Positions 1 through 64,000 of a DNA stretch of 64,000 bases are shown piece by piece. Numbering within the stretch: the first letter of the stretch is position 1; the number at the start of each line of letters is the position of its first letter. The stretch spans positions 23,681 to 87,680 of the forward strand of contig JADHLI010000008.1 of NCBI GenBank assembly GCA_016780775.1, written 5' to 3'. This DNA comes from Alphaproteobacteria bacterium. GTDB taxonomy: Bacteria > Pseudomonadota > Alphaproteobacteria > Puniceispirillales > Puniceispirillaceae. Made by a program: the position numbers and the translations under genes. Below the pieces are notes generated by a model, which saw only the letters and a list, made by a program, of their open reading frames with translations, had not been told where the DNA came from and did no database searches.

Positions 1-565
1 CTTGCATAATCTGCTCTGCGCGCAGGCTGTCACGGCGATGAATAAGGGTCACCGAGTTACAGATATTGGCAAGATACAATGCTTCTTCAACAGCTGTATT
101 ACCCCCGCCAACTACGGCCACATCGCGTTCACGATAGAAAAACCCGTCACAGGTTGCACAAGCTGATACGCCGCGCCCATTAAAGACTGTTTCTGATTCC
201 AGCCCAAGCCAGCGCGCACTTGCCCCAGTTGCTAGAATCACCGCATCTGCTGTAATGATATCGCCGCCATCACAAGTAATCTGGAAAGGGCGTTTGCTAG
301 CATCAAGGCCGGTGACTATATCATACATTACCCTTGCGCCCACATTCTCAGCTTGCGCTTGCATCTGCTGCATCAGCCAAGGCCCTTGTACAACATCAGC
401 AAAGCCCGGATAATTTTCAACATCCGTAGTAATGGTTAGCTGACCACCTGGTTGCAGACCCGCAATGATGAGTGGTTTCATATTAGCCCGGGCAGCATAA
501 ATAGCGGCGGTGAAGCCTGCTGCGCCTGCCCCGATAACAACGATTTTTTCATGCGAAGATGTCAT
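1..565 (-). CDS. trxB: thioredoxin-disulfide reductase (N-terminal part; 3' end runs off the window)
   Basis: Manual reverse translation from ATG (565-563) gives [32 protein letters not shown]... It has a GxGxxG FAD fold, the redox-active CATCDG motif and a second [10 protein letters not shown] dinucleotide fold. No stop occurs before position 1, so it is absent from the ORF track. Confidence 0.9.
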
Positions 566-723
566 AGCTGCCTGCCCTATACTGATCTTTTGATAACGCT
601 CATTTTTTGCGAATTTTTCTAAACCACCCCAGAGACGGAATTTAGCTAGCGGTGATAGACAAGTTCGCACATCTGATAAATACTAAACCTTGTTAAAAAG
701 AGCATTGAGGATGTTGTCAAGCG

Positions 724-1611
724 ATGCACCAGAAATTTTCAATCATGATGCCTATTTGGATAATCTTAGTCTGCTTTATAAGCATCACAACGACAACACA
801 TTCAGCTGCAAGGGCAGATGCCGCACCGTCCCTTACTCTTATATCTGGAAAAGCGGTACAGGGCGGCATGCTGGTCTTTCAGACGGCAGCCAGTAATACG
901 GTAATGCTAGATGGTATCGAGTTGCCGGTTAGCCCTGATGGGTTGTTCGTGCTTGGCTTTCACCGCGATGATAAAGACCCGCAACAGCTACTCGCTATAG
1001 ACGTTAGTGGCAAGACAGCCAAGCTTACCCTGACCCCAGAGGTACGTGAATGGGAAGTGCAGCGCATTGATAATTTGCCAACTAATATGGTCACCCCGCC
1101 AGAAGAGGTTATTACCCGCATTAAAAAAGATATCAAAAATGTTAAAGCTGCTAGAGCCACTATAAGCGACTTTGATGATGTATTAAAAAACGGTTTCATC
1201 TGGCCAGTTTGGGGACGCATAAGCGGTATTTATGGTGCGCAACGTATCTTGAATGGCAAACCGCGCCAACCGCATTATGGGATAGATATTGCTGCCCCGT
1301 CAGGGGTTGCAGTACAGGCCGCAGCTGCAGGGCAGGTGACCATGGCTGAAGATCTCTATTTCACAGGCGGGACGGTGATTATCGATCATGGCTATGGGCT
1401 GAACTCTACTTACTCACACCTCAAAGATATGTATGTTAGGCCGGGCGATCTGGTTACAAGTGGCGGTGTTATTGGCAGTGTTGGATCCACTGGCCGTTCA
1501 ACTGGGCCGCATCTGGACTGGCGCATAAACTGGCGCCATAAACGCCTTGACCCGCTCCTGATAGCTGGCCCCTTGCGCCCAGCCCTGCCAGCTAGCCGAC
1601 CTAATTATTAA
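724..1611 (+). CDS. M23 family metallopeptidase (secreted)
   Basis: 295-aa ORF with an N-terminal hydrophobic signal-like segment. The C-terminal LytM/M23 motifs are present: HYGIDIAAP, GLNSTYSHL, GSTGRSTGPHLDW. Confidence 0.85.
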   Translation: MHQKFSIMMPIWIILVCFISITTTTHSAARADAAPSLTLISGKAVQGGMLVFQTAASNTVMLDGIELPVSPDGLFVLGFHRDDKDPQQLLAIDVSGKTAKLTLTPEVREWEVQRIDNLPTNMVTPPEEVITRIKKDIKNVKAARATISDFDDVLKNGFIWPVWGRISGIYGAQRILNGKPRQPHYGIDIAAPSGVAVQAAAAGQVTMAEDLYFTGGTVIIDHGYGLNSTYSHLKDMYVRPGDLVTSGGVIGSVGSTGRSTGPHLDWRINWRHKRLDPLLIAGPLRPALPASRPNY

Positions 1612-1721
1612 AGTAACCATTTTGTGAACAGCAAAGTCGTATTGAGCATAAAGCCTGTCGACATTCAGCCATAAACCTTGCTATTAACACGTTCATTGTA
1701 AATTGTTCGGTTTGCCATTTG

Positions 1722-1892
1722 GCAATTAAAACGGGAAGTTTGGTGCGGAGGTGGTTAATTTTAAAACCCCCTCTAATTCCAACACTGTCCTCGCAACTGT
1801 AAGCAGAGAGCGTTCGCACATATAGTCACTGTCTTTATGAATGGGAAGACGTGCGCACGCAATGACCTGCAAGTCAGGAGACCTGCCGAATA
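1722..1892 (+). promoter_or_regulatory. cobalamin (B12) riboswitch aptamer
   Basis: Conserved cores appear in the expected order: ACGGGAAG..GGTG (1731-1748), CTGTCCTCGCAACTGTAAGC (about 1785-1804), GTCACTG...GGGAAG (1825-1848), and the B12 box AAGTCAGGAGACCTGCC (1871-1887). It lies directly upstream of a TonB-dependent receptor gene. Confidence 0.8.
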
Positions 1893-1969
1893 AGCACCCT
1901 AGTCGGACCACGAGGTATGGTCAGGACGGCGGACAGATTTCCGTGATGGTGAATTTATACACCGTCGCA

Positions 1970-2004
1970 GGAAGTCCCTTCCTCGACAAATATATTGAGG
2001 GAGG
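1970..2004 (+). promoter_or_regulatory. riboswitch expression platform: alternative hairpins around the RBS
   Basis: CCTTCCTC (1977-1984) can pair with the RBS GAGGGAGG (1997-2004; 8 bp including one G-U). The overlapping CTTCC (1978-1982) can instead pair with GGAAG (1970-1974). The ATG is at 2010. Confidence 0.5.
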
Positions 2005-2009
2005 CATAA

Positions 2010-3929
2010 ATGCGCAAACCGCATCTTATCCTAACAACACTTAGCCTGTGCGCCGCATCGGCTAGCTTCATCGTGCCTGCATTGGCACAAGACAGCACAA
2101 CTACGCAAAGCACAAGCGAGCGTCCTATCGTCTATCCATCCGCGTCGATTGCCAATTTCCAGCCCCTGCCGCTAAATGAAGTTCTGCTAAGCGCAGATGT
2201 GGTCACCTCCGATGAAATTGAGCGTTCTACCGCTTCTAGCGTCAGCGAGCTTATCGCGCAAAAAACAGGTATTGAATTTTCCCGAAATGGCGGGCCTGGT
2301 GCGGTAACGTCGCATTTCCTGCGGGGTCAGAAAAGCGCTAACTATGTGTTAATGATCGATGGTATACGCGTTCATGGGGATACTTACGGCAATGTGATTA
2401 CCCCTGAATTAGCGATTGCTCAGATTGAAAAGATTGAGATTTTACGGGGCAATGCCTCTGCCCTCTATGGTGAGGCCGCGGTAGGCGGGGTCATTAACAT
2501 CATCACCAAATCTGGCAATTTACGCGATAGCGGCTTTATTTCCACAAAATATGGGAGCTATGATACGGCAGAGGCCAGCGCTGGCGTTTCAAAATATGTT
2601 AATGGCTTTAACTTGTCTTTTGTTGGCACTAAATTTGAGACCGAAGGGTTTGATGTGCGCTCAGATAGCGCCACAAATCCAGATAAGGATGGGTATAGCC
2701 AAGATAGCTATAATTTCACCCTATCGAGGCGCCTATCCCCAGCCGCCAACATCACCATCGGCCTCAGGAACCGCGAAAGTGAGGGGGATTATGATGATAC
2801 CGTCCCAAGCGGAACTTCAGACACCAGCACCCATGAGCATAATACCGAAAATCAGGAAAGTTTTATCACCTATGAGTTGGAGAAAGGCGCGGCGATAAAT
2901 CTGCGCCTTGACTACAATCAAGCAGAGCGCACCCGCAAAGATTTCATCAATGGCGCGCCAGCAAAAACAGCTGTTTCATGGAAAAACAATGTTATTGAGG
3001 GCAACAGTAAAACGCTAAAACTGGTGAACATATCGCATTTGCAAGGGGATGTTGTGCGCCATAGCATCACCCAAGGGATAGAGCTTATTGACGCTTATTA
3101 TGACAGCGATGGCAGCCGGTCTGAGCGCGATACTGAAGCTGTTTTTGCGGGCTATGGGGCTAAATTTGGCGCGCATGATGTGCAGGCTAATTTGCGCCGT
3201 GATAAGGTGAGTTTAAAAACCACAAGCAATATAAAGGCAGATATGAAGGAAACTTCGTACCTCGCGGGATATGGGTATCGTTTTGCTGAGCATTATAAAA
3301 TAGCCCTTAGCCATGCCACAGGCTTTCGTGCCCCATCCGCAGGTGAATATGGAAGCAATCAAGATCTAAAACCTGAAACCTACACCTCCAATGAGGTATC
3401 CCTGCAACGAGATAAGGATGGTCGCTTGCTGCGCCTTACCGCCTTTGTAACAGAAACTGACAATGAAATTAAATGGCTAAGCGTTTCGCCATGGACACCT
3501 GAAAATATCCAAAAAAATGAAAATACAGGCCTTGAAGTGAACTATAGTGGCAGCACAGAAAACTTTGATTTTGATCTAGATATCACGCTTCAAGACCCAA
3601 AGGAGACCGACACCACCACTGCTTCTGGCGGGCAATCCCTGAAGCGGGCAAAGGCCTATGGTAAATTGAACCTGTCACGCCAGCTAGGCGATTATCAAAT
3701 TGGCAGCACCCTAACCTATTCCGGTCGCAAATTAGATTCTGGCGGCAAAACTATTGCTAGCTTTACCCGCCTTGACGGCTATGTTTCGCGCCAGCTAGGG
3801 GATAATTTGTCGGTAAATCTAAAGGCTGAAAATATTACCAACAGCGAATATGAGACGACTGCAGGATATAGAACGCCGGAACGTAGCCTGTTTTTGACGT
3901 TAAAATATGATTTCGTTAACGACATGTAG
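2010..3929 (+). CDS. btuB: TonB-dependent outer-membrane receptor, probable cobalamin receptor
   Basis: 639-aa ORF with a signal peptide (LCAASASFIVPALAQD) and plug-domain motifs (IEILRGNASALYGEAAVGGVINIITK). It has a beta-barrel-like C-terminus ending LTLKYDF-VNDM. The B12 assignment rests on the upstream riboswitch. Confidence 0.75.
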   Translation: MRKPHLILTTLSLCAASASFIVPALAQDSTTTQSTSERPIVYPSASIANFQPLPLNEVLLSADVVTSDEIERSTASSVSELIAQKTGIEFSRNGGPGAVTSHFLRGQKSANYVLMIDGIRVHGDTYGNVITPELAIAQIEKIEILRGNASALYGEAAVGGVINIITKSGNLRDSGFISTKYGSYDTAEASAGVSKYVNGFNLSFVGTKFETEGFDVRSDSATNPDKDGYSQDSYNFTLSRRLSPAANITIGLRNRESEGDYDDTVPSGTSDTSTHEHNTENQESFITYELEKGAAINLRLDYNQAERTRKDFINGAPAKTAVSWKNNVIEGNSKTLKLVNISHLQGDVVRHSITQGIELIDAYYDSDGSRSERDTEAVFAGYGAKFGAHDVQANLRRDKVSLKTTSNIKADMKETSYLAGYGYRFAEHYKIALSHATGFRAPSAGEYGSNQDLKPETYTSNEVSLQRDKDGRLLRLTAFVTETDNEIKWLSVSPWTPENIQKNENTGLEVNYSGSTENFDFDLDITLQDPKETDTTTASGGQSLKRAKAYGKLNLSRQLGDYQIGSTLTYSGRKLDSGGKTIASFTRLDGYVSRQLGDNLSVNLKAENITNSEYETTAGYRTPERSLFLTLKYDFVNDM

Positions 3930-4048
3930 AGGTATAATTATGCCTTGTAAATAAGGCTGGTTTTATCTTGCAGGCAGGGCTTAACCAAATTAATATCAAG
4001 CCAAATTCGAACAGACCGTAAGACTAAAAGCGAAAAAGGGACAAGGTC

Positions 4049-4570
4049 ATGAAAAATAGCAAAACAATGCTGGTATCTTTTACATCCTTGGTAGCATTTT
4101 TGGTATTGGCGCGGGTTATTCCGCACCCACCAAATTTCTCCCCTGTGTTAGGCATGGCTATTTTCGCCCCATTCTTATTTCGGGATCTGTTTGTGGCTAT
4201 TGCCCTTCCCCTAGCGGCTATGGTGGTCTCTAACTTGATATTGGGCTTTCACAGCTCTATGTTCTGGGTGTTTTTATCTATCGCGCTTATTACTTGCGGG
4301 GCGCATTGGGCAAAGATGTATGCCCCGACCCTGATGAAAACAGCTGGCATGGTAGTCGCTGGTACTTTCAGCTTCTTTATCATAACTAATTTTGCGGTTT
4401 GGGCGATGGGTGGGCTTTACCCGATGACGCTTGAAGGGTTGATAGCCTGTTATATTGCGGCCATTCCTTTTTACGGCAACACCTTGCTAAGCACCGCATT
4501 ATTTTCTGCTTTGTTCTTTGGTATTGCAAAATGGGTGGATCAGAATAATCTGCTAGCCGCCGATAGATAA
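4049..4570 (+). CDS. small polytopic membrane protein (DUF6580-like putative transport protein)
   Basis: 173 aa with about 5-6 hydrophobic helices. The N-terminal motif RVIPHPPNFSPVLGMAIF is one I recall as typical of the DUF6580 putative transporter family. It is on the same strand as the receptor gene, 119 nt downstream. Confidence 0.55.
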   Translation: MKNSKTMLVSFTSLVAFLVLARVIPHPPNFSPVLGMAIFAPFLFRDLFVAIALPLAAMVVSNLILGFHSSMFWVFLSIALITCGAHWAKMYAPTLMKTAGMVVAGTFSFFIITNFAVWAMGGLYPMTLEGLIACYIAAIPFYGNTLLSTALFSALFFGIAKWVDQNNLLAADR

Positions 4571-4591
4571 AGCTGGTTTTTTCGCCAGCTT
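4570..4591 (+). terminator. stem-loop after the membrane protein gene
   Basis: AAGCTGG (4570-4576) / CCAGCTT (4585-4591) form a 7-bp stem with a T-rich loop. There is no clean 3' U-tract. Confidence 0.3.
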
Positions 4592-4609
4592 GTCTTTACG
4601 ACAACCATT

Positions 4610-5488
4610 ATGGGACAACAGCAAAAGACATTATTTATTTTTGGTCTAGGCTATGTTGGCCTGCATCTAGCTCAGCAATTGTCCAATAAGGGCTGGCAGA
4701 TTATTGCCACAACACGTTCTCCAGAAAAGGTTAAGGGTAATTTAGGCTGGCAGATCCTACCCTTCACAGATACAGCGCCAATAGATAATCTTGCCAGCCA
4801 TCTGGCGCGCGCAACCCATCTCATTTCAACAATTGGCCCAGTTGCGGGGCAGGACCCCGTGATAGCCGCGCATAAACAGCAATTGCAGGCCTTTAGCGGT
4901 TGGACAGGTTATTTATCTGCAACCTCTGTCTATCCAGATATGCCGGAGGGCTGGGTGGATGAAGACACACCGCCAAACCCCGCCACAGCGCGGGGCAAGA
5001 CCCGCCTTGCAGCAGAGCAAGCATGGCAAGAGGCTTGCGGGGCAGAAATTTTCCGTATCGCTGGTATTTACGGACCCGGACGCAATGTATTTAAAAGCTT
5101 ATATGAAGGCAGCGCGCGTATCATTGATAAGCCTGGTCATTTATTTAATCGCATCCACCAGAGTGATATTAGCCAGATAATCATTGCCGCCATACACACA
5201 CCAGAAGCAAGGCGTATTTTAAACCTTGCAGATATGCATCCCGCATCACAAGTAGATGTTGTTCGTTTTGCCGCTAGCCTTGCTGGTATTACCCCGCCAG
5301 AGCCAATACCCCTAGAGCAGGCAAATTTATCGGAAATGGGGCGTAGCTTTTATGATTCTCAGCGCAAGATACGCTCAAAAATTCTAGGCCAGACACTTAA
5401 ATATAGCTTTCGCTATCCAGATTATAAAGCCGGGCTACACGCCCTGTTTAAAGCAGGCGACCAATCAGATAGCCAGCCAGCCCAATAG
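4610..5488 (+). CDS. NAD(P)-binding SDR/epimerase-family protein
   Basis: 292 aa with an N-terminal Rossmann motif LFIFGLGYVGLHLAQQL. Overall layout is that of an atypical SDR. Confidence 0.65.
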   Translation: MGQQQKTLFIFGLGYVGLHLAQQLSNKGWQIIATTRSPEKVKGNLGWQILPFTDTAPIDNLASHLARATHLISTIGPVAGQDPVIAAHKQQLQAFSGWTGYLSATSVYPDMPEGWVDEDTPPNPATARGKTRLAAEQAWQEACGAEIFRIAGIYGPGRNVFKSLYEGSARIIDKPGHLFNRIHQSDISQIIIAAIHTPEARRILNLADMHPASQVDVVRFAASLAGITPPEPIPLEQANLSEMGRSFYDSQRKIRSKILGQTLKYSFRYPDYKAGLHALFKAGDQSDSQPAQ

Positions 5489-6553
5489 CTAGTCTCTTAT
5501 CTTTGGATCTAAGCTGCCAGATACATAACGTGCAGCCATATCACTCAAAGAAATCGGTGTAATCTTATGCGCATTTCCAGCTGTGCCAAACCGCTCAAGC
5601 CTGTCTTCACAAACCGCCATCATTGCTTCTTGAGCAGGCTTCATAAATTTGCGTATATCAAATTCACCAGCCTTTGTTTGCGCAACCTTACGAATAGCCC
5701 CTGCCATAGCCAAACGGCAATCTGTATCAATATTTACCTTGCGAACACCGTTTTTAATACCGCGCTCGATTTCAGCTAGGGGCACGCCATAGGTTTGCGG
5801 CATCTCACCGCCGAATTCATTGAAAATATCCTGTAACTCTTGCGGCACTGAAGAGGAGCCATGCATTACAAGATGTGTTTCTGGCAGGCGCCTATGTATC
5901 GCCTCGATAACATGCATCGCCAAGATATCCCCGTCTGGCTGACGGGTGAATTTATAGGCGCCATGGCTTGTTCCCATCGCAATTGCCAGCGCATCTACCT
6001 TTGTTGCGCGCACGAAATCCACAGCCTGATCAGGGTCGGTCAAAAGTTGATCTTCAGATAATTTACCTTCAGCACCATGGCCATCTTCTTTATCGCCCAT
6101 GCCTGTTTCAAGTGAGCCCAGAACGCCTAACTCCCCTTCCACAGATACCCCGCCATGATGCGCCATCGTGGTCACATCTCTGGTGATTTTCATATTATAT
6201 TCATAAGAGGCAGGCGTGCTGCCATCTGCTTCTAGCGAGCCATCCATCATCACAGAGGTAAAGCCATATTGGATAGCGGTCATACAGGTCGCTTGTGAAT
6301 TACCGTGATCCTGATGCATACAAATCGGGATATGCGGGAACATAGCAACCAGCCCTTTGATAAGGTTTTGCAACATCAAATCGCCAGCATAAGCGCGCGC
6401 ACCGCGGCTTGCCTGAATAATTACTGGCGCATCTAGCTTGTCCGCGGCCATTAAAATGGCCAGCCCCTGTTCCATGTTATTGATATTGAAAGCCGGAACA
6501 CCATATCCATGTTCGGCAGCGTGGTCGAGGAGCTGTCGTAAACTTACCAGCAT
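5489..6553 (-). CDS. fba: fructose-bisphosphate aldolase, class II
   Basis: 354 aa starting [29 protein letters not shown], followed by DHG, and SVMMDGS. These are hallmarks of class II FBA (CbbA-like subtype). Confidence 0.93.
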
Positions 6554-6631
6554 GTTATTTCGTCACCTTCTGGGCTGGGTTGTAAGCCGGCCCGATTTTT
6601 AATCTTAAACACTCCGCACCCCTTTAATGTG

Positions 6632-7597
6632 TTACTGCTCGCTATGATAGCTGTCAACCTCATCTGTGGACCCAAAAATAAACGGCACCCGCATATGATA
6701 ACTAGTGGGGGTAATATCTAGAATATCTGCTTTGCCATCAGAGGCACGTCCGCCTGCCTGCTCTACTAGAAAGGCAATGGGATTCGCTTCATAGACCAGA
6801 CGCAAACGCCCATTTTCATAATTTTTGCGGCTATCTTCTGGATATAGAAATATCCCGCCACGCCGGAAAATCCGAAACGCATCTGCAACCAGAGAGCCGT
6901 TCCAGCGCATATTGAAATTCTGTCCCCTTGGCCCATCTACCCCCGCCAAAACTGTGTCGATATACCGCTTTACCTTAGCGGGCCAATAGCGGCTATTAGC
7001 AGCGTTAATAGCAAACTCTTTTGTTGTAGCGGGGATTTGTGGCTGCCAATCCATTTGAACAAACTGGCCTTCTGTATTGAGACAGAAACCAGCCACTCCC
7101 TGACCTGTAGTTATCAGCAAAACCGTTTGCGGACCATAAGCAAAAAAACCTGCAGCTTGCTGAGCGCGCCCTTCGCGTAGCCAGCTTTCCTGCTCCGCAC
7201 GGTAAATGGAAAATATAGTTCCAATGGTTAAGTTAGTGTCAATGTTTGATGAGCCATCTAGCGGGTCACTTGCGACCACTATCTGGCTATCACTGCCTTC
7301 GAAAATGACTGCTTCATCCCGCTCTTCGGACAGGTAGGCAGAAATTCCCGTTGGCCCAAGGGCGTTGCAAATCAGCTGATCTGCCAGCACATCAAGGGCT
7401 TTTTGCTCGTCCCCGTCTGTATTTTCAGCTCCGGTAAGACTGCCCAAACTATCCGCGCCAATTCCATTCACAGCTGCTATTTCTGCTATTTTTTTGGCCG
7501 CGCTACAGAGAGCTATCAAAGTGGCATACACTTCCTTGCCTACCTCACCCTTTTCGTTTTTTGTCTTTAAAAAATTTTCAATTGTTAAGCTTTCCAT
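6632..7597 (-). CDS. fbp: fructose-1,6-bisphosphatase, class 1
   Basis: 321 aa with class 1 FBPase motifs: SEERDE, VASDPLDGSSNID, GGIFLYP, LRLVYEANPIAFLVEQAGG. Confidence 0.9.
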   Translation of the reverse strand: MESLTIENFLKTKNEKGEVGKEVYATLIALCSAAKKIAEIAAVNGIGADSLGSLTGAENTDGDEQKALDVLADQLICNALGPTGISAYLSEERDEAVIFEGSDSQIVVASDPLDGSSNIDTNLTIGTIFSIYRAEQESWLREGRAQQAAGFFAYGPQTVLLITTGQGVAGFCLNTEGQFVQMDWQPQIPATTKEFAINAANSRYWPAKVKRYIDTVLAGVDGPRGQNFNMRWNGSLVADAFRIFRRGGIFLYPEDSRKNYENGRLRLVYEANPIAFLVEQAGGRASDGKADILDITPTSYHMRVPFIFGSTDEVDSYHSEQ

Positions 7598-7699
7598 AGC
7601 GCCAGCTTCAATCCTTAGTTCCCATAAATGAAAAGACCCACCGCCTAGCTGCCATGGGTCTTTAAGTTTTATTTATTGCATTTTATAAAGCTGTGCTGG

Positions 7700-8419
7700 C
7701 TATTCACGATTTCCTAGCAATTGCACCATAAATAGGAACATATTGATGAAATCCAAATAGAGCGTCAGCGCGCCGAAAATCGATTTCCGAGCCGCTACGT
7801 CGCGGCTATCCCCAGCATAATACATAGATTTGATTTTCTGTGTATCATAAGCGGTTAGACCAGCGAACAACAGCACCCCAACGATAGAGATTAAAAACTC
7901 CATCCCTGAGGATTGCACAAATATATTCACAATAGACGCCAAGATTAGCCCAAATACGCCAACGATCAAAAAGCCGCCCATCGCGGTTAAATCACGCTTG
8001 GTGGTGTAGCCGTAAATTGACAATCCCGCAAAAGCGCCAGCGGTTATGAAAAAGGCTCTGGCTACACTTGCACCTGTGAAGGTAAGCAAGATAACAGACA
8101 ATGAAACACCCATTAGCGCTGCATAGACATAAAATAACGTCCGTGCTTTGGCAGGGGACATTTTATTGATACGGAAGCTCATCCACATCACCATTGCCAG
8201 CGGCGCAAACATGATGACATAGCTAAGCGGCGTGCCAAATAGTAGCTGGGCAACAGCTGGGTTGTTCATAGCCAGCATCTTCGTTCCAAATGCGGCAAAG
8301 CCAGTTAGCGCAAGCGCAGTTGTCATATGGTTATACACACCCAGCATATAGCTGCGTAAACCCGCATCAAGTGCAGCAGAGCCAGTCGCAGCCTGCGATG
8401 CGTAACGGTTATTTTGCAT
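7700..8419 (-). CDS. Bax inhibitor-1/YccA family membrane protein
   Basis: Seven-TM profile with the C-terminal motif GALTLYLDFINMFLFMVQLLG. I prefer the start at ATG 8419 (MQNNRY...) because GGAGA lies 8 nt upstream. The ORF track extends to 8434. Confidence 0.85.
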   Translation of the reverse strand: MQNNRYASQAATGSAALDAGLRSYMLGVYNHMTTALALTGFAAFGTKMLAMNNPAVAQLLFGTPLSYVIMFAPLAMVMWMSFRINKMSPAKARTLFYVYAALMGVSLSVILLTFTGASVARAFFITAGAFAGLSIYGYTTKRDLTAMGGFLIVGVFGLILASIVNIFVQSSGMEFLISIVGVLLFAGLTAYDTQKIKSMYYAGDSRDVAARKSIFGALTLYLDFINMFLFMVQLLGNRE

Positions 8420-8614
8420 AATATCAGTCTCCATCTTAAAAAGTATGGTTCAAACAGCCCAAAATGGGCGAATCTGTTTCGCTTCCTTAATGTAATGGTC
8501 TTGCATTTCACTTTCAAGACTAAAGCAGATAATCACCATAAGCTGTTCTGCACAGTAGAAATACGGCCAGCAATACTAAACCTTAAATGTTATATTCATT
8601 ACGCCATTTGGCCA

Positions 8615-9703
8615 TTACACCATCTGGCTCGCGCGCAAGCGCACAGAATCAGATTTCAGCTGTCCGCAAGCTGCTAGAATATCCCGCCCCCGCGGCGTGC
8701 GAACAGGCGATGCATAGCCTGCCTTCATCACGATACGGGCAAAACGCTCAATCGTCTCATCATCGGAACAAACATAATCGGTGCCTGGCCATGGATTAAA
8801 GGGAATAAGATTTATCTTGGACGGTATACCTGCAATCATCTTCACGAGTGCTTTGGCATCTGCCTCACTATCATTTACTCCAGCTAGCATCACATATTCC
8901 CATGTCACCCGCCGCGCATTTGATAGGCCTGGGTAGTTTCGCACCGTATCCAGCAAGCTGGCCAGCTTATATTTCCGGTTAATTGGCACCAACACATCGC
9001 GCAACTCATCCTGCACCGCATGCAAGGATATCGCCAGATTGACGCCTAATTCCTCACCACATTTAGTGATTTCTGGCAGAATACCGCTGGTTGATAGCGT
9101 AATACGGCGCTTTGATAGAGCAATGCCTTCACCGCTCATAATCATCTTTAAGGCCGCAGAGACATTGTCATAATTATAAAGCGGCTCGCCCATCCCCATC
9201 AGAACAATATTTGTCAGCCGCCTTTCTGGTTTACCTGCTGGCCAATCACCTAGCTCATCCATTGCTAGCAAAATCTGGCCACAAATTTCAGCCACGCTTA
9301 GATTACGGACAAGGCGCTGGGTACCAGTATGGCAGAAAGTACAGGTTAGCGTGCAACCAACTTGTGAGGATATACACAAGGTGCCTCTATCTGCATCCGG
9401 GATATAGACTGCCTCTATTTCATGCCCATCATGCAGGCGCAATAGCCATTTTATCGTGCCGTCTGTTGAATCCTGACGACGTGAAACAGGTGGCCTGTCG
9501 GCATGGAAATGGCTTGCTAGCAAGGCTTGAACTGGTTTACCCAAATCCGTCATATCAGAAAATTCAGTAACGCCATGCCGCCAAACCCAGCGCCAAAGCT
9601 GGCGTGCGCGAAAACGCGGCAACTGCAAAGCAGTCACCGCTTCTTCTAGCTCTACTTGCGACAACCCTAATAAAGGGGTGCGCTCAAATGCGGCAATCGA
9701 CAC
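8615..9703 (-). CDS. rlmN: 23S rRNA (adenine2503-C2)-methyltransferase, radical SAM
   Basis: 362 aa with the radical-SAM cluster motif [11 protein letters not shown]. Typical RlmN N-terminal ([11 protein letters not shown]) and C-terminal ([11 protein letters not shown]) motifs are also present. Confidence 0.93.
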
Positions 9704-9838
9704 GAATCAGCCCCTTTTCATCCAATAGGCGGTTTTATGCTGGCATTATGCAGCAAAAATGAATGCTATCATAGGCTAGCCTGCTCTGGGCTTTGCCTAA
9801 ATTAGCCGACTAACAATTAGCGAAGATAAAGATGCGCC

Positions 9839-10357
9839 TTATGGGCAAGCTTTATCTAAAAAGGCTTTAGCTGCGGTAAAGCCAGCCAAAGAATAATCAT
9901 CAATGGTTTTATTATTGCGGCTAGAAACACCAACAACAACCAGCTTGCTGCCACGTTTCATAGAAGCAATAAGACGCTGGTCATCTTCTGGGCCTTGTGA
10001 CCATGCACGGTTATCGAGCGTAAATAATTTATGCGCCTTCTTATCGATCGAAAAATCAACTTCCGACTGCTTTTTATAGCGATAGCCTGCAAGTACAGAG
10101 ACCACATCACGTTCCCCTTTGCCTGGCCCATGCGAGACAAAAACGCGTGTTTCGCCGCGGTTACTGCGATCATAATCACCGCGCAAGCTCTTTGGTACGC
10201 TCGACATGAAACAAATCCGCCCCTGACTTGTTTCCTGTTTATACACCTGCCAGTCATTAAAACTTTTCAGCTCTTCTGTATTGGCATGTGCTGGATGTAT
10301 GACCAGAAGAACACCAAAAAAGAACGCTGTTAAGCCTGCAAATCGCTGATACCCCAT
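9839..10357 (-). CDS. invasion-associated locus B (IalB)-like periplasmic protein
   Basis: 172 aa with a signal peptide (LLVIHPAHA). The FNDWQVY...GRICFM pattern and the size are typical of IalB-family proteins. Recognised by eye only. Confidence 0.55.
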   Translation of the reverse strand: MGYQRFAGLTAFFFGVLLVIHPAHANTEELKSFNDWQVYKQETSQGRICFMSSVPKSLRGDYDRSNRGETRVFVSHGPGKGERDVVSVLAGYRYKKQSEVDFSIDKKAHKLFTLDNRAWSQGPEDDQRLIASMKRGSKLVVVGVSSRNNKTIDDYSLAGFTAAKAFLDKACP

Positions 10358-10583
10358 AATTGATTTTCTCCGCCTTTTTCGATGTCTTTACCGAATGATG
10401 GAATCGCCCATAGCCGAACGCGCACAGAATCGCAAAACTTTACGTATCGTTCAAGAGGTTTGATGAAAATATCCAAATTGAATGTGTCATTTTTTAGTCC
10501 TTATCCTAAAAATGGGGCTAAACGGGGTTTTCGACACGGAATTTTGGAAATTTTAAACGGCTAGGTGACCTGAAAAGCACAAA

Positions 10584-11246
10584 ATGGACATAAAAAACGA
10601 AAATTTTGATTTTGAGCTTGTCACAGATGACCCTGTCTCGTTAACTAGGGATATGGGAACCGGCTGTGATAACGACAATGCCAAAGGCATGTCGAGATGG
10701 GATATTATGCTCGTTCGCGTTGGACGCGATCGGGATCAAGCTGCTTTTGCAGCATTGTTTGACTATTTTGCTCCGCGCATAAAGAGCTTTTTGCTGCGCC
10801 TGGGAACAGATATGTCTCTTTGTGAGGAGATAGCCCAAGAGGCCATGATTATGGTGTGGCGTCGAGCGGAGACCTATAATCCTGCTCAGTCAGGGGCTAG
10901 CACTTGGATTTTTACCATTGCCCGCAACAAACGCATTGACAGGCTGCGTCGTGAAAACCGGCCTTTGCCTGATTTAAGCGATCCTGCCTTTGCCCCAGAA
11001 ACGGCAGAAACTGGTGAAAAAGCCATTTTCAGACAGCAAGAAGAAGAAAAAATTCGCCACGCTTTGAAAAATCTTCCAGATGAGCAAGCCAAAATGATCT
11101 TTTCTGCGTATTACGAAGAAAAGTCACATAGAGAGATAGCAGATGAAAGCGGTGTGCCGCTCGGAACTGTTAAATCTCGTATACGGTTAGCGCTAAATAG
11201 GCTTCGTGCCCATTTAGACGAGCCAGAAGGAATTTGGAAGCCATGA
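10584..11246 (+). CDS. rpoE: ECF-type RNA polymerase sigma factor (RpoE/SigE-like, ChrR-partnered)
   Basis: Region 2 (AQEAMIMVWRRAETYNP...STWIFTIARNKRIDRLRR) and region 4 (REIADESGVPLGTVKSRIRLAL) are present. The stop overlaps the start of a ChrR-like gene (ATGA at 11243-11246). The N-terminal ~35 aa may be an over-extension; an alternative ATG is at 10689. Confidence 0.85.
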   Translation: MDIKNENFDFELVTDDPVSLTRDMGTGCDNDNAKGMSRWDIMLVRVGRDRDQAAFAALFDYFAPRIKSFLLRLGTDMSLCEEIAQEAMIMVWRRAETYNPAQSGASTWIFTIARNKRIDRLRRENRPLPDLSDPAFAPETAETGEKAIFRQQEEEKIRHALKNLPDEQAKMIFSAYYEEKSHREIADESGVPLGTVKSRIRLALNRLRAHLDEPEGIWKP

Positions 11247-11905
11247 ACGAGCAGGCATCCTTCAATATGCAAGTACTGGACGCGCTGTTGCTGGATTATG
11301 CAACAGGGGCGCTGTCCCTTCCGCTAGAAGTGTTAGTTGAAACACATTTGGCGATGAACGAGGACAGTGCAAAAACCATGAATATGCTGATGAAGCTTGG
11401 CGGTGTCCTCTTAGAGGATAGCGATCCTGTATCGCTATCAGAAGGCGCACTTGAAAATGTATTAAAAGCGATTGAAGACGACGAAGAAAACCCAGCATTA
11501 GATACACGCCGTATCGATACAAGTGACGGTTTTCTGCCTCGCCCCATAGCAGATTATATACCTGATGCTGGCCATTCATCATGGAAACGCGTTGGTATTG
11601 GACTGTTTGAATGTGATGTGGTGTTTGAGGGTGATAAAGGGCGTGCAAAGTTTTACCGGATTGCACCTGGCACCGCTGTTCCATCCCACACCCATACAGG
11701 CACAGAAGTTACGCTTGTTCTAGAGGGCGGGTTCACTGATGAGACCGGCTCTTACGGTCCTAGTGATATTGCTGTCCAAGAAGAGGGATGCGAGCATAAA
11801 CCTGTGGCCGATAATGACGGCGAATGTCTAGTTTTTACAATAAATCAGGGTGATATTCGCCTGACCGGTCCAATCGGGCGGGTTTTAAATCTGCTTGTGA
11901 ATTAA
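11243..11905 (+). CDS. chrR: ChrR-family anti-sigma factor (N-terminal anti-sigma domain + C-terminal cupin)
   Basis: The ATG at 11243 overlaps the sigma-factor stop. The N-terminal part has an anti-sigma-domain-like layout, though I could not identify Zn ligands by eye. The C-terminal cupin carries HTHTGTEVTLVLEGGF...EHKP. Confidence 0.8.
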   Translation: MNEQASFNMQVLDALLLDYATGALSLPLEVLVETHLAMNEDSAKTMNMLMKLGGVLLEDSDPVSLSEGALENVLKAIEDDEENPALDTRRIDTSDGFLPRPIADYIPDAGHSSWKRVGIGLFECDVVFEGDKGRAKFYRIAPGTAVPSHTHTGTEVTLVLEGGFTDETGSYGPSDIAVQEEGCEHKPVADNDGECLVFTINQGDIRLTGPIGRVLNLLVN

Positions 11906-11933
11906 TTCATAGCTAAACACACCAAATTGCAAA

Positions 11934-11987
11934 CCAGCTAAACCCATAAGCCCAGCTAAACCCATAAGCCCAGCTAAACCCACAAGC
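11934..11987. repeat. 3 x 18-bp tandem repeat (CCAGCTAAACCCATAAGC)
   Basis: Two perfect copies and one copy with one mismatch, read directly. It lies between the convergent chrR and the DUF3429-like gene, and the last copy overlaps the 3' end of the latter. Confidence 0.95.
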
Positions 11988-12450
11988 TAAGCAAGCTTGC
12001 CATAGCCGCTAGGCTTAGATGCAGGCGTAATGCGCGCATCCATGCTGGCCAATAACCACGTGCCAGAAGCTTTAAATCGGCAATCAGAGCTGCTGCAAAC
12101 CCTGCTATTAGCAGGCTGGCGGCAAATCGCATTGGTAAAAACATCTCCTGCAAAATCAGCACGAACCACGCAATAAGCGAAAGGCTGACTGACCATAAAA
12201 GGGCCGTGCGCATGGATATGATTCGCTGGTTTGACGAGATTACAACTGCCCGCCCCCAATGCAGCCCGCCCAGAAAGCTTAAAATAATCGCGCCATAAGA
12301 CAGCAACGCAAATGCAGCATGCCTTTCCACAAGAAGTTCGGCTGGTAGTATCTCTGGCCATAAAATCACTAGCCCTAACCCCAAAAAGGGCAGGGCACCA
12401 GCATAGCCAAGCCATTTAGCAGCAGAAACTAACGAACGCTCTGAGAGCAT
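11974..12450 (-). CDS. DUF3429-like small membrane protein
   Basis: 158 aa with 4-5 TM helices and the N-terminal motif AKWLGYAGALPFLGLG. The family call is from memory. Confidence 0.5.
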   Translation of the reverse strand: MLSERSLVSAAKWLGYAGALPFLGLGLVILWPEILPAELLVERHAAFALLSYGAIILSFLGGLHWGRAVVISSNQRIISMRTALLWSVSLSLIAWFVLILQEMFLPMRFAASLLIAGFAAALIADLKLLARGYWPAWMRALRLHLSLAAMASLLSLWV

Positions 12451-12454
12451 CTTC

Positions 12455-13105
12455 TTACCTCACATAGCTTAAAAACGGGCGCATGACAGGCATCATCCCA
12501 TCAATAATTTTAGCCACACCTTCAGCATTTGGGTGCAGACCATCGCGTTGGTTAAATTTTGGAATGAGCGCCACACCTTCTAAAAAAAAGGGATAGAAGC
12601 CAGTATTATATTTCTTCGCCAGTTCGGGGTAGATAGGATTAAACTCAGCGCTATATTCAGGGCCTAAATTAATCGGCGCCAGCATGCCAGCTAACAAGGT
12701 CTGCACCCCCAACTCTTGTAATTTAGCTAAAATTTGGTCTAGATTACGGCGTGTATCAGCCGGATTTATCCCTCGCAATAAATCATTTCCGCCCAATATG
12801 ATGATAATATAATCTGGCTGTTCAGCAAGAGACCAGTCAAGACGCGCCAGACCGCCAGCACTAGTATCGCCTGAAACACCCGCATTCATTACCTCAATAG
12901 CCATGCCTTCATCTTCTAATCTAGATTGCAGCTGGCCGGTAAACCCCTGTTCAATTGGCAAGCCAAATCCCGCCACCAATGAATCGCCAAATACCATCAG
13001 GCGCTTTGTTTCAGCGTAAGCGGCCCCAGATGCGGCAAATAAACTTACAAGCAGACAAAGAAAAGAAAGGAGAAACGCTTTTTTTAGGTTAAATGCTTGG
13101 CACAT
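12455..13105 (-). CDS. tesA: SGNH/GDSL arylesterase-thioesterase (TesA-like)
   Basis: Signal peptide followed by the SGNH blocks FGDSLVAGFG, GVSGDT, ILGGNDLLRG and DGLHPN. It is divergent from a ybbA/ybbP-like ABC pair, as in E. coli. Confidence 0.8.
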   Translation of the reverse strand: MCQAFNLKKAFLLSFLCLLVSLFAASGAAYAETKRLMVFGDSLVAGFGLPIEQGFTGQLQSRLEDEGMAIEVMNAGVSGDTSAGGLARLDWSLAEQPDYIIIILGGNDLLRGINPADTRRNLDQILAKLQELGVQTLLAGMLAPINLGPEYSAEFNPIYPELAKKYNTGFYPFFLEGVALIPKFNQRDGLHPNAEGVAKIIDGMMPVMRPFLSYVR

Positions 13106-13219
13106 CAGAAAACATATCCCATATCAGGACTATCAGCGTAGCAGAATAGCTGCTGCGCCGCACTCCTAGTTCAAACGGGCAATGCGCCTATTTGTAATGC
13201 ATCATATAAGGTTGTCGGC

Positions 13220-13948
13220 ATGTCAGTTCAAGAAACTAACGCCCCTTCAGGCTCAGAAAATAATGTCATTTCGCTAAAGGACGCTAGCTTGTCCTTTGCT
13301 GGCAACACAGGCCAAGTCGATATCTTAAAGGATATTAATCTGGATATTCCAGCTGGCCAATCTGTAGCAATTTTAGGTCCAAGCGGGGCAGGAAAAACCA
13401 GCCTTCTAATGCTAATCTCCGGGCTGGAGACACTAAGCTCGGGCAAAGCAGTGCTAGCAGGACAAGATATTACCACCATGGACGAAGATAAGCTTGCACG
13501 ATTACGCCGCGATCATGTCGGCATTGTCTTTCAGGCCTTTCGGCTAATCCCGTCCATGACTGCTTTGCAGAATGTTGCGGTGCCGCTAGAGCTGGCTGGC
13601 GATACAGCAGCAAATGAAAAAGCCGCAGATGCGCTAAAAAGTCTTGGCCTTGGCCATCGCATGGGGCATCTGCCTGACCAGCTATCAGGGGGGGAGCAGC
13701 AGCGTGTTGCTATTGCAAGAGCGATAGTTACCCGCCCAGATATCCTGCTAGCTGATGAGCCAACCGGCAATCTGGATAGCGCCACAGGGGCGTCTGTTAT
13801 CAAAGAGCTATTTGCGGCGGCAGCTTCGGTAAAGGCTGCGCTAGTACTTATTACCCATGATGAAGGCCTCGCAACACGCTGCCAGCGCTTGCTGCGTATT
13901 GAAGATGGCAAGCTCACCACAGATGAGCAGATTAAGGCAGGTGCTTAA
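13220..13948 (+). CDS. ABC transporter ATP-binding protein (YbbA/LolD-like)
   Basis: Walker [10 protein letters not shown], signature [14 protein letters not shown] and Walker B ILLADEPT are present. Confidence 0.88.
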
Positions 13949-16480
13949 ATGGGGCATAGCTGGTCACTTGCTTGGCATTTCGCACGCTGCGAAATCAGAG
14001 GCTCAGTATCGCGTTTCCGTGTATTTTTAGCAGCCCTAATGCTGGGGGTTGCGGCTATTGGTGCGGTTGGGTCAGTTGCCGAAGCTATGCGGGCAGGCAT
14101 TGATAATAATGCGCGCAGCCTTTTAGGCGGCGATTTTGAGCTTTCCAGCCTGCATATCCCGCCAGAAGAACGCTTGCTGGATTTCGCTAGCTCTGTTGGT
14201 GCGCGCTCTGACATTGTGCAAATGCGCGCGATGCTGGGACGAGCTGAGACACAGAGCCAACCAGCCGCTCGCAAGCTCGTAGAGCTAAAAGCTGTTGATA
14301 GTGCCTATCCACTAGTTGGTGAAGTGAGCTTGTCGCCAGAGATAGGGCTGGCAAATGCGCTAGCAGATAAGGGCGCAATCGCTGCCCCTGCCTTACTAGC
14401 TGCCCTTGACCTTAAAATTGGGGATAAGGCAATGCTGGGCGAGATAATTGTTACTATTCGTGCCCGTCTGACCGCTGAGCCTGACCAGTCAATAAGCTTT
14501 GTTGGTTTTGGCCCGCGCCTTATTATCAGCTCGGACACCCTAAAAGCCTCTGGCCTGCAACAAGAAGGGGCGTTCATTTCCTATAAAACGCGTTTGCGCT
14601 TGCAAGACGCAGCCCGTGCTCCAGCCATAGAAGCTAGTTTGGCTGAACAGGTAGAAGGCAGTTATGTGCGCCTGCGCACATTGAATTCTGCTGGTGCTGG
14701 ATTTGAGCGTTTTGTGGAACGCGCAGAATTATTTTTAATGCTGGTAGGCCTAACCGCCCTTTTGATCGGCGGGCTAGGGGTAAGCGGGGCTGTGCGCGCA
14801 TGGCTGCTTAGCCGAATGAATGTCATTGCCACATTAAAATGCTTAGGCGCTTCATCACAACTGATTTTCCGCGTTTATATTTTACAAGTTATGGTGATTG
14901 CTAGCCTTGGTGTTGGCGCCGGCATCCTAATCGCTGGATTAACGCCTTTTCTTACAGCCAATTTCTTTGCTGTTTATGTAAATGTGCCCATAATGACCGA
15001 TTTTTATGCCCGGCCCTTATTGTTGGCAGCTGGCTTTGGGCTATTAACCACCTTTGTCTTTGCTGTTTGGCCGCTCTCGCGCACCCGCCATATTCGCGCC
15101 GCCCATCTGTTCCGCTCGCTGATGGAAATGCCTAGCGGCAAGCCGTCAATAGCCGCCCTTATCGCGGTTACTATTGGGGTGACAGGCTTGCTTGCGCTAG
15201 CGGTATTAGCTACCGGCAATCTTGTTCTTTCCCTGAGCTTTATGGTTGCCGCGCTTATCTCTATCGGGCTGTTATATCTGCTTGCAGCTGCGGTGTTATT
15301 TTTACTGCGCCGCATGAAGCCGCCGCGATATGTACCCGCCCACCTTGCTTTGTCTGCAGTAACCCGTAAAGGCTCACCCTTGCAATCTATCATGATCGCC
15401 TTTGGATTGGGGTTGTCGGTATTAGTGGCCGTGATATCTAGCCAGCATAATTTGATGGCCCAGCTCAGCACCCGTGCAGCAGAAGATGCGCCAGACTGGT
15501 TTTTTATCGATATCCAGCCGCAACAGATAAATCCGTTCTTGGCACGGGTAGAAAATATCTCTAGCGATACCATTATTGAAAAGACACCAATGTTGCGAGG
15601 GCGCGTGATCGCCCTTAACGATATCCTAGCCAGCCAAACCGATAAGGATGTGGAAAGTGCTTGGGTTTTGCGGGGTGACCGCGCGCTAACATGGCAAGCA
15701 GAACCGCCCATAGGCGCAACCATTACCAGAGGTGAGTGGTGGCCTGCTGATTATAGTGGCGCTCCATTAATGTCGATTACCGAAGATATGGCTCGTGATT
15801 ATAATCTGGCTATTGGCGACAGTGTTACCTTGAATATTTTAGGACGTGAGATCACGGCCAAAATTGCCAATGCGCGCAAAGTGCAATGGGAGAGCTTTAG
15901 AATAAATTTTGTCTTTATCATGACACCAGGCGTACTAGATGGCGCGCCGCATAGCTGGCTGGCCACTACCCGTTCGCCAGATAAAGAGGCCGCCAGCCAA
16001 ATTGAAAAACAGGTAACTGCAGAATTTAACAATATCTCTGCTGTGTCGGTGAGTGACGCTGTGCAAACAGTGGAAAAAGTTTTAAATCTTTTAGGAACAG
16101 CCATTCAGATGACAGCGATCGTTACTTTGCTATCAGGGCTTGCGGTTCTAGCAGGCAGTGTTGCTAATTCCGAAGCGCAGCGCTTTACAGATTCAATGGT
16201 TTTGAAGATTTTGGGTGCAAGACGGGTAGATATCATCATTGCCTGGATTTTAGAATATAGCTTGCTAGCGGTTCTGACAGGTCTGGTAGCCATTATTATT
16301 GGCAGTGCAACCAGCTATGCGCTGATTAGCTTTTTCATTGGTGCGGAGTTCATGTTTAATCTGCCGCTAGTAGCACTGACTGCTTTTTCAGGCGCTGGCG
16401 CTACTATCTGTCTTGGCCTTGCGGGTGCGATGCGTACTCTAGGCAGCAAACCAGCGCCTTTCTTGCGCGAAACCATCTAA
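13949..16480 (+). CDS. FtsX-like ABC permease, duplicated (YbbP-like)
   Basis: 843 aa with two FtsX-type 4-TM modules. The start abuts the stop of the ATPase gene. Confidence 0.8.
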   Translation: MGHSWSLAWHFARCEIRGSVSRFRVFLAALMLGVAAIGAVGSVAEAMRAGIDNNARSLLGGDFELSSLHIPPEERLLDFASSVGARSDIVQMRAMLGRAETQSQPAARKLVELKAVDSAYPLVGEVSLSPEIGLANALADKGAIAAPALLAALDLKIGDKAMLGEIIVTIRARLTAEPDQSISFVGFGPRLIISSDTLKASGLQQEGAFISYKTRLRLQDAARAPAIEASLAEQVEGSYVRLRTLNSAGAGFERFVERAELFLMLVGLTALLIGGLGVSGAVRAWLLSRMNVIATLKCLGASSQLIFRVYILQVMVIASLGVGAGILIAGLTPFLTANFFAVYVNVPIMTDFYARPLLLAAGFGLLTTFVFAVWPLSRTRHIRAAHLFRSLMEMPSGKPSIAALIAVTIGVTGLLALAVLATGNLVLSLSFMVAALISIGLLYLLAAAVLFLLRRMKPPRYVPAHLALSAVTRKGSPLQSIMIAFGLGLSVLVAVISSQHNLMAQLSTRAAEDAPDWFFIDIQPQQINPFLARVENISSDTIIEKTPMLRGRVIALNDILASQTDKDVESAWVLRGDRALTWQAEPPIGATITRGEWWPADYSGAPLMSITEDMARDYNLAIGDSVTLNILGREITAKIANARKVQWESFRINFVFIMTPGVLDGAPHSWLATTRSPDKEAASQIEKQVTAEFNNISAVSVSDAVQTVEKVLNLLGTAIQMTAIVTLLSGLAVLAGSVANSEAQRFTDSMVLKILGARRVDIIIAWILEYSLLAVLTGLVAIIIGSATSYALISFFIGAEFMFNLPLVALTAFSGAGATICLGLAGAMRTLGSKPAPFLRETI

Positions 16481-16584
16481 GGTGGCAGCTAAAAAACAAT
16501 TTCCGTCTGAGCTAATTTTTCTGATATAGAACAGCGAACATAAAATAAAATATTTTGCCTTCCGGCGTTGCTAGGAGAGAACAG

Positions 16585-17811
16585 ATGACGACACAACAGG
16601 TAAATAAGGTTGTTTTAGCCTATTCAGGCGGTCTGGATACCTCTGTCATCTTGAAATGGTTGCAAGAAGAATATGCATGCGAGGTCGTAACCTTTACCGC
16701 GGATTTAGGTCAGGGAGAAGATATAGAGCCAGCACGCGAGAAAGCAAAGCTACTCGGCATCAAGGAAATCTATATCGAAGATTTGCGCGAAGAGTTTGTT
16801 AAAGACTATGTTTTCCCAATGTTCCGGGCGAACGCCCTTTATGAAGGTTTGTACCTATTGGGTACTTCTATTGCGCGCCCACTTATTGCCAAGCGGCAAA
16901 TAGAAATTGCAAAGGAAGTTGGCGCAGATGCGGTATCGCATGGGGCTACTGGAAAAGGCAATGACCAGGTGCGCTTTGAGCTAGGCTATTATGCCTTGCA
17001 ACCTGATATTAAAGTTATCGCGCCATGGCGGGAATGGGATCTGGCCTCCAGAACCAAGCTGATCGCCTATGCCGAAGCTAATCAGATCCCCGTACCCAAA
17101 GACAAGCGCGGGGAAGCCCCGTTCAGTGTAGATGCAAATTTGCTGCATATTTCGGCTGAGGGCAAAGTGCTGGAAGACCCAGCTTTGCCACCAGAAGAAT
17201 ATGTATTTTCGCGCACCGTTGCCCCAGAAGATGCCCCTAACACGCCAGAGCATGTCAAAATCCAGTTTGCTGGCGGCGATCCTGTTGCGATTAATGGCAA
17301 AGAGATGTCCCCTGCCACCCTCTTAACAGAGCTAAATCGGCTTGGCGGCAAACATGGTATTGGCCGTCTAGATTTAGTGGAAAACCGGTTTGTTGGCATG
17401 AAATCACGTGGGATTTATGAAACACCGGGCGGCACAGTTTTGCTGGCTGCAAGACGCGCTGTTGAATCTATTACCCTTGATAGAGGGGCTGCACATTTAA
17501 AAGATGAGCTGATGCCGCGCTATGCAGAGCTGGTTTATAATGGGTTCTGGTTTGCACCAGAGCGGGAAATGTTACAAGCCGCTATTGATAACTGCCAAGA
17601 TATGGTCAATGGCGAGGTTGAATTAAAGCTCTATAAAGGCAACATCATTATCGTCGGGCGCACTTCCCCTAATTCATTATACTCAGAGGATCTGGTTACC
17701 TTTGAAGAGGGGGCAGCTGATTATGATCATCATGATGCGCATGGATTTATCCGGTTAAATGCATTGCGCCTGCGGGTTAGTGAAATGGCACGCCGCCGCA
17801 TGAAACCTTAA
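16585..17811 (+). CDS. argG: argininosuccinate synthase
   Basis: [26 protein letters not shown] and [18 protein letters not shown] are present. I prefer ATG 16585, which follows AGGAGAGA. The ORF-track start at 16555 is a TTG. Confidence 0.95.
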
Positions 17812-17847
17812 ATTAAACGCTGGATAAAAACCTAACGGTAGTTTTTG

Positions 17848-18096
17848 CTAAATCTGGCTTATTTCCCTTTTTCTTTTAACGCATGTATTGCCCGCTTTGC
17901 CGTCAAAACCACGCTGTTTGAATAAGACAAATTTAGCGGGGGCCAAGGCATATCCAGATGAGCGCATACCCGTTGGGCAATCATCAACATAAGACAGCTG
18001 GTAGCTTGGGTTTCCATTTGAATGGCGGGCAAATTCCTGATAAGCGGGGCTACTTACCCCTACGAGAAGCCCTGCGATCAAAATAACAGGTAGCAT
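17848..18096 (-). CDS. hypothetical small secreted/membrane-anchored protein
   Basis: 82 aa if started at ATG 18096, which has AAGGAG 9 nt upstream. It has a hydrophobic N-terminus (MLPVILIAGLLVG) and two Cys. I recognise no family. Confidence 0.35.
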   Translation of the reverse strand: MLPVILIAGLLVGVSSPAYQEFARHSNGNPSYQLSYVDDCPTGMRSSGYALAPAKFVLFKQRGFDGKAGNTCVKRKREISQI

Positions 18097-18235
18097 CGTT
18101 TCCATCTCCTTTTTTACGAACTTCATAAATATTCATTGCGTTAATGATTTCAACAAAATCTGTACTCAAATTATGTAGCTTTAACGGCACAAAAGCGGCA
18201 AGAATGGGACCGTAGCTAATTTGGCTATACTGGTT

Positions 18236-18244
18236 TGCTATAAT
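18236..18244 (+). promoter_or_regulatory. extended -10 promoter element (TGcTATAAT) upstream of sodB
   Basis: TG (18236-18237) plus TATAAT (18239-18244), about 90 nt upstream of the sodB ATG. A near-palindrome, AATAAGAA-TAG-TTCTT..TTATT, follows at 18247-18269. Confidence 0.35.
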
Positions 18245-18333
18245 GCAATAAGAATAGTTCTTTTTTATTCAAATCGGTCTAAGCTTTCTGTATGAATAAA
18301 AGACTACCAACATAGCCCAAAAAGGATACCGCC

Positions 18334-18939
18334 ATGTCATTCGAACTCCCTGATTTGCCTTATGCATACGATGCGCTAGCCCAAAATGGCATGTGCAGCG
18401 AAACCCTAGAATTCCACCATGACCTGCATCACAAAGCCTATGTCGATAACGGCAATAAGCTTATCGCAGCCACAGAGTGGGAAACAAAATCCCTCGAAGA
18501 TATTATCACTGGTTCTTATGATGCAGGGGCTGTTGCCCAAAACGGTGTTTTTAATAATGCCTCTCAGCATTGGAATCATATCCAGTTCTGGGAAATGATG
18601 GGGCCTGATGGTCGCACCATGCCTAGCGAGCTAGAAAATGCCATTACTGCCTCTTTTGGCTCGGTTGACGAGTTTAAGGCCCAGTTTGTTGCCGCCGGTG
18701 TTGGCCAATTTGGCTCTGGCTGGTGTTGGCTGGTGCAGAACAGCACAGGCGAGCTTGCGATTACAAAGACTGAAAACGGCGTTAACCCGCTTTGCTTTGG
18801 TCAGACAGCCTTGCTGGGTTGCGATGTGTGGGAGCATTCCTACTATATCGATTTCAGAAATAAGCGCCCTGTATATATCCAGAACTTCCTAGATAAGCTG
18901 GTGAACTGGGAAAATGTTGCTTCCAGAATGGCAGGCTAA
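18334..18939 (+). CDS. sodB: superoxide dismutase [Fe]
   Basis: MSFELPDLPYAYDAL...HHDLHHKAYV...DVWEHSYYIDFRN. This is the classic Fe/Mn SOD pattern; AQ..W and GSGW suggest the Fe type. Confidence 0.93.
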   Translation: MSFELPDLPYAYDALAQNGMCSETLEFHHDLHHKAYVDNGNKLIAATEWETKSLEDIITGSYDAGAVAQNGVFNNASQHWNHIQFWEMMGPDGRTMPSELENAITASFGSVDEFKAQFVAAGVGQFGSGWCWLVQNSTGELAITKTENGVNPLCFGQTALLGCDVWEHSYYIDFRNKRPVYIQNFLDKLVNWENVASRMAG

Positions 18940-18965
18940 CACCGCGCCTATCGCTGAACTAAAAG

Positions 18966-18996
18966 AGATGAAGCGATAGATAAAATTGCTTCATCT
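18966..18996 (+). terminator. stem-loop downstream of sodB
   Basis: AGATGAAGC (18966-18974) / GCTTCATCT (18988-18996) form a perfect 9-bp stem with a 13-nt loop. The U-tract is weak. Confidence 0.4.
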
Positions 18997-19022
18997 TACT
19001 TAATAATGAACGGATAGCTGCT

Positions 19023-20480
19023 ATGATATCTCTGAACGACCCTAGCTTGCTGAAGACAGCCGCCTTCATTAATGGCCAATTTACGGCTGCGGTTAAGGAT
19101 AAACGCTTTAGCGTAACCAATCCTGCTAATGGTGCTGTTATTGCAGAGGTTGCAGATTTTGGCGCGGATGGCATTGCCGCCGCAATTGACGCTGCAGAGG
19201 CAGCACGCCATGCATGGGCGGCACGCACGGCCAAAGACCGTGCTGGCATTTTGCGGCGCTGGTATGATTTGTGTATCGAGCATGCAGATGATTTAGCAAC
19301 TATCCTGACAGCTGAAATGGGCAAACCGTTGGCCGAAGCCAAAGGCGAAATCCTTTATGGCTCCAGCTTTATAGAATGGTTTGCCGAAGAAGCTAAACGG
19401 GTATCAGGTGATGTGCTAGAAAGCCCATTTCCAGATAAAAAATTCCTTGTCCTGAAACAACCTGTTGGTGTTTTCGGCGCGATAACCCCGTGGAATTTTC
19501 CAAATGCAATGATCACCCGCAAAGTCTCTCCAGGACTGGCGGCAGGTTGTACATGCGTGCTGAAACCAGCAGAACAAACACCGCTATCTGCGCTTGCTTT
19601 AGCAGAATTAGCGCGCCGTGCAGGCTTCCCCGCTGGCGTGATGAATATCGTTACCGGCATGGATGCACCAGCCATGGGTAACACGCTATGCGCAGATGAG
19701 CGTGTGCGCAAAATCACCTTTACCGGATCAACAGAAGTTGGGCGCATCTTAATGCGGCAATCTGCTGAGACAGTTAAGAAGGTCAGCTTAGAGCTAGGGG
19801 GCAATGCGCCGCTTATCGTTTTTGACGATGCTGATCTGGATGAGGCGGTAGAGGGCGCAATCGCCTCTAAATACCGGAATGCTGGCCAGACTTGTGTCTG
19901 TGCCAACCGCATTTTTGTCCAAGCTGGTATTTATGAGGAATTTGCCCATGCTTTATCTGAAAAAGTGGCGGCAATGAAAGTTGGAGACGGCTTTGAAGAC
20001 GGCGTATCGCAAGGCCCTATCATCGACCAACAAGGCTTTGATAAAATTGAACGCCATGTCGAAGATGCGCTTGCAAAGGGGGCAGCTATTTCTGTGGGCG
20101 GCGCCCCGCATGAAAGAGGCGGCACATTTTATCAACCGACTGTGCTAACAGGCGCAACAAAAGATATGCAACTCTTCTCAGAAGAGACCTTTGGTCCTGT
20201 TGCTGCTTTATTTAAGTTTGAGACCGAAGAAGAAGTCATAGAAGCTGCTAACGACACTATCTTCGGGCTAGCTGCCTATTATTTCACAAAGGATGTGGGG
20301 CGTATTTTCCGCGTTGGTGAGGCACTAGAATATGGGATGGCTGTTGCCAATACAGGCGCTTATTCATCTGAGGTAGGTCCGTTTGGCGGGGTAAAAGCCT
20401 CTGGGCTTGGCCGCGAGGGCTCAAAATATGGCATTGATGAATTTTTGGAAATTAAACTGTTGGTGGTTGGCGGGGTATAA
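19023..20480 (+). CDS. gabD: NAD(P)+-dependent succinate-semialdehyde dehydrogenase (aldehyde dehydrogenase family)
   Basis: 485 aa with ALDH motifs: ITPWNFP, catalytic LELGGNAP, and GQTCVCANR. Overall it resembles GabD. Confidence 0.8.
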   Translation: MISLNDPSLLKTAAFINGQFTAAVKDKRFSVTNPANGAVIAEVADFGADGIAAAIDAAEAARHAWAARTAKDRAGILRRWYDLCIEHADDLATILTAEMGKPLAEAKGEILYGSSFIEWFAEEAKRVSGDVLESPFPDKKFLVLKQPVGVFGAITPWNFPNAMITRKVSPGLAAGCTCVLKPAEQTPLSALALAELARRAGFPAGVMNIVTGMDAPAMGNTLCADERVRKITFTGSTEVGRILMRQSAETVKKVSLELGGNAPLIVFDDADLDEAVEGAIASKYRNAGQTCVCANRIFVQAGIYEEFAHALSEKVAAMKVGDGFEDGVSQGPIIDQQGFDKIERHVEDALAKGAAISVGGAPHERGGTFYQPTVLTGATKDMQLFSEETFGPVAALFKFETEEEVIEAANDTIFGLAAYYFTKDVGRIFRVGEALEYGMAVANTGAYSSEVGPFGGVKASGLGREGSKYGIDEFLEIKLLVVGGV

Positions 20481-20516
20481 CCCATTCCAATCGTTTAAAA
20501 CAAGATAGAACACCTT

Positions 20517-20545
20517 AAAAAGAGGGGCTAACAGCCCCTCTTTTT
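20517..20545. terminator. bidirectional intrinsic terminator
   Basis: AAAA-AGAGGGGC-TAACA-GCCCCTCT-TTTT: an 8-bp GC-rich stem flanked by A4 and T4. It lies between convergent genes. Confidence 0.8.
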
Positions 20546-20579
20546 AATATTTGCCAACCTTTAAATCATCAGCGTATTT

Positions 20580-21446
20580 CTAGCGCTTTAACAGCCGGAT
20601 CAGACTAGAGGTATCATTACGGCCGAACCCTTGATGTGAGAGAGCCGCATAGAATTGAGCAACTAGTGCGGTCACTGGCAACTCTGAGCCGTTTTGTGCT
20701 GCCTCTGCCATACAGATCCGCAAATCTTTGCGCATCCAATCCACGGCAAAGCCAAAATCAAACTCATCACGCACCATCGTTGAGCCGCGATTTTCCATCT
20801 GCCAAGATTGTGCTGCCCCTCCAGAGACCACACCCAGCACCTTATCCATATCCAGACCGGCATTTTGGCCAAAATTAAGCGCTTCTGACAGGCCTTGAAC
20901 CAGCCCTGCAATACAGATCTGATTGACCATCTTGGTAAGCTGGCCAGCCCCAGCATCCCCCATATGTGTCACCTTTGCCCCATAACAAGACATTAAAGGC
21001 TCAGCGCGCGCAAAGGCTGCGGCATCCCCCCCGCACATTACTGTCAGCTTGCCATTTTCAGCACCAGCTTGCCCCCCAGAAACAGGCGCATCAATAAAAT
21101 GCATACCCCTATCTTGCGCTGCCTGATATAGCTCTCTTGCCACATCAGCAGAAGCGGTCGTGTTATCTATGAAAATCGCATTATCTGCCATGGTTGAAAA
21201 CGCCCCATCCTCGCCTGTGGTTACCACGCGAATATCAGCGTCATCACCAACACAAGCAAACACAAATTCAGCGCCAGATGCAGCCTCAGCTGGCGTAGCA
21301 GCAACGGCGCCGCCATGCTGGGCAGCCCATTTTTCTGCCTTTGCTTTGGTCCGGTTATAGACTACCACCTCATGCCCGCCAGCGGCTAGATGCCCTGCCA
21401 TCGGATAGCCCATAACCCCAAGACCTAAAAATGCTGCTTTTGCCAT
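20580..21446 (-). CDS. NAD(P)-dependent beta-hydroxyacid dehydrogenase (3-hydroxyisobutyrate dehydrogenase family)
   Basis: 288 aa with the N-terminal motif AFLGLGVMGYPMAGHL, followed by DAPVSGG and the catalytic-region pattern of the HIBADH/6PGDH-NAD-binding family. Confidence 0.8.
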   Translation of the reverse strand: MAKAAFLGLGVMGYPMAGHLAAGGHEVVVYNRTKAKAEKWAAQHGGAVAATPAEAASGAEFVFACVGDDADIRVVTTGEDGAFSTMADNAIFIDNTTASADVARELYQAAQDRGMHFIDAPVSGGQAGAENGKLTVMCGGDAAAFARAEPLMSCYGAKVTHMGDAGAGQLTKMVNQICIAGLVQGLSEALNFGQNAGLDMDKVLGVVSGGAAQSWQMENRGSTMVRDEFDFGFAVDWMRKDLRICMAEAAQNGSELPVTALVAQFYAALSHQGFGRNDTSSLIRLLKR

Positions 21447-21694
21447 ATTCGCTCTCCATCTTACGTTAGCATATTAAACTATCTTAAATTCCCGCCCACA
21501 GAATAGGGCGGGTGAGGCAGGCAAGTCCAGTGCTTTACAAACCCATCAAACAAAAGCCGCATTGGTTGATTTTTTTTTCGTCCCTAGCGCGTGGCCATGT
21601 TATGGTATCTTGCGCAACCAATATCAAAAATACAGGCGCATAAATTGGCGCGATAAGAGCTTCAAAGGCGTTGACTAGAACAAGAGGTTAAAAC

Positions 21695-22243
21695 ATGTCT
21701 GTTCTTACTGGTGATGATCATGTTGAAATTCTAATTTCTGAGACGGAAATCACCGCCCGTGTTAACCAACTCGCTAAACAGATATCCGAAAGTTATCCAG
21801 ATACAGAACAGCTGGTCGTGGTAGGCCTTCTGCGCGGGTCATTTATTTTTATCGCTGATCTCGTGCGCCGGCTAAACTTGCCGGTTGAAGTGGATTTTAT
21901 GACCGTATCCAGCTATGGCGATAGCACTGTATCCTCTCGGCAGGTAAAAATCCTGAAAGATTTAGAAACCAACATCCATAACCGTGATGTGCTGGTGGTT
22001 GAGGATATTATCGATACTGGCTACACATTAGCGCAAGTGCTGAAGATTATGCAGACCAGAGGTCCGTCTAGCCTGTCTGTCTGCACGCTACTGAACAAAC
22101 CTTCCCGGCGTGAGGTAGAGGTGGATATCCGTTGGACAGGCTTTGATATTCCTGATGAGTTTGTTATCGGCTATGGCATTGATTATGCCCAGCAAGGGCG
22201 TAATCTGCCACATATAGGCTTTGTGCAAAAAAGCGCGCAATAG
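21695..22243 (+). CDS. hpt: hypoxanthine phosphoribosyltransferase
   Basis: 182 aa with the PRPP-binding motif VLVVEDIIDTGYTL and the typical Hpt ending IGYGIDYAQQGRNLP. Confidence 0.9.
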   Translation: MSVLTGDDHVEILISETEITARVNQLAKQISESYPDTEQLVVVGLLRGSFIFIADLVRRLNLPVEVDFMTVSSYGDSTVSSRQVKILKDLETNIHNRDVLVVEDIIDTGYTLAQVLKIMQTRGPSSLSVCTLLNKPSRREVEVDIRWTGFDIPDEFVIGYGIDYAQQGRNLPHIGFVQKSAQ

Positions 22244-22264
22244 AAAGCTACCTTCTGAAACGTC

Positions 22265-23593
22265 CTAACTCAGTAAATCTGCTTCATAAGGATAGCAAGA
22301 TAAAGCCTCTGCACCCTTTTCGGTGATTACCACCTGCTCTTCCAGCTTAACGCCTTCGTGCCCACCTTCTGCACCAACATACGCCTCAACACACAAAGTC
22401 ATCCCTACTTCTAGCTGGCCGCTATAGCCATAATGCGTGACATCTTCTGGATAGCGGATGCTAGGATATTCATCACACAAACCTACCCCATGCGCCAGAA
22501 CCCCATAACGCAGCGCGCGGTAGGCTTTAGGCAAGCGGTGGGCTTTTTGCGTAACCTCCAGAAAGCTCATCCCAGGCTTAAGCATCGCAATATTATGCAT
22601 CACATGCTCATAGGCTATTTTATACAAGGTCTTTTGCTCATTTGTTGGCATGACATCCCCAACAATCCAAGAGCGCGAAATATCACAGCAATACCCATAA
22701 GTTGAAACCAAATCAGTATCAAAAGCCAGCATATCACCAGCTTTCAATATTCGAGGACCACATTCCTGAAACCAGGGGTTGGTGCGCGGCCCAGATGATA
22801 ATATCCGCGTTTCAATCCATTCACCGCCGCGCTTGATACTGCCAGCATGCAAAACTGCCCACACATCATTTTCAGTAACGCCTGGTGCAACCACATTGCG
22901 CATCTCCTCCACCGCCTGCTCACAGGCATGAATAGCGCAGCGCATCGCGTTTAGCTCATTCTCATTCTTTATCGAACGGGCATGCTCGCTTAACACCTGA
23001 CCATCTAGCATTTTTACGCCTTTGCGCGTTAGCGCAGCAAAGCCCACATTTTCAATCTTATCCACCGCTAGCCGTTTATTCTTGCCGCCATGTATGCCCA
23101 TAAGAGACACAATTTGATCAGCAAAGAGATTTGCATGCTCATCTGTGCGATCGCCAGTTTCAAAATAAAAGAATGATGCGCCGCCCCGCACCTCCCCAAC
23201 CAGAGGCAAATGCGCAGATAGATGGGCACAGGAATGAAAATCAAACAATATCATCTTGCCAGAGGGCGGGACAAAACAGGCGCGCGCGGCATTATGGGCA
23301 GTCCAGAGCTGCATATTCGTGCTGTCTGTCGCATAGCGGATATTAAGGGGATCAAACAGCAGCAAACCTGCACAATCATGGGCTTTTATCTGTTCCTGTA
23401 GCCGCGATAGGCGGTATTCACGCAAAGCTGGCAAGTCAGGCGGCGATATCCCAGCTTCCTTCCATTCAGAAAAGGCCAGCCCCGTCGGCCCAATTTCCAC
23501 CCGGTCATTATCGCTAGGCGTACCATCGGGCCGCAAATGCGCACGCCGCGAGGGATCAATTTTCCGGTTAGAGCCTAAAACAAAAGAACCCAT
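22265..23593 (-). CDS. dddP: DMSP lyase DddP (M24 metallopeptidase-fold)
   Basis: 442 aa. Long stretches match DddP as I recall it: RKIDPSR, VEIGPTGLAF, LFDPLNIRYATDSTNMQLW, RGGEWIETRILSSGPRTNPWFQECGPR, FDTDL...CDISR, HGVGLCDEYP, and the LCVEA/KLEEQ metal ligands. Confidence 0.8.
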   Translation of the reverse strand: MGSFVLGSNRKIDPSRRAHLRPDGTPSDNDRVEIGPTGLAFSEWKEAGISPPDLPALREYRLSRLQEQIKAHDCAGLLLFDPLNIRYATDSTNMQLWTAHNAARACFVPPSGKMILFDFHSCAHLSAHLPLVGEVRGGASFFYFETGDRTDEHANLFADQIVSLMGIHGGKNKRLAVDKIENVGFAALTRKGVKMLDGQVLSEHARSIKNENELNAMRCAIHACEQAVEEMRNVVAPGVTENDVWAVLHAGSIKRGGEWIETRILSSGPRTNPWFQECGPRILKAGDMLAFDTDLVSTYGYCCDISRSWIVGDVMPTNEQKTLYKIAYEHVMHNIAMLKPGMSFLEVTQKAHRLPKAYRALRYGVLAHGVGLCDEYPSIRYPEDVTHYGYSGQLEVGMTLCVEAYVGAEGGHEGVKLEEQVVITEKGAEALSCYPYEADLLS

Positions 23594-23648
23594 GATAAAA
23601 TCTCCTGTTGTAAAAAGCTGCCAGAATTTTTACCCGGCTTTTTTAAAT

Positions 23649-23704
23649 GGCTTATTTTAACTGGCCTATTTTAGCTGGCCTATTTTAGCTGGCCTATTTT
23701 AAGG
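23649..23704. repeat. 4 x 14-bp tandem repeat (GGCCTATTTTAGCT)
   Basis: Read directly: two perfect internal copies and degenerate first and last copies. It lies 56-111 bp upstream of the dddP start. Confidence 0.95.
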
Positions 23705-23834
23705 ATATATCTATCTAGTAGCAGCACCGTTTTACCTCTTCAGAGTGGCAAATTTTTCGCTAAACACAAGTTCAAGAGGCGACAGCTTTAACGATAAATG
23801 TCGAAAAAGGAGCAAAAAAAGATGAAAACTAGGC

Positions 23835-25052
23835 TTAAGACAAGCTAGTAGTGACCTGAATGCCAGCTTCTAGCGATTTATGCACCGGACATTTATCTGC
23901 AATTTCCAACAGCCGCGCGCGCATATCGTCATCAAGTTCACCTTTTAAGACAATAGTACGGTCAATAAAATCAAGCTTTCCTGCTTGTTTGTTGTCTTCT
24001 AGATAATCCTTTTTATGGTGCAATTGTACCTCCACATCCTCTAGCGGCCAGCCTTTATGACGGGCATATAAACGCAAGGTCATTGCGGTACAGGCGCCAA
24101 GCCCCGCTAGCAAAAAGTCATAAGGTGGTGGCCCGCTATCCAGACCACCTGGAACTGAAAGCGGCTCATCTGCACGCATCGCGGTGCTTCCCGCCACAAT
24201 GTCATGGGCAAAATCGCCATCTGGACTTGCGCTTACAAGCACCTCCCCTTCTTTAGAGGGGCTAAGTTTTTCCGCCCTTGGCAGGCATCTTTGCGCCCAG
24301 CTAGAGATGACCTCTGCGGCAAAATTAGCGTCACCTGCGTCGGTTAGCAGGTGGTTGGCCTTATCCAGCGAGACAAAAGATTTGGGATGCTTGGCATGAG
24401 TGAAAATTTTGGCTGCATTTTCGATACCAACAATAGTATCGATAGGGCTATGCAGAACCAACAGATCACAACGAAGATGGGCTATATGGTCTGCTGTCAT
24501 GCGTGATTTTAAATCTTGCACCATCTCTGCCCCCACCACAAAGGGGCGTCCGCCAATATGCACTTCAGCCTGTCCATCTGCCTCAATTTTAGCCAAAGAT
24601 TGATCAAATAGATGCAAGACATGCCCAGCAAAGGAAGGCGCGCCAATAGTAGCTACTGCCGATACAGTTTCAATATCACTAGCTGCCGTAAGCACCGCTG
24701 CTCCGCCTAGCGAATGACCTATCAGCAATTGCGGTACAAGCCTGTGTGTGCCGAACTTTTCTGCTGCCATAAAGCCTGCTGCAGCCTTCAGATCGTCTAT
24801 ATTGGAAGCAAAGCTGGTATTGGAAAACGCCCCTTCAGAGCGCCCAAGACCGGTGAAATCAAAGCGCAGTACCGCCAACCCAGCACGAGCAAGGCCAGCA
24901 GCAATACGTGAGGCTGCCAAGGTTTCTTTGGAACAGGTAAAACAATGTGCAAAAATAGCCGCACCACGATAGCTACCTTGCGGCAGATGCAATTTACCTG
25001 CTAGTTGCTGGCCCACAGGCCCTGCAAAACGCACATCCTGAATGTTGCTCAT
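23835..25052 (-). CDS. bifunctional alpha/beta hydrolase / OsmC-family protein
   Basis: 405 aa. The N-terminal ~260 aa form an alpha/beta-hydrolase with the nucleophile elbow GHSLGG. The C-terminal ~140 aa have an OsmC/Ohr-like pattern (LAGLGACTAMTLRLYA...CPVH). Confidence 0.8.
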   Translation of the reverse strand: MSNIQDVRFAGPVGQQLAGKLHLPQGSYRGAAIFAHCFTCSKETLAASRIAAGLARAGLAVLRFDFTGLGRSEGAFSNTSFASNIDDLKAAAGFMAAEKFGTHRLVPQLLIGHSLGGAAVLTAASDIETVSAVATIGAPSFAGHVLHLFDQSLAKIEADGQAEVHIGGRPFVVGAEMVQDLKSRMTADHIAHLRCDLLVLHSPIDTIVGIENAAKIFTHAKHPKSFVSLDKANHLLTDAGDANFAAEVISSWAQRCLPRAEKLSPSKEGEVLVSASPDGDFAHDIVAGSTAMRADEPLSVPGGLDSGPPPYDFLLAGLGACTAMTLRLYARHKGWPLEDVEVQLHHKKDYLEDNKQAGKLDFIDRTIVLKGELDDDMRARLLEIADKCPVHKSLEAGIQVTTSLS

Positions 25053-25180
25053 TTATGTCTCGTCCTTTTGTCTGAACTGCTTTTAGCTGTCTCTTGGCCT
25101 ATGCGCTTTCTAACGCTAGAGCTAGAGCTAGACCTGCCTTACCGCATGGCCGCTAAAAACACAGAACAGACTATCAGACC

Positions 25181-26182
25181 CTACAGACAGACAAGACAAC
25201 GCCCCTGTATCTCTCCTTTCAATATCGCTTTACTTGTTTCCTCAAGCGACCCAAGGTTGATTTCAGTGACAATTGTTTCTAGTTTTTCCATTGGAAATTG
25301 TGCGGCAAGCCGCTCCCAAGCAGCTACCCTATGCTCACAAGGCTGAAATACAGAATCAATACCAAGCAAGTTAACGCCGCGCAGCAGAAAGGGTAGAACA
25401 TTCGCTGGCAAATCATTGCCGCCTGCATTACCGATAGCCGCCACCGAGCCACCATAACTAAGCTGGCCTAAAATGCGCGCTAGCATCTGGCCACCCACAT
25501 TATCAATACAAGAAAGCCAACGCTCACTCTCTAGCGGTCTGGCTGAAGCCTCGGAAAGATCATCACGAGCAATCAGTGTATGAGCGCCCATTTGCCGTAA
25601 AAAGTCACCAGAAGCATCTATCCGGCCTGTGACTGCCGCCACGCGGTAGCCTAGAGCCGATAGCAAGGCAACAGAGATAGACCCTACCCCGCCAGCCGCG
25701 CCAGTAACCAGAACTTCGGCTGCATCATCTCCTTTTGACAGGGTCAGGCCATGCGCCTCTAGCGCCTGTAATCCAAACATCGCGGTAAGGCCGGGCGTGC
25801 CCAAAATCATTGCCTGACGTGTAGTCATCGAAGCCGGCATCGGCACAAGCTGGTCAGCTTTAATACGCGCGCGCTGGGCATACCCGCCATGGCTAATCTC
25901 GCCAATGCGCCACCCCGTAGCGATAACCTTATCCCCCTGCTTGTAGCGAGCATCACGGCTCTCCAGCACCTCCCCTGAAAATTCAACACCGGGAATGCGC
26001 GGAAACTCGCGGATTAGACGCCCCAGACCATTAATACACAAACCGTCTTTATAATTCACTCCAGCATATTCGACCGCGACTAAAACCTCGCCTTCCTCAC
26101 CTAGAAAATCATTGTCGACCTGACGGATTTCAGAACGTGTTTTTCCTGCATCATCCTGCTCTAAGACCAGCGCATCAAACAT
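25181..26182 (-). CDS. acuI: acrylyl-CoA reductase (NADPH), YhdH/AcuI family MDR oxidoreductase
   Basis: 333 aa. It appears collinear with E. coli YhdH as I recall it: ...VNYKDGL...FPRIPGVEFSG..., VLVTGAAGGVGS, GGSVAAIGNAGG, GRCLV. Confidence 0.8.
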   Translation of the reverse strand: MFDALVLEQDDAGKTRSEIRQVDNDFLGEEGEVLVAVEYAGVNYKDGLCINGLGRLIREFPRIPGVEFSGEVLESRDARYKQGDKVIATGWRIGEISHGGYAQRARIKADQLVPMPASMTTRQAMILGTPGLTAMFGLQALEAHGLTLSKGDDAAEVLVTGAAGGVGSISVALLSALGYRVAAVTGRIDASGDFLRQMGAHTLIARDDLSEASARPLESERWLSCIDNVGGQMLARILGQLSYGGSVAAIGNAGGNDLPANVLPFLLRGVNLLGIDSVFQPCEHRVAAWERLAAQFPMEKLETIVTEINLGSLEETSKAILKGEIQGRCLVCL

Positions 26183-26281
26183 TATCCGTCTCCTCAGACT
26201 TTTCGTTTGCTGTAAAATATGGCACTCTAGCCAGATTACAGCTTACAAAAAACGCGCCCACAAAGAAAGTCAGGAACAGAT

Positions 26282-26686
26282 ATGTTTGACGAGTTGAGCC
26301 CAACAGATGTGTATCACGCGCTCACAGAAAACGAAAATAGCCTTTTGCTAGACTGCCGCACCCGCGCCGAATGGGTTTATGTGGGCATCCCTGATATACG
26401 CCTAACAAAGGCACAGCTTGCCCTTATCGAATGGACAGATATTACCGGCCAGCAAAATCTAAATTTTGTAAATCAGTGCCGCGAGCAAGCAAGCACAGAT
26501 ACTGCCATTTTTGTGATTTGCCGCTCTGGGGCGCGTTCTGCTGCTGCGTGCATGAGCCTTGTTCAGAACGGATTTGAAAATGTGTGTAATGTCAGCGAAG
26601 GTTTCGAAGGAGATTTGGATAACCAGAACCATCGTAGCCGTGTAAATGGGTGGAAATATCACAAATTGCCTTGGCACCAAAGGTGA
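26282..26686 (+). CDS. rhodanese-like domain protein
   Basis: 134 aa with a single rhodanese domain and the active-site loop ICRSGARS. It is divergent from acuI. Confidence 0.75.
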   Translation: MFDELSPTDVYHALTENENSLLLDCRTRAEWVYVGIPDIRLTKAQLALIEWTDITGQQNLNFVNQCREQASTDTAIFVICRSGARSAAACMSLVQNGFENVCNVSEGFEGDLDNQNHRSRVNGWKYHKLPWHQR

Positions 26687-26792
26687 AATTGGCATCATAA
26701 CGGCAAAGCATCCGTGCTATAAGGGTTAAAACGGGTAAAAAAGTAAAAAAATTATTACTTGTGAAATCTTTAATTGAGGCAGTATAGGCCTC

Positions 26793-27827
26793 ATGTCTTC
26801 CCATAAACAGAAAAATTCCGCGTCATCAAATGGCACGGGCAGCCAGAGCAAAAGCTTTTATACCCTTCATATCGCGCCGCTTTTGGATGCTGATAAGTCT
26901 GTGCTATTTTCAGTATCTGGTCCCTTTTCTTCTGTTGGACTAACTTCATCCATGCAGGAATTACGCGAGCGTTTGAGCGGGTTTCAGGCAAAGTTTCAGT
27001 TTAACCTATGTGCTGTTTTTATCGAGCTATATCAGAATATTGATCGTTATGGGTTGCCCCTGCCAGACACAGATGAAAAACAAAGTGAACGCGCCTTTGG
27101 GTGTATCCAAATCACCACCGATGATGCAGGCGGTTACCAGCTACGTGCTATTAACCTTGTCTGCCAAGCTGATACATTCCAGCTTGGCGAAAAGCTATCG
27201 GCCCTACAGGCGTTAGATAAAAAAGGGTTGGCCGCACGCTATCGTGCCCAGCTAGCAAGTCTTGCACCCATTTCAGGTAAAAGCCACCGCCGAACAGGGC
27301 TGGGTCTGATAGATATGGCACGGCGGGTTGATGGTCAATTTTCGTTTATGCTTAACAGGGCTGATGATGATCATTGCCTGTTAATTTTGGAGGCTCATTT
27401 TCAAGAAAATTCTTCAACGCCCCTTGCAACAAGGACAGAAAAAATGAACCCTTTTACGCTTAAAGCGTCTTCTCGTTCTCCAAAAGTGACCCTGAGTCCA
27501 GCCGAAAATAAGCTGTTGATATCCGGTGAGTCCTATCCTGAAAATGTAACTGCCTTTTATGCCCAGCTAGAGGCAGCCTTAAAAGATTATCTCGCCAAAA
27601 ATCCAGAAAGGCTGGAGGTGGATATTGCGCTGCGCTATTTTAATTCTGGCTCTGCACATGCGCTACTTACCCTGTTGCGGATGCTTGACAGCTATGCCCA
27701 AAAGGGGTGTGAAATTAGCCTGCTTTGGAAAGTTGTTGTCGATGATGATATTGGGCGCGAATTTGCCCAAGATATTGCCGAGCAAGCACCTAACCTGTTC
27801 TTAAATATCAGCGAGATGAGCGAATAG
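26793..27827 (+). CDS. fusion protein: SiaB-like (anti-sigma-type) protein kinase + SiaC-like DUF1987 phosphoprotein
   Basis: 344 aa. Residues ~25-205 have the SiaB pattern: SGPFSS, VFIELYQNIDRYG, KKGLAARYRAQL, GLGLIDMARR. Residues 218-344, starting at the internal Met (ATG 27444), have the DUF1987/SiaC pattern: ISGESYPEN, LRYFNSGS, ISLLWKVVVDDD. Confidence 0.7.
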   Translation: MSSHKQKNSASSNGTGSQSKSFYTLHIAPLLDADKSVLFSVSGPFSSVGLTSSMQELRERLSGFQAKFQFNLCAVFIELYQNIDRYGLPLPDTDEKQSERAFGCIQITTDDAGGYQLRAINLVCQADTFQLGEKLSALQALDKKGLAARYRAQLASLAPISGKSHRRTGLGLIDMARRVDGQFSFMLNRADDDHCLLILEAHFQENSSTPLATRTEKMNPFTLKASSRSPKVTLSPAENKLLISGESYPENVTAFYAQLEAALKDYLAKNPERLEVDIALRYFNSGSAHALLTLLRMLDSYAQKGCEISLLWKVVVDDDIGREFAQDIAEQAPNLFLNISEMSE

Positions 27828-27848
27828 GATATGGGTATCAATAAGCTT

Positions 27849-27902
27849 TATCTTCTTGGGTCATATCTTCTTGGGTTATATCTTCTTGGGTTATATCTTC
27901 TA
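27849..27902. repeat. 3.6 x 15-bp tandem repeat (TATCTTCTTGGGTTA)
   Basis: Read directly. It sits in the gap between the SiaB/C fusion gene and the 106-aa ORF, 50-100 bp upstream of the latter's ATG. Confidence 0.95.
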
Positions 27903-27951
27903 GCATCCATATCGCGCTAAAGTTCAGTCAAAAGCTTGTAGGTGGCATTTC

Positions 27952-28272
27952 ATGATAAGTATAGCTAATCAAAGCATCATGCGTTTATATGAGCGTAAAT
28001 TTGGAAATGAACGTGATAAGCAGGCTTTTATTGAGTCAGTCTCGCGTCTAGAAGTGCGCCTAACTGCAGTCGATGTCAGCTTCCGTCTCTACCAGTCTGA
28101 AACCAACCCTCTAATCTTATCAGAGATTTGGTTTTATCCTGATAAGGATACGATGATGTGGGTGCGCGCCATCATTGATAAAAGCGCTCCTCTACTCACA
28201 CAATTTAATGTGGAAACACGCTCTGACACGTTTGCCTTATGCCGTTCCTTTGATGTCTCAGAAGATGATTAG
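27952..28272 (+). CDS. hypothetical protein (106 aa)
   Basis: A good RBS (AGGTGG) lies 7 nt upstream of the ATG. I recognise no family, and the C-terminus is acidic. Confidence 0.5.
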   Translation: MISIANQSIMRLYERKFGNERDKQAFIESVSRLEVRLTAVDVSFRLYQSETNPLILSEIWFYPDKDTMMWVRAIIDKSAPLLTQFNVETRSDTFALCRSFDVSEDD

Positions 28273-28304
28273 ACTATCGTGATGATAATAGTGATAGTGA
28301 TAGA

Positions 28305-30176
28305 TCAGGCTTGGTCTATGTTTCTATCCGATAGCTCTTCTTCGGGGCAAAAAGCAAGCACCATTACATCATCGCGGCGTTCTTCACTGCCTTGCCAGCG
28401 GCGCAGACCACGCATCAGACTATTTGCCAGCTTTTTAGGATCATTACTCTTCGCCTCACGCAATAATGCCTCAAAATATCTACTGCCCATCATTCGTGCA
28501 GGCATACCGCCTATTTGGGTAACAATTCCATCTGTTGCTAGCACAAAACATTGACCATCTAGGGGAATTTTATGCCGCTCAGCTGCCAGAGCTTTATCCA
28601 AATATTGATAGCCTAGAGATTGGCGCATAGCCGGATAGCGTGCAAGCGTGCCGCTTTTAGAAACAGCTAGCAGATCGATATTTGCACCCGCATATTCTAT
28701 ATATTTTTTATCCCTACTTAAACAAATAATAGCACAATCCAGCCCATCTGTTGCATTCTGATAGGGCGTAATATCAAGCGCATCACAAATCTCATCATGG
28801 ATATTTTGTAGAATCTCAGAACAGTTTTTAGGGGCTGTCGGCTGTGTCCTAATTCGGTCAATAGCAGCGGAAACCAGCATCACCATAAACCCGCCTGGCA
28901 CGCCATGTCCTGTGCAATCATAAAACGCAATATAGGGCGTCTCACCGATACTAAAATAGGTCAAGAAATCCCCACCCACCAAATCGCGCGGCTGCCAGAT
29001 AAAACGCACCTTTCCAAAATCAGGTCGCAAATCCTGTTCTTTGGCCAGCAGGCGATGCTGAAAATGGCTGGCATAGGCGACCGAATCACCAAAATTCTGA
29101 TTTGCTTCCGCCAGAGCTTCCTGATTTCGGCGAAATTGTGTAACATCGCGCCCAGTGCCACGATAACCACTAAATTTCCCTTTATCACTGAAAACAGGTT
29201 TACCGCTGATATTGGCAACACAATCCCGCCCATCGCCCGTACGAATACGAAATTCAAACTGCCTAAATTCTGTATTCCGCATTAATTTTTCCTGATGATC
29301 ATCCCATTTCCCCTGCTCATCTTGGTCAAGGGCGAGCGAGGCGAGCGTTTTGCCAACCACCTCTTTTTTGTTCAAACCGGTAAGCTGGAAAAACTGGTCT
29401 GAAACATAAGCAAGCTTGAAATTTCTATCGAGCTCATAAAACCAGTCTGTTGAAATTTCTGCCATATCACAAAAACGTGCCTGACTATCCCGCAGTTGTT
29501 TTTGCGTTTTTTCCATCTTGCTATAATAGCGGCGCGCTGTCGCAGCCATCTGATTATAAATCAGCCCCGCACCACCAAGCTGATGCGCATTTACATCTTT
29601 TGCATCTACCGGATTATCTGGTGTTGAGATCAGCATCGCCTGTTGCAGGTGCATCAATGGGCGCATAACAAGCCGTATCAATAGCAGTGTGAACGTCACC
29701 GCAACCAGCAAAATAACAAAGACAGACAGCACCCCAAAAGTTCGAGTGGAAACCCAGTTCTGTTCTTTGTCATAAGCATTATCTAGCCCAAACTCGATAA
29801 CAAACCCTGTATCTTCAACTGGCATAGGAACCTTTATAATGCCTGCTTGCATATGTTCTGGACAGCCCCGTTCAGGCCAGCTCGAAACCACCTTGCCCCC
29901 TTCAAATAAATGCACACAATGAATAGCAGGAAAGGCAAAAAAGCTGCGCATCAACTGCTTGACAGCCTCGCTATCTTGGCGTTGATAGGCGCGCACAACA
30001 AGCGGGCCTATTTCGACAGCAACGATGCCTACCTGTAATCCAGCTTCTGAGCGCGATACTTGGCTACGATATAGATGAAACCCTACAGTAACCAGCCCTG
30101 CCAACAGGAAAACGATTGCCAAATAGACAATCAGAAAGCTGAAAATCAGGCCACGTCGTTCAGGTGATTTGCGCAT
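28305..30176 (-). CDS. SiaA-like membrane sensor phosphatase (TM-periplasmic-TM-HAMP-PAS-PP2C/SpoIIE)
   Basis: 623 aa. Two TM segments (~10-32 and ~147-169) are followed by a HAMP-like segment (RLVMRPLMHLQQAM) and a PAS-like segment (DWFYELDRNFKLAYVSDQFFQLTGL...FRIRTGDGR). The C-terminal SpoIIE/PP2C motifs are LVGGDF, YDCTGHGVPGGFM, LATDGI and RRDDVMVLAF. Confidence 0.8.
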   Translation of the reverse strand: MRKSPERRGLIFSFLIVYLAIVFLLAGLVTVGFHLYRSQVSRSEAGLQVGIVAVEIGPLVVRAYQRQDSEAVKQLMRSFFAFPAIHCVHLFEGGKVVSSWPERGCPEHMQAGIIKVPMPVEDTGFVIEFGLDNAYDKEQNWVSTRTFGVLSVFVILLVAVTFTLLLIRLVMRPLMHLQQAMLISTPDNPVDAKDVNAHQLGGAGLIYNQMAATARRYYSKMEKTQKQLRDSQARFCDMAEISTDWFYELDRNFKLAYVSDQFFQLTGLNKKEVVGKTLASLALDQDEQGKWDDHQEKLMRNTEFRQFEFRIRTGDGRDCVANISGKPVFSDKGKFSGYRGTGRDVTQFRRNQEALAEANQNFGDSVAYASHFQHRLLAKEQDLRPDFGKVRFIWQPRDLVGGDFLTYFSIGETPYIAFYDCTGHGVPGGFMVMLVSAAIDRIRTQPTAPKNCSEILQNIHDEICDALDITPYQNATDGLDCAIICLSRDKKYIEYAGANIDLLAVSKSGTLARYPAMRQSLGYQYLDKALAAERHKIPLDGQCFVLATDGIVTQIGGMPARMMGSRYFEALLREAKSNDPKKLANSLMRGLRRWQGSEERRDDVMVLAFCPEEELSDRNIDQA

Positions 30177-30182
30177 CTTTTT

Positions 30183-30617
30183 TTAATTTCTCTTTAGCGC
30201 CCTATGCAGAAGGTTCCGGTTATCAACAAAAGTATCAACCACCAAAAATATACCCTCACCTGCCCCTGATTTTGGACGCAGCAGGAAATCTACATCCAGT
30301 TTATTACCCTGTGCATCTAACATTGTTACACATAAATAATAATCTTCTCCAAAGGGGATAACCATTGGATGTTTACCAGCCGGATACAGCATTACACGTT
30401 GGGCGGTTTCACGATTTAGATAGACAAAGCTGCCATCTTTTGCGCTTGCGTCTGAGACAAATTTACTGAGGGTTGCCTGCAATCTTGCAGCGGTTTCAAC
30501 TGGCACATCACGGGCGCTAGCAGGCGATATTAGCTGGCCAGTTAAAAGGATAAAAAATAAACACAGCCAAGCCATAGGTTTAAAGACGCATTTATTACTC
30601 TTAGACCCAGCTGTCAT
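30183..30617 (-). CDS. hypothetical periplasmic protein, co-transcribed with the phosphatase
   Basis: I prefer the start at ATG 30617, which has GAGGTGG 6 nt upstream; the ORF track extends to 30668. It has a signal peptide (...LLTGQLISPASA). Its stop lies 6 nt before the phosphatase start. Confidence 0.5.
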   Translation of the reverse strand: MTAGSKSNKCVFKPMAWLCLFFILLTGQLISPASARDVPVETAARLQATLSKFVSDASAKDGSFVYLNRETAQRVMLYPAGKHPMVIPFGEDYYLCVTMLDAQGNKLDVDFLLRPKSGAGEGIFLVVDTFVDNRNLLHRALKRN

Positions 30618-30806
30618 ATAATCCACCTCAAAGTTACAGTAGCGACAATGCGTACTGTTTCTGCCCATATTAATCTGATTAACCTTTCAAGATGCCTACA
30701 TACTGTTATTTATCGAAACAACAGCACTAAGTTCATCTTGACGCGTTCAGTTTAACATGGTTAACTTTTGAGTGCGAAAACGGGTATAAAAACTATCAGC
30801 GGTTTT

Positions 30807-31775
30807 TTATATCACAACTTCATAGCCTGGCTCTTCGGGCTCATCATCAGTGATTTCATCTGGAAAGCCTGTTGCGCTAACATCTAGGCCATGCTCATCT
30901 TCTAGGCGGCGGATAATGTTAGGAGAGAATTCGCGTGGCCCATATTTTTCAATCCCATCTTTGAAAATTTCAATGAGCAACGGTGCAAGCTCCAACTGCA
31001 AGCCTGACCTGGTCGCCACATCCTGAAACAGGCTAATATCCTTCAGCACTAAATCCATCGTGAAATTAATATCGCGGCTACCATTTAAAATAACCTGACC
31101 TTCGGTTTCATGCACAAAGCTAGTGCCGCTAGATATGGCTATTGCTTCATAGCTGGTACGCATATCCATGCCTGCTGCTTTGCAGGTAGATAGCGCTTCA
31201 GCAACAGATAGAAGATTAGCTGTTGCCAAATAGTTGGTAACGACCTTTAGCACAGTTGCAGAACCTAGCGGACCAGTATGTAAAATCCGCCGTCCCATCT
31301 TGGTCAGGAAGGGCAGCATATCGTCAAACACATCCCGCTCACATCCCGCAAATATAGAAATATTTCCAGTCGCTGCCCGATGACATCCCCCCGATACTGG
31401 ACAATCAACGGCGCGCCCACCAACTGCCGCAACCTTAGCAGATAGGCGGTGAATTTCAGTTTCATCTGTGGTGCTCATCTCTGCCCAGATACTACCTTTT
31501 TGAAAACCAGCAAGCAGGCCATCTTCGGCTTCTAGCACAGCCGCACTTATCGCAGGCGAAGGCAGGCAAGTAATAAGTATATCGCAAACAGAAGCCATCT
31601 CAGCAGGGCTTTTGCCCCATTTAGCCCCTGCAGCCAGCAAAGGGGCTGCTGCGGCCTCATCCAGATCGCGAATAGTAAGGTCAGCACCATTGCGAAGCAA
31701 CGATCCTGCTAGCTTGGCACCAACATTCCCAAGCCCAATGAAGCCAATCGCCTTATCGTCTTTTGCATTGGTCAT
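30807..31775 (-). CDS. NAD(P)-dependent oxidoreductase (HIBADH/6PGDH-NAD-binding family)
   Basis: 322 aa with the N-terminal motif IGFIGLGNVGAKLAGSL and DCPVSGG. It is the last gene on the same strand as the LIV-type ABC operon. Confidence 0.75.
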   Translation of the reverse strand: MTNAKDDKAIGFIGLGNVGAKLAGSLLRNGADLTIRDLDEAAAAPLLAAGAKWGKSPAEMASVCDILITCLPSPAISAAVLEAEDGLLAGFQKGSIWAEMSTTDETEIHRLSAKVAAVGGRAVDCPVSGGCHRAATGNISIFAGCERDVFDDMLPFLTKMGRRILHTGPLGSATVLKVVTNYLATANLLSVAEALSTCKAAGMDMRTSYEAIAISSGTSFVHETEGQVILNGSRDINFTMDLVLKDISLFQDVATRSGLQLELAPLLIEIFKDGIEKYGPREFSPNIIRRLEDEHGLDVSATGFPDEITDDEPEEPGYEVVI

Positions 31776-31815
31776 TGTCTGTCTCCCACCTTTTTAAAAT
31801 TTATCGTTTTAAGCG

Positions 31816-33153
31816 TTATCTCTTTATTTCAGGGATTAATCCCTGCGGCGCAAAACGCAACATCAATAGCATCAGCAATCCCATAGTCATCAGGCGCATA
31901 TGCGCTGCTGACGCCAGAAGATGCATCTTCAAAGGATTGCTAGCATCTAACGGCATGGTAATGACATCCATCAACCAGAGGCCAAGTGGCTCTGACTCAA
32001 CCCAAAAGAACCAGATAATAAAGCCCCCTAATACCGAGCCAAAATTATTCCCAGAGCCGCCAACAATCACCATAATCCAAATCAAAAAGGTAAAGCGAAG
32101 CGGCAGATAAGAATGCGGCGTAAACTGGCCATCTAGGGTGGTTAGCATCGCCCCCGCCACGCCAATAACAGCTGATCCCAACACAAACACTTGTAGATGT
32201 TTAGCCGTGACATGCTTGCCCATTGCATTAGCGGCAACCTCATTATCGCGAATAGCGCGCATCATCCGCCCCCATGGCGAGCGCAAAGCGGTTTCAAACA
32301 GCCAGAGTAAAATCGCCAACACGATGATAAATAGCCCTGCATAACATAGCTTAACGATAATCGAAGATAGCTCATTCACATCTGTGCCTACCGTTGTGGC
32401 CAGCTCGGCAACCCAAGCGGTCACTTGCAAATCCACCTCATAAGGAACAGGACGCGGCAGACCATTTACGTTCTTTACACCGCGCGCCAACCAATCTTCA
32501 TTTTTCAGCACATAAACTACAATTTCAGAAATACCCAATGTAGCGATGGCTAGATAGTCAGAGCGCAAACCAAGCGATGCTTTGCCAATAACATAAGCTG
32601 CCCCTGCGGCAAAAATACCGCCAACCACCCAAGACAGTAAAATCGGCAAGCCAAGACCGCCAATATGCCCGGCCTTTGCTGGATTAATGGATTCTATCGC
32701 CTCAATGGCTGGGTCTACCAACATCCGCAAAAGGAAATAGCCTGTCAGGCTAACCCCAACAATTATCCAGAACCGCCAGCGCCCCAGATGCTGGGTGCGG
32801 CTAGCCGCAAACACCGCTAGCACGATGGTGATCATAATAATCGCCCCGCCTAGCAATAATTCTGGCCCCCCTGCCTGCCAGCTGGCAGCAACAGGTGGCA
32901 TGGATACGAGCACCCCTGCCAAACCACCAAGCGCAGCAAAACCCATCACACCAAAATTAACTATGCCTGCATATCCCCATTGGATATTTACACCCAGCGT
33001 CATAATCGCGGAAATCAGGCATAAATTTAGAATAGCCAGAGAAACATTCCAGCTTTGTGCCATGCCCACAAACACAAACAATACAACCAGTACGCCAAAC
33101 AGCGTCAGATTGCGTTCCTGTCTTTTTTTTGTGTCATCAGATGGCGTATTCAT
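31816..33153 (-). CDS. livM: branched-chain amino acid-type ABC permease (LivM-like)
   Basis: 445 aa, polytopic, with a LivM-type conserved core. It lies in a LIV operon context. Confidence 0.8.
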   Translation of the reverse strand: MNTPSDDTKKRQERNLTLFGVLVVLFVFVGMAQSWNVSLAILNLCLISAIMTLGVNIQWGYAGIVNFGVMGFAALGGLAGVLVSMPPVAASWQAGGPELLLGGAIIMITIVLAVFAASRTQHLGRWRFWIIVGVSLTGYFLLRMLVDPAIEAIESINPAKAGHIGGLGLPILLSWVVGGIFAAGAAYVIGKASLGLRSDYLAIATLGISEIVVYVLKNEDWLARGVKNVNGLPRPVPYEVDLQVTAWVAELATTVGTDVNELSSIIVKLCYAGLFIIVLAILLWLFETALRSPWGRMMRAIRDNEVAANAMGKHVTAKHLQVFVLGSAVIGVAGAMLTTLDGQFTPHSYLPLRFTFLIWIMVIVGGSGNNFGSVLGGFIIWFFWVESEPLGLWLMDVITMPLDASNPLKMHLLASAAHMRLMTMGLLMLLMLRFAPQGLIPEIKR

Positions 33154-33177
33154 TCCTGTATTTCCATTTACCTTTGG

Positions 33178-34191
33178 CTATATTGTTTTTCCCGAAAACA
33201 GCCCTGTCGGTTTAATCAATAAAACGATTAACAAAATCACAAAAGATACTGCAATTTTATAATCTGTTGATAATAGCTGAACCAGCCCTTCTGGTACGAC
33301 CTGCTCAAAAGTCAGATAGCTGATAACTTTTTTATACGCAAAAGTGACCAGCAATTCAGAAAAAGCAATCACATACCCGCCTGCTATAGCGCCTACAGGA
33401 CTGCCAACACCGCCAACAATGGCAGAGGCAAAAATGGGCAATAATAACGAGAGGTAAGTAAAAGGCTTATAGCTTTTATCCAGCCCATATAAAGTACCCG
33501 CCAACGCTGCTAATGCGCCAGTAATCATCCAAGTAATCATCACCACCCGTTCAGGGTTAATACCAGAGAGCAACGCCAAATCTTCATTATCAGAATAGGC
33601 ACGCATAGATTTGCCTGTTTTGGTTCGGTTTAAAAACCAAAACAAAGCAGCCACTACCATAAAGGCCAGCATAATTGTTACGCCCTGCGATGTTTTAATT
33701 GCCAAACCTTCGCTAAGACCGGTTGCATCTTTAAAGGTGCGCGCCTTAAGCAAAAATCGCTCCCCGTCAGCAAACACACGATCATCTGGCCCAATAATAA
33801 ACCGGATAAGGCCCCCTATAAAAAACATCACACCAACCGAAACAATCAGATAGGTAACTGTTTCTGAACGCTGGTGCCGATAATAGGAAAAGACCAGCTT
33901 ATCGGTTATAAGCGCAAGCGCGATGGTTAAGAGTATCGCCGCAGGCAGGGCTAAAAGCGCCGTTGGAAGAGGCGCAATACTTATGCCAGCTGATTGCAGC
34001 CCCCAAGTTATCAACACACAGAACATCGCCCCAAAGGACATAAGTTCTCCATGCGCAAAATTAGAAAAACGAAGGACAGAATAGACCATGGTAACGCCAA
34101 GCGCACCAAGGGCAAGCTGACTGCCATAGGCAAGCCCGGGTATCAAAACAAAATTTGCCAGCAACACAAACGCGTTCAGGATATCTGTCAT
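33178..34191 (-). CDS. livH: branched-chain amino acid-type ABC permease (LivH-like)
   Basis: 337 aa, polytopic, with the LivH-like motif FAHGELMSFGA. Confidence 0.8.
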   Translation of the reverse strand: MTDILNAFVLLANFVLIPGLAYGSQLALGALGVTMVYSVLRFSNFAHGELMSFGAMFCVLITWGLQSAGISIAPLPTALLALPAAILLTIALALITDKLVFSYYRHQRSETVTYLIVSVGVMFFIGGLIRFIIGPDDRVFADGERFLLKARTFKDATGLSEGLAIKTSQGVTIMLAFMVVAALFWFLNRTKTGKSMRAYSDNEDLALLSGINPERVVMITWMITGALAALAGTLYGLDKSYKPFTYLSLLLPIFASAIVGGVGSPVGAIAGGYVIAFSELLVTFAYKKVISYLTFEQVVPEGLVQLLSTDYKIAVSFVILLIVLLIKPTGLFSGKTI

Positions 34192-34198
34192 ATTGCCC

Positions 34199-34903
34199 CT
34201 ATCCCCCTAAAAACGCTTTGCGTACGTCATTGTCAGCCAACAGGGCAGCCCCAGTATCGGTATAGCGGTTTTGCCCTTGCACCAAGACAAATCCTTTATC
34301 AGCGATAGATAGCGCTTGTTTGGCATTTTGCTCAACCATCAAAATTGCAATGCCTGTTCGCGCCACCTCAATAATCCGGTCAAACAGCTCATCCATCACA
34401 ATAGGCGAAACGCCGGCAGTAGGCTCGTCCAGCATCAGCACTTTCGGGCGGGTCATAAGCGCGCGCGCTACCGCGACCTGTTGGCGCTGGCCGCCAGACA
34501 GCTCGCCAGCAGGCTGCTCTGCCTTTTCGGCTAGGATCGGAAAAAGCTGAAAAACTTGTTCCAGCGTCTCAGAAATATCATCATCACGGATGAATGCGCC
34601 CATCTCCAGATTTTCCAAAACACTCAGACCGGGGAATACATTTTGCGTCTGCGGTACAAAACCCATGCCTTTAAAAACCCGCTCTTGCGGCATCAGTGCG
34701 GTAATATCTTCCCCATCCAGCATCACCGCACCTTCGCGTAAAGGCAACATCCCAAAGACCGCTTTCATAGCTGTAGATTTACCTGCCCCATTAGGCCCTA
34801 CTACAACCGCTATTTCGCCTCTTTCAACGCCAATGGTGCAGTCATGCAAGATATCTGCATCTCCATAGCCACCGGTCATATTTGCACCTGATAGATAGGC
34901 CAT
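34199..34903 (-). CDS. livF: ABC ATP-binding protein (LivF-like)
   Basis: GPNGAGKST, LSGGQRQQVAVARAL and LMLDEPT are present. Confidence 0.88.
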   Translation of the reverse strand: MAYLSGANMTGGYGDADILHDCTIGVERGEIAVVVGPNGAGKSTAMKAVFGMLPLREGAVMLDGEDITALMPQERVFKGMGFVPQTQNVFPGLSVLENLEMGAFIRDDDISETLEQVFQLFPILAEKAEQPAGELSGGQRQQVAVARALMTRPKVLMLDEPTAGVSPIVMDELFDRIIEVARTGIAILMVEQNAKQALSIADKGFVLVQGQNRYTDTGAALLADNDVRKAFLGG

Positions 34904-34906
34904 ATC

Positions 34907-35722
34907 TTAAGTTCCCTTTGGCTGATTTTTCAAACCAGTTCCCAGATAGGCTTCAATAACTTCTTCATTTGCTCTGATTTCTGCTGCCGTGCCAGTAGCC
35001 AGCACACCGCCCTCAGCCATCACAATAACAGGATCACATAAGCGGCTGATAAATTCCATATCATGTTCGATCATGCAAAAGGTGTAATTTTTTTCCTCAT
35101 TCAGCCGGAGTATAGCATCCCCAATATGCCCAAGCAGCGTGCGGTTAACACCTGCACCCACCTCATCCAGAAAGACGATTTTAGCATCGACCATCATTGT
35201 GCGGCCAAGCTCCAGCAACTTTTTCTGGCCACCAGATAGGCGTCCTGCTAGCTCATCTGCCACCGCATCTAGCTGCAAAAATTTTATAACTTCTTCTGCC
35301 TTATCAGAAATAATCTCTTCTTCGGCGCGCACTTTTTTGGCACGAAACCACGCCTCTAGCAAATGTTCGCCAGATTGATTGGCAACTACCATTTTTAGAT
35401 TATCGCGCACGGTGAGGGTAGAAAACTCGTGCGCTATCTGAAAGGTACGAAGCAAGCCGCGATGAAACAGCTCATGCGGGGGTAGCCCGGTGATATCATT
35501 ACCGTCCAGCGTCACTGTCCCACTATCTGGTTTATAGAGCCCAGCAATAATATTAAACAAAGTTGTTTTGCCAGCACCATTTGGGCCAATTAACCCAGTG
35601 ATAGAGCCCGTTTCAATTGTCAAAGACGCATCATTAACAGCATGAATGCCGCCAAATGATTTATGTAAGTGAGATACGCTAATCATAAAAAAAGACGATA
35701 CATGAAACAAAGCCCCAGACAT
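34907..35722 (-). CDS. livG: ABC ATP-binding protein (LivG-like)
   Basis: [22 protein letters not shown] and VFLDEVGAG are present, with a LivG-type C-terminal extension. An alternative start is ATG 35686. Confidence 0.88.
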
Positions 35723-35726
35723 AAAA

Positions 35727-35762
35727 CAAAGCCCGGGGGTTTTATCCTACGCCCGGGCTTTG
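35727..35762 (-). promoter_or_regulatory. intercistronic stem-loop/attenuator between the binding-protein gene and livG
   Basis: A perfect 11-bp stem, CAAAGCCCGGG / CCCGGGCTTTG, with a 14-nt loop. On the transcribed strand it is followed by TTTTAT and runs into the livG ATG. Confidence 0.6.
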
Positions 35763-35781
35763 TAATAATTATCTTATCCGA

Positions 35782-36996
35782 CTAGCGATAGCCAACGGTG
35801 ACATTCTTGCCACCCTTGATTTCGATCTCTGCATAGTTACCAGCAGACTCGCCAGCCCCAACAAGCTCAACAGCAGAGGCGCCAACATAATCAACATCTT
35901 TGCCTTCACTGATAAGCTTCAGCGCCTTGCCAAGGTCACCTGGGAAAATCTTTTCACCCGGGGCATTCGCAACATCCATAACTTTGGATTTGAACACTTC
36001 ACTGTCTGTTGAATTTGCAGCCTGCATAGCCAGCAGGATAAGCGCCGCGCCATCATAGCTTTCAGGGGCAAACGGACCTGCGGTAAAGCCACCTGCAGTT
36101 GCCATTTCTGCAAATTTGGCTGCCCCTGGGCTATCTGTACCCGGCACATCACCAATAGACCCGTTCAAGCCAGCACCAATAGCTGCCGGCAATGCATCCC
36201 CTATCATACCGTCTGGCAGATAAAACATGTTAAAGGCATCCGCATCTAGAGAGGCTTGGATAATACCTTTTCCGCCCTGATCAAGATACCCTGCAACGAT
36301 TAGAATTTCGCCGCCAGCCTGTGCTAGAGCCGCAACTTCTGCGCCATAATCACCTTTACCATCTTCATGAGCAGTAGAAATGGTTATGGTACCGCCATTC
36401 GCTTCAAAATTACTCTTGATTGAATCAGCCAGACCCTTGCCATAGTCGTTATTGGTATAGGTCATCGCCGCTGTTTTGTAGCCTTTATCCTTTAGGATTT
36501 CGGCAACCACTTCGCCTTGACGCGCATCTGATGGGGCTGTTCTAAAGAACAGGTCATTATCAGCTACTGTCGATAATGCGGGCGAGGTTGCAGAAGGAGA
36601 GACCATCATCACCCCGTTTGGCACCGCTACATTTTCCAGAATGGCCGTTGTAACGCCAGAACAATCCGCACCCATAATGGCGTTTACTTTGTCTGATGTA
36701 ACAAGGCGTTCAGCTGCTGCGGTTGCTGCGGCTGAATCGATACAGGTTGAGTCAGCACGAACAGAGGTCACTTCGCCAAGCGCGAAATTACCAGAGTTAT
36801 TTGCTTCTGCAATAGCAAGCTCAGCACCCATAGCCATATCAGGTGTCAGCGATTCAATAGGGCCTGTATAGCCTAAGATAATTCCAATTTTAGGGCCTTC
36901 GGCAGTTTGCATGCCGCCCTTTTCTCCAGCCACAAATATATAGGCCAGCCCAGCAAGTGCCGCGACACCTACGAGTATTAAAACATTTTTATTCAT
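35782..36996 (-). CDS. ABC substrate-binding protein (LivK/Leu-Ile-Val-binding family)
   Basis: 404 aa with an N-terminal signal anchor. The layout is that of a type I periplasmic binding fold. It is the first gene of the operon. Confidence 0.82.
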   Translation of the reverse strand: MNKNVLILVGVAALAGLAYIFVAGEKGGMQTAEGPKIGIILGYTGPIESLTPDMAMGAELAIAEANNSGNFALGEVTSVRADSTCIDSAAATAAAERLVTSDKVNAIMGADCSGVTTAILENVAVPNGVMMVSPSATSPALSTVADNDLFFRTAPSDARQGEVVAEILKDKGYKTAAMTYTNNDYGKGLADSIKSNFEANGGTITISTAHEDGKGDYGAEVAALAQAGGEILIVAGYLDQGGKGIIQASLDADAFNMFYLPDGMIGDALPAAIGAGLNGSIGDVPGTDSPGAAKFAEMATAGGFTAGPFAPESYDGAALILLAMQAANSTDSEVFKSKVMDVANAPGEKIFPGDLGKALKLISEGKDVDYVGASAVELVGAGESAGNYAEIEIKGGKNVTVGYR

Positions 36997-37160
36997 CGGG
37001 TTCCTCCCAAAAAAACGATCTCAGCTTATATCACCTGCCGTCTTAGTAAATTGGTCAAAGACGAGTTCAAATTATTGATACGCTGCTTGATCCATAAAGC
37101 ATACCGCCTTCTCTTTAACTGCTAGCTTATTTTGCAGGGATTTTCAATAAACTTTGCAGG

Positions 37161-38558
37161 CTAGACGCTATCTTTGTTTTCCAGCGCTAACCTAGGCAGA
37201 CTATGTGATTGCACCCAATCTACCTGTCCTAAAACACCGCAAGATGGACAAACCATCTCCCACTGTAGCAACGCGCCATCACACGCCAAGCAATGCCAAC
37301 TCGCCGCATGCGGGGCATGGGCAGCAGCCAATAATGCTTCTTCTTTTTCCAGAATATTATCTGTATCCCTGCTATTGGCGCTATTTGCGTTTTCACTTTC
37401 TGAGGCAATGGCATGCTTTTTTACGGCTAATTCCGACGCAAGTAGGAAATATTTATTGGTTTGCCCAGCCACACTTACCTCTGTCAGCATTGACGAGGCA
37501 GATGCCCAAATCCCGCTTTGTAATGCGCGTTCTGCCACGATAAGGCGCGCTTCATCAGGGTTTGCCGAAGCTTCTGCTAGCTTGCCAAGACGGGCAATCA
37601 GCTGGCCATCATTGTCCCCAGAAAGCCTGGCAATCAGGTCAGCTAGCTGGACATGCGGAAAAGTTTTGAAATCTTTTTCCAGCCGCTTAAGTGCTGATTT
37701 TTTCTGCCCATCTGAAGCTAGAAGCGCTAGGCGGCGGCTAGCCTCTATCATGCGTGGGCTAAAATCAAGGGCGCGCTCTAAATACCCTTTTTTATCACCT
37801 GCACCTTCTTCAGATAAAAGAACGCATAAATGCGCCGCTAACAAAGAAGGCTTGGCAAGCTGGCCTGCTGCTAGCCCTTCTTGCATTCCAGCAGCGGCAA
37901 GCACACCCTCATCTTGGCGCAGAAAACCAGATAATTTATCCAGCGCATCGCGCCAACGCATCGCTCTTAGGTCATCTGCAAAAATCCGAATAGCAGCAGG
38001 GGACTGGGTATCTGAACGCGCCAATGCCTTATGTGCTGAGGCCAGACTTTGTGCCTCTTTTCCTTGCTCTTGATAGAGGCGCATCAAACCTAAATGCCCG
38101 AAATAGGCGGTATCTTCGTGGCGCGACAGGGCTGTGAAATAGCGCAAGGCTGCTTTAGCATCACCTGCGGCATGGGCAGCTTGCGCAGATAACAAGTCTG
38201 GCAGCAGACCAGAACCTAGGAGTTTTTCTGCCTTGCGAGCTTGGCGACGCGCAACTTTGTGGTCACCTGCCGCAAAGGCCACCATACCCAGCGAGAGGGC
38301 ACGTTCCCCTTTTTTATGACGGCGCAGTTGCCAGTTATGGCCTAGCCAACCTGGCCATAAGATCAACGCTTGAACCATCCTGTATAATAAAAATAAAAAC
38401 GCAATAAATAAAACAGCTGCCGCGATGGCAAGGCTGGTACGCAATTCTATTTGCCAGCCTGACCAAGTGATAAGGGTCATGCCAGTTTGTTTGGCAAGCC
38501 AGCTTATTAAGAACGCAGCACCGCCACATAATAAAATGAACTGAACCAGCCTTGCCAT
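37161..38558 (-). CDS. hemY: HemY-like heme biosynthesis-associated membrane protein (HemY_N domain, TPR-like, C-terminal zinc ribbon)
   Basis: 465 aa. Two N-terminal TM segments are followed by WQLRRHKKGERAL and TPR-like repeats. The C-terminus has CLACDG...CPSCG. The start overlaps the upstream stop by 1 nt (TAATG). Confidence 0.78.
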   Translation of the reverse strand: MARLVQFILLCGGAAFLISWLAKQTGMTLITWSGWQIELRTSLAIAAAVLFIAFLFLLYRMVQALILWPGWLGHNWQLRRHKKGERALSLGMVAFAAGDHKVARRQARKAEKLLGSGLLPDLLSAQAAHAAGDAKAALRYFTALSRHEDTAYFGHLGLMRLYQEQGKEAQSLASAHKALARSDTQSPAAIRIFADDLRAMRWRDALDKLSGFLRQDEGVLAAAGMQEGLAAGQLAKPSLLAAHLCVLLSEEGAGDKKGYLERALDFSPRMIEASRRLALLASDGQKKSALKRLEKDFKTFPHVQLADLIARLSGDNDGQLIARLGKLAEASANPDEARLIVAERALQSGIWASASSMLTEVSVAGQTNKYFLLASELAVKKHAIASESENANSANSRDTDNILEKEEALLAAAHAPHAASWHCLACDGALLQWEMVCPSCGVLGQVDWVQSHSLPRLALENKDSV

Positions 38559-39382
38559 TATTGTGACGTGCTTTCGCTAGAGGATTGAGGGCCGCGGGGC
38601 GCCTCTTCTGGTGTATCTTCTGTTTTGCGTATCGTTACAATATCCGAAAACCATTTAGCCATATTATCCAGCGGTACATCCGCCCATTTTGGCAACCATG
38701 TCTCATCTGTTGCTGACTGCTGGCCGTTAGGTTGGCTAATTTTTTGATTGGCCTGTTGATTGCCCAGTTGATTGGCCGGTTGATCGGCCAGCTCCTCATC
38801 GGCTTGATTACGATTAGCTGAGATATTTGCAGCCTCGTCCTTTATGTTGGCGCTGTTGTATGTCTGCTCTGTATTTTCTGCAGGCAATGTTGGTGGATTT
38901 AGGCTTTCCATTAAATTTTGCTGCGTTTTTTGTAATTTCTGAGCGAGGCTTTCTAGCTCTGCGCGCAGATTAACAGCTAGCGTTTCAGCCTGTTCGGTCG
39001 CCTGAGCCGTAAGCTTCTCTAAGTCTGTTTTCAGCGCACCACTCAAACCCTGTTGCTCAACCACAGTTTTGGCAAGTTCTGTTTGTGCGGCAGCCAAGCT
39101 TTCTAACGCAGATGAAAGCGCATCGACACGTGCGCTCAATTCAGCCTGTCTTTCATTCGCCATTTTAGTTGTCAGAACTGGCCATAATGCCAACCCCACC
39201 GCGACAAGCGATAACAGGGCAGCAAAGGCACTAATAAGCTCTGTCCGGCTGAATTTGCCTGCGGCTTTGCTGTCTGCTTCCCTATCTGCATCAATGATAA
39301 TCTCAGCAGCTGATAGACCTTCGTCAGCTTGCTCATTTTGGGCAGATTTAGGTTTATTGGTTTGTGGTTTGCGTTTCACCAT
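38558..39382 (-). CDS. HemX / alphaproteobacterial Mic60-position coiled-coil membrane protein
   Basis: 274 aa with one TM segment (LISAFAALLSLVAVGLALWPVL), a long coiled coil and a Q/N-rich repeat segment. It sits between hemD and hemY. Confidence 0.5.
   Translation of the reverse strand: MVKRKPQTNKPKSAQNEQADEGLSAAEIIIDADREADSKAAGKFSRTELISAFAALLSLVAVGLALWPVLTTKMANERQAELSARVDALSSALESLAAAQTELAKTVVEQQGLSGALKTDLEKLTAQATEQAETLAVNLRAELESLAQKLQKTQQNLMESLNPPTLPAENTEQTYNSANIKDEAANISANRNQADEELADQPANQLGNQQANQKISQPNGQQSATDETWLPKWADVPLDNMAKWFSDIVTIRKTEDTPEEAPRGPQSSSESTSQ
38744..38791. repeat. 4 x 12-bp in-frame tandem repeat inside the HemX/Mic60-position gene
   Basis: The units are TTGATTGGCCTG / TTGATTGCCCAG / TTGATTGGCCGG / TTGATCGGCCAG. 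They encode ...ADQPANQLGNQQANQ... Confidence 0.9.
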
Positions 39383-39475
39383 TTGCGTGCTGCTTCTAGC
39401 TAACTGTTTCTTTTTAGTATCTATAGGCTAACACATCTGGTCAATTTCAGCTTGTATCTTATAAGCAATTTTTTA

Positions 39476-40261
39476 TCATATTTGCCGCTGTGCCCATCCA
39501 ACAGCGCATGTCAGCAGTGCCTCCCGTCCTAGCTCTTCTGCGCAGATAGATAAAAAGCCTAAGTTTCCTACCCTTTCTGCGAGTGCCGGCGATTGCACGA
39601 TAAGGATAGGTTTATCCTGCCCAGACACTACTTGATTGGACATTGTTTGATTGGACAACATTTTATGGTGCGCCAGCATTTCAGCAAAGAGCGTAATGGT
39701 GCGCGCTGACATAGCGATTGCAGCAACGGGACGGCCAGTGGCCAGCGCATCTAAAAGCTGCTGGCATTCTGGGGCACGTGCAACGCTTTGATAGATGATC
39801 ACGCGCTCTGCGCGATGGCCAAGCTTGTTAAGCTCTTTTTCCATATCAAAGGCGATATCTGCCCCTGAAAGCCATAGAAAACTAGCCTTTTTATCAGCTA
39901 TGCTAGCGGCAATTACCTCTAGCAGGTGTGCAGCATCTGCCGTGCCAGCTTTAACTTTCATAAACCCGGCCCGCCTTAGTATTTCTGCACTTCCAGCACC
40001 CACACACCAAATCCGTCTTTGCGGGAACGCCGCACTATCATGATAAGCTGCCAGCATTCTAGCAGATTGTTTGCTGGTAATAAGTATTTCGGTATCCGGC
40101 ATGTTGCTAAGAGCTTCAAGCGCTGTGTCCAGCGCCGCATCATCGCCCTTAATAGCCATCATAGGCAGAGGGCTCGCCTCGATACCTGCCTCTTTAAGGA
40201 AGGCAACGTCCTCCACGCAATCTGGTTCTGGGCGCAGGCTAAATATCAGCGGCTTTGACAT
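39476..40261 (-). CDS. hemD: uroporphyrinogen-III synthase
   Basis: 261 aa. Sequence similarity is weak, as is typical for HemD. The position immediately downstream of hemC supports the call. Confidence 0.7.
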   Translation of the reverse strand: MSKPLIFSLRPEPDCVEDVAFLKEAGIEASPLPMMAIKGDDAALDTALEALSNMPDTEILITSKQSARMLAAYHDSAAFPQRRIWCVGAGSAEILRRAGFMKVKAGTADAAHLLEVIAASIADKKASFLWLSGADIAFDMEKELNKLGHRAERVIIYQSVARAPECQQLLDALATGRPVAAIAMSARTITLFAEMLAHHKMLSNQTMSNQVVSGQDKPILIVQSPALAERVGNLGFLSICAEELGREALLTCAVGWAQRQI

Positions 40262-40349
40262 GCTATGCCTCTTATTTTGTTCTAACTGCCAATAATGCCT
40301 CTATAACAGGTATATCTTTATACTAGTGATGCTGTTATTCAAGCCAACA

Positions 40350-41285
40350 CTAGGCCAGAAAACCGCGCCCCCCACAGGCAGAAAGCAATTCTTCGGCTAG
40401 GCGGTACCCAAGCATATCTGCCTCTTCTTTTGGGGCGCGTGCTTCGGCACGAAAACACGCCTTGCCATCTAGAGACAGAACCGCCCCGCGCAAATGTAAA
40501 TTCCCATCAGTTTCTAAGTCAGCCATAGCCGATATTGGCGTGCGGCAAGAACCATCCAGCCCTGCGAGCATGGCACGTTCAGCGCGTACGCATATCTGTG
40601 TCTGCACACAATTTAACTGCCCGATGAGGCTAGCAGCGGCCGTTGCACGTGCATCACCGCTCCGCACCTGAACCGCTAATGCACCTTGCGCAGCAGCAGC
40701 TGGCATCACCTCTTCATTCAGCAGGGTATACCCCTTATCTATGCCCAGCCGGCGCAAACCCGCAGCTGCCAGAATAATCGCATCAAACTCACCAGCCTCC
40801 AGACGTGCCAGCCGGCTATTCACATTTCCGCGCAACAGGCTAATGCGCAAATCGGGGCGGTAATAATGCAAACATGCTGAGCGGCGAACAGAAGCGGTGC
40901 CAATATGCGCGCCTTGCGGCAGCTCATCTAGATCAGCAAAAGGACCAACCAGCGCATCCCGCCTATCCTCGCGCGGGAGCACCGCCGCAATAGCGGTGCC
41001 ATCAGCGATATGTGTTTCCATATCTTTCATGGAATGCACCGCTGCATCCGCTTTACCAGAAAGCAGCGCCGCTTCTAGGGTTTTAACAAAGACGCCCTTG
41101 CCACCAACATCTACCAGCGGTCGGTCTAACACCTCATCACCTTTGGTAGACAAACCTAAAATTTCGGTATTACACGGTGCAAGCAGGGACTGTACCACAC
41201 GTGTCTGCACCATCGCTAACGCTGATTTGCGACTAGCCAGTACTAGTGGTGAGGGTTTAAAAATAGAAACCATTGCATTTGTCAT
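40350..41285 (-). CDS. hemC: hydroxymethylbilane synthase (porphobilinogen deaminase)
   Basis: LASRKSALAMVQT, GDEVLDRPL, GGKGVFVKTLE, AVHSMKDM, RRSACL... and the cofactor Cys region GSCRTPI are present. Confidence 0.93.
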   Translation of the reverse strand: MTNAMVSIFKPSPLVLASRKSALAMVQTRVVQSLLAPCNTEILGLSTKGDEVLDRPLVDVGGKGVFVKTLEAALLSGKADAAVHSMKDMETHIADGTAIAAVLPREDRRDALVGPFADLDELPQGAHIGTASVRRSACLHYYRPDLRISLLRGNVNSRLARLEAGEFDAIILAAAGLRRLGIDKGYTLLNEEVMPAAAAQGALAVQVRSGDARATAAASLIGQLNCVQTQICVRAERAMLAGLDGSCRTPISAMADLETDGNLHLRGAVLSLDGKACFRAEARAPKEEADMLGYRLAEELLSACGGRGFLA

Positions 41286-41349
41286 GCGGCTTTACTTCTC
41301 ACAATTAGGCCAATGCTGTAAAGCCTGAATTAAGGCAGCTGTTCCAGCC

Positions 41350-44241
41350 TTATTCTGCAACTTCGGCATATTCAGAAAGCGGTGGACAGGTACAAACCAA
41401 ATTGCGATCGCCAAACACATTATCAACTCGTGCGACAGGCGGCCAATATTTATCCGTTATTGCCCCTTCATCTGGCCGGCCAGCTATTTGGCGCTCATAG
41501 GGGTGATCCCAAGTTTGTGCCATCAACATGGACGCGGTGTGCGGCGCATTCACTAGCGGGTTATCATCACTCGGCCACATACCTTTTTCAACTTGCCTGA
41601 TTTCAGCACGAATAGATTTCATTGCTTGAATAAAACGGTCTAATTCGGCGCGACCTTCGCTTTCGGTTGGCTCTATCATCAGCGTGCCTGCAACCGGAAA
41701 GCTCATAGTTGGCGCATGGAAACCATAATCCATAAGCCGTTTAGCAATATCTTCTGCATCAATAGCTATAGCCTGTTTCAAGGGCCGGATATCCAAGATA
41801 ACTTCATGCGCAACATAGCCGCCCTCACCAGCATATAATACCGAATAGTCTTCTGCTAATTGGTTGGCTATATAATTGGCATTAAGGATGGCCAGCTGAC
41901 TAGCCTTGCGCAAACCATGCGTTCCCATCATCCGAATATAAGCATAAGAAATCGGCAAAATCAGGGGCGATCCAAACGGCGCCGCCGCTATTTGCCCTGT
42001 TTGTACCGAAGACCCATCACTAGCGCTTATATCCTTCAATTCAGGGGCTTGTCCATGATGTGGCAGGAACGGCGCTAAATGCGCACCAACCCCGATAGGC
42101 CCCATACCAGGTCCACCGCCGCCATGCGGAATACAAAAGGTTTTATGTAAATTCAGATGGCTTACATCCGCACCATAGCGACCTGGCTGTGCCAGACCCA
42201 CCTGAGCATTTAGATTAGCGCCATCTAAATAAACCTGACCGCCAGCGTCATGCACCCAATTGCAAATAGTGGTGATATCTTTTTCAAACACGCCATGGGT
42301 AGATGGGTAGGTAACCATCATTGCAGCCAGATTTTCTTTATGCGTATCTATTTTTTCACGCAAATCAGCTAGGTCAATATTGCCATCCTCATCACAGGCT
42401 ACAACCACCACTTGCATCCCTGCCATCTGGGCTGAGGCGGGGTTAGTACCATGGGCTGACTGAGCAATAAGGCAAATGGTACGGCTTGCCTGACCTTTGC
42501 TTTTCAAATAGCTTCGAATGGCCAGCAAGCCGGCATATTCGCCTTGCGCCCCTGAATTTGGCTGCATCGAGATAGCATCATAGCCTGTAATGGTGCAGAG
42601 CCAGTCTTTCAGCTCTTCTATCATGTTAATATAGCCTTGTGCCTGCTCTGCTGGGCAAAAGGGATGCATATCAGCAAATTCAGGCCAAGTAACCGGCATC
42701 ATCTCGGCAGCTGCATTCAGCTTCATGGTACAAGAACCAAGTGGTATCATTGTCCGGTCAAGCGCAAGATCGCGGTCAGAAAGGCGCCGCAAATAGCGCA
42801 TCATTTCTGTCTCCGAATGATGCAGATGAAACACTGGATGGGTCAGATAGTCAGACTGGCGCATCAGCGCATCAGGCAGGGTTTGCGCCTCTAGCTTTGC
42901 ATCGATCTCGCTAAAATCAGCTTCTACTGCAAAGAGCTGCCAAAGGGCAGCAACGATGTCTGCATTACAGGTCTCATCAAATGACAGGCTGACCCCGCCT
43001 TGGGTGCGGCGCAAATTAAAGCCAGCATCCACCGCACGCGCACAAATCGCCTCCGCTTCATCTGTCTTCACAAGCACCGTATCAAAAAATCTGCCCCCCA
43101 ATTCCATGCCCGCATCCGATAGGCCGGCAGCAAAAATAGAGGCTAAGCGATGCACGCGCGCAGCTATCTGATACAGACCCTTTGGCCCATGCCAGACCGC
43201 ATACATTGACGCCATAATGGCCAGCAGAGCTTGTGCGGTACAAATGTTTGAGGTCGCTTTTTCACGCCGTATATGCTGCTCGCGCGTTTGCAGAGCTAAC
43301 CGGTAAGCAGGCGCACCTTCTTTATCTATAGATACACCAATAATACGCCCAGGCAGCATCCGTTTATGCGCATCTGTCGTGGCCATAAAGGCCGCATGCG
43401 GGCCCCCATATCCCATCGGCACACCAAAGCGCTGGGCAGAGCCTATCGCCATATCCGCGCCAAGCTCCCCTGGCGGTACTAACAAGGCCAGACTAAGCAG
43501 ATCGCAGGCCATTATTACAAAACCACCCGCCTTCTTCACCGCTTCTATAGGCGCAGTACAATCTGGGATTTGACCATCTGTTCCGGGATAGGCCAATAGC
43601 ACGCCAAAACAGTCTTCGGCGATAAGATCGATTTGCGGGTTCCCAATTACAATCTGCCAGCCAAGCGGTTCAGCGCGAGTTTTCACCACCTCAATGACTT
43701 GTGCATGGCACTGGCTGTCTACAAAAAACATATCCCCTTTAATTTTAGAAACGCGGCGCGCTACCGCCATCGCTTCTGCAGCTGCGGTGGCCTCATCCAA
43801 AAGAGACGCATTTGCCATATCAAAGCCAGTTAGATCGCAAATCATCGTTTGAAAATTAAGCAAGGCTTCCAAACGGCCCTGACTAATCTCGGGCTGATAA
43901 GGGGTGTAGGCAGTATACCATGCTGGATTTTCCAAAATATTGCGTTGCAGAACTGGCGGGATAAGCGTGCCATAATAACCCTGACCAATCAGCGATTTCA
44001 GCAGTTTATTTTGCCCTGCAAATTCTTTCATAACCGCCAACAAGCTGGCCTCAGAAGCAGGTGAGCAAACCGCCATCTCTTCGGTCATTTGAATGCTTTT
44101 TGGCAAGATAGCCCTTGTCATCTGATCTAGAGAATCAAAACCAACAATCTCCAGCATTTCAGCTACATCGCTGTCAGATGGGCCGATATGGCGCTGAATA
44201 AAATCTTCCTCGCTTTGATACTCTAGCTCGCTATAACGCAT
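41350..44241 (-). CDS. gcvP: glycine dehydrogenase (decarboxylating), single-chain P protein
   Basis: About 963 aa, with FIQRHIGP at the N-terminus and the PLP-Lys region [17 protein letters not shown] prefer ATG 44241, which has GAGGG 6 nt upstream. The ORF-track start at 44253 is a GTG. Confidence 0.95.
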
Positions 44242-44266
44242 TATTGCCCTCACTATCTTTGCTCTG

Positions 44267-44329
44267 TTTTGTCTTAGTTTTGTCTTAGCTTTAACTTAGC
44301 TCTGGCTCTGGCTTTGCCTTTGGCTTTAA
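44267..44329. repeat. degenerate short tandem repeats (2-3 x 11 bp TTTTGTCTTAG, then 5 x 6 bp CTYTGG-like)
   Basis: Read directly in the gcvH-gcvP intercistronic gap. Confidence 0.85.
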
Positions 44330-44343
44330 ATTTAACGCTGCCT

Positions 44344-44706
44344 CTAGCTAACCAATGCCAGATAGGCAGCTTCATCCATCAGCTTATCTAGCTGGCTCAC
44401 ATCATCCATCTTTACTTTCACAAACCAGCCTGCGCCCATTGGCTCTGTGTTAACTTGTGCAGGATCATCACCAAGCGTTTCATTAATCTCAACCACTTCG
44501 CCTGTTACTGGCGCATAAACCGAAGAGGCAGCTTTAAAGCTTTCAACGGTTGCCATCTCGCCTCCTGAGCTAACTTTGGTGCCAATTTCCGGCAATTCTA
44601 CAAATACAATATCACCAAGCTCGCTTTGTGCATGGTCGGTAATGCCAATAGTTGCAATGTCCTCGTCAAGGCGAATCCATTCATGCTCTTGGGTAAATTT
44701 TTCCAT
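44344..44706 (-). CDS. gcvH: glycine cleavage system H protein
   Basis: 120 aa. The lipoyl-Lys motif region is VESFKAAS, where V-E-S-V-K-A is the canonical form. Confidence 0.93.
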   Translation of the reverse strand: MEKFTQEHEWIRLDEDIATIGITDHAQSELGDIVFVELPEIGTKVSSGGEMATVESFKAASSVYAPVTGEVVEINETLGDDPAQVNTEPMGAGWFVKVKMDDVSQLDKLMDEAAYLALVS

Positions 44707-44786
44707 CTTCTTGCTCCATAAGCTTGATAAATATTAGTCTGCTATTTTTTTCATTATTTTGCGCCATGCTTTTACGCACCCTGCCT

Positions 44787-45914
44787 TCAGCCACGATAAA
44801 ACCGGTGCGGTACAAAGGGCATTTTGATACGCTTTAGCTCTAGCCTTTTGCCGCGCACGTCCGCAAATAAAGGGGTATCTGCAGCCGCCTTGACGGCAAC
44901 CCGCAGCATAGCAATAGGCTGACCAACACAAGGTGAGGGCGCGCCAGAGGTTACAAGACCTACCTGATTGCCATCTGTTTCTGCGTCAAAAATCAACGCC
45001 CCACTTCGTGGCGGCACCCCTTTTGGAGCCAGAACCCCTATCCGGCACGTTGCCGCACCATCTTGCAATTCTGGCAAGGTGTATTCTGCGCCAACAAAGC
45101 CGCCTGCGCGCGCGCCGCCAATGCGCCTGATTTTAGGTATCGCCCATTGCAGGCTAGCCGCAGCCACGCTTATCGTTTCGTCCATATCCTGACCATAAAG
45201 GCATAGCCCGGCTTCCAGACGCAGGCTATCACGTGCGACAAGGCCCGCCATTTTAACCCGGCCATCACAGCAAAGTGCTGTAACAAATGCTTCTGCGACT
45301 GCTTCGGGTAAACTGATTTCAAACCCGTCCTCGCCGGTATAGCCTGATCTAGATAGCTGTATTTCTTGTCCTAAAAACTGGCTAGTTGCCACATCCATAA
45401 AGGCCATTTTTTCTGGTAGACGCAGATGCACTGCCACCACATCTGCAGCGGCCGGCCCTTGCACCGCGACAAGGGCGCGCTCACAACGGGAAATTTCAAA
45501 ACCAGATAGATGGGTCTGTAACCAGTTTTCATCCTTTTCTGCGCAAGCCGCATTCACAACTAAACGCACATAATGCCCAGCATTAATCACCATCAGGTCA
45601 TCAATAATCCCGCCACCTTCATTCAAAAACAGGCCATAACGTTGCTTATCTGCAGGCAAATCTATCAAATTGGCAGGAATAAGCCCTTCTAGAGCAGCTA
45701 AGATAGGCTCAGAGGTTCCAGATGAATGGGTGATATCTAGCTGCGCCATATGTGAGACATCAAACACAGCTGCCCCCTCGCGGCAGGCCATATGCTCTTT
45801 TAGCGCGCCATCCCCATAATTTAACGGCATCATATAGCCAGCAAAAGGTGCCATACGCGCCCCTTGCGCAATATGGTACGCATTAAGACAAGTTGTTTTC
45901 TCTTCGCTACCCAA
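44787..45914 (-). CDS. gcvT: glycine cleavage system aminomethyltransferase T
   Basis: 375 aa with GARMAPFAGYMMPLNY, FDVSHM and SRSGYTGEDGFEIS. The apparent start is TTG at 45914. Confidence 0.9.
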   Translation of the reverse strand: MGSEEKTTCLNAYHIAQGARMAPFAGYMMPLNYGDGALKEHMACREGAAVFDVSHMAQLDITHSSGTSEPILAALEGLIPANLIDLPADKQRYGLFLNEGGGIIDDLMVINAGHYVRLVVNAACAEKDENWLQTHLSGFEISRCERALVAVQGPAAADVVAVHLRLPEKMAFMDVATSQFLGQEIQLSRSGYTGEDGFEISLPEAVAEAFVTALCCDGRVKMAGLVARDSLRLEAGLCLYGQDMDETISVAAASLQWAIPKIRRIGGARAGGFVGAEYTLPELQDGAATCRIGVLAPKGVPPRSGALIFDAETDGNQVGLVTSGAPSPCVGQPIAMLRVAVKAAADTPLFADVRGKRLELKRIKMPFVPHRFYRG

Positions 45915-46173
45915 GCGCAGTTTTTATACCCCTAATTTTTTATCGCATCAGCGTATCACGTGCCGATGCCTCCAATGCTAATCAACCACCGCAGTGTCGA
46001 TCACTCCCCATGTTACAGTATTATAAAATTAAGCAAAGGAATCAACCTTGATTTCACCTAGTAAGATTAGGTCTCTCAGGTTTCTAAACCACGCTTTACC
46101 TCCCCCAATTTACCAATTATCGGTTATTGTCTATATAATCATCTAGAATAGCCAAAAGGTGCTATCCAAAAAC

Positions 46174-47283
46174 ATGAAAGCCCAATTTATGAACAGCACT
46201 GATAAGATTATTTCAGGTAAGATTATTTCAGGTAAGATTATTTTAGGCATTGAAAGCAGCTGTGATGAAACCGCTGCTGCATTGGTGCGCGCAGACCGTA
46301 CTATCCTTGCTCATCAAATCGCTTCTTCAGCCGAAATTCATGCAAGCTATGGCGGTGTTGTGCCTGAAATTGCTGCCCGCCAGCACCTAGATATCATTGA
46401 CAGGGTAGTAGAGAATGCCTTTGCTGAAGCTGGATTGACGCCAGCCGATATTGACGGGGTTGCGGCCACTGGCGGACCCGGGCTTATCGGCGGGGTGTTG
46501 GTTGGCACTATGACAGCCAAAGCGATGGCCCATACAAGAGACCTGCCTTTCTTTGCAGTTAACCACCTTGAGGGGCATGCCTTAACCGCCCGGCTGACCG
46601 ATGGTCTAAGCTTTCCCTTTTTATTGCTTCTGGTTTCTGGTGGGCATACCCAATTATTGAGCGTTTATGGCGCAGGCCAGTATAAAAGGCTAGGCACTAC
46701 CATGGATGATGCTGCAGGCGAAGCCTTTGACAAAGGCGCAGCTGTTTTGGGACTTGGTTATCCGGGCGGGCCAGCTATTCAGGCCGCAGCAAAAACAGGT
46801 AATAGCCGTGCCATTGCCCTGCCACGTCCCCGGAAAGGAGCCGCAGATTGTCATTTTTCTTTTTCAGGACTGAAAACAGCCTTAGCGCAAAAGTGGCAAA
46901 AAACTGATGATAAAAGCGCATCTGCCCAAGCTGATTTTGCCGCCAGCCTGCAAAGCGCCATTGCCGACTGCCTAATAGATAGAACTGCGCGCGCAATGGA
47001 AGTATTTGCACATGAGACAGGTCAGCGCCAACTTGTTATTGCTGGCGGTGTGGCCGCGAATATTGAAATTGGTAGCCGGTTGCGCGCGCTAGCTAGCGAG
47101 CTGTCCTTTACCCTTACGATACCCCCTGCTGCCCTTTGCACCGATAATGCAGCCATGATCGCATGGGTTGGCCATGAATATTTAGCGCAAGGCAAAAGTG
47201 ATTCGCTGGATTTTGCCCCGCGGCCACGCTGGCCTTTGGATAGTGCAGCATCCCCCCCACCGGGACGCGGCGTACGGCGCTAA
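46174..47283 (+). CDS. tsaD: tRNA N6-adenosine threonylcarbamoyltransferase
   Basis: ILGIESSCDETAAA, NHLEGH, LLVSGGHT and VIAGGVAAN are present. The start is ambiguous among GTG 46159, ATG 46174 and ATG 46189. Confidence 0.9.
   Translation: MKAQFMNSTDKIISGKIISGKIILGIESSCDETAAALVRADRTILAHQIASSAEIHASYGGVVPEIAARQHLDIIDRVVENAFAEAGLTPADIDGVAATGGPGLIGGVLVGTMTAKAMAHTRDLPFFAVNHLEGHALTARLTDGLSFPFLLLLVSGGHTQLLSVYGAGQYKRLGTTMDDAAGEAFDKGAAVLGLGYPGGPAIQAAAKTGNSRAIALPRPRKGAADCHFSFSGLKTALAQKWQKTDDKSASAQADFAASLQSAIADCLIDRTARAMEVFAHETGQRQLVIAGGVAANIEIGSRLRALASELSFTLTIPPAALCTDNAAMIAWVGHEYLAQGKSDSLDFAPRPRWPLDSAASPPPGRGVRR
46203..46247 (+). repeat. 3 x 15-bp in-frame tandem repeat in the 5' end of tsaD
   Basis: TAAGATTATTTCAGG x2 plus TAAGATTATTTTAGG, encoding (K)IISG-KIISG-KIILG. 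The last copy encodes the conserved ILG of the TsaD N-terminus. Confidence 0.95.
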
Positions 47284-47326
47284 ATAATTTCTGGTCATCC
47301 CCTAAGCGCCCATTATAATCAGCAAC

Positions 47327-48310
47327 ATGAATAATAGTAAAAACACCGTAATTATTGGCGGCGGCGCTTGGGGCGCAGCAATAGCCCATCAATTGCGCCT
47401 TGGTACGGCGCATAACAGCACGCTATTAGTGCGCGCTTCCACTACGACGAGTGCCCTAGAAAAAGGGCATATACGCCAACATCCAGAAATTTCTGGGCTG
47501 GCTGGCTTTAATGCAACAACCGACCCTGCCTGTTTGAAAGAGGCGGAATTTGTGTATTTGGTTGTACCTGTTGCCGCCCATGCAGAGATGCTAGAGCTGA
47601 TAAAAACGCATACAAAGCAAGATTGCGCGGTTGTTCTTTGCGCAAAAGGGTTGATGCCGGACAGCGAAAAGGGCGGCGTCTTTTTACATGAATATGCCGC
47701 AAAACATCTTAGCCGCAGACCAATAGCCCTTTTTACCGGCCCTTCTTTTGCAGATGAAGTGCTCAAGGGTCTGCCAACCGCTTTGCTGGCAGCGAGTAAA
47801 CAAACAGAGCTATCTGCACTTTTAGCCGCGCAATTCAAAAATAGTCAGCTTCGCGTTTATCAAGGAAATGATGTGATAGGGGCGGCACTTGGTGGGACGG
47901 TAAAAAATGTTATTGCAATTGCCGCTGGTATTTGTACTGGCCAGCAACTAGGCGATAATGCGCGCGCCGGGCTTATCACAAGGGGCCTAGCCGAAACAAT
48001 GCGGCTGGCAGATAAGCTAGGCGCACAGCGCGCAACCATGTATGGACTGGCAGGTATTGGCGATCTGATCCTATCTTGTAGCAACAACCATTCTCGCAAT
48101 ATGGCCTTTGGAATGGCCCTTGGTAGCGGTGTTGATGCGCCTGCAAAGCTGGCTGAAGGGCGGCATTCTGCTGCCCATCTTTGCGCTAGAGCCCGCTTTG
48201 AGGGCATTGAAATGCCCGTATGTGAGGCTGTTGATAAAATCGTTAATCAAGAAGCAGATATTGAAACAACCATTGCCAGCCTATTGTCACGGCAGGCGGG
48301 AAATGAATAA
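47327..48310 (+). CDS. gpsA: NAD(P)H-dependent glycerol-3-phosphate dehydrogenase
   Basis: VIIGGGAWGAAIA, GTVKNVIAIAAGI and HSRNMAFGMALG are present. Confidence 0.9.
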   Translation: MNNSKNTVIIGGGAWGAAIAHQLRLGTAHNSTLLVRASTTTSALEKGHIRQHPEISGLAGFNATTDPACLKEAEFVYLVVPVAAHAEMLELIKTHTKQDCAVVLCAKGLMPDSEKGGVFLHEYAAKHLSRRPIALFTGPSFADEVLKGLPTALLAASKQTELSALLAAQFKNSQLRVYQGNDVIGAALGGTVKNVIAIAAGICTGQQLGDNARAGLITRGLAETMRLADKLGAQRATMYGLAGIGDLILSCSNNHSRNMAFGMALGSGVDAPAKLAEGRHSAAHLCARARFEGIEMPVCEAVDKIVNQEADIETTIASLLSRQAGNE

Positions 48311-48363
48311 GCTAGCACCTAACCCCTTTCATTTGGCATTCAAACCTAACGGAGCAAACAGAT

Positions 48364-48783
48364 ATGGCATTTTGGCTATTTAAATCAGAACCAAATACGT
48401 GGTCATGGCAAGACCAGCTAGATAAAGGGGATATTGGCGAGGGATGGGATGGCGTGCGTAACCATCAAGCTGGCAATAATATGAAAGCCATGCAAATTGG
48501 CGATTTAGGATTTTTCTATCATTCTGTTTCTGAGAAACAAATTGTTGGTATTGTTGATGTAACTGAGCTTTGGCACCTTGATCCCACAGATCTGCAAGGG
48601 CGCTTTGGCATGGTAACGGTGCGGGCCATAAAATCCATGACTAAACCTGTCAGCCTAGCTGAAATTAAGGCAGAACCGCGCCTATCCGAGCTAGCGTTGG
48701 TAAAGCAATCACGCCTATCGGTTGTACCAGTAGGAGAGGCGGAATGGAACCTGATTATGGAGATGGGGCAAACCAGCTTATAG
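48364..48783 (+). CDS. EVE domain protein
   Basis: 139 aa with the pattern MAFWLFKSEPNTWSW...GVRNHQA.N.M..M..GD..FFYHS. Confidence 0.8.
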   Translation: MAFWLFKSEPNTWSWQDQLDKGDIGEGWDGVRNHQAGNNMKAMQIGDLGFFYHSVSEKQIVGIVDVTELWHLDPTDLQGRFGMVTVRAIKSMTKPVSLAEIKAEPRLSELALVKQSRLSVVPVGEAEWNLIMEMGQTSL

Positions 48784-48785
48784 CC

Positions 48786-49157
48786 TTAGGCGTTATCACC
48801 GCGCCGTTCTTTGAAAATAAGAAATAGGTTACGCAGATAGATAAATAGACCCAGGCCCTGACCACAAATAATAACTGGATCCTGACGCCAAAGCGCATAT
48901 AAAAACAGCACCAGCCCGCCGCCAATAGAAAAATACCAAAAAGCGAGCGGGATAACAGACCTTCCTTCCCCTTCTGATTTCAGCCACTGGATGATAAAGC
49001 GCATCGCAAACAGCCCTTGCCCAGCAAAACCAATAATCAACATAAGCTGTTCTGGCTTGGTTGCCAGAGAATCGGGCAAAAATGGGAACAGGCTGGTCAG
49101 AAGATAGCCAATAAACAACGCCCCACTAGCAATCATGCCTGAGATGGTTTCTAACAT
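48786..49157 (-). CDS. lipid-A-disaccharide synthase N-terminal (LAB_N) domain membrane protein
   Basis: 123 aa with 3 TM segments and the motif GQGLFAMRFIIQWLKSE...FWYFSIGGG...YLRNL. Confidence 0.65.
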   Translation of the reverse strand: MLETISGMIASGALFIGYLLTSLFPFLPDSLATKPEQLMLIIGFAGQGLFAMRFIIQWLKSEGEGRSVIPLAFWYFSIGGGLVLFLYALWRQDPVIICGQGLGLFIYLRNLFLIFKERRGDNA

Positions 49158-49162
49158 TTATC

Positions 49163-49957
49163 TCATCTTCCTGTTTTGGCTGTTGTTTTGGACGTCTTTG
49201 CTGGTTTAGGCGCTTTGGCTTTATCCTCAACGACCATCCCGGTTTTTGGCATACGCCTAAGTAGCCAAATAACCCCGAGCATATCTGATATACCAACCAG
49301 CAACCTGTCCAGAATACCATATTTTGACTGGCCACGTTCGCGCATCCTATGACCAACAGGTACAGCCAAAACACAGCCCCCCTCACGCCGGATCAAGGCT
49401 GGCATAAATCGATGCATATGATTGAAAAACGGAAGTTTAAGAAAGATTTCCCTATCTACTACTTTTAACCCGCACCCACTATCAGGATGGTCATCTTTTA
49501 GAAGGTGGCGCCTCAGCCAGCGCGCGATCGCTGATGCCTGCCGGCGAATAGCGGTGTCTTTGCGGGTTACCCGAACCCCGCCAGCCATACCCATTTCAGG
49601 ACGTGCGGCAAGCAATGCGGCTTCTAAGGCTGGCAAATCAGCTGGAATATTCTGGCCATCACCATCTAGTACGGCAATGAGCGGCGCACGTGATGCTAGC
49701 AAGGCAGTGCGCACAGCAGCCGATTGACCAGAGCGATTTTCGTGATGCAGTACACGTAATTGCGGCACCTGTTTCTGCGCTAAGAGCAAATCATCTTTTG
49801 TGCCATCATTACTGGCATCATTTACATAGATGATCTCGAACTTTCGGCCGTTAAAAGTCGCTACAATTTCATCAACAAGGGGACGGATATTTCCCTGCTC
49901 ATTCATTACGGGAACCAGCACAGAGATTTCAGGTGTCCGAGATGTGATACGAGCCAT
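49163..49957 (-). CDS. family 2 glycosyltransferase (polyprenyl-phosphate sugar synthase-like, ArnC/DPM1-like)
   Basis: SVLVPVMNEQGNI, YVNDASNDGT and the DGDGQN (DxD) motif are present. Confidence 0.82.
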   Translation of the reverse strand: MARITSRTPEISVLVPVMNEQGNIRPLVDEIVATFNGRKFEIIYVNDASNDGTKDDLLLAQKQVPQLRVLHHENRSGQSAAVRTALLASRAPLIAVLDGDGQNIPADLPALEAALLAARPEMGMAGGVRVTRKDTAIRRQASAIARWLRRHLLKDDHPDSGCGLKVVDREIFLKLPFFNHMHRFMPALIRREGGCVLAVPVGHRMRERGQSKYGILDRLLVGISDMLGVIWLLRRMPKTGMVVEDKAKAPKPAKTSKTTAKTGR

Positions 49958-50050
49958 TTAACGTTAGCACCTGCTTGGTTTTTTAAAGGCAGATTTTGCC
50001 AGTTCAAATTTCATGTCTACCCTATAGACTGTGAGCTTAGCCAGTGTCAA

Positions 50051-51772
50051 TCAGCCGCCGTTTGCACGGGCACGGTGTTGATAGAAAAACAGCTGAATAT
50101 CCCGCCCCTTGGAGATGTTTGTTCCCTGAAGCGTATCGCTAACGGCCAATTGCTGGTTGAGCTGCTCTGAAAGCTGGATAAATGCCTCACGGTGGCGCCC
50201 TTCAATAACCGCCAAACCATCTGGGGCTTCAGCCATAAAAACTGCCGCCTGTTTGACATCCAAAAGCAAGATATCCTGACCCAAATGAAACACAGCTGAT
50301 GGTTCATGATAGCCTACCAGCGCAATAGCTGCTGGCCTATCTGGCAAGCTAGCAATATGGTTTTTCAGACGATGCGCAATATGGATTTGCGATAAGCTAG
50401 CAAACAGACCAGCGATAAGCAGAATATGCACTGCCAAGCCTGCCCCGCAAATGGCCAACAAATCACTAAGGTTCTGGCCGCGATACCAGTGCCATAACCG
50501 CCACAATACAAACCCAACTAGAAGCCCAATAAGAGCCGCAAAAACAAAAGCCCACCCCCCTGTCTTGCCGCCATAACTAATCGCTAGCCAGAAACAGACC
50601 CCAGCAAGCCCCACGCCCCAAATTGCAGCAAGGCCATACCCTGCCAGAACAACATAGCGCTGAAACCGGCTAGCAGGGGGGAGCGGGCTAAGCAAGGTAG
50701 CTGCGATAAGCATAGCCAAAGCCGGTAAAACGGGCAGAACATAATGCGGGAGTTTGGTGGGAACCAGCTCTATCGCCAACCAATAACCCGCAAGCCATGC
50801 AATACAAAATCGGCTAGCAGGGTGTTGTAATATCTCGCGCCCCAGCCGAAATGTGAAGCCAGCAAACGCAATGCCCGGCCAGAACAACAGGCCAAGCAAG
50901 CCAAAATAGGTGCCAAAAGGCGCACCATGCGATTCCTGTCCTGAACGCACTTTGGATAAGAAATCACCGCGAATAGCAATGTCCAAAAATGCACCCTCTG
51001 TTTGGTAGGATACCGCAATCATCCAAGGCAGGGTGATTGCCGCCAAAATCAAAATTCCGCGAAAAAACGCCAAATAGGCCAGCCACCTTATCTGGCGATC
51101 TATCGCCACCAGCGTCAAAATCGTAGTTAGGGCAATAAGCGGAGCAATCGGGCCTTTAACCAAAATACCAATCCCCATAAAAACCCAGAAAGCAATAAAT
51201 AGCTGTCCGGTGGGAGGTGGCTCTTTTGTATGAAAGCGCTGATAAAGCCGCCAGAGATAAAATTGCTGACATAAAATCGCCGCAAGCAATACTGCATCTG
51301 TCTTGGCAAGGTGGGCTTCGCCTATCATCACGGGCGTAGCAGCAAGCAACAGCACCGATATGGTTGGCAGAAGCGGGATTGCAGGCCACAAGCTAGCAGC
51401 AAATCGGTGGGTTAGAAAAAGCGCCGCCAACACAGCTAGCACCGAAGGCAGGCGGTAGCTGGCAATATCAAAATGGCCAAAAATCGCTGCTGAGGCAGAT
51501 TGCAGCCAATAGATAGCTATTGGTTTTTTTGCGCGCAACTCATCCATAAAATAGGGGGTAATTAAATCTCCGCTAAGCACCATTTGCTTGCTTGCCTGTG
51601 CAAAACGAGCTTCATCACGGTCGATCACTTCAAGGCTTTGATGCCCAATAAGTACAGCGACAAAAATCACCGCCAGCAGCCCTAAGAAAAAGCCACGATG
51701 CCCGGCCATTTTGCTAATGATGCGCTGCCAGTCTCTCGAAGATAAATTTGTGGATAAGCTCATCTTTGCCAA
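50051..51772 (-). CDS. family 39 glycosyltransferase (ArnT/PMT-like, polytopic)
   Basis: 573 aa with more than 10 TM segments. The N-terminal periplasmic-loop motif DRDEARFAQASKQM...KPIAIYWLQ is typical of the ArnT-like DE motif. An alternative start is ATG 51763. Confidence 0.78.
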   Translation of the reverse strand: MAKMSLSTNLSSRDWQRIISKMAGHRGFFLGLLAVIFVAVLIGHQSLEVIDRDEARFAQASKQMVLSGDLITPYFMDELRAKKPIAIYWLQSASAAIFGHFDIASYRLPSVLAVLAALFLTHRFAASLWPAIPLLPTISVLLLAATPVMIGEAHLAKTDAVLLAAILCQQFYLWRLYQRFHTKEPPPTGQLFIAFWVFMGIGILVKGPIAPLIALTTILTLVAIDRQIRWLAYLAFFRGILILAAITLPWMIAVSYQTEGAFLDIAIRGDFLSKVRSGQESHGAPFGTYFGLLGLLFWPGIAFAGFTFRLGREILQHPASRFCIAWLAGYWLAIELVPTKLPHYVLPVLPALAMLIAATLLSPLPPASRFQRYVVLAGYGLAAIWGVGLAGVCFWLAISYGGKTGGWAFVFAALIGLLVGFVLWRLWHWYRGQNLSDLLAICGAGLAVHILLIAGLFASLSQIHIAHRLKNHIASLPDRPAAIALVGYHEPSAVFHLGQDILLLDVKQAAVFMAEAPDGLAVIEGRHREAFIQLSEQLNQQLAVSDTLQGTNISKGRDIQLFFYQHRARANGG

Positions 51773-52009
51773 TCGCCGTTTTAGCCGGTTTCTGGTTAAA
51801 CAGGCTTTAGGAAAAACTTGGTCATAAAACCCAATTGCTTTTCGTGTTTTATAACGCGCACCATAAATTGTCTAACCCTATCGGAAATCCCCTAGCTTCG
51901 CCAGTCAAGAGATACAGCGTGCCGCCAAAAAAACTGAATATGCCTCATTTGAAATTAATTGAGCAGATTAGTATTTTGAAAAGTCTGTGAAATAGAGGTA
52001 CAAGCGCAC

Positions 52010-53395
52010 ATGAAAAAAGCGCAAAAAACACAGCCCAAGCTAGCGATAGAAACAGAACCTCTTAGAGGCCCTGAGACCAGCTATCGCCATATCTGGGCAC
52101 TATCTTGGCCCGTGATGCTTTCCACCATGTCTGTGCCAATGGTAGGGGCAGTTGATGTGGCAATGATGGGGCATCTGCCAAGCCCAGCCTATGTTGGCGG
52201 AGTCGCGCTTGGCGGCCTTATTTATGGCGTGATTGTTCTTGCCTTTAGCTTTTTGCGGATGGGCACAACCGGGCTTACCTCACGCGCGGCTGGTGCAGGT
52301 CATAAAGAGGAGATAAGCCGCATCTTTATGCGCAGTCAGCTTATCGCTCTTATTGGCAGTATTTTGCTTATTTTGTTGCACCCGTTTATTTTAATGCTGG
52401 CATTGAGATGGATTGAAACCTCACCAGCGGCAGCTGGCCATATGGATACATATTTCAGCGTCCGAATTTGGGGACTGCCTGCAACATTAGGAAATGCAGT
52501 GATGATAGGCTGGTTATTTGGCCAGCAAGCTATGCGGCTATGTATGACCCAACTTATTTTTATCAATGCCCTGAATATCGCTTTAAATTTCTTGTTCGTG
52601 CTGGGGCTGGGGCTAGATGTTGACGGGGTTGCGGCTGCATCTGCTGCTTCAGAATGGGCAGGCTTTATCCTGATGATAGCGATTGTGCGTGCCCAGCCAA
52701 AGCGCTTCCCCCTCAACCTATCCAGCTTAGATGCCAGCATTTTATTTGCCCGCGATAAATGGCTAGCAATGCTAAAGATTGCCCGTGATTTAAGCGCACG
52801 CACACTGTTATTATGGGCAGTTGAGGCTCTGCTCTTATCCCAAGCGGCCAGTAGTGGGGATATATCACTTGCCGCTATCCAGATAGTGCTGGTTATATTT
52901 GGCTTTATCGCCTTTGGATTAGATGGATTTGCACATGCAACCGAAGCACTGGCCGGCACAGCCATCGGGGCAGGCAGCCGTACCAAGCTTTTATTAATCA
53001 TTAAACGTACCACCGTTTTAGCGGCGGCGGCGGCAGGTATTATGTCAGCATGCTTATACCTCTTAGAAGGGCTGATAATTCCGGTGATGACCAACCAGCC
53101 AACTTTGCAGGCCGCCATAGCTGATCTATGGTTCTGGTGCGTGCTTATCCCGCCTTTCTCTTTTCTAGCGTTTCAGATGGACGGCGTTTATGTCGGCGCG
53201 GCGGCCAGTCATTATATGCGCAATGGTATGCTTGTATCCTTTGCACTATTTGCCGGGTTGGTGTTTTTCTTTGCATCGGCGGGGCTTGACGCGCTGATGT
53301 TCGCCTTTATTGTTTATCTTTTGGCCAGAGGGATTTATCTAGCGCTATATCTAGGCCATATGTTTGACCGATATGTTGGCGCGCCAATAAAATAA
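52010..53395 (+). CDS. MATE family efflux transporter (DinF-like)
   Basis: 461 aa with 12 predicted TM segments and the MATE N-terminal pattern (IWALSWPVMLS...). Confidence 0.82.
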   Translation: MKKAQKTQPKLAIETEPLRGPETSYRHIWALSWPVMLSTMSVPMVGAVDVAMMGHLPSPAYVGGVALGGLIYGVIVLAFSFLRMGTTGLTSRAAGAGHKEEISRIFMRSQLIALIGSILLILLHPFILMLALRWIETSPAAAGHMDTYFSVRIWGLPATLGNAVMIGWLFGQQAMRLCMTQLIFINALNIALNFLFVLGLGLDVDGVAAASAASEWAGFILMIAIVRAQPKRFPLNLSSLDASILFARDKWLAMLKIARDLSARTLLLWAVEALLLSQAASSGDISLAAIQIVLVIFGFIAFGLDGFAHATEALAGTAIGAGSRTKLLLIIKRTTVLAAAAAGIMSACLYLLEGLIIPVMTNQPTLQAAIADLWFWCVLIPPFSFLAFQMDGVYVGAAASHYMRNGMLVSFALFAGLVFFFASAGLDALMFAFIVYLLARGIYLALYLGHMFDRYVGAPIK

Positions 53396-53432
53396 TTTAC
53401 CAGTAGCGTAATTTTAAAGCCATGGAGTGAGG

Positions 53433-54836
53433 ATGTCAGTCACAAAAACGCAGACCGGAATCGTAGAGCCAGCCAAAGACACCCGCCCACTTTATATTGT
53501 CTGTCAGAAAAATTTTAATGTGTGGCTAGATAGCCTAACCGAAGCACAGCAAAACTGGGTTCGCGAAACAGCTATGCCCGCCAAAGCGGGTACATGTATC
53601 ACCTTGCCAAATATAGATGGCCATATTGGTGGTGCCGCGTTACTCACAGATAAAAACCTTATCTGGGAGAGTGCTGGTGCGGCCAGCCGCCTACCTTCAG
53701 GTAGCTGGGCACCTGAACTGACATTTTCTAAGGCGGCTAGTCTCGGCGATATTCAGCTTGGCTGGGGGCTGGCACAATATCACTTTGCCCCGCACAGACC
53801 AGACAAAGACCCCGACAATAAAGCACAGCTCGCACTTGCTAAAAGGGATCAGGATAGAGGTGTTGAAGCACAGGTCAGGGGTATACATATCGCCCGTGAA
53901 ATGATTAATCAGCCAGCGAACAAAATGACCCCGCAAGGCATTGAGGCCGCAGCGAAAGAAATTGCCCAAACCTATTCAGCAAAAGTGAAGGTAACGAAGG
54001 GCAAGGTGTTGGAAAGCTATGCACCAGCCTTGCATATCGTAGGGCGCGCAGCTGAAATCCCGCCCCGCCTTATTGATATGAGCTGGGGTGATGAAGGGCC
54101 TTTAATTACGCTTGTTGGCAAAGGAATTAGCTTTGATTCAGGTGGGCTAGATATCAAACCATCACGCGCAATGGAGCTTATGAAAAAGGATATGGGCGGG
54201 GCAGCACATGTGCTGGGCCTGGCCGCTGCGCTGATGGAAGCCGGGATAAAGATACGCTTGCGGGTGCTGGTCGCTGCGGCCGAAAACGCAATATCCGAAC
54301 GTGCTATGCGTCCACTAGATGTTATTGAAACAGCCGCTGGTATTGCTGTGGAGGTAGGCAATACAGATGCAGAAGGCCGGCTTGTACTCGCTGATGCACT
54401 GCATTATGCCTTCAATGATAAAGACCATCCTGCCCCGGATTTTGTAGTGGATTTTGCGACGCTTACAGGCGCGGCGCGGGTTGCTCTAGGCACCGAATGT
54501 CCAGCTCTGTTTTGCAACCAAGATGACACAGCCCAGCAATTAATGCAGCTTGGCACCAAGCTAGATGACCCGCTCTGGCAATTGCCGCTGTTTGAAGCGT
54601 ATGAGCGGTTTTTAGATGCTGGGCAAGCTGGCTTATCCAGCACTGGCCATTCTGGCTATGGCGGCGCGATTACAGCGGCGTTATTCCTGCGCCGCTTTGT
54701 TGGCAAGAAGGCGGATTGGGCACATATTGATGTAATGGCTTGGAACCTATCCAGCCGCCCTGGAAGGCCAAAAGGCGGAGAGGCTATGGGCCTGCGCGCG
54801 CTATTTGCCTTCATTGAGGCACGTGCAAAGAAATAA
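53433..54836 (+). CDS. M17 family leucyl aminopeptidase-like metallopeptidase
   Basis: The catalytic-domain motifs GKGISFDSGG, MKKDMGGAA and NTDAEGRLVLADAL are present. I prefer ATG 53433, which follows GGAGTGAGG. Confidence 0.85.
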   Translation: MSVTKTQTGIVEPAKDTRPLYIVCQKNFNVWLDSLTEAQQNWVRETAMPAKAGTCITLPNIDGHIGGAALLTDKNLIWESAGAASRLPSGSWAPELTFSKAASLGDIQLGWGLAQYHFAPHRPDKDPDNKAQLALAKRDQDRGVEAQVRGIHIAREMINQPANKMTPQGIEAAAKEIAQTYSAKVKVTKGKVLESYAPALHIVGRAAEIPPRLIDMSWGDEGPLITLVGKGISFDSGGLDIKPSRAMELMKKDMGGAAHVLGLAAALMEAGIKIRLRVLVAAAENAISERAMRPLDVIETAAGIAVEVGNTDAEGRLVLADALHYAFNDKDHPAPDFVVDFATLTGAARVALGTECPALFCNQDDTAQQLMQLGTKLDDPLWQLPLFEAYERFLDAGQAGLSSTGHSGYGGAITAALFLRRFVGKKADWAHIDVMAWNLSSRPGRPKGGEAMGLRALFAFIEARAKK

Positions 54837-54853
54837 ATTAAACTTATTTTGGC

Positions 54854-55810
54854 TTAATATCCGCGGCTTTTATCCACCAAATTGGATAAGGGGGCGCCAG
54901 TTGCAGCCGCGCTTATAGCGGCAGCGACTTGGTCAGCGGCGGTATCTGGATTGGTTTGGGCAGCCACATGCGGCCAGATGGTAATAGCTGGCTCTTGCCA
55001 AAAAGGATGCTGCGGCGGTAACGGCTCTTCTGCAAACACATCCAAACACGCGCCATCTAGATGCCCTGCGCGGATAGCGGTCAGCAAATCTGCCTCTACC
55101 ACCTGTTTACCGCGTCCGCCATTAATGAAGTAAGCCCCCTTTTTCATATGCGCAAACGCAGCTGCATCAAACAGATCTGTGGTTGAGGGCGTTAGCGGCA
55201 AAATACAGATATGTATCTCACAGCTAGCAAGCAGTGCATCAAACCTAGCCTTGCCATGTGCAGACTTTATAGGTTCTGGAAAGTGCCGTGCACTGCGGGA
55301 CCAGCCAGATACATCAAACCCTAGCGCTGCTAGCCTTTGTGCAATCACAAGCCCTATAGCCCCCATGCCATATACTGCGATAGGTAGATTTTTTGTCTGG
55401 CGCTGGTCGCGCGCTTCAAATCGCTTTTGCTGTGCATTCTCGCGGTAGTACCGGCCATCTCGCAAGTAATCCAGAACGTTCAAGATGACCCACTGGCTGA
55501 GCGCATGCGACATATCCGGGTCTACCAGCCGCACAATAGAAGGGCCATCAGGCACGCTTTTATCTGCCATGAGGTGATCTACCCCTTGGCCAAGCGAGAC
55601 GATAAGTTTTAAGTCTTTAAGTTGAGCTAGCCGGCCTTGCGGGGGATACCATACAAGCGCATATTCACACGCTAATGCTGCACTGTCTTCAAGAGGCACA
55701 AGCTGGCATGGGCCTAATCTTTTGGTCAGGCAATCCTGCCACCAGCGGCGCTTATCATCACGGCCACTATTATCAAAATACGCAATTTTTACGTCTCTAG
55801 CGGCATTCAT
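54854..55810 (-). CDS. D-isomer-specific 2-hydroxyacid dehydrogenase (glyoxylate/hydroxypyruvate reductase A-like)
   Basis: 318 aa with the NAD motif AVYGMGAIGLVIA, NGGRG and DVF..EPLP. The start overlaps the upstream stop by 1 nt. Confidence 0.8.
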   Translation of the reverse strand: MNAARDVKIAYFDNSGRDDKRRWWQDCLTKRLGPCQLVPLEDSAALACEYALVWYPPQGRLAQLKDLKLIVSLGQGVDHLMADKSVPDGPSIVRLVDPDMSHALSQWVILNVLDYLRDGRYYRENAQQKRFEARDQRQTKNLPIAVYGMGAIGLVIAQRLAALGFDVSGWSRSARHFPEPIKSAHGKARFDALLASCEIHICILPLTPSTTDLFDAAAFAHMKKGAYFINGGRGKQVVEADLLTAIRAGHLDGACLDVFAEEPLPPQHPFWQEPAITIWPHVAAQTNPDTAADQVAAAISAAATGAPLSNLVDKSRGY

Positions 55811-56610
55811 CAGCGCGCTACCTGCTGGATTTCAGAGAGAGCTAAGGCATGCAACGTCTTATTCGCTGCGGCCAGAATAGAGCCATCACTGTCAAGACGT
55901 ATGGGCATGCCCTGCCAATCAGTGACAAGCGCGCCTGCTGCTTCCATTACAGGCACCAGCGCCATGATATCATGCGGGGCAAGCTGATGTTCAACAACCA
56001 AATCCATATGCCCAGCCGCCAGAAGCGCGTAATTATAACAATCCCCGCCATAATGCGGTGATAGGCATTGCGCACTGAGATGTTGAAAAATCTTCCAGCC
56101 CTTACTGGTAAAGGCATCTGGACTTGTAGTCGCAATATGTGCCGCGCCAAGATCAGCTGTCTGGCGCGTTTTTAACGCCTCCTCATGCCCATCTTTGCGC
56201 AGATAAGCCGCCCCTCCTCTGGTTAAATAACATTCATCTAGTTCTGGCATATCAATCATCGCGCAAATAGCCGCCCCATCATGCACAAGCGCCACTAGCG
56301 TTCCAAATAAGGGCTTGCCTGTAATAAAGGCTCTGGTGCCATCTATGGGGTCAATGACCCAGCAATAAGGCTTATCAGCTAAACCGCCTTCTTCCTCGCC
56401 AATAATAGCATGGTCTGGAAAATGCGTATCTATAGTGTGGCGTAAAATGGCCTCTACCGATTTATCAGCGATAGTAACCGGACTGTCATCTGCTTTTTGC
56501 AGGACATCTGCACCTTGACGGAAATATTTTGTAATAAGAGGCCGAGAAACCTCCGGCAGTGTCGCCAGTAATTTCTCCGCCTCTATTAGGGTGTTTGATG
56601 CTGCGCTCAT
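55810..56610 (-). CDS. inositol monophosphatase-family protein (HisN-like histidinol-phosphatase candidate)
   Basis: DDSPVTIADK, IIGEEEG, WVIDPIDGTRAF and GGDCYNY are present. Confidence 0.78.
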   Translation of the reverse strand: MSAASNTLIEAEKLLATLPEVSRPLITKYFRQGADVLQKADDSPVTIADKSVEAILRHTIDTHFPDHAIIGEEEGGLADKPYCWVIDPIDGTRAFITGKPLFGTLVALVHDGAAICAMIDMPELDECYLTRGGAAYLRKDGHEEALKTRQTADLGAAHIATTSPDAFTSKGWKIFQHLSAQCLSPHYGGDCYNYALLAAGHMDLVVEHQLAPHDIMALVPVMEAAGALVTDWQGMPIRLDSDGSILAAANKTLHALALSEIQQVAR

Positions 56611-57185
56611 TGCGCCTGCGCGCTAGTCTCAGCTGCTATATCCGCATCAGATGGCAGTGCAATAGGCGCATCTGCCTGAGAGCGCAAATAAGCAATAAGA
56701 TTGGCTCTGTCTTCCGGCTTTTTTAAGCCCGCAAAATTCATCTTTGTGCCAGCTACATATGCCTTTGGCTTATACAAAAATGCATTCAGTGCCTGATAGT
56801 CCCAGCCACCTTCCATTTCTGTTAGGGCGGCAGAATAGCTAAAGCCGTCCACAGCCGCTTTATCGGCATTCACAATATTCCACAAGCCCGGGCCAACCTT
56901 ATTTTTGCCGCCCTTATCAAAGACGTGACAAGCGGTGCATTTCTTGGCTGTTTTGATGCCTGCTTCTACATCTGCTGACGCTAGAAGTGCCAGAATAGGT
57001 TCAGGCCCTTTAGCAGCAGCTGGTGCTGCGGTTGTTGTGCTTGCTACCTGCACCTCAATTGGATAGGCGTTTTGCGCAAGCTTCTGGTGTGGCACCAGAA
57101 CTTCTGAGAGTTTATAGCCTGCCATCGCCAACAATGCTGCCAGCAAGAATCCAGCCGCAACTTTGTTAAATTTGAGATCGTCCAT
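56607..57185 (-). CDS. membrane-anchored c-type cytochrome
   Basis: 192 aa with an N-terminal TM anchor, the heme motif CTACH and a distal Met region (GTKMNFAGL). The stop overlaps the next start (ATGA). Confidence 0.8.
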   Translation of the reverse strand: MDDLKFNKVAAGFLLAALLAMAGYKLSEVLVPHQKLAQNAYPIEVQVASTTTAAPAAAKGPEPILALLASADVEAGIKTAKKCTACHVFDKGGKNKVGPGLWNIVNADKAAVDGFSYSAALTEMEGGWDYQALNAFLYKPKAYVAGTKMNFAGLKKPEDRANLIAYLRSQADAPIALPSDADIAAETSAQAQ

Positions 57186-57383
57186 TCTTTGAATATCCCC
57201 ACCGTTTATAATAAATTTTGCGTTGTTATTCCCATGAACGCAAAATCGGTCTGATAGAAACGGGCATGCCGCTTATATGCTCATTTGTGATAGCGTAATT
57301 TTTCGTTGCTCTCAAGCCCTGCAGAACACCTAAACACAGCTTTTCCTTTGCTTGATCGCTCAAATTGTGAAAAAACCAAAATT

Positions 57384-58136
57384 ATGCGGATAAAAAACGA
57401 AAATATACTGACCCTGATACCGGCCCGGATGCAGGCCACACGCCTTCCCGGCAAGCCGATGCTAGAGATAGCCGGCAAGCCAATGATCTGGCATGTCTGG
57501 AAACAGGCAATACGCGCCGAGCTTGGCCCTGTTTGTGTGGCAACCGATAGCGCTGATATCGCCGCTTGCATAGAAGATAGCGGCGGGCAGGCCATTTTAA
57601 CAGACCCTGCCCTTCCCTCTGGCTCAGACAGAATTTATCAGGCCTTGCAGCGGTCAGATAAATTTGCTGACACAGAAATGGTGATTAACCTGCAAGGGGA
57701 TTTGCCAGAGCTAGACCCAGCCCTGCTATATAAGCTGGCTGAACTCTTGGCTGAGGATAGATGGGATTTAACGACCCTTGTTGCCCCGATGAGTGATGCC
57801 GAAGCACAGAAGCCGCAAATTGTAAAAGCTGTGGTCAGTTTTCCAGAAGGGCCAGAAAAAACTGGACGCGCTTTATATTTCAGCCGTGCAAAGGTGCCGG
57901 ATGGAAATGCTGATTTCTATCATCATATCGGCCTTTATGGGTGGCGCGTTTCGGCTTTGGAAAAATTTGTCTCCCTACCACCTTCACCTCTGGAGCAATC
58001 TGAAAAACTAGAACAGCTTCGGGCGCTAGAGGCAGGGATGTCTGTTGGTGTTGGCGTGGTTGATGATGCGCCTGGCGGGGTAGATACACCAGAAGATTTG
58101 GACGCCGTAAGGGAGCGTTGGCCGCAAAGCTTATGA
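57384..58136 (+). CDS. kdsB: 3-deoxy-manno-octulosonate cytidylyltransferase
   Basis: From ATG 57384: MRIKNENILTLIPARMQATRLPGKP..., VINLQGDLP, HIGLYGWR. The ORF-track start (57306) is probably an over-extension. Confidence 0.9.
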   Translation: MRIKNENILTLIPARMQATRLPGKPMLEIAGKPMIWHVWKQAIRAELGPVCVATDSADIAACIEDSGGQAILTDPALPSGSDRIYQALQRSDKFADTEMVINLQGDLPELDPALLYKLAELLAEDRWDLTTLVAPMSDAEAQKPQIVKAVVSFPEGPEKTGRALYFSRAKVPDGNADFYHHIGLYGWRVSALEKFVSLPPSPLEQSEKLEQLRALEAGMSVGVGVVDDAPGGVDTPEDLDAVRERWPQSL

Positions 58137-58270
58137 AACAAGATATAGCCCGCCCCTGTCCTGCAGGGCTATACATTATTTGCAATACGGTTCTATTTCA
58201 GGCAAAAAAGAGCCGGAAAAATAACCTGCAACGCGCAAGAATTTGATTTGGAAATAGAGAGATAACCATC

Positions 58271-59125
58271 ATGGCTATGGATAAAAAAATAGCTTTCCAA
58301 GGTGTACCAGGCGCTTATTCACATCTGGCCTGTAGTTCTGTAATGCCAAAAGCGCAAACACTGGCATCTAGCAGCTTTTCTGAAATGGTTTTAAGCGTGC
58401 AAAGGGGAGAGGCTGATTTTGCTATGGTGCCAGTGGAAAATTCCACTGCTGGGCGGGTTGCTGATATTCATCACATTCTGCCAGAATCAGGCTTATTCAT
58501 CATTGGGGAACATTACCAGCCCGTTCATCATAAGCTGCTGGCCATAAGAGGCGCACAACTTAACGATATCACCGAAGTGCATAGCCATGAGCAAGGTCTG
58601 GCACAATGCCGTAAATCACTGGAAAAATTAGGCATAAAGCCTGTTATCCATGCCGACACAGCTGGGGCAGCCAAAGATATTGCCCTGCTAGGCGATAAAA
58701 ATGTGGGCGCCATTGCCTCTTCTCTGGCAGCAGATATTTACGATCTGGATATTCTAGAGGCTAATATTCTGGACAGCAATTCCAACACAACCCGCTTTTT
58801 GGTGATGGCGCGTGAGGAAGATATTCCAGCAGACCCTAATTTGCCTGCAATTACAACGCTGATTTTTGAAGTACGATCAGTGCCTGCTGTGCTTTATAAA
58901 GCGCTGGGCGGTTTTGCCACGAACGGTATAAATCTGACCAAGCTTGAATCCTATATGAAAGGCGGGTCTATGCAGGCAGCGCAATTCTATATTGATTGTG
59001 AAGGGCATATAAATACAACAGCGATGGCGCGCGCACTCGAAGAGTTGAGATTTTATTGCAAGGATGGCGGCGTGCAGATTTTAGGCACCTATCCTGCCAG
59101 CCCAGCGCGCTATGCAAAAGCATAG
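58271..59125 (+). CDS. pheA: prephenate dehydratase
   Basis: IAFQGVPGAYSH, VPVENSTAGRV and TRFLV are present, with a C-terminal ACT domain. Confidence 0.9.
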   Translation: MAMDKKIAFQGVPGAYSHLACSSVMPKAQTLASSSFSEMVLSVQRGEADFAMVPVENSTAGRVADIHHILPESGLFIIGEHYQPVHHKLLAIRGAQLNDITEVHSHEQGLAQCRKSLEKLGIKPVIHADTAGAAKDIALLGDKNVGAIASSLAADIYDLDILEANILDSNSNTTRFLVMAREEDIPADPNLPAITTLIFEVRSVPAVLYKALGGFATNGINLTKLESYMKGGSMQAAQFYIDCEGHINTTAMARALEELRFYCKDGGVQILGTYPASPARYAKA

Positions 59126-59196
59126 AAAAGCCCAGCATAATACCTCCAATCTAGCTGAAAAAACTTGTCTCTCTTTTTAAGATAGCGCATACTCCG

Positions 59197-59296
59197 CGCC
59201 GGAAGGCTGGGTGGACGCTTATCTGCGCTTACCCTGGCGAGATCCGAAAGGAAGCAGCCAAAGCATAGTTTGAACGGGTCATCCAGTCTTTCATTT
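59197..59296 (+). ncRNA. ffs: signal recognition particle RNA (4.5S, small bacterial type)
   Basis: The conserved domain IV core is present: CCCTGGCGAGATCCGAAAGGAAGCAGCCAAAGC (compare E. coli CCAGGUCAGGUCCGGAAGGAAGCAGCCAAGGC). The ends pair (GGAAGGCTGG / CCAGTCTTTC with G-U pairs) and a T-run follows. The position upstream of dnaX is conserved. The boundaries are approximate. Confidence 0.8.
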
Positions 59297-59362
59297 TTCT
59301 CCGCTGAAACCATCTCAGATACACCGCTCTGCCAAAAACAGTTTTTTGGCGATAGGGACTAT

Positions 59363-59452
59363 TATGATTCTAGCGGGTATGATTCTAGCGGGTATAATTC
59401 CAGCAAGTATAATTCTAGCCGGTATAATTATAGCTGGTATAATTATAGCGGG
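59363..59452. repeat. 6 x 15-bp tandem repeat (TATRATTMTAGCNGG)
   Basis: Read directly. Copies 1-2 are identical (TATGATTCTAGCGGG). Copies 3-6 each carry TATAAT. It lies between ffs and dnaX, 50-140 bp upstream of the dnaX ATG. Confidence 0.95.
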
Positions 59453-59502
59453 GGCTGTCATAATTCTGGTCATAGCCGGCACAAAATGCTAGTTTCAAAC
59501 CC

Positions 59503-61353
59503 ATGAGTGACAATCAGATAACAGCCTATCGCGTGCTGGCGCGAAAATACCGCCCCGATAGTTTTGAGACGCTAATCGGTCAGGATGCGCTGGTGCGAAC
59601 CCTGAGCAATGCGCTGGAGCTTGGCCGACTTGCGCATGCTTTTGTGCTGACGGGGGTGCGCGGCATTGGCAAGACGTCTACAGCACGTATTCTAGCAAGA
59701 GGGCTAAATTGTGAAGGCGCAGATGGCACAGGCGAGCCAACCTTAAACCCATGCGGGGTTTGCCGGCATTGCCGTGATATTGCCGATAGCCGTCATATTG
59801 ATGTTCTGGAAATGGATGCTGCCAGTAATACTGGCGTCGATGATGTGCGTGAAATTATTGACGGTGCAAATTACCGCCCCGTTTCTGCGCGCTTTAAGAT
59901 ATATATCATTGATGAGGTGCATATGCTCTCGCGCAATGCGTTTAACGCGTTGCTAAAAACGCTAGAAGAGCCACCTGACAATGTGAAATTTATTTTTGCG
60001 ACCACAGAAATTCGTAAAGTGCCAGTTACCATTCTCTCGCGGTGCCAGCGCTTCGACTTGCGCCGTGTCCCCAATGAAATGATGACCACACATCTTGCAA
60101 ATATTGCAAAAGCCGAAGGTATTAGCGTTGAAGCAGGTGCGCTTACCCAAATTTCCAGAGCGTCGGAAGGCTCTGTACGTGATGCGCTATCGCTACTAGA
60201 TCAAGCCGCCGCAATGGGTGCAGACAAGATAGATGAAGCGGCTATTATTACGATGCTAGGCCAGGCTGAAACGGGCCAAGTCATTGCTATATTGGAAGCA
60301 TGTTTTGCGGGCCAAACAGCAGAGGCAGTTAATTTGTTCCTTTCGGCAGATGCAGGCGGCGCAGAGGCTGAAACGATACTCGCAGATATGCTTGACCTGC
60401 TGCATCAGGCCAGCCTGATAGCCGCTGGGGCAAGCCCTAGTGATTTGCCAGAAGACCAGCTAAGCCAGCTTCGCGTTATTGCTGATATGGGAATTGCCAA
60501 GCTAGGCAGAGCGTGGCAAGTGATGCTAAATGGCCACCGTGAGCTAAAAGATGCACCTAGCCCCAAGGCAGCTGCACAAATGGTTCTGATAAGGCTTGCC
60601 CATCTAGCCCCTATGCCGACCCCAGCAGATATCATCAAAACGCTGCAAGAGGATAAAACGCCCGCTAGCCCTGCTGGATCGCCATCACCGCAGGCATGGC
60701 AGCCGCAATCAACATCTCCGCAGGCATCATCATCTTCAACACAGGCATCGCAGCCGCAATCAACATCTCCGCAGGCAACATCTCCGCAGGCAACATCTCC
60801 GCAGGCAACATCTCCGCAGGCATCTTCAACCCTGCCAGCAGACGCGGCAAGCTCCACAGAAAATACTGAACAGCTAGTGGCAGCTACGCCGCCTGCCCCT
60901 AGCGCAAATATAGCGGCTGAAAGTACGGCGCCATCCTTTGCTAGCCTGCGCGATATTGCTGATTATTTCGAAGCACAGAACGAGAAGATACTTAACGCAC
61001 GTATCAAGCGACATTTACGTGTTGTCAGTTTTGGCCAACATAAGCTTGAAGTGGTGGTGACCGGCGACAATGCTGAAGATCTACCCCAGCAATTAGCCAA
61101 GTCTTTGTCCGCAGCAACCGGAGCGCCATGGTTGGTTTCAGTCAGTGAAACAGGGGGCGGACAAACCCTTGCCGAAGAAGATGTAAAAACGCAAAATAAA
61201 GAAAGGAACGCGGCAGCAGAGCTACCTTTGGTAGCAAGCGTTCTAGAGGTCTTTGAAGGGGCAAAGATTACCGCAATAAGACAAAATGGTGAAGGCGAGG
61301 ATGCGCCACAAGCCCCGGAAAATATAGAGGCAGCCAGAGAAACATCTAACTAG
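59503..61353 (+). CDS. dnaX: DNA polymerase III subunit gamma/tau
   Basis: LARKYRP, GVRGIGKTSTARI, the zinc module NCEG...CGVCRHC, IIDEVHML and SRCQRF are present. Confidence 0.95.
   Translation: MSDNQITAYRVLARKYRPDSFETLIGQDALVRTLSNALELGRLAHAFVLTGVRGIGKTSTARILARGLNCEGADGTGEPTLNPCGVCRHCRDIADSRHIDVLEMDAASNTGVDDVREIIDGANYRPVSARFKIYIIDEVHMLSRNAFNALLKTLEEPPDNVKFIFATTEIRKVPVTILSRCQRFDLRRVPNEMMTTHLANIAKAEGISVEAGALTQISRASEGSVRDALSLLDQAAAMGADKIDEAAIITMLGQAETGQVIAILEACFAGQTAEAVNLFLSADAGGAEAETILADMLDLLHQASLIAAGASPSDLPEDQLSQLRVIADMGIAKLGRAWQVMLNGHRELKDAPSPKAAAQMVLIRLAHLAPMPTPADIIKTLQEDKTPASPAGSPSPQAWQPQSTSPQASSSSTQASQPQSTSPQATSPQATSPQATSPQASSTLPADAASSTENTEQLVAATPPAPSANIAAESTAPSFASLRDIADYFEAQNEKILNARIKRHLRVVSFGQHKLEVVVTGDNAEDLPQQLAKSLSAATGAPWLVSVSETGGGQTLAEEDVKTQNKERNAAAELPLVASVLEVFEGAKITAIRQNGEGEDAPQAPENIEAARETSN
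60699..60830 (+). repeat. in-frame tandem repeats in the dnaX linker (4 perfect 15-bp copies ACATCTCCGCAGGCA plus a nested 28-bp duplication)
   Basis: Perfect copies lie at 60763-60822, with an extra copy at 60712-60726. They encode QPQSTSPQA...TSPQATSPQATSPQATSPQASS. Confidence 0.95.
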
Positions 61354-61367
61354 GTAAGGTGGATAAA

Positions 61368-61691
61368 ATGCGCAATATTGGCGGCATGATGAAACGCGTT
61401 CAAGAAATGCAGGAAAAGATGCAGGAAATGACAGCTGAGATGGAAGCCAGCCGTTTTGATTGTTCGGTTGGCGGCGGTGTCGTCATAGCCGTGGTATCTG
61501 GAAAGGGGGAGCTTGTAGATCTTGCGATTAGCCCAGCAGCGCTAGACCCAGATGATACTGAAACCTTATCTGATCTGATAAAATTAGCCGTAAATAATGC
61601 CAGAGCAGAGGCTGAGGCAAAGAAGGCTGAAGCGTTAAAAGAACTTACTGGTGGGTTGCCGCTACCCCCCGGCATGTCACTGCCCTTTTAG
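61368..61691 (+). CDS. ybaB: YbaB/EbfC family nucleoid-associated protein
   Basis: MRNIGGMMKRVQEMQEKMQEM..., about 107 aa. AAGGTGG lies 5 nt upstream of ATG 61368. Confidence 0.9.
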   Translation: MRNIGGMMKRVQEMQEKMQEMTAEMEASRFDCSVGGGVVIAVVSGKGELVDLAISPAALDPDDTETLSDLIKLAVNNARAEAEAKKAEALKELTGGLPLPPGMSLPF

Positions 61692-61739
61692 CTATTAAAA
61701 TAACACCCCTCTAATTATAAAGGCTTTGACGTAGAATAG

Positions 61740-62348
61740 ATGCCAGAGACCCCTCTTGATCAGCTCATAAAGCGGTTATCCCGCCTACCAGGTCTTGGCC
61801 CGCGCTCAGCCCAGCGAACGGCTTTGTTTTTACTCAAGAACAGAGACCAAATGATGTTGCCACTTGCCGAAGAAATGAACCATGTTGCCCGCCATGTCCG
61901 CACCTGTGTGGAGTGCGGCAATTTAGATATGCAAGATAAATGCAGTATCTGCCTTGATGGGCGACGCGACCATAGCCGGCTTTGTGTAGTGGAGGATGTG
62001 TCTGATTTATGGGCTATAGAGCGGGCAGGGATTTTTTCTGGCCTTTATCATGTGCTTGGCGGCACCTTAAGCGCACTCGATGGGCGCGGCCCAGCAGAAC
62101 TTGGTATTGACCGCCTAGTTGCGCGCGCACATGCCTTGCAAACATCACAAGATAGCCAGCCAGAAGTTATCCTTGCCACCTCAGCAACAGTAGATGGCCA
62201 AACTACCGCACATTATATTGCCGAACGGCTGGAAATAGCAGGCTTGAAAATAACCAGACTTGCACATGGGGTGCCCGTGGGCGGGGAGCTAAATTATCTA
62301 GATGATGGCACACTTGCCCAAGCGATGAAGGCACGCACAAGCCTCTAG
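61740..62348 (+). CDS. recR: recombination protein RecR
   Basis: LPGLGPRSAQR (HhH), the Cys4 zinc finger C..CGN...C.IC and a Toprim domain are present. Confidence 0.95.
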   Translation: MPETPLDQLIKRLSRLPGLGPRSAQRTALFLLKNRDQMMLPLAEEMNHVARHVRTCVECGNLDMQDKCSICLDGRRDHSRLCVVEDVSDLWAIERAGIFSGLYHVLGGTLSALDGRGPAELGIDRLVARAHALQTSQDSQPEVILATSATVDGQTTAHYIAERLEIAGLKITRLAHGVPVGGELNYLDDGTLAQAMKARTSL

Positions 62349-62352
62349 CCCC

Positions 62353-63498
62353 TCACTCTATTTCCGAAGATTTTTCATTCGCCGCAGACAGCAAATCTTG
62401 CGGGGCAGCAACCACTGGTTTCACCTCTGCAGTCTCAACGTCATAATCCTCAATACGCCGGCCACGATTACTGATTTTGCCTGTGGAGGTTTTAATTTCC
62501 TGAACATCTCTTTGGGCTAGCTCGAAATGCTTGCCAAGGTTATCCACCCGCTTATCTAGACGGGTTACATCACCAACCAGCATGCCGATTTCTTTCTGAA
62601 TAAGGGCGGTTTGCTCGCGCATTCGTGCATCTTTTAAAATAGCGCGCACTGTGTTCAAGGTTGCCATCATCGTGGTTGGCGAAACTATCCAGACCCGAGC
62701 ATCATAAGATTTTTCGACCACATCCAGCATATTTGCGTGCAATTCGGCATAAACCGCTTCTGAGGGCAAAAACATACAAGCCGATTCGGCTGTTTCACCA
62801 GCGATAATGTAACGCTCCTGAATATCTTTAACATGTTTTAAAACATCCATACCTAGCTGTTTGCGAGCAGCCTTTCGTGCCCCCTCATCATCTGCATTTT
62901 GCATCCGGTGCCATGCTTCTAGCGGAAATTTTGCATCAATGATGATATCCCCTGGCGGGTTAGGCAATTTCAACAAGCAATCTGCACGCCGCCCATTAGA
63001 TAGCTGTGCCTGAAATTCATAGGCGTTAGGCGGCAATACATTACGTACCAGATTTTCAAGCTGAACCTCACCAAACGCCCCTCTGTCGGTTTTGTTGGCT
63101 AGAATGTTGTGAAGCTGGGTAACCTGCCCTGTGAGCTCGCCAATTTTGGCGTTAGCTGCATCAATAACAGCTAGGCGTGCAGCCAGATCATTAAGGTTTT
63201 TATGTGTCTTTTCAGTTTGTTCCTGCAGGGAATTTCCCATCCTTGCACTCATTCCAGCTAGAGATTCCTCTAGCCGTTTTGACAGGGCTGCCATCTGTTC
63301 AACATGGCCTTGCTGTTGTTGTTGGGCGGCTTGAGTAAGCTGGGTAAGCTGGCCACGTAATTCGATAAGCTCTTGCGGCGGCTTGGCATCTGCTGCTGGG
63401 GTGTGCCGGCGCAAGACAAAAACCAGCCCCGCACCTACGAGCAAAGCCACAGCTGCAATAATCAATAATAAAGAGATGATAGAAAGTTCTATATCCAT
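62353..63498 (-). CDS. rmuC: DNA recombination protein RmuC
   Basis: 381 aa with an N-terminal TM segment and a coiled coil. The RmuC core is RADCLLKLP...IIIDAKFPLE...FLPSEAVY. Confidence 0.88.
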   Translation of the reverse strand: MDIELSIISLLLIIAAVALLVGAGLVFVLRRHTPAADAKPPQELIELRGQLTQLTQAAQQQQQGHVEQMAALSKRLEESLAGMSARMGNSLQEQTEKTHKNLNDLAARLAVIDAANAKIGELTGQVTQLHNILANKTDRGAFGEVQLENLVRNVLPPNAYEFQAQLSNGRRADCLLKLPNPPGDIIIDAKFPLEAWHRMQNADDEGARKAARKQLGMDVLKHVKDIQERYIIAGETAESACMFLPSEAVYAELHANMLDVVEKSYDARVWIVSPTTMMATLNTVRAILKDARMREQTALIQKEIGMLVGDVTRLDKRVDNLGKHFELAQRDVQEIKTSTGKISNRGRRIEDYDVETAEVKPVVAAPQDLLSAANEKSSEIE

Positions 63499-63700
63499 TC
63501 CTTTTCCCTAGCATTGTTTTTAAAAAACTTCATCTGCAAATTAGCTTATCCGCAAATTAACCAGGCAAGAAAACCTACCAGATTTGCTGTTCTAGATAAT
63601 TCATATGGCAACAGATCTTGCGAAAATATGGCAGTTTATCCATACTCCGCACCAGAATAGCTGAAGACGTAAATAAAGAAGCAAAGTTAGGGTTATTAAG

Positions 63701-64000
63701 ATGGCAATATTGCCGATTATTTTAACGCCAGAACCTGTTTTGCGGGAAACAGCAAAACCTGTAGATACGATAACAGATGAGCTGCTGAGCTTGCTAGATG
63801 ATATGGCTGATACGATGTATGACGCACCAGGCATAGGACTGGCAGCCAATCAAATTGGCCGGCTAGAGCGTGTCATTGTTATGGATTGCGCCAAGGATGG
63901 CAGCGCGCCTGAATTGTGGAAAATGATTAATCCAGAGATTATCGCTTCATCTGCTGAGACAGCCAAGTTAGAGGAGGGGTGTTTATCTATCCCCGGCCAT
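63701..64000 (+). CDS. def: peptide deformylase (N-terminal 100 codons; runs off the window)
   Basis: Manual translation from ATG 63701 gives MAILPIILTPEPVLRETAKPV...GIGLAANQIG...EGCLSIPG (motifs 1 and 2 of Def). It is not in the ORF track because there is no stop within the window. Confidence 0.9.
   Translation, partial: MAILPIILTPEPVLRETAKPVDTITDELLSLLDDMADTMYDAPGIGLAANQIGRLERVIVMDCAKDGSAPELWKMINPEIIASSAETAKLEEGCLSIPGH

Follow-up and report, generated by a model that had tools for sequence, protein, structure and literature searches.

How does a B12-dependent bacterium carry the vitamin across its inner membrane when no btuFCD genes accompany its outer-membrane receptor? Many B12-dependent bacteria have no recognised transporter for the vitamin in the inner membrane, and B12 exchange structures ocean and gut communities. 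The locus described here belongs to a marine bacterium of the Puniceispirillaceae (SAR116), and the genome is 99.56% (99.6%) complete. The window, i.e. the whole stretch of DNA that was analysed (64,000 nucleotides), contains the genes in the order riboswitch–btuB–DUF6580–SDR–(FBA)(FBPase). The features are as follows.

1691–1904, + strand: cobalamin riboswitch aptamer (Rfam RF00174; 108.2 bits, E 3.7e-26, full model)
1905–2009, + strand: expression platform with hairpin (RNA fold and sequence)
2010–3929, + strand: BtuB-like TonB-dependent outer-membrane receptor, 639 aa (Plug and barrel domains, TIGR01779)
3942–3957, + strand: weak terminator-like hairpin just 3' of btuB (-6.4 kcal/mol)
3958–3998, + strand: conserved intergenic block, promoter-like (near-identical in five same-genus genomes)
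4049–4570, + strand: 173-aa DUF6580 protein with six transmembrane helices, a candidate importer of cobamide across the inner membrane (PF20221)
4571–4592, + strand: hairpin after the DUF6580 stop codon, followed by TGTCTTT, a possible terminator (-11.3 kcal/mol; region z -3.0)
4610–5488, + strand: SDR/epimerase-like protein, 292 aa (weak RmlD_sub_bind and Epimerase matches)

The preliminary description of this DNA had placed a B12 riboswitch before the receptor, and the covariance-model scan confirmed it. The score of 108.2 bits stands against a gathering score of 31.5, and the match covers positions 1–189 of the 189-position model. The start proposed previously, 1722, is located 31 nt inside the aptamer. 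The element is the sole Rfam match in the 64 kb window. According to the covariance-model search, the genome has no other cobalamin riboswitch. The distance from the aptamer end to the btuB ATG (2010), on the same strand, is 105 nt. Just before the ATG, a predicted 10-bp hairpin (1977–1986 paired with 1995–2004) sequesters the Shine-Dalgarno sequence GAGGGAGG (1997–2004). The fold of 1900–2030 has an energy of -50.9 kcal/mol (z -5.28), and none of 200 shuffled sequences was as stable. These features suggest translational control of btuB through a hairpin that hides the ribosome-binding site. Direct riboswitch control applies to btuB only, via this predicted hairpin.

The reading frame 2010–3929 contains Plug and TonB-dependent barrel domains. 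The top NCBIfam match is TIGR01779 (TonB-B12), which outscores the siderophore and heme receptor families. The score of 284.9 bits is below the equivalog cut-off of 599.7, and the receptor is therefore designated 'BtuB-like'; this assignment is backed by the riboswitch context. JGI lists members of its 90% cluster under the name 'vitamin B12 transporter'. The earlier identification as a TonB-dependent receptor is confirmed.

In the organism's own genome (99.56% complete), CbiC, CobS, MetE, CobA/BtuR, EcfT (PF02361) and BtuC were not found. The B12 users encoded there are methylmalonyl-CoA mutase and a corrinoid-protein/pterin-methyltransferase/RACo cluster, and a PduO adenosyltransferase is also present. 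The organism is a B12 auxotroph that uses B12. The absence of BtuCDF, previously noted for the neighbourhood only, extends to BtuC in the whole genome: the only FecCD-like match is ZnuB, which scores 27.5 bits for FecCD and 228 bits for ABC-3 and is located in a znuACB cluster. A leaderless Peripla_BP_2 (BtuF-like) protein is encoded elsewhere in the genome without a permease. A pair of a DUF71 PP-loop ATPase and a leaderless BtuF-like protein is encoded outside the locus.

The 173-aa protein had been called DUF6580-like on the basis of a PHPPNFSP motif. It matches PF20221 (DUF6580) with 138.8 bits against a cut-off of 27 (E 2.5e-40), residues 5–165 being aligned with profile positions 4–157 of 162, and the motif corresponds to residues 25–32. 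The dN/dS value against congeners is 0.05, indicating strong purifying selection; the reading frame is a real, constrained gene. The family comprises 6,720 clusters at 50% identity. In the literature searched, there was no description of the DUF6580/PF20221 family and no binding or transport report for any member, in agreement with the earlier statement that its function is uncharacterised.

Fourteen residues are near-invariant across the family: R22, P25, H26, N29, D62, G66, Y75, F109, N114, W118, Y124, G130, P140 and F141. The window protein has 12 of them, and its clade carries N62 and F75; among 150 family representatives, position 62 is Asp in 148 and position 75 is Tyr in 147. The near-invariant residues cluster in and around three predicted periplasm-facing loops. 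Loop 1 contains R22, P25, H26 and N29, loop 3 contains G66, and W118 and Y124 are located around loop 5. The family signature R-x-x-P-H-P-P-N-F is in loop 1, where H26 is 98% conserved. The only conserved cysteine is C134 in helix 6; 84% of the representatives have it, and two congeners (L017 and L020) have Ser instead. One longer member, P0201 (473 aa), combines the DUF6580 domain with a weak cytochrome c' tail. Apparent fusions of DUF6580 with BtuF-like proteins at loci L087 and L110 were rejected; the two reading frames differ in each case, and these are overlapping ORF calls.

The AlphaFold2 model of the protein has a mean pLDDT of 91.4. In a structure search against 48,161 chains, the top 15 matches are all ECF S-components or the related CbiM/NikM-type substrate subunits (Z 10.3–14.2). 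BtuM (8ovv_A) ties for first with Z 14.2 and an rmsd of 2.8 Å over 158 residues, although Z-scores near 14 for helical bundles can arise without homology. The next unrelated fold is MreD, with Z 8.6. S-components also make up the top 10 Foldseek matches, the probability reaching 0.99 and the E-values being only 0.2 or weaker. The model thus confidently assigns the six-helix ECF S-component fold to DUF6580. At the sequence level, a 45-sequence profile searched against PDB sequences gave a sole match, which is not significant (E 0.065) and covers helices 1–3: a 182-residue membrane chain of the ECF-CbrT entry 6FNP. Judging from its size, this chain is probably CbrT. No BtuM chain was retrieved from the PDB sequences, either by phmmer or by the profile search, with E-values as high as 10 allowed. 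Membership of the BtuM family by sequence was therefore rejected, the fold alone being shared.

The resemblance to known systems is accordingly one of architecture. BtuM of Thiobacillus denitrificans (PDB 6FFV, 8OVV; Rempel et al. 2018) is, like the DUF6580 model, a small (~20 kDa) six-helix inner-membrane protein with the S-component fold (PMC6072759). It occurs in Gram-negatives that have BtuB but neither BtuCDF nor an ECF module, and is co-localised with btuB (PMC6072759). Similarly, DUF6580 has an S-component fold in an organism without EcfT/CbiQ. The two proteins show no detectable sequence similarity. BtuM has an invariant cobalt-ligating Cys80, whereas DUF6580 has no invariant cysteine, and 131 BtuM homologues were reported in 2018 (PMC6072759), in contrast to the 6,720 clusters of DUF6580. 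ECF-CbrT of Lactobacillus delbrueckii (PDB 6FNP), the nearest PDB profile match, is a B12-specific S-component that depends on the EcfAA'T module for its function (PMC5997447), whereas the genome encoding the present protein has no EcfT. The structural match to the incomplete chain 6fnp_E has a Z-score of 7.6. Solitary BioY is a precedent for vitamin transport by the S-component fold alone (PMC6072759), and the DUF6580 model matches BioY (4dve_A) with Z 13.0; BioY belongs to a different family and its substrate is biotin. BtuCDF acts after BtuB, at the same step from periplasm to cytoplasm that is proposed for DUF6580. The E. coli system has an unrelated architecture, with three proteins, ATP as the driving force and a periplasmic binding protein; none of the three parts is encoded beside btuB in the window. 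As for BioY, most of these proteins have an ECF module.

The comparison with relatives gives the strongest indication of the small protein's role. In G035, a genome of the same family, the order is riboswitch–btuB–btuF–btuC–btuD–SDR–(FBA)(FBPase), and btuC matches FecCD with 281 bits. DUF6580 occupies the btuFCD slot between the same flanking genes. Thus, DUF6580 is probably an inner-membrane B12 importer. Within the window's own family, no genome with DUF6580 has FecCD, and all seven genomes with strong FecCD matches are without DUF6580. Among 61 relatives, DUF6580 is present in 24, of which 23 have no CbiC; of the 37 relatives without DUF6580, 25 have CbiC. In 17 of the 24, the DUF6580 gene is located at most 2.7 kb downstream of a usually single cobalamin riboswitch on the same strand, and in six further genomes it adjoins the riboswitch in convergent orientation. 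These counts overstate independence because of shared ancestry, and about four lineages (g1, g4, g15 and g16) account for the pattern.

Other genes of these loci were also compared. The SDR/epimerase-like gene travels with the uptake locus: it is found 3' of DUF6580 at each of the 11 loci from the family to which the window belongs (its own and 10 others) and in L050, and 3' of btuFCD in G035. At the same locus in G006 and G007, which belong to the same genus, the riboswitch is followed by a CbiM-like gene, and in g14 the riboswitch is followed by CbtA. The CbiM-like gene was considered as a third B12 importer. It is more likely a cobalt transporter, since G006 has CbiC; the gene gave no sequence match in the PDB.

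Beyond these relatives, 80 DUF6580 loci from at least nine phyla were collected. In these 0.5 Mb, there are 37 matches to cobalamin-clan riboswitches, about 1 per 13 kb. The genomes of the relatives have about 1 per 2.3 Mb, a ~170-fold lower density. Twenty-four of the riboswitches are located upstream on the same strand, and 35 of the 80 loci have one within 3.2 kb. The co-occurrence of family and riboswitch, which the preliminary description had proposed to examine, is thus found. Some B12-linked signal is present at 52 of the 80 loci, and none within 3.2 kb at the other 28. The recurrent neighbours are BtuB-like receptors (33 loci), PduO adenosyltransferase, NrdJ, DUF71, BtuF-like proteins, DUF5074 and DUF4430. 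The fold, the replacement of btuFCD, the near-confinement to B12 auxotrophs among relatives and these B12 contexts all support the earlier suggestion of a BtuM-like corrinoid transporter in the inner membrane.

The riboswitch had been described as governing both the receptor and the small protein. This holds for the receptor, and is uncertain for the small protein because of the 119-nt spacer between the two genes. The block 3958–3998 contains TTGCAG (3968–3973) and TAATAT (3991–3996) separated by 17 nucleotides, and is near-identical in five same-genus genomes although the dS of the adjacent coding sequences is 1.2–1.9. It agrees with the E. coli consensus at 7 of 12 positions, and a promoter scan of the region did not call it. 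From its sequence, the block may be an internal promoter for DUF6580, and the gene may therefore escape riboswitch control here. A transcript end at 3943–3965 had been named earlier as the sign of expression independent of B12. The hairpin at 3942–3957 is not convincing as an internal terminator: it is weak, its structure is not kept in congeners, and terminator-like sites are no commoner than in shuffled sequences. The spacer as a whole is not unusually structured (z -0.76). The neighbouring promoter-like block may nevertheless drive independent expression. In other lineages, the DUF6580 gene adjoins the riboswitch–btuB unit on the opposite strand, convergently in genus g15 and divergently in Sphingomicrobium. 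Transcription of DUF6580 may start at the riboswitch-controlled promoter, at one belonging to the gene itself, or at both.

We propose the following route. At high intracellular cobamide, the aptamer would bind its ligand, the hairpin would hide the btuB ribosome-binding site, and less receptor would be made. BtuB, driven by TonB, would take cobamide into the periplasm. DUF6580, with its stand-alone six-helix S-component fold, would then carry cobamide over the inner membrane and, like solitary BtuM, would need neither a periplasmic binding protein nor a BtuCD pump nor an ECF energising module. The direction would probably come from capture in the cytoplasm by the PduO adenosyltransferase, the B12 enzymes and possibly the leaderless BtuF-like protein. 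B12 binding, transport and its energising by DUF6580 are in this sense predictions from fold and context. As a whole, this is probably the B12 acquisition locus of a B12-auxotrophic SAR116 bacterium, and an inner-membrane B12 importer is the best explanation for DUF6580.

Instead of importing B12 itself, DUF6580 could be an accessory protein: a corrinoid-handling decyanase, reductase or chaperone, or the capture subunit of a machine with an unrecognised energiser. BtuM itself has decyanase chemistry (PMC6072759), and solitary CbrT, an S-component, does not transport without the ECF module, as mentioned above. In several phyla, DUF6580 recurs beside the DUF71 PP-loop ATPase and leaderless BtuF-like proteins, and the pair is encoded in this genome too. 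This pair was considered as an obligate partner and rejected, because it was not found in the DUF6580-bearing g16 and g4, and g11 has it together with btuFCD. Moreover, no EcfT or BtuC is available as a partner in this genome, and DUF6580 takes the place of all of BtuFCD and not that of a single subunit. If it were not an importer, the auxotroph would be left without an identified inner-membrane route (BtuC and EcfT were searched). We consider an accessory role unlikely.

Transport of another B12-related substrate, i.e. cobalt, cobinamide or a lower-ligand precursor (DMB or alpha-ribazole), is less probable still. Cobalt transporters are also found under cobalamin riboswitches, as the CbiM-like genes of G006/G007 and CbtA of g14 illustrate, and the metal substrate subunits CbiM and NikM have the same fold. 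However, a genome without CbiC and CobS could not convert cobalt, cobinamide or lower ligands to the cofactor. DUF6580 is almost confined to genomes without CbiC, the opposite of what is expected for a cobalt transporter, and in various phyla it accompanies BtuB, PduO adenosyltransferase and NrdJ. Finally, DUF6580 might be a housekeeping membrane protein unrelated to B12, its adjacency to btuB being an accident preserved by descent. The 28 loci without B12 context, e.g. in SAR86, Leptospira and Bdellovibrionales, the possible independent promoter and the opposite-strand arrangements could be read in this way. Against this, the riboswitch enrichment extends over at least nine phyla, seven different B12-linked gene families recur as neighbours, and DUF6580 alternates with btuFCD and tracks auxotrophy. 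An accident of this kind is hardly credible.

Returning to B12 import, we favour, as a reasonably likely generalization, that the DUF6580 proteins form a new and very widespread family of B12 importers that act alone in the inner membrane, with the S-component fold but unrelated to BtuM in sequence. The corrin would probably be held by H26, not by a cysteine. The family would extend over at least nine phyla including candidate-phyla-radiation (CPR) lineages, SAR11, SAR86 and SAR116, and in SAR116 it and btuFCD would replace each other at one locus when B12 synthesis is gained or lost by a lineage. The locus is a clean natural experiment, in which the same flanks, inside a single bacterial family, hold btuFCD, DUF6580 or, in B12 producers, a riboswitch-controlled cobalt-transporter-like gene. 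Only about half of auxotrophs are predicted to have BtuCDF (PMC6072759). If the proposal is true, DUF6580 fills much of the gap of B12-dependent bacteria without BtuCDF, and a small, widespread importer in such abundant marine clades as SAR116, SAR11 and SAR86 would alter the way in which genomes and metagenomes are scored for B12 auxotrophy and uptake.

According to the Rfam scan of the whole window, the only match is a cobalamin riboswitch, and a genome-wide scan of the window's own genome (G000) detected no second one. The riboswitch and the features 3′ of it are as follows.

1691–1904, + strand: cobalamin riboswitch (Rfam Cobalamin model, 108.2 bits, full model length)
2010–3929, + strand: TonB-dependent receptor, Plug and barrel (best family TIGR01779, B12 receptor, 284.9 bits, under the equivalog cut-off)
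3958–3998: conserved intergenic block of about 40 nt, TTGCAG-N17-TAATAT
4049–4570, + strand: DUF6580 protein, 173 aa (Pfam DUF6580, 138.8 bits)
4610–5488, + strand: SDR/epimerase-like protein, the ORF 3′ of DUF6580

The B12 riboswitch, the TonB-dependent receptor and the DUF6580 assignment of the preliminary description are confirmed by these matches, and the PHPPNFSP motif corresponds to residues 25–32 of the 173-aa protein. The absence of btuCDF, claimed for the neighbourhood, holds for the whole of G000 (2.21 Mb, 99.56% complete), in which the only FecCD-like protein is ZnuB. In the genome search, CbiC, CobS, MetE, CobA/BtuR and EcfT were not found. The genome encodes methylmalonyl-CoA mutase and a PduO-type adenosyltransferase. 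On contig C25 (L006:5815–11038), the gene for a 232-aa corrinoid protein is clustered with those for a pterin-binding methyltransferase, the reductive activator RACo and a protein resembling MTHFR. A full-length MetH is not evident in G000 either, and this cluster may be the main B12-dependent methyl-transfer system of the cell. Because CbiC and CobS were not found and B12-using functions are encoded, complete cobamides must be imported. An outer-membrane receptor is present, and no recognised inner-membrane importer was found (FecCD/BtuC and EcfT were searched). Proteins that share at least 90% identity with the aldolase of the window carry the name Candidatus Puniceispirillaceae.

The AlphaFold2 model of the DUF6580 protein, built from a 45-sequence alignment, has six helices and a mean pLDDT of 91.4. 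In a structural search of 48,161 chains, the top 15 places all go to ECF S-components, counting the related CbiM/NikM-type subunits among them, and BtuM (8ovv_A) is joint first with a Z of 14.2 and an r.m.s. difference of 2.8 Å for 158 residues. After these chains the Z falls to 8.6. The best ten Foldseek matches are also S-components, with weak E-values. In PDB sequence searches (single-sequence and profile), BtuM was absent, and the lone profile match, a membrane chain of the ECF-CbrT entry, is borderline (E 0.065).

The family contains 6,720 clusters at 50% identity; some members are labelled 'DUF6580 family putative transport protein' by NCBI, and no description of the family was found in the searchable literature. 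In a set of 150 representatives, whose median identity to the window's DUF6580 is 34%, R22, P25, H26, N29, D62, G66, Y75, F109, N114, W118, Y124, G130, P140 and F141 are conserved at 96–99%, and H68 (72%) and C134 (84%) less so. Lys and Arg residues occur in loops 2 and 4 and at both ends of the protein. According to the positive-inside rule, both termini should be cytoplasmic, and therefore the R-x-x-PHPPNF, GFH and W...YP loops would face the periplasm. These loops would thus lie on the face where S-components bind substrate. Comparison of the window gene with its congeners gives a dN/dS of about 0.05, which indicates strong purifying selection. In the clade of five congeners (window, L012, L016, L017 and L020), the paired substitutions D62N and Y75F are observed, with D at position 62 in 148 and Y at position 75 in 147 of the 150 representatives; the gene nevertheless remains under the strong selection described above. 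Residues 62 and 75 probably interact, and the pair may be a sign of changed coupling or specificity.

DUF6580 is present in 24 of 61 same-order genomes. In 17 of them it is located on the same strand within 2.7 kb 3′ of the usually single cobalamin riboswitch. In six, all of genus g15, the order is riboswitch–btuB–tonB with DUF6580 convergent on the opposite strand; the remaining locus is interrupted by a contig end. In G035, of the window's family, the order is riboswitch–btuB–btuF–btuC–btuD–SDR–(aldolase)(FBPase). The flanks are those of the window, and btuFCD occupies the slot of DUF6580. Within this family (f1), strong FecCD matches and DUF6580 are mutually exclusive, with no genome having both. 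CbiC is missing in 23 of the 24 DUF6580 genomes and present in 25 of the 37 without DUF6580. DUF6580 presence among the relatives follows B12 auxotrophy, a pattern of roughly four lineages rather than 24 independent events, since the relatives are kin. A 2025 SAR116 pangenome reported that some subclades make cobalamin and others 'compensate with cobalamin transport' (PMC12262181).

In B12 producers the riboswitch precedes cobW–cobN, CbtA or a CbiM-like gene instead. In two genomes of the window's genus (G006:C1, L031; G007:C16, L032), the same slot holds the riboswitch and a solitary 252-aa CbiM-like protein (PF01891, 48.7 bits); btuB, DUF6580 and SDR are all missing there. As G006 has CbiC, this locus looks like the cobalt-uptake variant of producers, and therefore the locus switches with B12 lifestyle. 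In the producer loci L037 (G020) and L040 (G040), a cobalamin riboswitch lies ahead of genes for a Znu-type ABC transporter, with an ATPase, a permease of the ABC-3 type and a ZnuA-like binding protein; this is presumably a cobalt importer. The SDR/epimerase-like gene trails DUF6580 in all f1 loci and L050, and btuFCD in G035; it travels with B12 uptake genes. In L049 (G045:C5, genus g16; 563–2613), the BtuB-like receptor 5′ of DUF6580 is split into ORFs of 516 and 121 aa, a split that could stem from a frameshift or sequencing error or could mark a pseudogene.

The co-occurrence extends to several phyla. Eighty DUF6580 loci of named genomes (0.5 Mb in total) were Rfam-scanned, from Alpha- and Gammaproteobacteria (including Pelagibacteraceae and SAR86), Ignavibacteria, Bacteroidota, Planctomycetota, Verrucomicrobiota, Acidobacteriota, Elusimicrobia, SAR324 and CPR Levybacteria. 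They contain 37 cobalamin-clan hits; the genomes of the relatives have about 1 per 2.3 Mb. With respect to DUF6580, the riboswitch is upstream on the same strand in 24 loci, divergent in six, convergent in three and just downstream in two. In L101 (Chitinophagaceae) and L114 (Elusimicrobia), DUF6580 lies between two cobalamin-class riboswitches, the first preceding DUF6580 itself and the second preceding the BtuB-like receptor gene that comes next. By neighbour clustering, BtuB-like receptors adjoin DUF6580 in 33 loci; other neighbours are PduO adenosyltransferase, class II ribonucleotide reductase, DUF71 PP-loop ATPase, leaderless BtuF-like proteins, DUF5074 and DUF4430. Any B12 signal within 3.2 kb is found in 52 loci and none in 28.

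In the window, the 105 nt that separate the aptamer from the following ATG form a strong fold (−50.9 kcal/mol, z −5.28), and a 10-bp hairpin (1977–1986 pairing with 1995–2004) covers the Shine–Dalgarno sequence GAGGGAGG ahead of the btuB-like ORF. These features point to control at the translation level, the usual mode in proteobacterial btuB leaders. The 119-nt spacer between the btuB-like gene and DUF6580 has unremarkable structure (z −0.76), and the terminator-like hairpin within it is neither strong nor conserved. Five genomes of the same genus share the block 3958–3998 almost unchanged, despite saturated synonymous sites in the adjoining gene. The block may act as an internal promoter or as another regulatory site. 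This promoter-like block and the opposite-strand arrangements elsewhere suggest that the riboswitch chiefly throttles the receptor. DUF6580 expression may be partly or wholly constitutive.

On another contig of G000 (C5:23323–24740; L131:4324–5768), the gene for a BtuF-like protein without signal peptide, whose top PDB matches are B12-binding proteins (5ysc, 1n2z), overlaps the 5′ end of the gene for a DUF71 PP-loop ATPase; a BtuC permease is absent from G000. A B12-salvage role of DUF71 was predicted in 2012 (PMC3541065). Both families also occur next to DUF6580 in loci of planctomycetes, verrucomicrobia, ignavibacteria and acidobacteria, and they are plausible cytoplasmic acceptors. Among the relatives the pair shows no co-variation with DUF6580, and the two are not considered required partners.

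DUF6580 is exchanged with btuFCD at one locus and, within the order, is anti-correlated with corrin synthesis. The preliminary idea that DUF6580 may be an inner-membrane corrinoid transporter is supported by the fold, the locus swap, the auxotrophy pattern and the cross-phylum context, and we consider it rather likely. Although DUF6580 is outside the BtuM family, its proposed action is alike: DUF6580 is probably a stand-alone, S-component-like inner-membrane importer of cobamides.

Follow-up and report, generated by a model that had tools for sequence, protein, structure and literature searches.

Described partner-switch systems

The SiaABC module of the Pseudomonas aeruginosa SiaABCD system (PA0172-PA0169) is a recently defined and structurally characterized partner switch (PDB structures 6KKO, 6K4F, 6KKP, and 7E6G), in which SiaB is a GHKL-like Ser/Thr kinase and SiaC is a STAS-like phosphoprotein; the DUF1987/SiaC family is widespread, and its targets are mostly unknown. 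The phosphosite of SiaC was mapped experimentally to T68, within the peptide LLYLNTSSIK, and E61 is the predicted catalytic glutamate of SiaB; the two proteins form a 2:2 complex, which dissociates once T68 is phosphorylated (PMC7647112). SiaA removes the phosphate from SiaC; the target is bound only by the unphosphorylated form, whose alpha2/alpha3 face around T68 makes the contact (PMC7647112, PMC8457831). In Mycobacterium tuberculosis, Rv1364c is a single polypeptide of PAS, PP2C, RsbW kinase, and STAS domains, in which the kinase domain phosphorylates the STAS domain at Ser-600 (PMC9138534).

A SiaB-type kinase and a SiaC-type acceptor in one polypeptide

We analyzed a fused siaB-siaC gene at 26793-27827 (forward strand; ATG start, 344 codons plus stop, uninterrupted) in a 64-kb stretch of alphaproteobacterial DNA (the whole stretch is referred to as the window). 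A preliminary description had read this single frame as a SiaB-type kinase followed by a SiaC-type module, and both the profiles and the predicted folds of the two halves match these families, each half its own; the kinase and acceptor domains, of SiaB and SiaC type respectively, genuinely belong to a single polypeptide. The kinase domain spans residues 34-202 (26892-27398, forward strand; NCBIfam, Pfam, alignment to 6kko_A, and Foldseek), the linker residues 203-217 (27399-27443, forward strand; low-confidence in the AF2 model), and the SiaC/DUF1987 phospho-acceptor domain residues 218-344 (27444-27824, forward strand; Pfam, alignment to SiaC, and Foldseek).

Pfam DUF6272 (PF19788) matches residues 66-196 with 75.8 bits (cutoff 26.6), and Pfam SiaC (PF09345) matches residues 224-341 with 101.9 bits (gathering cutoff 24.5), spanning model positions 2-119 of 120. 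The NCBIfam model SiaB_fam_kinase (NF038262) matches residues 34-202 with 91.7 bits (curated cutoff 85), and the N half alone scores 93.4 bits against it. The equivalog models gave 72.3 bits for SiaB (NF038264, the PA0171 ortholog; cutoff 225) and 55-58 bits for SiaC (NF038265, the PA0170 ortholog; cutoff 150); since these scores are far under the cutoffs, the fusion is a distant family member and not an ortholog of PA0171/PA0170. Pfam found no HATPase_c (RsbW) match in the fusion protein, and STAS_2 was under its Pfam cutoff (E=0.014-0.07, 14-16 bits vs 29.2). A sequence search of the PDB recovered SiaB (6kko_A, E=2.4e-9) and SiaC (6kko_C, E=9.6e-9; 6k4f, about 1e-8), with no significant match beyond SiaB and SiaC entries.

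The AF2 monomer, modeled from an alignment of 20 fused homologs, has a mean pLDDT of 83.9, with disordered segments at residues 1-18, 161-166, and 207-214 (the last within the linker; pLDDT <50). When its halves were compared to known structures by Foldseek, the N half matched SiaB 6kko_A (target TM 0.79, E=1.3e-8), and the C half matched SiaC in 6kko_C, 6k4f, 6kkp, and 7e6g (target TM 0.86-0.92).

All four sequence motifs quoted in the preliminary description are present: GPFS at residues 43-46, VFIELYQNI at 75-83, GLGLIDMARR at 169-178, and YFNSGS at 282-287. E78 (codon 27024-27026) aligns with the glutamate of SiaB YIEMTQNI, i.e., the predicted catalytic E61; N82 (codon 27036-27038) is the N-box asparagine, and the G-rich lid reads RTGLGL (166-172). 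E78, N82, N121, and G171 are unchanged in 20 out of 20 fused proteins compared. In the HMMER alignment, Y282-F-N-S285-G-S287 stands opposite Y-L-N-T-S-S of SiaC, so that the predicted acceptor S285 (TCT, 27645-27647) aligns with the phospho-site T68; the alignment, to 6kko_C, agrees with the position given for this serine in the preliminary description. The acceptor column contains serine or threonine in 138 of 139 SiaC-domain matches (99 S and 39 T, the remaining one being a gap), and is serine in all close orthologs of the fusion.

The domain junction and a split counterpart

We found a locus (L015) that has the same neighborhood (abhydrolase/OsmC, ADH, and rhodanese genes, with a convergent PP2C gene and a 155-aa ORF), and in which a gap of 38 nt separates the genes siaB (DUF6272, 201 aa) and siaC (127 aa, P0008). 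The split SiaC shares 48% identity with the C half of the fusion, and its start, MDEFYCKATMRTPEV, lines up with M218-NPFTLKASSRSPKV of the fusion without a shift. Because the two starts align, M218 appears to be the ancestral siaC start codon, and the proposal that the SiaC module begins exactly at an internal methionine holds to the residue. The linker (QENSSTPLATRTEK, residues 204-217) looks like a translated intergenic spacer: a linker of 13-15 residues is the length expected from read-through of a spacer of ~38 nt, and AAGGA in the fusion occupies the place expected of a siaC ribosome-binding site. Adjacent siaB and siaC genes would thus have become one ORF by loss of the siaB stop and read-through of the ~38-nt spacer, leaving a flexible linker of ~13-15 residues that would still carry the siaC ribosome-binding site and start codon. 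The clade of the window protein, the L006/L010 clade, and the split L015 are about equidistant from one another (43-50% identity in the SiaC domain). The linker of L006 is shorter, at 6 residues. The fused locus and its split syntenic counterpart offer a natural experiment on what tethering does to the leak, threshold, and reset speed of a switch.

A possible internal start at M218

An SD-like AAGGA (27431-27435), an A-rich spacer, and an ATG (27444-27446, M218) lie in a row at 27431-27446 (forward strand); the AAGGA noted in the preliminary description upstream of ATG 27444 is therefore present, with 8 nt between the two. The segment A-AGG-A(C/T)A-GAA-AAA-ATG is identical at 15 of 16 nucleotides in four orthologs (60-65% amino acid and about 65% nucleotide identity), a conservation that rests on about three independent lineages, whereas elsewhere, all four share one codon for only 31% of the invariant degenerate residues. 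Among the 18-mers of the gene, none is more conserved in nucleotides than the junction, which shares this rank with the catalytic motifs even though the linker just upstream of it is variable. Of the 441 ATGs that lie internally and in frame in the long ORFs of the window (fusion gene included), only one is preceded by an AAGGA at -16 to -5. Judging from these nucleotide patterns, we give an even chance to the SD-ATG at M218 also yielding some free 127-aa SiaC.

Two accounts of this region differ in what they take its function to be. One, which we consider plausible but slightly short of an even bet, is that the SD-ATG is a non-initiating relic or a pause site and that only the full-length protein is made, in which case the conservation would come from constraint on R214-x-E216-K217-M218, or from SD-mediated pausing between the domains. 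At the amino acid level, R214, E216, K217, and M218 indeed do not vary within the close clade, and AF2 places a short helix at 212-216, but this helix is of low confidence (mean pLDDT 61 for residues 211-220); moreover, the codons are identical too, including AGG, which accounts for 7% of the Arg codons in the window, and the SD bases are kept in the orthologs even where the encoded residues change (T/K, T/I). Also in line with a relic or pause site, the syntenic ortholog at L006 (P0007) has no ATG at the boundary and keeps its fusion intact, and the predicted mRNA structure around the internal ATG (MFE test) lies at the 6th to 60th percentile, not significantly weak compared to the rest of the gene.

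The other account is that the gene makes two products, with the free 127-aa SiaC as the real signal carrier and the tethered SiaC as a pseudo-substrate, an autoinhibitor, or a stoichiometry device; we regard this only as a tentative possibility. The identity of the SD-spacer-ATG against the low codon sharing elsewhere, the retained rare AGG, the survival of SD nucleotides through amino acid changes, and the scarcity of AAGGA at SD spacing before other internal ATGs all speak for it, as do more distant loci: L010 has AAGGAG-N9-ATG at the same domain boundary, L014 has a boundary methionine, and in about 10 of 26 distant fusions, the SiaC domain starts exactly with a methionine. However, a boundary methionine is also expected as a leftover of repeated recent fusions, and the missing boundary ATG of L006/P0007 and the unexceptional local mRNA structure count against two products as they count for a relic. 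So does the fact that a recognizable SD core is found in only 37% of the window genes, since it implies that SD dependence in this host is moderate.

If initiation does occur at M218, the retained region could be another case of one gene encoding two proteins in bacteria. It might even serve a two-speed switch, in which tethered SiaC would be both substrate and autoinhibitor and free SiaC would act on a non-cyclase target, possibly the 106-aa protein encoded downstream (see below); this elaboration seems to us rather unlikely. If true, translation initiation would set how much SiaC is tethered and how much is free, and this ratio would tune the threshold of the switch; such a design has not been described in any partner switch.

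Gene neighborhood and candidate output

Synteny was judged where the flanking DNA sufficed (L001, L002, L006, and L010). The gene order at these loci is Zn-ADH (with rhodanese in some), the fusion, and an ORF of 104-106 aa, followed by two convergent genes, encoding a PAS-PP2C protein (about 620 aa) and a protein of about 145 aa. The PAS-PP2C gene of the window encodes a SiaA-like membrane phosphatase of 623 aa (28305-30176, reverse strand, convergent with the fusion; Pfam SpoIIE plus PAS), and it is syntenic in L001, L002, L006, L010, and L015. Its best NCBIfam match is SiaA, over the PP2C region only (164.5 bits vs the equivalog cutoff of 700), and its make-up (TM, PAS, and PP2C) differs from that of SiaA. 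This protein is presumed to be the phosphatase for phospho-S285. Immediately upstream of the PP2C gene lies an ORF (30183-30668, reverse strand) with a signal-peptide-like N-terminus; every syntenic locus, the split L015 as well, has a secreted-looking ORF of about 144-161 aa at this place, with no match to a Pfam or NCBIfam family. Promoter and terminator scans around the fusion gene were at shuffle background.

Downstream of the fusion is a conserved ORF of 106 aa (27952-28272, forward strand), which is present at every fused syntenic locus and missing at the split locus L015. Its homologs are clade-restricted, it has no Pfam, NCBIfam, or PDB-profile match, and its AF2 model has a pLDDT of 44. 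An ORF of 106 aa also follows a distant fusion (P0070); we rejected the idea that it is the same protein, because the hhalign probability is 0.1%, and the equal size is a coincidence.

Neither SiaB nor SiaC occurs a second time in the 64-kb window. Regular-expression searches, which are motif-level rather than a full Pfam scan of ORFs, found no G[GAS][DE]EF motif in the six frames of the 64 kb; a similar search found no SiaD-stalk-like motif, [KR]I[SGT]D..Q, in the window or at the syntenic loci. The output is thus not a neighboring SiaD-type diguanylate cyclase, and the 106-aa ORF is the only positional candidate for an output or partner. It follows that Sia-type switches may be wired to outputs beyond c-di-GMP synthesis.

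Proposed mechanism

We consider it probable, taking the evidence together, that this gene was fused from adjacent genes and encodes a tethered switch that is turned on by the PAS-PP2C, has a non-SiaD output, and may, at even odds, also yield some free SiaC. As a tethered partner-switch module, the fusion product would use its E78/N82 kinase site to phosphorylate S285 of the attached SiaC domain, which tethering would hold at a very high local concentration, making phosphorylation effectively concentration-independent. Phosphotransfer may occur in cis or across a homodimer; since the SiaB:SiaC complex is 2:2, transfer between the two subunits of a dimer is just as possible, and the AF2 monomer (20-sequence alignment) has a pTM of 0.56 despite its confident domains, giving no support to a fixed cis-docked pose. 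With kinase and substrate tethered, the default state would be phospho-S285, i.e., OFF. On sensing a signal, the membrane PAS-PP2C would dephosphorylate S285 and switch the module ON, by making the alpha2/alpha3 face of the SiaC domain available to its target.

The low scores against the equivalog models could also be taken to mean that the module is degenerate, with the SiaB half a pseudokinase or scaffold in a constitutive tether without phosphorylation. We find this very unlikely: E78, N82, N121, and G171 are invariant, the acceptor is always serine or threonine, and a PP2C gene is always nearby, none of which would need to be retained if the module worked without phosphorylation. Indeed, wherever the flanking DNA of a fused locus is long enough, a PP2C gene is found a few kb away at most, and this holds for distant loci too: at L011/L012, the fusion and a sCache-HAMP-PP2C gene share 4 nt, and at L008, a SpoIIE-type gene is two genes downstream of the fusion.

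Conservation and distribution of the fusion

The fusion is retained in seven other assemblies, at 31-65% identity (the fused loci are L001, L002, L003, L004, L005, L006, L010, and L014). The nearest relatives (P0002-P0004; 59-65% identity) are all fused and 344-354 aa long, and remoter fused relatives, at 31-37% identity, are found in L006 (a Ca. Puniceispirillaceae MAG), L010, and L014. We checked the orthologs for a stop or frameshift near the junction, which would point to two ordinary adjacent genes, and found none. The gene is called as two ORFs in one short metagenome scaffold (L013, which diverges after about residue 272), where one stop, at codon 98, breaks the frame within the kinase domain, leaving the junction open and identical. 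A lost stop or frameshift that merged two adjacent genes by assembly, sequencing, or annotation error might be suspected from this scaffold and from the split syntenic version in another lineage (L015), but it is hardly credible and effectively refuted, because independent NCBI, ENA, JGI, and Logan assemblies share the open junction, at 31-100% identity, and the L013 stop is away from it. Sequence comparison therefore leads us to regard the fusion as real, old, and evolutionarily fixed in a SAR116-type (Ca. Puniceispirillaceae) marine alphaproteobacterium.

A word-indexed homolog search with the single protein returned four matches, and an exhaustive profile search was needed to see the spread of the family: with HMMER, we obtained 2,717 matches at E<=1e-3 among 1.84 billion representatives. 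Using local HMMs of both halves, we assigned architectures to the best 150 of these 2,717 (clusters at 50% identity). Among these best 150 representatives, SiaC alone is the most common class (94), followed by SiaB-SiaC (23, about 18 of them outside the ortholog group), SiaB-SiaB (16), SiaB-SiaB-SiaC (8), SiaC-SiaC (7), and SiaB alone (5). About 30 of the best 150 family representatives are thus SiaB-SiaC or SiaB-SiaB-SiaC fusions. When 140 SiaC domains were placed on a neighbor-joining tree, which is a rough one, the fused tips were scattered and implied 18 or more state changes; this scatter suggests that fusion or fission of kinase and substrate has been repeated in evolution. Kinase-substrate fusions, together with the SiaB-SiaB-SiaC, SiaB-SiaB, and SiaC-SiaC forms, would then be a recurrent theme that apparently evolved several times.

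Precomputed Pfam labels in the database already place PF19788 plus PF09345 on fused proteins. Family members are named 'hypothetical protein' or 'SiaB family protein kinase' in their sources, and the fused ones are nameless; automated annotation would give the window protein the name 'SiaB family protein kinase' alone, by which its substrate domain is concealed. Full-text literature searches on SiaB/SiaC fusion, DUF1987, and DUF6272 returned no description of a Sia-type fusion. The suggestion in the preliminary description that the architecture is uncharacterized therefore stands as far as published work on the Sia type is concerned; it does not extend to rarity, given the number of fused proteins among the best 150 representatives, nor to kinase-substrate fusion in general, of which Rv1364c, from the RsbW/RsbV family, is an analogous and already characterized example (PMC9138534). 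The Sia-type fusion is an uncharacterized, recurrent variant of a known partner-switch system.

Comparison with known systems

The locus shares with SiaABCD the same kinase fold and family, the SiaC/DUF1987 fold with the acceptor at the N-terminus of helix alpha2, and a membrane-anchored PP2C encoded alongside, whose catalytic domain is most similar to that of SiaA. It differs in that kinase and substrate are one polypeptide here (and in the seven orthologous assemblies) but separate proteins there, and in that the acceptor is serine here and threonine in SiaC. The phosphatase carries a PAS domain in addition, and its gene is convergent rather than co-transcribed; the 64 kb contain neither a SiaD diguanylate cyclase nor a SiaD-stalk docking motif, and the system is accompanied by two further small ORFs that are conserved, of 106 aa and about 150 aa. 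The two sets of proteins are not orthologs, as the equivalog cutoffs are not reached here.

Rv1364c resembles the fusion in having a partner-switch kinase covalently joined to a STAS-type substrate domain and opposed by a PAS-PP2C, and is a functional precedent for a tethered kinase-substrate switch. It is an analog and not a member of the same family: Rv1364c has an RsbW HATPase_c and a canonical STAS domain, whereas the domains here belong to other sequence families; its phosphatase is also fused, whereas here it is a separate membrane protein; and it regulates SigF, whereas no sigma factor is implicated here.

Other DUF6272+SiaC fusions in the database (P0007, P0011, P0021, P0028, P0070, P0159, P0160, and P0162) have the same two domains, at 18-37% identity to the window protein and often with linkers of 0-8 residues. 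They differ from the window locus in their neighbors and probable outputs, which are a coiled-coil protein (at L008) or an MBL-fold protein with a SiaD-stalk-like motif (at L012; KI[SG]D..Q).

Gene Neighborhood of the Fusion Gene

Downstream of the fusion gene (window 26793-27827, + strand) lies a 106-aa ORF without an assigned function (27952-28272, + strand), which close relatives conserve at 70-73%, and the fused syntenic loci L006 and L010 at 39-41%. Its homologues are confined to the window's clade, and searches of Pfam, NCBIfam, and PDB returned no match for it. This ORF is found at every fused syntenic locus, and is missing at L015, the syntenic locus where siaB and siaC are separate genes. 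The phosphatase also differs there: the PP2C protein of the split locus (L015:6709-8232, - strand) has 508 aa vs. 623 aa for the SiaA-like PAS-PP2C protein of the window (28305-30176, - strand); the similarity between the two is interrupted near the PAS region (approximately residues 280-338), and no PAS domain was matched by Pfam in the L015 protein. In this small sample, the SiaB-SiaC fusion, the 106-aa ORF, and the PAS-bearing phosphatase occur together. Comparison of the window with L001 (NCBI MAG GCA_965655985.1) revealed fusion proteins that are 100% identical and PP2C proteins that share 98.9% identity; the latter value indicates that the window comes from a strain or assembly closely related, and not identical, to GCA_965655985.1.

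Immediately 5′ of the PAS-PP2C gene there is another ORF (∼144-161 aa; window 30183-30668, - strand), with a signal-peptide-like N-terminus and no family match, that every syntenic locus retains, the split L015 among them (41-62% identity). The two genes are probably co-transcribed, and this ORF may encode a periplasmic accessory protein for the phosphatase's sensor domain.

The 124-nt gap that separates the fusion gene from the 106-aa ORF contains, at 27849-27901, a seemingly perfect tandem repeat with a 15-nt unit (TATCTTCTTGGGTTA), present in 3.5 copies with a 97% match. The repeat appears to be specific to the window's lineage, since the same gap is far smaller in orthologous loci (48 nt in L002, and 9 nt in L006).

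Variants and Other Architectures

An environmental variant on a short metagenome scaffold (L013:139-1137) is a close relative of the fusion gene (tblastn identity, 88.8%). Codon 98 of this variant, which falls in the kinase half, is a single in-frame stop, and past approximately residue 272 its sequence departs from that of the fusion protein. Either this scaffold is of poor quality or chimeric, or the allele has become a pseudogene; were the stop real, SiaC could be obtained solely via the internal start.

Further undescribed architectures were seen in the SiaB and SiaC families: SiaB-SiaB-SiaC proteins of ∼500 aa (P0012, P0014, P0022, and P0027); tandem SiaB-SiaB proteins (P0025, P0032, P0057, and many proteins of 379 aa from Bacteroidota, where this form is very common); and tandem SiaC-SiaC proteins of ∼260-280 aa (P0034, P0049, and P0060).

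A SiaD-Stalk-Like Motif Beside Distant Fusions

Directly 3′ of two distant fused SiaB-SiaC genes are genes whose products bear an N-terminal coiled-coil motif: RITKISDRNQRR beside P0160, in a protein with a metallo-beta-lactamase-fold domain (L012:3885-5279, + strand), and KITKIGDASQRK beside P0070, in a coiled-coil protein of 106 aa (L008:8129-8449, + strand). Neither the 64-kb window nor any of five other loci contained a match to the motif. In SiaD, the stalk motif that binds SiaC is R80-I-S82-D-R-Y-Q86, in which S82 and Q86 hydrogen-bond T68 of SiaC. Both motifs are closely similar to this stalk motif of the SiaABCD system, and neither protein is a GGDEF protein; this suggests a portable SiaC-docking helix on non-cyclase outputs.

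Follow-up and report, generated by a model that had tools for sequence, protein, structure and literature searches.

A SAR116-restricted small protein with a predicted ABM-type fold as a possible accessory of a SiaABC-like phospho-switch

We propose, with roughly even confidence, that ORF106, a gene for a 106-aa protein at positions 27952-28272 of the forward strand, encodes an accessory of a SiaABC-like phospho-switch that is specific to SAR116, an abundant marine bacterial group. ORF106 would stand at the end of the siaB-siaC operon, its product would have an ABM/Dabb fold, and it would not be the equivalent of SiaD. The SiaD equivalent of this Sia subfamily would be a class III nucleotidyl cyclase carrying an R-[LIV]-S-D stalk, and the lineage of the window (the whole 64-kb stretch of DNA that was analyzed) lacks this cyclase and carries siaB and siaC fused.

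The Sia locus of the window

ORF106 starts with ATG and encodes a putatively cytoplasmic protein. The sequence-only reading of this DNA had described it as an orphan ORF directly downstream of a kinase-phosphoprotein fusion gene, with no recognised family and with a strong ribosome-binding site (AGGTGG, 7 nt, ATG). The position was confirmed, and the Shine-Dalgarno-like AGGTGG is present at 27940-27945 of the forward strand, although it lies 6 nt rather than 7 nt 5' of the ATG, a trivial difference. The Pfam and NCBIfam searches were likewise empty for ORF106, and a search of 39 family members against Pfam gave nothing meaningful (the best noise was Enolase_like_N at E 0.02). The homologues fall into 5 close clusters and about 100 wider ones, which occur exclusively in SAR116/Puniceispirillales, and their length is roughly 100-107 aa throughout.

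Conservation in relatives, on which the earlier proposal of an output role had been made to depend, was evident in these approximately 100 clusters, with a dN/dS of about 0.1. More precisely, comparisons between ORF106 and its 70%-identical homologues gave a pS of 0.68-0.78, a pN of about 0.20 and a dN/dS of about 0.10-0.13, with synonymous sites saturated between ORF106 and its relatives. ORF106 was also better conserved than the adjacent fusion protein (70-73% versus 61-66% identity to relatives). Judged from sequence, ORF106 is a genuine gene under purifying selection, and its family is unannotated and restricted to SAR116. We found no description of ORF106, or of any cyclase-coupled Sia system, in the literature searched (DUF1987, DUF6272, SiaC, adenylate cyclase).

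The gene upstream of ORF106 (26793-27827, forward strand) was identified by Pfam, NCBIfam and PDB alignment as a fusion of a DUF6272 SiaB-like kinase with a DUF1987 SiaC-like phosphoprotein. It matched PF19788 (DUF6272) at E 3e-21 and PF09345 (SiaC) at E 2e-29, and it scored 91.7 bits against NF038262 (SiaB_fam_kinase), above the cut-off of 85. The fusion protein also matched Pseudomonas aeruginosa SiaB (6kko_A, phmmer E 2e-9) and SiaC (6k4f_U). In the SiaC half, 'YFNSGS' aligned on 'YLNTSS' of 6k4f_U, so that a Ser stands at the putative phospho-acceptor position and replaces T68 of P. aeruginosa SiaC.

On the opposite strand, a SiaA-like sensor phosphatase gene (28305-30176) converges on ORF106 with a spacer of 32 nt, and it is kept in all related loci. 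Its product is arranged as a transmembrane segment, a periplasmic segment, a second transmembrane segment, a PAS domain and a PP2C/SpoIIE domain, the last two recognised by Pfam (PF07228 SpoIIE, E 3.6e-12). The match to NF038263 (prot_phos_SiaA) was partial, with 164 bits over the PP2C half against an equivalog cut-off of 700; therefore, we call the product SiaA-like and not an equivalog. The gene at 30183-30668, which immediately precedes siaA on the reverse strand, encodes a protein of 144-161 aa with an N-terminal hydrophobic segment and with zero Pfam or NCBIfam matches. A homologue of this gene was found in part of the related loci, and its product is probably a periplasmic partner of the SiaA-like phosphatase. 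Upstream of the fusion gene lies a gene for a single-domain rhodanese with a CRSGARS loop (26282-26686, forward strand, PF00581), which is conserved upstream of siaB in most SAR116-type loci and also occurs in a locus of a sister lineage (L071).

The fusion gene and ORF106 are 124 nt apart, and this spacer contains a 15-bp tandem repeat, TATCTTCTTGGGTTA, detected by TRF in 3.5 copies at 27849-27901 of the forward strand. Its copy number varies between strains: L009 has 4.5 copies, and the L007 scaffold has a gap where the repeat lies. Matches to the repeat numbered 3, where chance alone would give 0.11. No terminator-like site and no strong promoter-like site was seen in this spacer, in keeping with a place of ORF106 in the siaB-siaC operon. 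The window was also searched for known effectors. There was no [GSA]G[DE]EF motif in ORFs of at least 100 aa across the 64 kb, no HD-GYP or sigma-70 region-2 motif by a crude regular expression over the same range, and no GGDEF, EAL or sigma factor among the precomputed Pfam labels of genes within 8 kb on either side. This agrees with the earlier statement that no GGDEF, EAL or HD-GYP protein or sigma factor is encoded near the locus.

The SiaD slot in related loci

We compared the window with related loci. Seventeen of 20 Sia-linked species-level loci carry a class III nucleotidyl cyclase of about 330 aa (PF00211, adenylate/guanylate cyclase, E 1e-25) between siaC and the ORF106 homologue. 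The sequence-only reading had placed ORF106 in the output (SiaD) position, and this assignment does not hold, given that in the relatives ORF106 comes after the cyclase output. That reading had also named a GGDEF protein as conserved neighbour in relatives as an outcome that would speak against an output role; this outcome was seen in modified form, with the class III cyclase and no GGDEF protein filling the place in the 17 loci. Co-occurrence with SiaB/C-like genes, in which it had sought support, was found without exception: siaB, siaC and siaA accompany the ORF106 family in every SAR116-type locus examined, and in every such Sia locus recovered the family lies between siaC (or the cyclase) and siaA. 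In most relatives siaB and siaC are separate genes, and the SiaB-SiaC fusion is confined to a cyclase-less clade. Measured from the stop codon of siaC or of the cyclase gene, the start of the ORF106 homologue lies at -4 nt in six loci and at 26 nt or closer in most; the six 4-nt overlaps with the cyclase gene point to translational coupling.

The cyclase-bearing clade shows at least two cases of a lost or inactivated cyclase: that of L020 (also L096, L097 and L100) and that of L026, whose cyclase gene is internally deleted. A different clade, in which the cyclase is lacking throughout, comprises the window, L013, L014 and L016. The ORF106 homologue is intact in all of these loci, and in cyclase-less loci it directly follows siaC with spacers of -4 nt (L060), 9 nt (L016) and 31 nt (L014). 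A tblastn search with two SAR116 cyclases found neither a cyclase remnant nor a moved copy in the window or the other cyclase-less loci, except in L026. We read ORF106 as a lineage-specific accessory that has survived at least two independent losses of the cyclase within the cyclase-bearing clade and that is present in the whole cyclase-less clade of the window. Because the root of the tree is ambiguous, the window clade may never have had a cyclase, in which case ORF106 would be the older neighbour of siaC.

Other loci set bounds on this association. In the sister lineage (L063, L066 and L070-L072), siaB-siaC and the PP2C gene are convergent neighbours and no other gene separates them; Sia modules can lack any cis-encoded output. 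A distant ORF106 relative in L070 lies 2.2 kb from siaA and is not adjacent to it. There are many SiaABC-cyclase operons outside SAR116, and none of them contains the ORF106 family. A sister subfamily of ORF106 stands alone, with no sia genes in the 12-14 kb examined around it, in an aldehyde dehydrogenase/CMD/TerB context, and it retains the invariant residues of the ORF106 family. In addition, the whole region is syntenic within the clade, flanking housekeeping genes included, and part of the co-localisation of ORF106 with sia genes could be plain vertical synteny.

In 80 metagenome loci, the gene adjoining the SiaC homologue mostly encodes a class III cyclase; histidine kinases are less frequent in this place, and GGDEF proteins are rare. 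All 60 full-length outputs beside SiaC homologues share an N-terminal helical stalk with an R-[LIV]-S-D-x-x-[EQ] motif, and an HMM of this stalk module matched 62 proteins beside siaC homologues, among them 52 cyclases, five histidine kinases and three GGDEF proteins. With a full-length GGDEF query, the motif aligned with 'RIARISDGFQ' of SiaD, which contains the site S50/Q54; SiaD was missed by a phmmer search of the PDB in which the query was the stalk region only. The S50/Q54 site has been identified as the SiaC-binding site of SiaD by a SiaC-SiaD crystal structure and mutagenesis (PMC8457831). The stalk HMM gave a best E of only about 1 against the ORF106 family and the window ORFs of at least 50 aa. 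ORF106, having no stalk module, is therefore not a canonical SiaC client. We considered the 'T-R-S-D-T' in strand 4 of the window-clade ORFs as a version of the R-[LIV]-S-D motif and rejected it as a chance likeness, because it lies in a predicted beta strand, stands in another register and is missed by the stalk HMM. A comparison of the SiaC helix 2/helix 3 surface between cyclase-bearing and cyclase-less lineages was set aside because it would not discriminate, the kinase and the phosphatase using this surface as well. The SiaC half most likely has a stalk-type target whose gene lies outside the 64-kb window.

These results bear on the idea that ORF106 is the obvious new output of the switch. 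Its premises of conservation and of co-occurrence with sia genes stand, and in the window's operon no cytoplasmic protein other than ORF106 and the Sia proteins is encoded downstream; the absent stalk and the usual presence of a cyclase tell against the rest. As a non-canonical output, ORF106 would be bound by the unphosphorylated SiaC half or by the SiaB kinase half and would replace or predate the cyclase, which we consider rather unlikely. Such a role would suit its universal presence in SAR116-type Sia loci, where the cyclase is dispensable, its place right after siaC where the cyclase is missing, and the restriction of the SiaB-SiaC fusion to the cyclase-less clade. The authors of the SiaC-SiaD structure also proposed that DUF1987 proteins modulate adjacent proteins (PMC8457831). 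Furthermore, the 64 kb hold no stalk-bearing candidate, and an intact switch has long been kept with ORF106 as its sole adjacent non-Sia cytoplasmic protein. However, ORF106 lacks the stalk common to all 60 full-length outputs, its family is missing from SiaABC-cyclase operons outside SAR116, the stand-alone subfamily keeps the same invariant residues with no sia gene nearby, and the sister lineage has no ORF between siaC and siaA. We think it improbable that ORF106 is directly a client of SiaC or SiaB. Equally doubtful is the version in which ORF106 is a stalk-less client with an ABM fold whose ligand binding or enzymatic activity is controlled by the fused kinase-phosphoprotein. If ORF106 were such a client, the window locus would be a self-contained switch with a non-nucleotide output, after the loss or before the gain of a cyclase.

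Predicted fold and possible roles of ORF106

Remote homology and structure prediction, which had been suggested for ORF106, yielded no sequence family and a predicted ABM-type fold. An AlphaFold (AF2) model based on a 39-sequence alignment reached a pLDDT of 83.9 and a pTM of 0.71; its confidence depends on the alignment, and the pLDDT was 44 with five sequences. The model has a ferredoxin-like beta-alpha-beta-beta-alpha-beta topology, with strands at residues 9-17, 43-48, 55-62 and 87-95 and helices at 20-36 and 65-77. A Foldseek comparison of the model with the PDB gave 28 matches at E <= 1e-3, nearly all of which are dimeric ferredoxin-like/ABM proteins. The top matches had E values of 7e-6 to 1e-3, TM scores of 0.65-0.76 and a probability of 1.0, and the matches include 2op5, SnoaB, ABM proteins and LsrG. 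SbtB bound to cAMP was a weak match (rank 47, TM 0.46). The predicted fold class of ORF106 is the dimeric alpha+beta-barrel (ABM/Dabb).

ORF106 resembles members of the ABM superfamily (YgiN, ActVA-Orf6, SnoaB, LsrG and IsdG; 2op5, 2od4 and 4dpo) in its size of about 100 aa and in its predicted topology, but differs from them in having no sequence-level membership in a curated family. None of the 39 ORF106 family members matched an ABM-clan Pfam family (PF03992 ABM, PF07876 Dabb or similar) at E <= 5, and a PDB profile search with ORF106 family alignments returned nothing below E 0.4 (G-protein gamma, noise). The segment 'IEQWES' of Escherichia coli YgiN lines up with the E-x-W in strand 3 of the ORF106 family. 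However, hhalign gave a probability of 1.6% for homology with YgiN, whose sequence was confirmed against 1tuv and 1r6y, and the E-x-W alignment was rejected as evidence of homology. The haem oxygenases of the IsdG type have a conserved His, whereas the ORF106 family has none.

The invariant residues of the ORF106 family are R11, Y13, R15, R36, E58, W60, Y62, P63 and W70. To our knowledge, the invariant set of R-x-Y-x-R and E-x-W-x-Y-P-D has no counterpart in characterised ABM enzymes. From the fold and the conservation pattern, we infer that ORF106 may form a homodimeric barrel in which R11, Y13 and R15 of strand 1, E58, W60 and Y62 of strand 3, and R36 and W70 of the helices would be clustered. 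This cluster would bind either a small ligand, probably an anionic one, or the surface of a partner, and ORF106 would act alongside the switch, on its input or output side.

An ABM-type fold also fits a role outside switch signalling. ORF106 could be a passenger that is co-transcribed with the switch or encoded near it while serving metabolism in its own right as an enzyme or binding protein (e.g. in redox or oxygenase chemistry), and we regard this as unlikely. Most ABM-fold proteins among the structural neighbours are small enzymes or ligand binders, and the aldehyde dehydrogenase/CMD/TerB surroundings of the stand-alone subfamily, together with the relative in L070 that lies away from siaA, are in line with a metabolic role; the extended regional synteny means that position alone proves little. 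Two observations tell against a passenger: the start/stop overlap in six loci, suggestive of translational coupling with the cyclase, and the strict conservation of the place of ORF106 between siaA and siaC (or the cyclase) despite saturated synonymous sites and independent cyclase deletions.

It is very unlikely that ORF106 is a cyclase accessory (a regulatory subunit or cyclic-nucleotide receptor) left over in the window's lineage: although in most species its homologue comes right after the cyclase gene and seems to be coupled to it in translation, and small ferredoxin-like proteins such as the weakly matching cAMP-bound SbtB can bind cyclic nucleotides, ORF106 is kept under strong purifying selection without a cyclase in a window clade that has diverged to saturation, many SiaABC-cyclase operons outside SAR116 do without its family, and its best structural matches are ABM/Dabb and not PII-like proteins. 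We prefer to see ORF106 as an accessory of the switch itself.

Comparison with known systems

The window locus and its relatives indicate that the three-protein SiaABC switch has been plugged into outputs beyond GGDEF proteins. One portable N-terminal stalk across three output types would allow SiaC clients to be predicted from sequence by a simple rule, and we found no description of such a rule in the searchable literature. ORF106 stands against this rule, in that it lies beside the switch, outlasts the cyclase and has no stalk. Knowing whether it serves as input sensor, second output or passenger would reveal how a switch persists once its canonical effector is gone.

SiaABCD is a c-di-GMP/biofilm switch of Pseudomonas. 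In P. aeruginosa it consists of the PP2C phosphatase SiaA, the kinase SiaB, the phosphoprotein SiaC (DUF1987) and the diguanylate cyclase SiaD. The window resembles this system in having a PP2C sensor phosphatase, a SiaB-family kinase and a DUF1987 protein with a Y-x-N-[TS] acceptor motif, and the SAR116 relatives also resemble it in having, after siaC, a dimeric nucleotidyl cyclase with a SiaD-type R-[LIV]-S-D stalk. However, in these relatives a class III (PF00211) cyclase replaces the GGDEF cyclase. The window differs further in having no GGDEF protein, in the fusion of siaB with siaC, and in its siaA, which lies on the opposite strand and encodes a PAS domain. It also adds the ABM-fold 100-aa gene and the rhodanese gene, which have no counterparts in the SiaABCD module as described.

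The window also shares its logic with the classical partner switches (RsbU/RsbW/RsbV and SpoIIE/SpoIIAB/SpoIIAA; HsbA-HsbD and BgrV-BgrR). In these systems a PP2C phosphatase and a GHKL-type Ser/Thr kinase act on a STAS-like phosphoprotein, whose unphosphorylated form engages the partner (PMC8457831). The window differs from them in that it has no sigma factor, its STAS-like protein is a DUF1987 protein, and its kinase and substrate form one polypeptide.

ORF106 and its surroundings

The 106-aa ORF (ORF106) starts with ATG at 27952 and extends to 28272 on the forward strand, and its strong ribosome-binding site, AGGTGG (27940-27945), was read from the sequence at a spacing of 6 nt. Upstream of it, on the same strand, lies a gene encoding a 344-aa SiaB-SiaC fusion (26793-27827) with a kinase and a phosphoprotein half, and a gene for a SiaA-related membrane PAS-PP2C phosphatase (28305-30176, reverse strand) converges on it. 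The SiaB half matched PF19788/DUF6272 (E 3e-21) and NF038262 (91.7 bits, cut-off 85), the SiaC half matched PF09345/DUF1987 (E 2e-29), and the two halves were aligned to the solved Pseudomonas aeruginosa structures 6kko_A (SiaB) and 6k4f_U (SiaC). Given that 'YFNSGS' of the fusion was aligned on the phospho-acceptor motif 'YLNTSS' of the latter, the fusion has Ser in place of T68.

The single-domain rhodanese encoded at 26282-26686 (forward strand) has an intact CRSGARS active-site loop; this gene is a conserved neighbour upstream of siaB in loci of the SAR116 type and in L071, a sister-lineage locus (L-numbers denote homologous loci from other genomes or metagenome contigs), and may belong to the Sia module. 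Directly upstream of siaA, a gene (30183-30668, reverse strand) encodes a protein of 144-161 aa that matches no family and has a hydrophobic segment at its N-terminus. About half of the related loci have a detectable copy, and the protein probably works in the periplasm as a partner of the sensor domain of the SiaA-like phosphatase. The spacer upstream of ORF106 contains a 15-bp tandem repeat (TATCTTCTTGGGTTA; 27849-27901) with 3.5 copies in the window; its copy number is strain-variable, with 4.5 copies in the otherwise identical L009 and a scaffold gap there in L007. A cobalamin riboswitch (RF00174; 1691-1904, forward strand, 108 bits) upstream of a 639-aa ORF (2010-3929) is ordinary and unrelated to ORF106.

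Among 5.8 billion proteins searched by word index, the identical protein turned up on 21 contigs, together with four clusters that share 70-73% identity with it and are likewise 106 aa long. An exhaustive profile search and a further one enlarged the family to about 100 clusters with lengths of 97-108 aa; where sources are named, they are 'Candidatus Puniceispirillaceae', 'SAR116 cluster' or unclassified marine Alphaproteobacteria. Compared with the 70% homologues, the window has a pS of 0.68-0.78 (synonymous sites are saturated) and a pN of about 0.20, giving a dN/dS of about 0.10-0.13 where computable. Conservation is also higher in ORF106 (70-73%) than in the neighbouring fusion protein (61-66%), and R11, Y13, R15, R36, E58, W60, Y62, P63 and W70 are invariant in 39 of 39 diverse members. 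ORF106 is a real gene that is kept in relatives; a spurious ORF is excluded. As the sequence-only reading had stated, it belongs to no recognised family (Pfam/NCBIfam searches gave no match); the family carries no annotation and is restricted to a single, abundant clade of marine bacteria, and its fold class is already known.

A class III cyclase in the SiaD position

All loci of close homologues show the same layout as the window, namely rhodanese, siaB-siaC, the ORF and a convergent siaA preceded by the 144-aa gene; L014 and L015 have unfused siaB and siaC, with 31 nt between siaC and the ORF. We scanned one genome per GTDB species and obtained 24 loci with the ORF family, 20 of which are Sia loci. 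In 17 of these 20, siaC and the ORF are separated by a gene of about 330 aa (5994-6995 in L021, 5992-7017 in L037 and 15 other species loci). Its product is a class III adenylate/guanylate cyclase (PF00211, E ~1e-25) with a helical N-terminus of roughly 95 aa. The gene overlaps siaC by 4-26 nt in most loci, and in six loci its end runs 4 nt into the start of the ORF, the other spacers being mostly 26 nt or less. By spacing, ORF106 belongs to the operon, and within SAR116-type loci it is strictly associated with the switch. Given this tight packing and the frequency of the cyclase, the position of SiaD, which had been assigned to ORF106, is that of the class III cyclase, and the ORF is the next gene. 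Thus, the class III cyclase is the usual SiaD-equivalent of this Sia subfamily. The conserved neighbour in relatives is therefore a nucleotide cyclase, but of class III and not a GGDEF protein. We found no GGDEF-type motif in any ORF of at least 100 aa in the whole 64-kb window, in agreement with the earlier reading, and no cyclase remnant or copy there; neighbours within 8 kb are metabolic and transport genes only, according to precomputed Pfam labels. In class III cyclases, a residue before 'IGD' usually specifies the base, being Lys for ATP and Glu for GTP; in those of SAR116 it appears by eye to be Gln ('LDQFIGDA' in L021), so that their nucleotide substrate is uncertain.

We also scanned metagenomes with a SiaC alignment and collected 80 loci from marine, freshwater, soil and peat samples. 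The gene adjoining siaC most often encodes a class III cyclase of 340-350 aa (L091, L099, L101, L110, L115, L116, L119 and others), typically in same-strand siaA-siaB-siaC-cyclase operons without the ORF106 family. A HisKA/HATPase_c histidine kinase takes this place in five loci (for example L069, L088 and L103) and a GGDEF protein in three (L094, L104 and L111). Cyclase-coupled SiaABC-like switches are very frequent, occurring in SAR116 and on soil, peat and freshwater contigs. Among L077, L094, L104 and L107, some have two tandem siaC-like genes and some the order siaC-siaB-siaC.

The cyclase, kinase and GGDEF outputs have in common a homologous N-terminal helical module (stalk) of about 70 aa that ends in R-L-x-[RK]-[LIVM]-S-D-x-x-[EQ]. 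When one metagenome GGDEF protein was aligned to P. aeruginosa SiaD (7e6g_A), this motif fell on 'RIARISDGFQ'. S50 and Q54 of SiaD are the experimentally defined SiaC-binding motif, and a second motif, 'ARISDRYQ', contains S82 and Q86 (PMC8457831). An HMM of the module matched 62 proteins in the collected loci (52 cyclases, five kinases, three GGDEF proteins and two truncated genes), every one of which adjoins siaC. Judged from these alignments, the module looks like a portable SiaC-receiver module. We found no description in the searchable literature of SiaABC-type switches coupled to class III cyclases or histidine kinases via a SiaD-like stalk.

The HMM gave no match in the ORF106 family, in window ORFs of at least 50 aa (best E ~1) or in the regions flanking the cyclase-less loci. 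ORF106 lacks the stalk motif common to the outputs and so does not count among the stalk-type SiaC clients, none of which is encoded in the window. The proposal that ORF106 is a new output of the switch would then require it to be a non-canonical client of SiaC or SiaB; its strict association with SAR116-type loci would fit such a role, the missing stalk would not, and we consider it rather unlikely.

Predicted fold and link to the switch

The AlphaFold model of ORF106 was based on a 39-sequence alignment (pLDDT 83.9, pTM 0.71; with five sequences only, pLDDT 44). The predicted order is strand 9-17, helix 20-36, strand 43-48, strand 55-62, helix 65-77 and strand 87-95. In a Foldseek search of the PDB, 28 matches had E <= 1e-3 (best TM-scores 0.65-0.76), nearly all of the dimeric ferredoxin-like or antibiotic-biosynthesis-monooxygenase (ABM) type, including 2op5 and 2od4 from marine metagenomes, MM_1583, SnoaB, LsrG, Rv0793 and PA3566. 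ORF106 thus has a predicted ABM-type fold. At the sequence level, membership of the ABM superfamily was not found: none of the 39 family members matched ABM-clan Pfam families, PDB profile searches with the family gave nothing, and hhalign against the verified Escherichia coli YgiN gave a probability of 1.6%, although the E-x-W segment of strand 3 aligns. The invariant residues alternate along strand 1 (R-x-Y-x-R) and strand 3 (E-x-W-x-Y); given that these strands are adjacent in the fold, they form one contiguous cluster on a single sheet face. Such a cluster would serve to bind specifically either a partner or a small ligand, which would probably be anionic.

In other Puniceispirillales genomes (L017 3103-3414, L038-L041), a stand-alone subfamily of 99-103 aa has the same invariant residues. 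It lies between aldehyde dehydrogenase/CMD (carboxymuconolactone-decarboxylase) and TerB/ClpB genes, and no sia genes were found in the 12-14 kb examined. In a sister lineage (L063, L066, L070-L072), rhodanese-siaB-siaC converges directly on a PP2C gene, and both the cyclase and the ORF are missing from between them; L070 has a distant relative of 97 aa at 2.2 kb beyond siaA. Thus, some Sia-like modules have no cis-encoded output at all. In addition, synteny across the clade extends to the flanking housekeeping genes, which makes position alone weak evidence for a link. These observations weaken an obligate link of ORF106 to the switch. They would suit a co-transcribed passenger enzyme, as would the resemblance to monooxygenases, but given the strict association within SAR116-type loci we regard this as unlikely.

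Persistence without the cyclase

SiaC plus SiaA on the one hand and the ORF on the other gave congruent neighbour-joining trees, rooted at the midpoint, which grouped the window with L013, L014 and L016 in a cyclase-less clade, in which siaB and siaC are fused in L016, L013 and the window and unfused in L014. The cyclase was lost or never present in this clade, and the midpoint root fits either. L020 has lost the cyclase inside the cyclase-bearing clade, as have the metagenomic L096, L097 and L100. The L026 cyclase gene (5125-5511), intact in the sister L025, has an in-frame internal deletion that removed the catalytic domain; the stalk (residues 1-69) and the C-terminal tail are left, and the gene still overlaps the ORF by 4 nt. 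What is left may be a stalk-only SiaC-binding remnant. L060, L062 and L046 are further loci with the ORF and without cyclase. Both in the window clade and following two or more separate losses, the ORF is intact without the cyclase, so its function is independent of the cyclase. A left-behind cyclase accessory or cNMP receptor, which the frequent adjacency of the two genes might suggest, is thus highly improbable.

The specific claim of the sequence-only reading is therefore only partly upheld. We give about an even chance to ORF106 being a dimeric ligand- or partner-binding accessory that would work alongside the switch, and the SiaC half of the fusion would most likely act on a stalk-bearing enzyme encoded elsewhere. 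The stalk motif offers a concrete rule for the outputs of SiaABC switches, to which ORF106 is an exception. In P. aeruginosa SiaABCD the output is the GGDEF cyclase SiaD, whereas relatives of the window have a class III cyclase in that position. The locus is a variant of the SiaABCD type, and the wider result from its context is a switch coupled to other output enzymes.
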